Source: Thermoproteota archaeon
Lineage (GTDB): Archaea > Asgardarchaeota > Jordiarchaeia > Jordiarchaeales > Freyrarchaeaceae
Assembly (NCBI GenBank): GCA_029258835.1
Contig: JAPDJY010000003.1
Coordinates: 1-18,541, forward strand
DNA: 18,541 nt
Reading direction: 5' to 3'
Made by a program: the position numbers and the translations under genes. This document shows positions 1 to 18,541 of this stretch, piece by piece. Numbering within the stretch: the first letter of the stretch is position 1; every line of letters begins with the position of its first letter. A model generated the notes under the pieces. The model saw nothing but the letters and a program-made list of their open reading frames with translations. It was not told where the DNA came from and made no database searches.

Positions 1-115
1 TATCCCCCACCCTGGCGCTGACGTTGCCGGAAGTCCCCTCAACCAGCCCACTCCGAACCATATCCCTAGCAACCCTAACAATCTCCTCACCAACCCTTCT
101 CACTTCTCCATCCAC
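1..115 (-). CDS. Class II aldolase/adducin family protein (L-fuculose-phosphate aldolase-like), N-terminal fragment running off the window edge
   Basis: Not in the ORF track. Manual translation from GTG at 115 gives MDGEVRRVGEEIVRVARDMVRSGLVEGTSGNVSARVGD. GTSGNVSAR is the class II aldolase phosphate-binding signature. GGAGGT RBS lies at 122-127 on the minus strand. Confidence 0.85.
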   Translation of the reverse strand, partial: MDGEVRRVGEEIVRVARDMVRSGLVEGTSGNVSARVGD

Positions 116-675
116 GCTAGAACCTCCCAGTCACGTATAGTCCCACCTAAAGTGGAAGCCCGCCTCTCTTATTTTTTCCGGTAGGTGACGAGCCGTCCCC
201 GCCCGGTCGCCCTCGGAGCGTCATCCATCTCAGCCATAACCCAGGACACCCTCGGCCTCCACCCCCTCATAGGAGGATTCGTAGAGTGTCCTGTAGCGGA
301 ATGGCTGGACGGTGGCTTAGCAGCATACCCCTCACCTGCGAGCAGAACACTTTCTCCAGTCGGGTTGCTGCCTCCCACCGCCCTTACACTGTTAAGGGGG
401 TAAGGGGAGAGCTACGTACGGGCAAGGCCTCCTCCTCAACCCGGGCTTCACTCTGCGCGAACCCACCTTCAGCTGCTCCACCAGCTTACACTCTTCCTGA
501 ACGTTGCGTTACCGTCCATGGTGAACCGTTTAACCCTGCGGTGCTTAAGCGATAAATTGGCCGTGCAACCGGCCGCCTCAAGTCACCGACAGCAATACTA
601 GCTACCTCTCGTAATAGGGAGCTCTCCTGCAGAAGCATTCACATTATGTTTACAGTGCTTCAGTTGGGTGATGGC

Positions 676-762
676 TTGGCGATGATAACGGTCAGGGTCG
701 ACGAGGACGCCGCCTTTCAACTCTCAGGATCACGGCTCCTTCCCGAGAAGGTTTTCTCTTAG
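676..762 (+). pseudogene. Possible truncated ribbon-helix-helix (VapB/CopG-like) antitoxin remnant
   Basis: GGTGA RBS followed by TTG-GCG-ATG-ATA-ACG-GTC-AGG-GTC-GAC-GAG-GAC (MAMITVRVDED), which resembles the beta-ribbon start of archaeal RHH antitoxins. The similarity then stops and the frame runs antisense into the end of the hydrolase gene. Confidence 0.3.
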
Positions 763-1620
763 AAACTCGGACTCCATCTTTACGACCTCGCTGAAGACGG
801 GGTCGAAGTAAACGTCAAAGTGTCCCACGTCCAAGCCTACCACTTTCACGTTTCTCATTTTACTTGCGGCCTTCTCGACGGCTCCAGGCGGAATCAGCGT
901 ATCCCTCTTCGCGTAGACGACGAGCACAGGACACCTAATCTTGGAAGCATGTCTTACCGGTCTGTAAAGGGGCACCGATAGGAGCGTCCTTGCGGGACAC
1001 TTGTTCTGCCAGGTGGAGCCCTCAGGTACAAGCGACAGGTACCCCTCCTTCGACCCCGGAGTGTTCATGACCGCGAACTCGTCCGGGTCTGATACCACGG
1101 GAACGTGATGCACCCTGCCGATGAGCGATGCCAGAGCGTCGGCTAAGCCGTGGGCTACTGCCCTCAGAGTAAACCCTAAGCCGAGGAGGGACGCCGTAGC
1201 CAGCCCGTCCACGAAGGGGACTTGGGATACGACCGCTGAGACATGCTGGTCCCGGGCTGCCGTGACCAAGACGTGACCCCCGCTGAAAGAGGTCCCCCAA
1301 AGCGCCACCCTCCCCCCGTCAACCTCTTCTAGGCTGCGTACGTGGCTGAGCGCCGCCTCCCAGTCCTCCAGCTGCCTCTTAGGGCTCACAAGGTTCCTCG
1401 GCTCCCCTTCACTACCCCCGAAGTGCCTGTAGTCGAAGAGGAAAACAGCTAGACCCTCCCTGCAAAACACCTCAGCGAAAGCTGGGAGGCGGAAGCTTCT
1501 CTCTGCAGCGAAGCCGTGAGCCATGACGACAACAGGGGGACTCCTTACTCCCTCAGGAATGTAGAGCCACCCGGCACACCTCAAACCACCACTAACAAAG
1601 TCTGAATCTAACCTTTTCAA
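730..1620 (-). CDS. Alpha/beta-fold hydrolase (COG1073-like)
   Basis: HGF oxyanion motif (VVVMAHGFA), FDYRHFGGSEGEPR, nucleophile elbow WGTSFSGG, catalytic Asp (KRDTLIP) and His (GHFDVY). TTG start with GAGGTG RBS. Confidence 0.93.
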   Translation of the reverse strand: MKRLDSDFVSGGLRCAGWLYIPEGVRSPPVVVMAHGFAAERSFRLPAFAEVFCREGLAVFLFDYRHFGGSEGEPRNLVSPKRQLEDWEAALSHVRSLEEVDGGRVALWGTSFSGGHVLVTAARDQHVSAVVSQVPFVDGLATASLLGLGFTLRAVAHGLADALASLIGRVHHVPVVSDPDEFAVMNTPGSKEGYLSLVPEGSTWQNKCPARTLLSVPLYRPVRHASKIRCPVLVVYAKRDTLIPPGAVEKAASKMRNVKVVGLDVGHFDVYFDPVFSEVVKMESEFLRENLLGKEP

Positions 1621-1668
1621 TCGCTAACACCTCGCAACCATCTCCACCCCCTAACCAATAAAAAACGG

Positions 1669-1696
1669 TATTTAACAGTTATTTAACTTTTTTAAG
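1669..1696 (-). promoter_or_regulatory. Putative BRE-TATA promoter of the hydrolase, with a duplicated TTAAATA
   Basis: Minus strand reads AAAAAAG-TTAAATA-ACTG-TTAAATA. TATTTAAC is repeated at 11-bp spacing on the plus strand, ~50-70 bp upstream of the TTG. Confidence 0.5.
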
Positions 1697-1780
1697 CTGT
1701 CCACGCTACACACTTCTAGAAGGGGTAAACCGCTGGGTGGCTCTGAAGCTCTAACCGGCGGCGTCCTACGAATCCCCCCA

Positions 1781-1797
1781 AGAAACTTTTTAATATT
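1781..1797 (+). promoter_or_regulatory. Putative BRE-TATA promoter of the HAD gene
   Basis: AGAAAC-TTTTTAATAT ~35-45 bp upstream of the TTG at 1831. GGAGGTG RBS at 1819-1825. Confidence 0.55.
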
Positions 1798-1830
1798 TCA
1801 CGCTTTAGGTTAACGACTGGAGGTGTGTTC

Positions 1831-2496
1831 TTGCCTGTTAGGGCTGTTGTGTTTGACGTTGAGGGGACTCTCTTCAAGTCTAAGAGTTTGACGGATGCTT
1901 ACCGTAACCAGGTTTTGAGGCTCCTATCGGAGAAGAAGGGGTTAAGCGGGGAGTCGCTCATCAGCGAGCTTCGGAGGGTTATGGAGGAGCTTAGAAGGGA
2001 GGGCTACGTTGAGCGTCCCCCCTCAACCCTCATAGCGGAGAAGCTCGGCGTGACGAGGGAGGAGTTCTACGGAGCCATAGACAGGGTTGACCCTGCCGAG
2101 CACGTTGCCCCCGATCCAGAGCTCGCGTCGATGCTTAGAGAGATGAAGAACTCGTTTAAACTCGCCGTGCTAACCAACCTCAGCCGTAAGGGGTTAAGGG
2201 GGGTGCTCAGCGCGCTGGGCTTAGGCGAGGAGCTGTTCGACGTCGTCTTGACAGCCGACGACCTTGACCTCTTGAAACCTCACCCATCAGCATTCAAGAA
2301 GGTTCTTGAAAGCCTCGGGGTTAAACCGGAGGAAGCCGTAATGGTGGGCGACATAGTGGAGTCGGACCTTGCCCCAGCGAAGGAGCTGGGCATGAAGACC
2401 ATCCTTGTAAGTGACAAGCCAGCAGACTCCCCACACGTCGACCTCACGGTTAAGCGGGCAGCGGAAATAAAGGACAGGATACGCCTCCTCCAATAA
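1831..2496 (+). CDS. HAD-superfamily hydrolase/phosphatase (subfamily IA-like) with a DxE motif I
   Basis: Motif I FDVEGTL, motif II VLTN, motif III LKPHP, motif IV MVGDIVESD. Start moved to TTG 1831 because the GGAGGTG RBS overlaps the track's start at 1825. Confidence 0.92.
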   Translation: MPVRAVVFDVEGTLFKSKSLTDAYRNQVLRLLSEKKGLSGESLISELRRVMEELRREGYVERPPSTLIAEKLGVTREEFYGAIDRVDPAEHVAPDPELASMLREMKNSFKLAVLTNLSRKGLRGVLSALGLGEELFDVVLTADDLDLLKPHPSAFKKVLESLGVKPEEAVMVGDIVESDLAPAKELGMKTILVSDKPADSPHVDLTVKRAAEIKDRIRLLQ

Positions 2497-2529
2497 CCTT
2501 CTCGTCGCCGCCCCCCAACCTCCTCCACC

Positions 2530-4047
2530 TCAGAACCCTAAACCTACGACCTTACCGTAGAAGCGTCTCCATCTGGAGTACAACTCCTCGTACTCCTTGC
2601 TTCTCTCCCGTGATGGATGGATGCTCTCCCCCTCTTTCACCATCCCCTCCAACGCCTCATCGAAGCTCTTGTAGACTCCCGCCCCCTTAGCGACGCAGAC
2701 GGCGCATCCAAGCGAGCTTCCCTGCTCCACGAGGGGGCTGGAGACGGGTAGCCCGGTAACGTCCGAGATAAGCCTCAGGAAGAATCTGCTCCTTGCCAGC
2801 CCACCGGTCACCTTTAACTCCTCCACCTCCCTCCCCGAAACCTCCTGAAGCTGCTCGCAGTTCCCCCTAACGGCGAATGCCATGTTTTCGAGGAGAGCCC
2901 TGAAAACCTCCCCCTTGGTGACCGTTCCTCTAACCATGATGAAGGGGGGGAACGATATTGTTGGAGGGAAAACCCTGATTCCCCCGCTATAATCCATCAC
3001 CTGCGGCCCCATGGACGCCATTATCCCGCCAGCGCCAACAGGCGCCTCCTCCGCCATCCTGAATAGCTCATCGTAAGGGTTTAACCCTTTCCCCTCCGCT
3101 TCCTCCATTTCTTTCCCCGCCAACTCTTCCTTGAACCACTCGACAAGCCTGCCCATGACTCCTGCGATGCTCTCGAGAACCCATCTGCCAGGAAGAACGT
3201 GGCAGCTAGTCCAAATCCTCATTTCTGGGTCTATAAGCGGGCTGGAGAGCACCATCTGAATCGGCGCCGTGGTTCCAGCAACAACGCATACGTCTCCGTC
3301 ATCCTTCGCCTTGGACGCTAGGACGGCGCACTGGGTGTCCCCTCCACCCATCACGACGGGCGTCCCCTCCGGTATCCCTGTTTCCCTGCTCGCTTCCTCA
3401 GTCACCTCCCCCACCACCTCGCCCGCACTAACAACCTTTGGAAGCTGCTCGACGTCAACCCCCAGCTCGTCCAGCATCCTCCTCGACCACTCAAGCCTTG
3501 AAACGTCGAACATAACCGTTTCAGCCGCGTTTGAGAGGTCCGTAGCGTATTCCCCACATAACTTGAAGGTAACCCAGTCGTTCAAGTTGAGGAACCTGCT
3601 AATCCTAGCGTAGACGTCCGGCCTCTCCATTTTAAACCATAAGATCCTTGCAGGCATGAATAGTAGGGGGGGCCAGTGACCAGTTATCCTGTGGAGGCCC
3701 CGTCCAACCTTCTCGATGATGAGGTGCTGGACTGTCAGCCCCCTTGCATCCGTGTTTGGCCCGGCGTAAACCGGCCTTCCCTCCCTATCCGTGAAGACGG
3801 TTGCGTACCTCTGGCTGGTGACGCCGACGCCGACGACCCTTCCCCCCATCCCGCTCCTATTGATCATTGATGCAATGCTCCTCCAGAGGACCTCAGCGTC
3901 CAGCTCCATTCCAACCCCCATGAGCTCCCTCGGAAAAGAGTAGCTCATCCTAACGGATGAGAAGTAAGCGTACTCTCCCTCCCCGCTTACTAACGCAACC
4001 CTAGCTGAGCCACTTCCAACATCGACGACAGCCAGTAACTCCTTCAA
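2530..4047 (-). CDS. FGGY-family carbohydrate kinase, LsrK (AI-2 kinase)/YoaC-like
   Basis: VVDVGSGSAR phosphate loop, NTDAR, DLSNAAET, GTPVVMGGGDTQ, TGGLARS, FRALLENMA. Start moved to TTG 4047 behind GGTGGTGA. Confidence 0.92.
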   Translation of the reverse strand: MKELLAVVDVGSGSARVALVSGEGEYAYFSSVRMSYSFPRELMGVGMELDAEVLWRSIASMINRSGMGGRVVGVGVTSQRYATVFTDREGRPVYAGPNTDARGLTVQHLIIEKVGRGLHRITGHWPPLLFMPARILWFKMERPDVYARISRFLNLNDWVTFKLCGEYATDLSNAAETVMFDVSRLEWSRRMLDELGVDVEQLPKVVSAGEVVGEVTEEASRETGIPEGTPVVMGGGDTQCAVLASKAKDDGDVCVVAGTTAPIQMVLSSPLIDPEMRIWTSCHVLPGRWVLESIAGVMGRLVEWFKEELAGKEMEEAEGKGLNPYDELFRMAEEAPVGAGGIMASMGPQVMDYSGGIRVFPPTISFPPFIMVRGTVTKGEVFRALLENMAFAVRGNCEQLQEVSGREVEELKVTGGLARSRFFLRLISDVTGLPVSSPLVEQGSSLGCAVCVAKGAGVYKSFDEALEGMVKEGESIHPSRERSKEYEELYSRWRRFYGKVVGLGF

Positions 4048-4301
4048 CCTCTCACCACCAACACTTCCCTGAAAGGAGCGGAAAGCCAGCGTGCAGTCCA
4101 GAATCATTTTCTCCTCGAAGCCCTTTTAACTCTTGCCGGGATCCTCTTACCCGCCTCCACGCCTCCCAGAGGAAGCTTCAGCCTTCGCCCTCGAAGACCA
4201 GCTTCCCCTCTTCAACCCGTGAAGGGGGTTTCAGTCCCAGATTAAGTTCTTCAGTCATCCTCTTCTCCACGTCCCGATGGACAACCTATCTATGGCCTTC
4301 C

Positions 4302-5318
4302 TTAGTTGCCTCCACTCCTCCTTAATACTTCCGGGTTAAGTATGTTTTTGGGTTTGCCTCCCTTCACGACCTCCCTTATGTCTTCTGCCACCATCACACT
4401 CTGCCTTCTCACCACTTCGTACGTGTTCCCCCCTATGTGAGGGGTTAACACGACGTTGTCTAGGGTCAGGAACCTGTTGTCCGACTGTGCAGGGTCCTGC
4501 TGGACGACGTCTAGGCCTGCGCCGGCTATCCATCCCTCCTTCAGCGCCTTGAAGAGTGCGTCCTCGTCCACTATTCCACCCCTTGCAAGGTTCACGAAGA
4601 AGGCGGTGGGCTTCATGGCTGCAAAGTGCTCCTCCCTTATCATCCCGGCGGTCTCCGGTGTGAGCTTGCAGTGGACCGTTACGACGTCCGACTCCTTGAA
4701 CAGCTCCTCCAGCCCCACCATCCGCCCATCGACAGCCTTAACTCTCTTCGGGTCAACGTACGGGTCGTAGACTAGTAGTTCAACATCGAATGCTTTAAGC
4801 CTCTTGGCGACCTCGAACCCTATCGCCCCAAGCCCTATTATCCCAACCTTCTTGCCCTTAAGCTCGAACCCTACGATGGCGTTGTAGACGTCTAAGAAGT
4901 CGCCTTCACTGGCGTACTTCACCCTCCCAGACTTTAGAATCCTGTCGGCTTTAACAATCCTCCTCATGGCCGCGAGCATCAGGGCAATCGTGAGCTCGGC
5001 GACGGAAACCGTGTTCCTCCCTGGAGCGTAGACCACAGGGATCCCCTTCGCGGTAGCCGCTGCGACGTCGACGTTGTAGGGGTCACCCCTACATGAAGCT
5101 ATAACCTTTAAGTCGCACCTTTCAATGGTGTCCCTGGTGACGAAGTCGGCCTCGACAACTAGCACGTCCGCCCCGACATTCTCGATCAGCGATGCAAGCT
5201 CACCGCCATCCAGGTAGATCTTCCTGGTCTCCCTCCAGCTTCTATACTCGACGTCCATGAGCTCCCTGAGAACTTTTAACCCGTCCTCGTGGAAGGCGGC
5301 AGTAACCAAGCACTTCAC
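4302..5318 (-). CDS. yoaD: D-isomer-specific 2-hydroxyacid dehydrogenase, YoaD-like
   Basis: Rossmann GIIGLGAIG..VYDPY, NLARGG, TPHIGG. The N-terminal pattern LVTA..EDG...Y.SW.E and CRG.P.NVDVAAA...GIPV.Y.PGRN matches Bacillus subtilis YoaD as I recall it. Start moved to GTG 5318. Confidence 0.9.
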   Translation of the reverse strand: MKCLVTAAFHEDGLKVLRELMDVEYRSWRETRKIYLDGGELASLIENVGADVLVVEADFVTRDTIERCDLKVIASCRGDPYNVDVAAATAKGIPVVYAPGRNTVSVAELTIALMLAAMRRIVKADRILKSGRVKYASEGDFLDVYNAIVGFELKGKKVGIIGLGAIGFEVAKRLKAFDVELLVYDPYVDPKRVKAVDGRMVGLEELFKESDVVTVHCKLTPETAGMIREEHFAAMKPTAFFVNLARGGIVDEDALFKALKEGWIAGAGLDVVQQDPAQSDNRFLTLDNVVLTPHIGGNTYEVVRRQSVMVAEDIREVVKGGKPKNILNPEVLRRSGGN

Positions 5319-5356
5319 AAAACCACCCCACCACGAAAACAAAGGTATTGGCATTA

Positions 5357-5372
5357 GAAATATAAACTCTCC
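5357..5372 (-). promoter_or_regulatory. Putative TATA box of the dehydrogenase-kinase unit
   Basis: Minus strand GGAGAG-TTTATATT, ~42-50 bp upstream of GTG 5318. Confidence 0.55.
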
Positions 5373-5410
5373 CTTCCCCAGCTAGGAGCGTCCTCAACGT
5401 TTGCCTGAAG

Positions 5411-5449
5411 GGAGGATGAACTAGCCTCCAAGTGAGGCTAAACCCCTCC
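5411..5449. repeat. Inverted repeat TAGCCTC-N5-GAGGCTA with an outer GGAGG/CCTCC stem
   Basis: Perfect 7-bp arms at 5422-5428 and 5434-5440; outer arms at 5411-5415 and 5445-5449. Confidence 0.55.
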
Positions 5450-5512
5450 TCGAAGCATCCCCCGTAATCGTTGACAGCGACCTGTGTCCCCCATCGCGGC
5501 GCCGTAGCACCC

Positions 5513-5917
5513 TCATAGAGGTGTGAAGTAAACCTTCCAGACCCCTGCCTCGTCCCTCCCCGCCTCCGCTTTAACCTTCATCCCAACCCTTGGAAGGCCC
5601 TCCCCCTTAAACCATCCCATCACCCTGAACTCTCCGAACCTGGCTATAACTATGGTGTATGGTTCCCCGGTGAACTCGAACCCCTGAGGGGGGCGATGGA
5701 TCTGGGTGAAGCACTCCACCACTCCCTCCCCTCCAACCTCAACCCACTCCATGTCGCTCGAGTAACAGTTGCTGCAGTCCGCTTGGGGAGGGTAGAAGCT
5801 CGCCCCACACGCCCTACACTTCGTCCCGTATATTTTCCCCTCCTCCAGCCCCCTCCAGTACCTTTCAACCCTTGCAACGGGCAGCTTATGCTCTAATACG
5901 AGGGTTCTACTCTCCAT
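5513..5917 (-). CDS. DUF35 Zn-ribbon/OB-fold protein (thiolase partner)
   Basis: YWRGLEEGKIYGTKCRACG..FYPP..DCSNC Zn ribbon, then an OB fold (G.VECFT.I..PP.GF...PY). The ATG at 5917 sits 2 nt after the thiolase stop. Confidence 0.92.
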   Translation of the reverse strand: MESRTLVLEHKLPVARVERYWRGLEEGKIYGTKCRACGASFYPPQADCSNCYSSDMEWVEVGGEGVVECFTQIHRPPQGFEFTGEPYTIVIARFGEFRVMGWFKGEGLPRVGMKVKAEAGRDEAGVWKVYFTPL

Positions 5918-5919
5918 GC

Positions 5920-7086
5920 TCACACCTCGAGGATGAAGACCCATCCAAAATGGCCTGTTCCACCTATGTTATGGGTTAGCCCCCTATAACTCTTAAGGTC
6001 CACTTGGAGGCTTCCAGCCTCCCCGCGAAGCTGCTTAACAACTTCGTACACCATCGCTACGCCTGTGGCGCCTAGAGGGTGTCCCTTCGCCTTTAACCCG
6101 CCGAAGGTGTTCACCGGGAGGCTCCCCCCAAGGTCGGACTCTCCTTCCTCAACGAACCTTCCCCCCTCCCCCTTCCTGCAGAATCCAAGATCCTCGTAAG
6201 CCATTATCTCGGCTATGGTGAAGCAGTCGTGGACCGAGGCAACGTCAAGCTGCCTTAAAGGGTCCTCTATGCCAGCCATCCTGTAGGCCATACGTGCAGC
6301 CTCAACGCTCGCCTTCAACCCACCATAATACTTCCTCCTTGAAAGGTTGGCAGTGTCACCGCTATAACCCACCCCACTTATCCAAACAGGGCTCTCCGCC
6401 CCAAGCTCCCTCACCCTCCGCTCACTAGCCAGCACGGCCGCCGCTGCCCCATCACTTATAGGGCTACAGTCGAAGAGTCGGAGGGGGTAGGCTACGTATC
6501 TCGACGATAACACCTCCTCTACGGTCACCTCCCTCTGAAAGTGAGCTTTAGGGTTTCGCGCAGCGTTCCTGTGGTTCTTAACAGCCACCATGGCCATCTG
6601 TCTTTCGGTGGTTCCGTAGGCAGCCATGTGGGCTGTGGCGTGCATGGCGTAATGGCCGGGGAACGTTGTGCCGTACTGGTGGAACTCCCACAGGTAGCTG
6701 CCAGCCCTACCCCCAACAGCCAGAGACGTGGCGGTGTCAACCTCAGTCATCTTCTCGCATCCGATGGCTATCGCGACGTCCACCACCCCCGCCTTTATGC
6801 TCGAGTAGGCGGCGTACACGGCTGCACTACCGCTTGCACAGGCGGCCTCAACCCTCAACGCCCCCTTCCCAGCAAATCCGCAGTACTCGTTCACGGGAAC
6901 TGCTGGCATCAGCTCGTAGCTTCTAGTCCCAGCCGTCCCAACGACGCTCAGCTCCACATCCTCCCTCGTAACCCCCGCGTCCCGCATAGCCTCTCTAACA
7001 GCCTCAAACGCCACTTCCTGCAGCGTAGCATCCCTCCTAACCCCAAACTTGGAGCATCCAACCCCTATCACACCAACCTTCACCAT
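5920..7086 (-). CDS. Thiolase (acetyl-CoA C-acyltransferase), SCP2/archaeal type
   Basis: VEAACASGS catalytic Cys, HDCF, GGLKAKGHPLGATG, HNIGG. Start moved to ATG 7086 behind GGAGGT. Confidence 0.95.
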   Translation of the reverse strand: MVKVGVIGVGCSKFGVRRDATLQEVAFEAVREAMRDAGVTREDVELSVVGTAGTRSYELMPAVPVNEYCGFAGKGALRVEAACASGSAAVYAAYSSIKAGVVDVAIAIGCEKMTEVDTATSLAVGGRAGSYLWEFHQYGTTFPGHYAMHATAHMAAYGTTERQMAMVAVKNHRNAARNPKAHFQREVTVEEVLSSRYVAYPLRLFDCSPISDGAAAAVLASERRVRELGAESPVWISGVGYSGDTANLSRRKYYGGLKASVEAARMAYRMAGIEDPLRQLDVASVHDCFTIAEIMAYEDLGFCRKGEGGRFVEEGESDLGGSLPVNTFGGLKAKGHPLGATGVAMVYEVVKQLRGEAGSLQVDLKSYRGLTHNIGGTGHFGWVFILEV

Positions 7087-7357
7087 CCTACCTCCGAAGA
7101 CGGAATGCTGGATCACATGCGACTCCACAAAACAGCTACACATCCTCTTGCAGCCACCGCTTTTATCGGTTTCGACGTGTACGCGACGAAAAACTGCAAC
7201 GCGGGGAGTGCTCATTAGCCGCCTCAACCACCATCGAAAATCATGAAGAGCAACGGCTCCCCAGGTACCATCTAAAGCAGCGTTTTAGCCGTGGGATGCG
7301 GCAGGTAGCCGCGGAGACAGCCGCCATAAACGACCCTCCCTAGCTGCTCCGACCGTT

Positions 7358-7396
7358 TTGCAGGGGTTGGCATGCGGTGACAAGCCCCCTCTGCAA
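7358..7396. other. Imperfect hairpin in the intergenic region 3' of the HEAT-PCI gene
   Basis: TTGCAG-GGG-TTG-g-CAT-gcg-GTG-a-CAA-g-CCC-cct-CTGCAA: nested complementary arms. Confidence 0.35.
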
Positions 7397-7506
7397 CCCT
7401 CACAACACTACTGCATCTTTTCCGGCTGGATGCCCCCACCATCCTATTTAGGCGGCCCCCCTCCGGGTCTTCCGCTTACGTGGCGAGTAGCCGTTGAAGC
7501 CTCCGT

Positions 7507-8190
7507 TCACCCCTGTTTCCAGCTTGAATCAGCTAGGGTTTCCTGAGGTTTCCCCACCTCCTCAGCCCCCCCTTGACCCCCTTGAAACTCTACCGTCTTC
7601 CCGGCGTCGTCTATCCTGCCTTGGATAACCCCTGAAGAGATCATCCTCTCCAGAACATCGACCACCAGCTTCTCGCTTATCCCAACCTTCTCAGCGACCT
7701 TCTCGATGCGGATGCGTGAGTATACCCTTGAGATGTCCCTCACCCTTCCCTCAACCACGTCGAGGTTAACGAGGAGTCTCCCGTCAAGAACCCCCCTGAA
7801 CCCCTCCCTAACCATCCCCTCAAACAGGGATACTACGTCCTCGTCTCCGACAACGGGACGCCCCATAAGGCTAGCTCTAGGGACTTCCTCTAGGGGTACC
7901 ACCCCCTTCTCCTCCAGCAGGGACAGCAACGTCCCCCTCAACTCTTGGATGGCCTTAGCTCTCGCCTCCCCTAGCAAGTCCAGCTCCTTCGACAGCCTTT
8001 CAAGCCTTTCCTCCTCCCTCTCAAATGCCTTTAACCCCCACCCCCCCACCCTAACTAGTTGAAGCTTCACCCCGTCGGCTAGCTCGTCAAGCTCCACCAT
8101 AAGCTTGTCGGCCGCCCTCAAGTCCCCTCTCCTCAACGCCTCCTCCAGCTTATCTAGGCGTCCTCTGAAGTCATCGATGGCTCTAAGAGC
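7507..8190 (-). CDS. Helical plus PCI/winged-helix domain region; C-terminal part of an amber-interrupted HEAT-PCI reading frame
   Basis: YSRIRIEKVAEKVGISEKLVVDVLERMISSGVIQGRIDDAGKTVEF (~7585-7722) fits the PCI winged-helix consensus. The frame stays open upstream of the track's TTG (8136) for 18 codons (ALRAIDDFRGRLDKLEEA) directly to the TAG at 8191-8193. Confidence 0.8.
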   Translation of the reverse strand, partial: ALRAIDDFRGRLDKLEEALRRGDLRAADKLMVELDELADGVKLQLVRVGGWGLKAFEREEERLERLSKELDLLGEARAKAIQELRGTLLSLLEEKGVVPLEEVPRASLMGRPVVGDEDVVSLFEGMVREGFRGVLDGRLLVNLDVVEGRVRDISRVYSRIRIEKVAEKVGISEKLVVDVLERMISSGVIQGRIDDAGKTVEFQGGQGGAEEVGKPQETLADSSWKQG

Positions 8191-8919
8191 CTAAACGCTT
8201 AGGTTAATCCACTCCTCCTCCATGCCTGAAAAGCCAAACTTCCTTGCGAAAGATTCGAGGACCCGTCTGCTTTCAGCCCTAACCTCCGGGCTGCCATTCT
8301 CTAGGAGGGGTATCACGTGGATTATTGCCTCTTGGGCTCCGATCTCCTCCAGCACCCTCAGGGAGGCGTTAACGACGTCGGCGCACTCGTCCCTGAGGGC
8401 CATGACCAAGTACGAGAGGACTTCCTCCTTCCCGAACGATCCAAGAGACCTGACAGCCATCAGCCTAACGTCGGGTTCACCGTCTCTGAGCGCCCTCACC
8501 AATCCTTGGAGAGCCGCTTCACCCTTCAAGCGCCTAAGCGCGTTTACAGCTTCCAACCGGACATCCACCGAGCTATCATCCAAGGCCTCCAGAATGTACG
8601 ATGCCAGCCTTGCATCCCCGACCTCACCTAGGATAGCAGCTGCCATCCAGCGCAAGGCAGGGTCGTCGTCCTTCATCACCCCGACGGCTTGGAGGGCGAC
8701 GGAGCGGCCACCGGCAATACCTATAAGCCTGGCTAAGAGGAGCCTCTGGCAAGGGTTAAGGTTCCTCGCCTCCCTCAGGCACCGTAGAAGCGTGTTAAGG
8801 TCTGCTCTTGCGAGGAGCCGCAAGGCCTCCTGGACATCGGATGGGCGACCAGCCCTCAGAAGCCTAACCAGCCTCCTTACCGTATCCCCCCGGCCTCCCT
8901 TAACCTCAACTCCAAGCAT
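8191..8919 (-). CDS. HEAT-repeat (PBS-lyase-like) protein; N-terminal part of the amber-interrupted HEAT-PCI frame
   Basis: About five 31-aa repeats of the type L.D.D..VR..A..ALG (e.g. LDDSSVDVRLEAVNAL, LRDGEPDVRLMAVRSLG). ATG 8919 behind GGAGGAGG. Ends at an in-frame TAG. Confidence 0.85.
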   Translation of the reverse strand: MLGVEVKGGRGDTVRRLVRLLRAGRPSDVQEALRLLARADLNTLLRCLREARNLNPCQRLLLARLIGIAGGRSVALQAVGVMKDDDPALRWMAAAILGEVGDARLASYILEALDDSSVDVRLEAVNALRRLKGEAALQGLVRALRDGEPDVRLMAVRSLGSFGKEEVLSYLVMALRDECADVVNASLRVLEEIGAQEAIIHVIPLLENGSPEVRAESRRVLESFARKFGFSGMEEEWINLSV

Positions 8920-9187
8920 CGCTCCTCCTCCCACAACCGCCCATGGAGATGAATAGAAAGATCAAAGGAGCTTTTTATGAACTTTTTGGTTTTAAACCGC
9001 TTGCTGACGGTTGAATCCCTCTCCACGGGGAACCTAAGCCACGGTCGATAAGGAATCCTGATAACATGCTGAAGCATGAATGCTTCCTGAGTGCTCTGCC
9101 TAGGCGGGAGCTGTCAGGCACCATCTAAGCCGCCGGTTTAAACGTTGCACTAGCACAAAAAGATAAACGGTAAAAGGGGAAGTTGCA

Positions 9188-12082
9188 ATGAAGGTAATAG
9201 GAACTTGGTGGGTTCCCGGTGGGAGCGTGATAAATCACAAAAACGTTGAGGACTTGGTAAGGAAGCTGGAGGCCGGCGACCTAAACGCTAGGGTGGAAGC
9301 CGCATGGGCTCTCGGAGAGCTGAAAAACCCAAAGGCCGTTAAGCCACTCATAGAAGCCTTAAAGGATGAAAACTGGCGTGTAAGGTGGAGGGCTGCATGG
9401 GCTCTGGGAGAAATAAAAGATCCCAGAGCGGTCCCCCCTCTGATAGAGGCTTTGAGGGATGAGGACTCCAGGGTTAGGGAGGGTGCCGCCAGAGCCCTAG
9501 GGGAGATAGGGGACAGGAGGGCCGTCGAACCCCTAATAGGGGCGTTGGAGGACAGGGATCCACGTGTGAGGAGGATGGTAGCCCACTCGCTGGGCGTGCT
9601 GATGGATAGAAGGGCGGTTAAACCCTTAATAAGATGCTTGAAGGACGAGGACTCAGGGGTGAGGAGGGAGGCTGCGTGGGCGCTCGGCAAACTGGGTAGT
9701 AGGCGGGCCGTCGAGCCCCTAATAGAACGTTTAGGGGACGAGGATGCCGAGGTTAGGGAGGAGGCTGCTGAGAGCCTTGGCAAGATAGGCGATAGGAGGG
9801 CTGTCGAACCGTTGGTGAACGCCTTGAAGGACGAGCACTGGCTTGTAAGGGTTGAAGCCGCCGAGAGCCTCGGTGAGATAGGGGATAGGAGGGCTGTTGA
9901 CGCCCTAGTGGAAGCGTTGAAGGACGAGGAGTGGGAGGTTAGGGAGAGAGTGGCGTGGGCGCTGGGGGAGCTGGGCGGGAGGAGGGCTGTCGAAGCGCTC
10001 GTGGGTGCGCTGGGAGACGAGGAGTGGGAGGTGAGGAGGAACGCTGCAGACGCCCTAAGAAAGATAGGTAAGCCCGCCGTGAAGCACCTCGTCCAAGCCC
10101 TAGAGGACGAGAACCCGTCGGTTAGGGAGGGTGCCGCCATAGCGCTGGGGAAGATAGGTGATGAAAGAGCTGTTGAACCGCTCATGCACGCCCTTAGAGA
10201 CGAGGACTCAGGGGTGAGGGAGAGGGCTTCAGGGGCGTTGAGGGAGATGGGGAAGGGTGTGAAGCGCATAGGCGAGTACGGGGTTATAGGGGACCTGAGA
10301 ACGTGCGTCCTCGTGGGCGTGGACGGGTCCATAGACTGGTGCTGTCTCCCCTACGTTGAATCCCCAAGCGTCTTCGCCGCCATCCTGGACCCCGTGAAGG
10401 GGGGATGCTTCGCCATCCACCCGTCAGGCTCGTTCGAGTCAGAGCAACGGTACGTTGAGGACACTAACGTTCTGCAGACGGTTTTCAGAACGCGTACGGG
10501 TGTGGTTGTCCTAACGGATTTCATGCCGGTTGCTGAAATGGAGGGCGCCCCACAGGGAATATTTAGGAGGGTGACGTGCGAGGAGGGGGTGGTTGAACTC
10601 GAAGTTAAGTTTAAGCCGCGCTTCAACTACGCACGTGCGAGGACGAGCATTGAACGGGTTGAAGGCGGAGTCTTGGCTAGGGGGGGAGGAGAGTGGGTTT
10701 TTCTCACCTCCCAAGTTCCGGTGGATGTTGCTGATGGCGAAGCTAGAGGAAGGTTCACGGTTAAGCAGGGGGAGGAGTTGTGGTTCGCCCTACATTACAG
10801 GGGGGATAAGCCTGTTGACCTGGAGTCCTGCGCCGCCATGCTGGAAAACACCATTCGGTACTGGCGTGAGTGGGTTAGGGGTGGCCGCCTTCCTGAATGG
10901 GTTGTCGACGAGGACTGGAGGAGCCTGGTCCGCCGTTCGGCGCTCGTCCTGAAGCTTCTCACCCATCCCAGCGGTGCGATCTACGCAGCCCCAACAACAT
11001 CTCTCCCGGAGAGGGTCGGTGCATCCCTTAACTGGGATTACAGGTTTGCCTGGATCAGGGATGCCTCCTTCACCGTGCAGGCATTCTACAACCTTGGCTA
11101 CGTTGAGGAGGCTAAGAGGCACCTTAAATGGCTTATACGCATCTGCGAGGAATGCGAGGACCCGTCAGAGATCCAGCCCCTCTACGGCTTGTACGGGGAA
11201 CTCGACCTTAAGGAGACGGTGCTAAGCCACCTTTCAGGCTACAGGGGCTCCAAGCCCGTGAGGATAGGGAACGAGGCGGCGAGGCAGAGGCAGCTCGACA
11301 TCTACGGTGAACTCGTTAACGCAGTGTACGAGGTTACACGCTACGGCGAGGAGATCTCAAAGGATGCCTGGGAGTTCGTCAAGAGAACCGTCGACTACGT
11401 GTGTAAGGTGTGGAACACGCCTGACGCTGGAATATGGGAGTTCAGGGGGGAGCCACGACACTACGTTTACTCGAAGCTCATGTGCTGGGTTGCCCTTGAC
11501 AGAGGAATTAAGATAGCGAAGCGTTTGGGAGACCACTCTAGGCTGGAAAGGTGGATAGAGGCTAGGGACGAGGTTAAGAACGCAATACTTGAGAGGGGGT
11601 TCAACAGGAGGCTCGGCAGCTTCGTCCAGCACTTCGACTCTGACGTGCTGGACGCTTCATGCCTCCTAGTACCGGTCATGGGGCTCCTCCCCTTCAGCGA
11701 CTACAGGGTTCAGGGCACGATCAACGCTGTGATGAGGAGGCTTATGCCCAAGGAGGGCCTCGTGTACCGGTTTGAGGCCTCCGACGAGTTCTACCGGGAC
11801 GAGGGCGCTTTCATCCTCTGCTCCTTCTGGCTCGTGTACGCTTTAGCCCTCTCAGGGAGAATAGAGGAGGCTGAAAGGGTGTTCAGAAGCGTTCTAAGGT
11901 ATGCAAGCCCTCTGGGCCTGTTCTCTGAGGAGGTTGACCCGAGGACGGGTGAGCAGCTAGGCAACTTCCCGCAGGCGTACAGTCACATAGGACTCATAAA
12001 CAGCGTACTCTACATTAGCATGGCGAAGAGGGGGGAGCACATGAAACCTGAACCCTTAGGTTTCGAGGCTGAAAACGCCTGA
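9188..12082 (+). CDS. Fusion of an N-terminal HEAT-repeat solenoid with a GH15 glycoside hydrolase (trehalase/glucoamylase-like)
   Basis: aa ~29-355 are HEAT repeats. From aa ~358 comes the GH15 N-domain (IGEYGVIGDLRT..LVG.DGSIDWCCLP..SPSVFAAILD) and the catalytic barrel motifs PTTSLPE, NWDYRFAWIRDASF, QLDIYGE, GIWEFRG, YSKLMCW, LGLFSEE, LGNFPQAYSH. An alternative start is GTG 9227. Confidence 0.93.
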   Translation: MKVIGTWWVPGGSVINHKNVEDLVRKLEAGDLNARVEAAWALGELKNPKAVKPLIEALKDENWRVRWRAAWALGEIKDPRAVPPLIEALRDEDSRVREGAARALGEIGDRRAVEPLIGALEDRDPRVRRMVAHSLGVLMDRRAVKPLIRCLKDEDSGVRREAAWALGKLGSRRAVEPLIERLGDEDAEVREEAAESLGKIGDRRAVEPLVNALKDEHWLVRVEAAESLGEIGDRRAVDALVEALKDEEWEVRERVAWALGELGGRRAVEALVGALGDEEWEVRRNAADALRKIGKPAVKHLVQALEDENPSVREGAAIALGKIGDERAVEPLMHALRDEDSGVRERASGALREMGKGVKRIGEYGVIGDLRTCVLVGVDGSIDWCCLPYVESPSVFAAILDPVKGGCFAIHPSGSFESEQRYVEDTNVLQTVFRTRTGVVVLTDFMPVAEMEGAPQGIFRRVTCEEGVVELEVKFKPRFNYARARTSIERVEGGVLARGGGEWVFLTSQVPVDVADGEARGRFTVKQGEELWFALHYRGDKPVDLESCAAMLENTIRYWREWVRGGRLPEWVVDEDWRSLVRRSALVLKLLTHPSGAIYAAPTTSLPERVGASLNWDYRFAWIRDASFTVQAFYNLGYVEEAKRHLKWLIRICEECEDPSEIQPLYGLYGELDLKETVLSHLSGYRGSKPVRIGNEAARQRQLDIYGELVNAVYEVTRYGEEISKDAWEFVKRTVDYVCKVWNTPDAGIWEFRGEPRHYVYSKLMCWVALDRGIKIAKRLGDHSRLERWIEARDEVKNAILERGFNRRLGSFVQHFDSDVLDASCLLVPVMGLLPFSDYRVQGTINAVMRRLMPKEGLVYRFEASDEFYRDEGAFILCSFWLVYALALSGRIEEAERVFRSVLRYASPLGLFSEEVDPRTGEQLGNFPQAYSHIGLINSVLYISMAKRGEHMKPEPLGFEAENA
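9272..10252 (+). repeat. Coding tandem repeat: ~10 full plus 1 partial 31-aa (93-bp) HEAT units
   Basis: Consensus DEDxxVRxxAAxALGEIGDRRAVEPLIEALK; one unit is 30 aa. Confidence 0.92.
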
Positions 12083-12300
12083 TGAGCCCGTCCCCCGTGA
12101 GCCCTCCCTTAACCCCTTAATTTCTTGGTTAATCGCTGCCTCCTCCACCCATAAGACCTTTACACGGCCACGTTTACCGGTCGCCCACTCCCCCCTTTCC
12201 ACCATCCTCTACCGCCTCCTCCCAAGCCCGCTAAGATGTCTGCTAAAATTACAATTTTCCTACGTGGGGAGCGAAAACGGACAGCTTAAGCCGCCTTCCC

Positions 12301-12771
12301 TTACGTTGCACCGTCAGCGGCCGGGCTCCCACCGTCTAAAAACCATTTTGACAGGAATCTTTTAGCTATGGTAAAGGGTTCCTCGGCGTAGTTAAGGGCT
12401 TCCCTCGCTCTTTCAGGGGTTGCAAGCCTCCAGGGCGGTATCCTCCTCACCGGGTCGCCGTAGGACATTCTCCCGTGCTCGGGTGCAAGGTTGCGTGCGT
12501 AGTCGGCCAGCTTAAGGAGCCCATCCACCTCCCGTGTTTCACGTATTTCCTCGATGTTCTCCTCTACGAGTGCTATTAGCTCGCTGCTTGGGTCATGGCT
12601 CCAGCTTGGCATCCTGAAGCAAGATATAACTGCCTTGGCAGAGTTTTCCACCGAGAGCTGCGAGTTTGAGATGCATTCGTCGTTGTCGCCTCTTTGAAGG
12701 GCTTTCCTAGCCCTTTCAAGGTAGCCTTGAGCCAGCTCCAAACGGTAGTAGGCCTCATCCTTGAAGTTCAA
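12301..12771 (-). CDS. HEPN domain protein
   Basis: A.YRLELA.GYLERA...SQLSVENSAKAVI...SHDP...SYGD pattern of archaeal HEPN proteins. TTG 12771 overlaps the upstream TGA (TTGA) and follows GGTGAGG. Confidence 0.88.
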   Translation of the reverse strand: MNFKDEAYYRLELAQGYLERARKALQRGDNDECISNSQLSVENSAKAVISCFRMPSWSHDPSSELIALVEENIEEIRETREVDGLLKLADYARNLAPEHGRMSYGDPVRRIPPWRLATPERAREALNYAEEPFTIAKRFLSKWFLDGGSPAADGAT

Positions 12772-13238
12772 AGCCTCACCTCGACCACTTCCCCTCTCCT
12801 GAGCTTCCGGAGAGGCTTCCAACCCCTCTTACCGTCCTTGGTGGTGTAGGGTGTGAGGCCAGCCTTCTCCACGGCAGCCCTGACACGCTCGAAGAAGCGG
12901 CTCAGAAAACCTTCCGGGTCGTATAGTATGACGGCATCATAGGCGATGTTGACTAGGAGCGGCGTCACATCAACCAGCTCGTCCGCCTCAACGGTGACCA
13001 CGCTTACATCTCTCCCAACCACCCTCCTCAACGGAGAGACAGCCTCGTATATCAGCCTCAGCCTCTCCCCCGGAGGCGCATCCAAACCCCTAGTCACAAC
13101 GAAAACGTCCACGTCACTCCTATCGTCACAGTCCCCCCTAGCAACACTCCCAAAAAGAGCAACCCCTAAAAGTCTGCTCCCAATCCTCCGCTTAAGCAAC
13201 TCAACAGCCACGTTAAAACCGCCAACCAAACAAAACAC
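12768..13238 (-). CDS. Minimal nucleotidyltransferase (MNT; MNT-HEPN antitoxin-like)
   Basis: LFGSVARGDCDDRSDVDVFVV is the GS-x10-DxD motif; TPLLVNIAYDAVILYDPEG follows. Translationally coupled to HEPN. The start codon is uncertain. Confidence 0.88.
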   Translation of the reverse strand: MFCLVGGFNVAVELLKRRIGSRLLGVALFGSVARGDCDDRSDVDVFVVTRGLDAPPGERLRLIYEAVSPLRRVVGRDVSVVTVEADELVDVTPLLVNIAYDAVILYDPEGFLSRFFERVRAAVEKAGLTPYTTKDGKRGWKPLRKLRRGEVVEVRL

Positions 13239-13451
13239 CCATCAACAACTAGGCAAAAAAGAAAACATAAAACTTCCCCCCAAACAAAAGGCAAGAAAGC
13301 AACAAAACACAAACCAACAAGCAGTCCACACCCTCACCCCCACCCTACTCTCCACCATCCAAGCCACCCGCAACCCTTCAAAACGGCAAACCCAACCAAA
13401 ACAGGAACAGCTAAGAAACAAAAGAGAGGAAGGAAAGTTCCACCTTCCAGC

Positions 13452-13791
13452 CTAGCTCACCCACTTCCTGCCAGCAACGACTCCCACCAGAACACCGGCA
13501 ACAACGCCTCCAGCCGACCCCATACTAAGAAGAATCAGCCCTTCCTCCTGAGACTGAAGCTGAACAAGCAACATCAGAACCAACGGCAGCAGGAGGCTGG
13601 CTGAGCGGGAGCCGAAGCGGAACTCGTAGGATCAGTTCCGCTATTGAACTCCTCCAAGTTAGAGAAGCCGTCGCCATCCGAGTTCTGCCCTGAGCCGTCG
13701 CTCGTCGAGTCCAGGCTGTGCTGAACCTCCCAGCCGTCAAGATGCTGAAGAAAAGTAAAACAAACAAAATGGATTTAACATTAAACACCAC
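13452..13791 (-). pseudogene. Collapsed, frameshifted remnant of a secreted Ca-binding-repeat, membrane-anchored protein (same architecture as the neighbouring protease)
   Basis: Three frames piece together a signal-like MVFNVKSILFVLLFFSIL, then DGWEVQHSLDSTSDGSGQNSDGDGFSNLEEFNSGTDPTS, then SLLLPLVLMLLVQLQSQEEGLILLSMGSAGGVVAGVLVGVVAGRKWVS* (TAG 13452-13454). Confidence 0.75.
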
Positions 13792-14032
13792 CAGAAAGCA
13801 CCAAACTGAAATTTAAGCAATTATGAACTATCAAAAAGAAAACACCAACACAAACTTATCGTAATTTATTCAAGTTATTAGACAATCTTGAAGCCTCGCA
13901 AACAAAACATCTAAAACCTAAAAACCAAACTGACGCACATTCATTAAAAATGAAATGCCCAAACTCATCAATGTTTAATTCATTAGAGCTCAGAAAACTA
14001 TAAAGAAAAACAAAGGAATTAAATGTGCCTCT

Positions 14033-16333
14033 CTAACCTTGTTCAGATGGAGACCATTCCATAGGCGGTTCACCCGATGTCTCATCGCTTAACCGACGCT
14101 TACTGATTATACGCCTACCAACTATAATCCCTACTACTGCAGCAACAGCAGCAACTCCCGCAACCAATGCAAGTATAAGGGAAGAGTTCGGCTTAAGCGA
14201 AGCAAGCAACATCAAAGCTAAAAGCGGGAAGTCGTTGCTAGCGGGGTTAAAACCATGCTCTACTTCCCACCCGTCAGGTAAACCGTCTCCATCGGTATCA
14301 CTAGACCGTGGGTCAGTACCATACTGGTACTCCTGCAGATTGTTGAGACCATCATTGTCCGGATCATCAAATGGGTCGAAACTCGTCGGATTAAGACCAT
14401 ATTGCACCTCCCAGCCGTCAGGCATGCCGTCCCCATCGGTGTCGTCGCTCTGCGGGTCGGTGCCATGCTGGTACTCCTGCAAGTTGCTGAGGCCGTCATT
14501 GTCAGGGTCTTGCCCCGAGTCCTCGCTCAGCGGGTTAAAACCATGTTGAGCTTCCCAGCCGTCAGGCATGCCGTCCCCATCGGTGTCGCTGGAGGACGCG
14601 TCCGTTCCCAGCTCCCATTCCCTAGTGTTGTTTAACCCATCACTATCATAGTCCAAGTAGTTATGCTCCTGAGGGTTGAAGAAGTGGTGCAGGTATTCGT
14701 CCCACATTATGCTGGAAGCGAAGCTCATATTATCATAGTAGCTGTACAAACTGCTGCTTTCATTTGGATGGTATATTGCTATTCCATGGGAGTTTAGGTG
14801 GCTTGCTCCATGAACCTCCTTTATGATCGATGTTGTAACGTTGTTTTTAACATTAGATGTGAGGGTTTGAAGCCACTGATCATTAATCTTCGAGGCCAAT
14901 TGACTCATAAGGTCGTATAAGTCCACAAGGCCATAATCGCTATAATTGTAGTATTTTTCCGTGTCGTTTACTGCTTGTAGCATTTTTTCTTTCCATGTTG
15001 TGTCGAGTGTTTGTATGTCCAGGAGTTTCGCTGTCTCATTCAACGCAGCATACAACTCACCCATCTTCGACAAATCCACAGCAGCCATAGTCTTACCTGA
15101 ATGCGTGTAGCGCTGATCATACGCATCCACTATCCACCCCCCAAGCTGCGAAGGAGAAGCAGAAGGATTCTGAGTTAAGTTTTCAAGGAAGTCCATGTAG
15201 AAAACGTAGTAGTCGCCTAACGCTGAGATAGCTTCTTCTGAGGCTACTGCAACATTTGCGACGCTTGAAATGGTGTAGAAGTTTTCAAACGTCCCTGTTA
15301 GGCATGAGAAGTAGAAGAGGACGTCAACCCCGCCACTCTCATTAAGGGCTTGAAGGATTTCATCATACTCCAAGTTATCTTCATTGCTGCTGTTATCCCA
15401 GCAGACGCCGAAAATGCCTCCACCGTGATCCCACGTGTTCAACGCGTAGTGTTGGGCTGGGAAGTGTTGTTTAGCGTAGTTTATGAAGTTTTTGAGCGTG
15501 TCGGGGTCGCCCATGTTCAGCTCGCTGCAGCCGTAGTCGCTGAGCCAGACAAGCCCCTCCTTGTAGACGTAGTAAACCCATGTTCCCTCCTGCAAAGTGT
15601 AGTTGTAGTCTGATGAGGGATCTGAGTGGTCTATCATCGCTATTATGTTCACGTTGCTTGTGCTTCCTGCTCCAGCCATGGCTGCAAGAACGTTCATTGC
15701 CATCATTCCAAGGTTGCAGTCTGCGTCTAGGTATGCTATGAATGTCCAGTTTGCTGTGGGTCTGGTCATTGCGTCATTTGCTGACGTGTTGAAGCAGAGC
15801 CAGTAGTCGCAGTAGGCAGAGCCGGACTCCGCGATCCTTATGGTCCAGTACTTGTTTGAGGGGTCACCGTTAGTCAGGGTGTAGACCAGCCCGAGCCTAT
15901 GCTCCACATGGTAATACGCGGCTGTGTTGTTGACGACCATTGTCCCGTTTGGAGCGAGCAACGACAGGACTAGTGTGCTCATGTAATCCTCGCCACCGGG
16001 GGTCACGTTTTCCAGATCCAAAGATACGTATATGGTGTACCCCGGCCCTGGAACTGATATATTGTAGCAGTCTACGCTGTCCATAAGGTAACCTATGTCT
16101 CCACTGTATGTTCCTGGGGTTGTAAGTATCATTGCGCTTCCCGGGTCTCCTCCCGCGTCGCTTGACTGGTTTCCGTCTTTTAGCGTGGGGGTGCTGAGTG
16201 GTGGGGTGGGGTTGTTTGTGGCTAGGGCTGACAGGATGTAGTTTTGATGGGGGCTGAGGGGGATGTTTGATGATATACTGGCTAGTCCTATTATTGTGGC
16301 TATTATTAATCCTGTCAGCACTATTTTTCTCAT
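14033..16333 (-). CDS. Secreted, C-terminally anchored clostripain-family (peptidase C11) protein with Ca-binding DxDxDG repeats
   Basis: Signal peptide MRKIVLTGLIIATIIGLASI and a beta-rich PPC-like N-domain. C11 motifs NWTFIAYLDADCNL, ELNMGDPDTLKNFI, WDHGGG (His), SCLTG (Cys), ASEE, GIAIY.P. Then DTDGDGMPDGWE repeats and a TM helix with a basic tail. Confidence 0.9.
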   Translation of the reverse strand: MRKIVLTGLIIATIIGLASISSNIPLSPHQNYILSALATNNPTPPLSTPTLKDGNQSSDAGGDPGSAMILTTPGTYSGDIGYLMDSVDCYNISVPGPGYTIYVSLDLENVTPGGEDYMSTLVLSLLAPNGTMVVNNTAAYYHVEHRLGLVYTLTNGDPSNKYWTIRIAESGSAYCDYWLCFNTSANDAMTRPTANWTFIAYLDADCNLGMMAMNVLAAMAGAGSTSNVNIIAMIDHSDPSSDYNYTLQEGTWVYYVYKEGLVWLSDYGCSELNMGDPDTLKNFINYAKQHFPAQHYALNTWDHGGGIFGVCWDNSSNEDNLEYDEILQALNESGGVDVLFYFSCLTGTFENFYTISSVANVAVASEEAISALGDYYVFYMDFLENLTQNPSASPSQLGGWIVDAYDQRYTHSGKTMAAVDLSKMGELYAALNETAKLLDIQTLDTTWKEKMLQAVNDTEKYYNYSDYGLVDLYDLMSQLASKINDQWLQTLTSNVKNNVTTSIIKEVHGASHLNSHGIAIYHPNESSSLYSYYDNMSFASSIMWDEYLHHFFNPQEHNYLDYDSDGLNNTREWELGTDASSSDTDGDGMPDGWEAQHGFNPLSEDSGQDPDNDGLSNLQEYQHGTDPQSDDTDGDGMPDGWEVQYGLNPTSFDPFDDPDNDGLNNLQEYQYGTDPRSSDTDGDGLPDGWEVEHGFNPASNDFPLLALMLLASLKPNSSLILALVAGVAAVAAVVGIIVGRRIISKRRLSDETSGEPPMEWSPSEQG
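14235..14655 (-). repeat. Coding tandem repeat, 144-bp/48-aa period (bacterial TSP3-like Ca-binding units), ~3 copies
   Basis: DTDGDG(M/L)PDGWE..HG.NP....DPDNDGL.NLQEYQ.GTDP. An identical DNA block CCCAGCCGTCAGGCATGCCGTCCCCATCGGTGTCG occurs at ~14410 and ~14554. Confidence 0.9.
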
Positions 16334-16354
16334 TATATTTACTCTCCCATCGAG

Positions 16355-16428
16355 TTTTTCCTACTTTTGTTGAAATACATTTTCCTATCTTAAGAATCAA
16401 GTGAAATATTTTCTATCTTTTAGAAAAT
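16355..16428. promoter_or_regulatory. Operator-like repeats upstream of the protease gene
   Basis: Imperfect direct repeat TGAAATACATTTTCCTATCTT (16371-16391) / TGAAATATTTTCTATCTT (16402-16419), a third partial copy TTTTTCCTACTT (16355-16366), and a perfect inverted repeat ATTTTCTA-N5-TAGAAAAT (16408-16428). Confidence 0.45.
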
Positions 16429-16525
16429 TTTTGAAAACGTCATAGTGGAGATGTTGAATGGTTGGTGGTTGCGTTTGGGTTTTAAACGTGTTTTTCTGTT
16501 GGTTTTGTTTCTGTTTAGGCTGTGT

Positions 16526-18409
16526 TTAGTGGTTGAGGATTCCTGTTTTTGCTAGTTTTGCTTCTACGTCTTGGAGTCCGAGTTTTCTTAGGGTTTCTTT
16601 TTTGGGGATGCCTTTTTCGTCCCATCCTACGGCTTCGTAGTATTTTCTTTTTTTCTCTTCGAACGTTTGCCTGTTGACCGCTTTTCCTTTGTGGGGGCCT
16701 GATGGTAGTGGCTCGTAGAATCTGGGGGGGTTGTCGTCGTCTTTCCCTGTCCACTTCACGTCTGGCCCTGAGAGGAGGAGGGCTGCTCTTTGTATGTGGA
16801 GTATTCGGAGGGCTTTTTCCCGGTACCAGTCTTCGGGTTTTAGGGTCCATCCTGTTACGGCTTCGTAGAAGTTGAATATTTCCTTTTCTCCTAGGGTGAG
16901 GGCGTTGAAGGAGCAGTAGACTGCTGAGTCGTGGAATATGGCTAGTAGCTCGCCGAACCTGTGGTTGGGGGGTAGTCTGGCGACGGACGTGTGGTCTCCG
17001 CACTGGACGGAGCACGCGTAGGATACTTCCTCGGTGAGGGGGTCTGCTCCGCTTCTCACGCCGTGGGCTCCTATGGCCACGCCCTTCTCTTGGACGGCGT
17101 ATTTGAGCACGTCCTCTGCTTTTAACCCCTTTAGCTGGCTTATTTTTATGGCAGCCCTGTATGTTCCCTCTGCGAGCACGTCGCCGAACCCCTCCCTGTA
17201 GGCGGTTATCCTGGCGGTTTCTGCGAAGGCTTTCACGTCGCCCCATTTAAGCTTGAAGCCTAGGTCTTCTTCTCCTATGATTCCTTTCTCGTATAGCTCG
17301 GCGGCGAACCCCAGCAGGTTTCCCGCTTGTATGGCGCAGAGGCCGAGCTCGTTGATGAGGTGGGAGAGGTATATGTTTCCCTCGGGGGTGAAGACTCCTA
17401 GGTTTGTGCCGTTGTACGCTTGGTGCTCGTAGTCTGGTGGGTCGCATACTGCGCCTTTAAACTCGCCTTCTCTGAGCGCTGAGAGCTTCATGCAGGTTGT
17501 GGGGCAGTTGAAGTCGCCCCAGTATGGTTTAACCCAGTACTTGGCGAACTCTTCAACCGTGTAGCTTTTGTCGTCGTGCCATTCCTCCTGCCAGTTTCTG
17601 ATCGGCTCAGCGCTCATTTTGGCGGCGACATCGTATCCTCCGCTGGCGGTTCCATTCCTCCTGAAGTCCACGTTGTGGTAGCAGCTGTCGCATACCGAGC
17701 TGATGAGCTCCCACACCCTTTCCGGGTCGTGTACGTCTGGGAGGGGGCCGGTTCCCTTAACCACTACAGCCTTCACTTTCTTCGAGCCCATAACTGCGCC
17801 GTAGCCGCCATACCCTGCAGCGTGGCTTCTCTTCTCCATTACAACTGAAACCCTAACCTTTCTCTCGCCGGCTGGTCCAATGTATAGTACTGCTGGCTCC
17901 TTAAGCTCCCCCACGTCCGGGTGCACCCTTTTAACAAGCTCCCTCCCCTCCCTCACAAGGGCTCTTAGAGTTCTGCTCCCCTCCATCCCCCAGACGTGCC
18001 GTGCATCTCTGAGCTCCACCTCGTCATCGCATACGAAAAGGTAGACTGGCTTTTCGGATTCGCCTTCAAGGATCAATCCGTCATACCCTGCACATTTAAG
18101 TTCAACTCCCGCCTCCCCTGAGACCGTTGACCCTATTATTCCATTGCTTTGAGGAGACTTGCCTGACACGCAGATCTTGGCTCCCGGGAAGAAGCCTGTG
18201 AGCGGCCCGGTCAAAAACAGTAAGAGGTTCTCCGGCCCTAACGGGTCGACCTCCTCCCATCTCGACCCCAGACGGTCCCATAGAATCCTGGCGCCTAGCC
18301 CCCTACCTCCAATATATTGACGGAGGACATTCTCTGGAAATCTTGTCTCCCTGATCTTGTCCTCGCTTAGATCGATGTCGAGGAACTTTCCCGCATATCC
18401 TCCAACCAT
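16526..18409 (-). CDS. wor5L: Tungsten-containing AOR-family oxidoreductase, WOR5L-like (aliphatic sulfonate:ferredoxin oxidoreductase clade)
   Basis: AOR-family motifs GGRGLGA, KSPQSNG, GYDG, IGPAGE, GAVMGSK. Clade-type strings HAAGYGGYGAVMG, EPIRNWQEE.HD, YW.D..CP..CMK, PDYE.QAY.GTNLG, GAHG.RS, GDHTS and KDDDNPPRFYEPLPSGP.KGKA match Pyrococcus furiosus WOR5L as I recall it. Confidence 0.9.
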   Translation of the reverse strand: MVGGYAGKFLDIDLSEDKIRETRFPENVLRQYIGGRGLGARILWDRLGSRWEEVDPLGPENLLLFLTGPLTGFFPGAKICVSGKSPQSNGIIGSTVSGEAGVELKCAGYDGLILEGESEKPVYLFVCDDEVELRDARHVWGMEGSRTLRALVREGRELVKRVHPDVGELKEPAVLYIGPAGERKVRVSVVMEKRSHAAGYGGYGAVMGSKKVKAVVVKGTGPLPDVHDPERVWELISSVCDSCYHNVDFRRNGTASGGYDVAAKMSAEPIRNWQEEWHDDKSYTVEEFAKYWVKPYWGDFNCPTTCMKLSALREGEFKGAVCDPPDYEHQAYNGTNLGVFTPEGNIYLSHLINELGLCAIQAGNLLGFAAELYEKGIIGEEDLGFKLKWGDVKAFAETARITAYREGFGDVLAEGTYRAAIKISQLKGLKAEDVLKYAVQEKGVAIGAHGVRSGADPLTEEVSYACSVQCGDHTSVARLPPNHRFGELLAIFHDSAVYCSFNALTLGEKEIFNFYEAVTGWTLKPEDWYREKALRILHIQRAALLLSGPDVKWTGKDDDNPPRFYEPLPSGPHKGKAVNRQTFEEKKRKYYEAVGWDEKGIPKKETLRKLGLQDVEAKLAKTGILNH

Positions 18410-18410
18410 C

Positions 18411-18541
18411 CTAGATCAACTCCTCAGCCTTCTCGCCATAAAGGTTCTCAGCCACATCACGGGTTAATTCTTCAGGGGTCTTGGCGAAGAGGTTGTGGGA
18501 GATTGAAGGTCCCTCCTTAACGAGTCTTAGGGCGTCATAAC
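18411..18541 (-). CDS. wor5S: C-terminal fragment of a polyferredoxin-like small subunit (WOR5S-like)
   Basis: Not in the track. Manual translation gives YDALRLVKEGPSISHNLFAKTPEELTRDVAENLYGEKAEELI*, resembling the WOR5S tail (DAL.IV...FAK.P.E...D.A...G E). The stop is 1 nt before the wor5L ATG. Confidence 0.7.
   Translation of the reverse strand, partial: YDALRLVKEGPSISHNLFAKTPEELTRDVAENLYGEKAEELI

Follow-up and report, generated by a model that had tools for sequence, protein, structure and literature searches.

The stretch of DNA analysed here (18,541 nucleotides, hereafter the window) contains on its minus strand a gene that is normally single and is interrupted by one in-frame TAG codon at 8193..8191, which is probably (at roughly 60%) an ordinary stop introduced by a recent, strain-specific nonsense mutation. 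Judged from the sequences compared, programmed recoding is refuted and the TAG is either a plain nonsense allele arising from a single base change or an error in that base, because it amounts to a one-base change in one assembly, while the gene is intact in the same species and in its relatives. According to the proposed mechanism, an A to T change at the first position of codon 243 would have converted AAG (Lys) into TAG, which the organism would read like any other stop. The product translated from ATG 8919 would then be a 242-residue HEAT-only fragment ending at 8191, and the normal level of the coiled-coil and PCI-like half would not be reached. Such a lesion would be young, the 227 codons downstream of it being free of any further stop or frameshift. 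For annotation purposes, 8919..7507 is best described as a single gene with a strain-specific internal stop, rather than as two genes.

Reading frame and layout of the gene

The minus-strand frame 8934..7507 has one interruption, the TAG at 8193..8191, and is otherwise open. On this strand, the ORF 8919..8194 with HEAT repeats and the coiled-coil/PCI ORF 8190..7510 have a common frame, with the TAG as their sole separator, which bears out the initial annotation, where two same-frame ORFs parted by a single in-frame TAG had been described. The junction reads ...MEEEWINLSV-TAG-ALRAIDDFRGRLDKLEEALRRGDLR... on the minus strand, and NLSV-TAG-ALRAIDDF on the protein side. The read-through length of 470 codons proposed earlier is likewise correct when counting from ATG 8919, which makes the TAG codon 243. 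Since the intact protein of the conspecific (P0040) begins with MLGVEV, this ATG is most likely the start of the gene, rather than GTG 8934. Both inverted repeats that had been pointed out around the TAG are also present, at 8203..8190 and 8191..8179. The features of the gene are as follows.

8194..8919, minus strand: upstream part of the gene, codons 1-242, predicted HEAT-repeat solenoid (Pfam, AF2 and Foldseek; start taken from P0040)
8191..8193, minus strand: in-frame TAG, codon 243; AAG (Lys) in conspecifics and GGG, AAA or AAC in orthologues
7510..8190, minus strand: downstream part of the gene, codons 244-470, predicted to form three long helices (spectrin/plakin-like bundle) followed by a tandem winged helix with a PCI match (Pfam, AF2, Foldseek and VIA-align)
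7509..7507, minus strand: TGA, stop codon of the whole gene
7585..7743, minus strand: Pfam PCI (PF01399) match, residues 398-450 of the read-through protein (P0001)
8190..8203, minus strand: inverted repeat CCTAA-gcgt-TTAGG, perfect in the TAG allele only and with one mismatch in the AAG allele
8179..8191, minus strand: inverted repeat GGCTCT-t-AGAGCC, directly 3' of the TAG and kept in the intact AAG allele
7567..7584, minus strand: two tandem 9-nt units, CAAGGGGGT and CAAGGGGGG, in the disordered C-terminal tail; one copy in the conspecific allele

The same site in conspecifics and relatives

Four other assemblies of the conspecific Asgard archaeon Ca. Freyrarchaeum guaymaensis have AAG (Lys) at this codon, with ~99% nucleotide identity at the locus. 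The same base is found in Logan contigs from four public runs (two of which, X3 and X4, may represent one data set): all of them span the site, are ~99% identical to the window, and carry a T at position 8193 of the plus strand, corresponding to AAG on the gene strand. The public runs in which this stretch occurs are labelled as hydrothermal-vent and marine-sediment metagenomes. The 467-aa conspecific protein P0040, which NCBI lists under Ca. Freyrarchaeum guaymaensis, is 98% identical to the read-through product of the window and has a Lys at the position of the TAG. It is coded on four contigs from four sources (NCBI MAG, ENA, JGI and Logan) with identical gene DNA among them, and the window's own 209-aa downstream piece clusters with it at an identity of at least 90%.

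In a search of 40 relatives, three genomes of the same family gave full-length matches uninterrupted by a stop (57-62% identity), and a fourth gave a match truncated by a contig end. In the protein database there are five orthologues of 470-471 aa, each a single ORF with HEAT and PCI together. The relatives in the databases bear the names Candidatus Freyarchaeota / Jordarchaeales, with Ca. Freyrarchaeum guaymaensis as the nearest. The codon at the TAG site is AAG in the conspecific and GGG, AAA or AAC among the orthologues, so that the residue is variable (K/G/K/N). Amongst the shorter homologous proteins, the 209-aa piece of the window itself was the only split form found, and the exact upstream products of 247 and 242 aa are absent from the protein collection. 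The initial annotation had put forward recoding as one reading of the TAG, had named a sense codon in reads or orthologues as the observation that would speak against it, and had suggested recording the codon at this position in related genomes. Sense codons were found throughout, namely AAG in the conspecifics and the codons listed above in the orthologues, in which the gene is a single ORF. Its two other readings, a very recent nonsense mutation and an assembly error, are the live explanations.

The window gene and the P0040 gene are separated at the DNA level by 12 substitutions, together with a single 9-nt repeat unit that keeps the frame. Upstream of the TAG, the differences from the intact allele comprise 6 synonymous and 2 non-synonymous ones; downstream of it there are 3 substitutions (1 synonymous, 2 conservative non-synonymous) in addition to the repeat unit. 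These counts are too few to show relaxed selection and are consistent with a very young lesion. The undecayed state of the downstream half is what would be expected of a young lesion, and equally of a base error or of a half that is still expressed. At a larger scale, the window represents a distinct strain with respect to the conspecific contigs, with 97-99% identity over 16 kb and about 250 substitutions, most of them synonymous. Indels relative to these contigs are intergenic, near an ORF start, compensated or in frame, and no other gene is broken. This clean pattern of strain divergence therefore favours a real variant over an error.

Recoding, base error and other explanations for the stop

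Programmed amber recoding, either by pyrrolysine or by regulated readthrough, would give HEAT-only and HEAT-PCI isoforms, and is suggested by the stop being in frame with an intact frame downstream, by the short inverted repeats flanking the TAG and by the pyrrolysine (Pyl) recoding known from another Asgard class, the Sifarchaeia (PMC9723677). Within the Asgard archaea, however, the Pyl machinery has been described in the Sifarchaeia only and as lost in Jordarchaeia (Sun et al. 2021, PMC9723677). Following the earlier suggestion to search for pylTSBCD, the genome to which the window belongs (91 contigs, 2.72 Mb, completeness 94.7%, contamination 6%) was searched with profiles for PylS, PylD, PylB and PylC, all of which recover Methanosarcina acetivorans as a control, and nothing above the cut-offs was obtained. 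The best TIGR02367 (PylS) match in this 94.7% complete genome scores 38 bits against a cut-off of 178, and amongst the biosynthesis profiles TIGR03911 has no match, while TIGR03910 and TIGR03909 reach 59 bits (cut-off 348) and 32 bits (cut-off 248), respectively. No tRNA with a CUA anticodon was found by ARAGORN, with or without introns allowed, among the just 25 tRNAs recovered from this fragmented genome. When run on all contigs, ARAGORN reports 8 tRNAs if introns are disallowed and 25 if they are permitted, many of the latter with long predicted introns; the tRNA set is either intron-rich or poorly recovered.

Stop codon usage points in the same direction. TAG terminates 533 of the 1812 ORFs of at least 200 codons in the genome (29%), compared to 755 for TAA and 524 for TGA. 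The genome-wide tabulation of in-frame TAGs that had been proposed earlier shows no excess either: neighbouring long in-frame ORFs parted by a single stop number 44 pairs for TAG, 42 for TAA and 46 for TGA. TAG is a frequent terminator, and the genome does not carry the signature of a genome-wide reassignment of this codon. Within the window, the earlier remark that TAG appears as an ordinary stop at 14033 and 18411 agrees with the genes ending at 14033, at 13525 and near 18411. As for the RNA context, no stimulatory structure was seen at the stop, the fold of 101 nt having a z value of -0.34, with 67 of 200 shuffles folding as well, and the AAG allele likewise has the 6-bp repeat that follows this codon. 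Finally, a recoded TAG would not be expected to vary as this one does, the codon not being conserved even within the species and the residue being variable among orthologues. Taken together with the known cases of pyrrolysine decoding (pylTSBCD; Methanosarcina and Sifarchaeia), the window has in common with them an in-frame UAG within an archaeal gene, but differs in that no pyl genes or tRNA-CUA were found, in that TAG is a frequent stop and the codon is not conserved, and in that the host protein is no methylamine methyltransferase. Programmed recoding is thus very improbable, which removes a false lead for stop codon recoding in Asgard archaea, a tempting one given the reports of Pyl recoding from a sister class.

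The inverted repeats had also been considered as a possible hotspot for mutation. The direction of the change fits this idea, since the A to T substitution completes the 5-bp inverted repeat CCTAA-gcgt-TTAGG, but 4.8% of the possible substitutions across the gene would complete a repeat of such size. A templated quasi-palindrome mutation as the cause of the TAG was for this reason demoted to a weak hint.

The main competitor of a real nonsense mutation is an error of the assembly or of the consensus, in which case the strain would have AAG or another sense codon, and the T would be a miscalled base or a minority variant fixed in the MAG. We regard this as possible but clearly the less probable of the two. 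Every other sequence of the species has AAG, the bin has 6% contamination in 91 contigs, which makes mixed populations possible, and the downstream half is intact. The TAG allele is also present in one assembly only, which is a weak argument since the window's own records were left out of the collections. An exact-pattern scan with base W at the site, in collections where those records are left out, gave no second contig with the TAG allele, its sole match being the JGI contig with AAG in metagenome_contigs, against none in genome_contigs; no run was returned by a narrow run search for this allele, which was based on 61 bases and just 2 sampled words. Against an error stands the rest of the window, which is clean in the manner described above. 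Single-base substitution errors are generally rare in a short-read consensus, if this assembly is one. We infer that the base is truly in the DNA of the strain, and that termination there is efficient. A nonsense mutation of this kind shares with the nonsense polymorphisms and young pseudogenes of MAGs a single-base stop confined to one strain, intact conspecific alleles, the absence of further decay and the absence of recoding machinery. Nothing distinguishes the present case from them, the repeat-completing A to T change being only weakly suggestive of a templated mutation.

A real nonsense mutation could also have left the function of the gene partly in place, as a natural split in which the downstream half would be re-initiated at TTG 8136 or ATG 8100, or with slight near-cognate readthrough. 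In-frame starts are indeed available 19-31 codons past the TAG, one of them with GGAGGAGG ahead of it, and the downstream half is free of further lesions. The presence of GGAGGAGG before TTG 8136, from which the possibility of independent initiation had been drawn earlier, is confirmed, but the motif gives no evidence of an internal start because it codes for a conserved L-E-E-A and because the gene, rich in Glu codons, contains 20 copies of GGAGG (14 per kb, compared to 3 per kb genome-wide). The cut would moreover fall inside the predicted helix 234-264, so that the product from TTG 8136 would be without most of the first helix of the bundle, and no split orthologue was found among the shorter proteins. 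We consider a split of this kind improbable. The same low likelihood applies to the broader notion of a leaky amber codon, or of two separately made halves (HEAT-only, and bundle-PCI from an internal start) that still cooperate. If true, it would represent a natural split or a pair of isoforms, in a HEAT-PCI scaffold that is restricted to one Asgard family and resembles the subunits of eukaryotic PCI complexes. The least probable explanation, to the point of being negligible, is that the TAG lies inside a small bulge-helix-bulge (BHB) intron spliced from the mRNA. The protein is collinear with all orthologues without any insertion, residues W242, L245, V247, F256 and R257 are conserved across the site, and the conspecific allele has the same bases there, with AAG. 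A lax motif scan returned 23 weak matches of 3-4 bp, which is at chance level.

Architecture and distribution of the protein, and neighbouring genes

According to profile searches and structure models, the product of the intact gene, which is already catalogued, starts with a HEAT solenoid, continues into a bundle of three helices and ends with a tandem winged helix of PCI-like type. The upstream part matches HEAT_2 in Pfam with 84.5 bits (cut-off 27.7; 6e-24) and HEAT at 1e-12, and the downstream part matches PCI (PF01399) with 38.2-39.5 bits (cut-off 22; 6.5e-10), a domain which is also precomputed for the orthologues in the protein database. The AF2 model of the intact allele has a pLDDT of 86, with paired helices at residues 12-227, mostly above 90. 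The N-terminal 230 residues are modelled as a HEAT solenoid, for which the best Foldseek matches are alphaRep/HEAT proteins, and the position of the TAG falls nine residues into the long helix 234-264, at the start of the helical bundle. Both the profile score and the predicted solenoid thus place the upstream part among HEAT repeats (PF13646/PF02985).

As the Foldseek search with the whole protein was dominated by HEAT/alphaRep matches, the C-terminal half was folded alone. Its AF2 model (pLDDT 89.6) consists of three long helices followed by two winged-helix units, and is matched by Foldseek to CSN4 (9e-5), ESCRT-II subunits, Rpn5 (2.7e-4), CSN2 and UFL1/DDRGK1, with E values of about 1e-4 to 1e-3. 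With VIA-align, the winged-helix part aligns to CSN3 at Z 11.7 (rmsd 3.8 over 102 residues), to UFL1 at Z 11.1 and to the isolated PCI domain 1ufm at Z 10.7, and the three-helix bundle to a plectin plakin repeat at Z 12.0, Z values of such size being moderate for helical proteins. The profile score and the predicted helical and winged-helix fold are those of a PCI domain, with the tandem winged helices of ESCRT-II and UFL1 scoring equally and the fold class being wider.

This general arrangement, a helical-repeat solenoid followed by a winged-helix module matching Pfam PCI, is shared with the eukaryotic PCI subunits (CSN, proteasome lid, eIF3) and with tandem winged-helix scaffolds (ESCRT-II, UFL1/DDRGK1), amongst which CSN3/CSN4, Rpn5, ESCRT-II and UFL1 are the nearest structures. 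The solenoid is however of the HEAT type here and TPR-like in the eukaryotic subunits, and a spectrin/plakin-like three-helix bundle is interposed. Of the families searched, a single Asgard family has the complete module. The protein may be of interest for tracing the origin of eukaryotic PCI scaffolds, a question which is separate from that of the TAG.

The distribution of the PCI-like half is narrow. An exhaustive phmmer search of 1.84 billion representatives (50%-identity representatives) returned four matches to the C-terminal half: the query itself, an orthologue, P0043 (HEAT+PCI) and P0044 (FG-GAP+PCI+kinase). Among 300 genomes of the phylum, the whole module is present solely in the Asgard family of the window, in 5 of 5 genomes including the window's own, and in the other families only the last winged helix is matched, mainly in ORFs of about 800 aa. 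In one of these families, 58 of the 68 genomes searched have a single ORF of about 790-800 aa that matches the last PCI-like winged helix only (for example L039, G146:C1:448996-449247). These ORFs may encode kinases that bear a PCI domain, or some other conserved PCI protein. Archaeal fusions of PCI-like winged-helix domains with Ser/Thr kinases have been described (Makarova et al. 2024, PMC11188069). The distant relative P0044, with its FG-GAP, PCI and protein kinase domains, resembles these PCI-kinases, and the ORFs of about 800 aa recall them; the PCI-like module of the window differs from them in being joined to HEAT repeats and a helical bundle, with no kinase.

Some other features of the window were observed. 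The tandem duplication of the 9-nt unit at 7567-7584 (minus strand) is present in two copies in the window and in one copy in all conspecific contigs, and looks like an in-frame slippage accounting for a difference of 3 codons. The divergently transcribed neighbour of the gene (9188-12082, plus strand) codes for a 964-aa protein in which many HEAT repeats are fused to a trehalase-like domain at the N terminus and to a domain of glycoside hydrolase family 15. Its counterpart on the conspecific contig L025 has 1074 aa, with an alignment that breaks and overlaps at 9459-9538, which suggests either a difference in the copy number of HEAT repeats or the collapse of repeats in one of the assemblies. 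Overlapping HEPN and minimal nucleotidyltransferase genes, typical of a HEPN/MNT toxin-antitoxin-like pair, are found at 12301-13238 (minus strand) and also on the conspecific contig L025. The gene at 14033-16333 (minus strand), which ends in TAG, codes for a clostripain-family (Peptidase_C11) protein of 766 aa with bacterial TSP3 calcium-binding repeats, and is the most strain-divergent gene of the window, with 56 synonymous and 58 non-synonymous differences.
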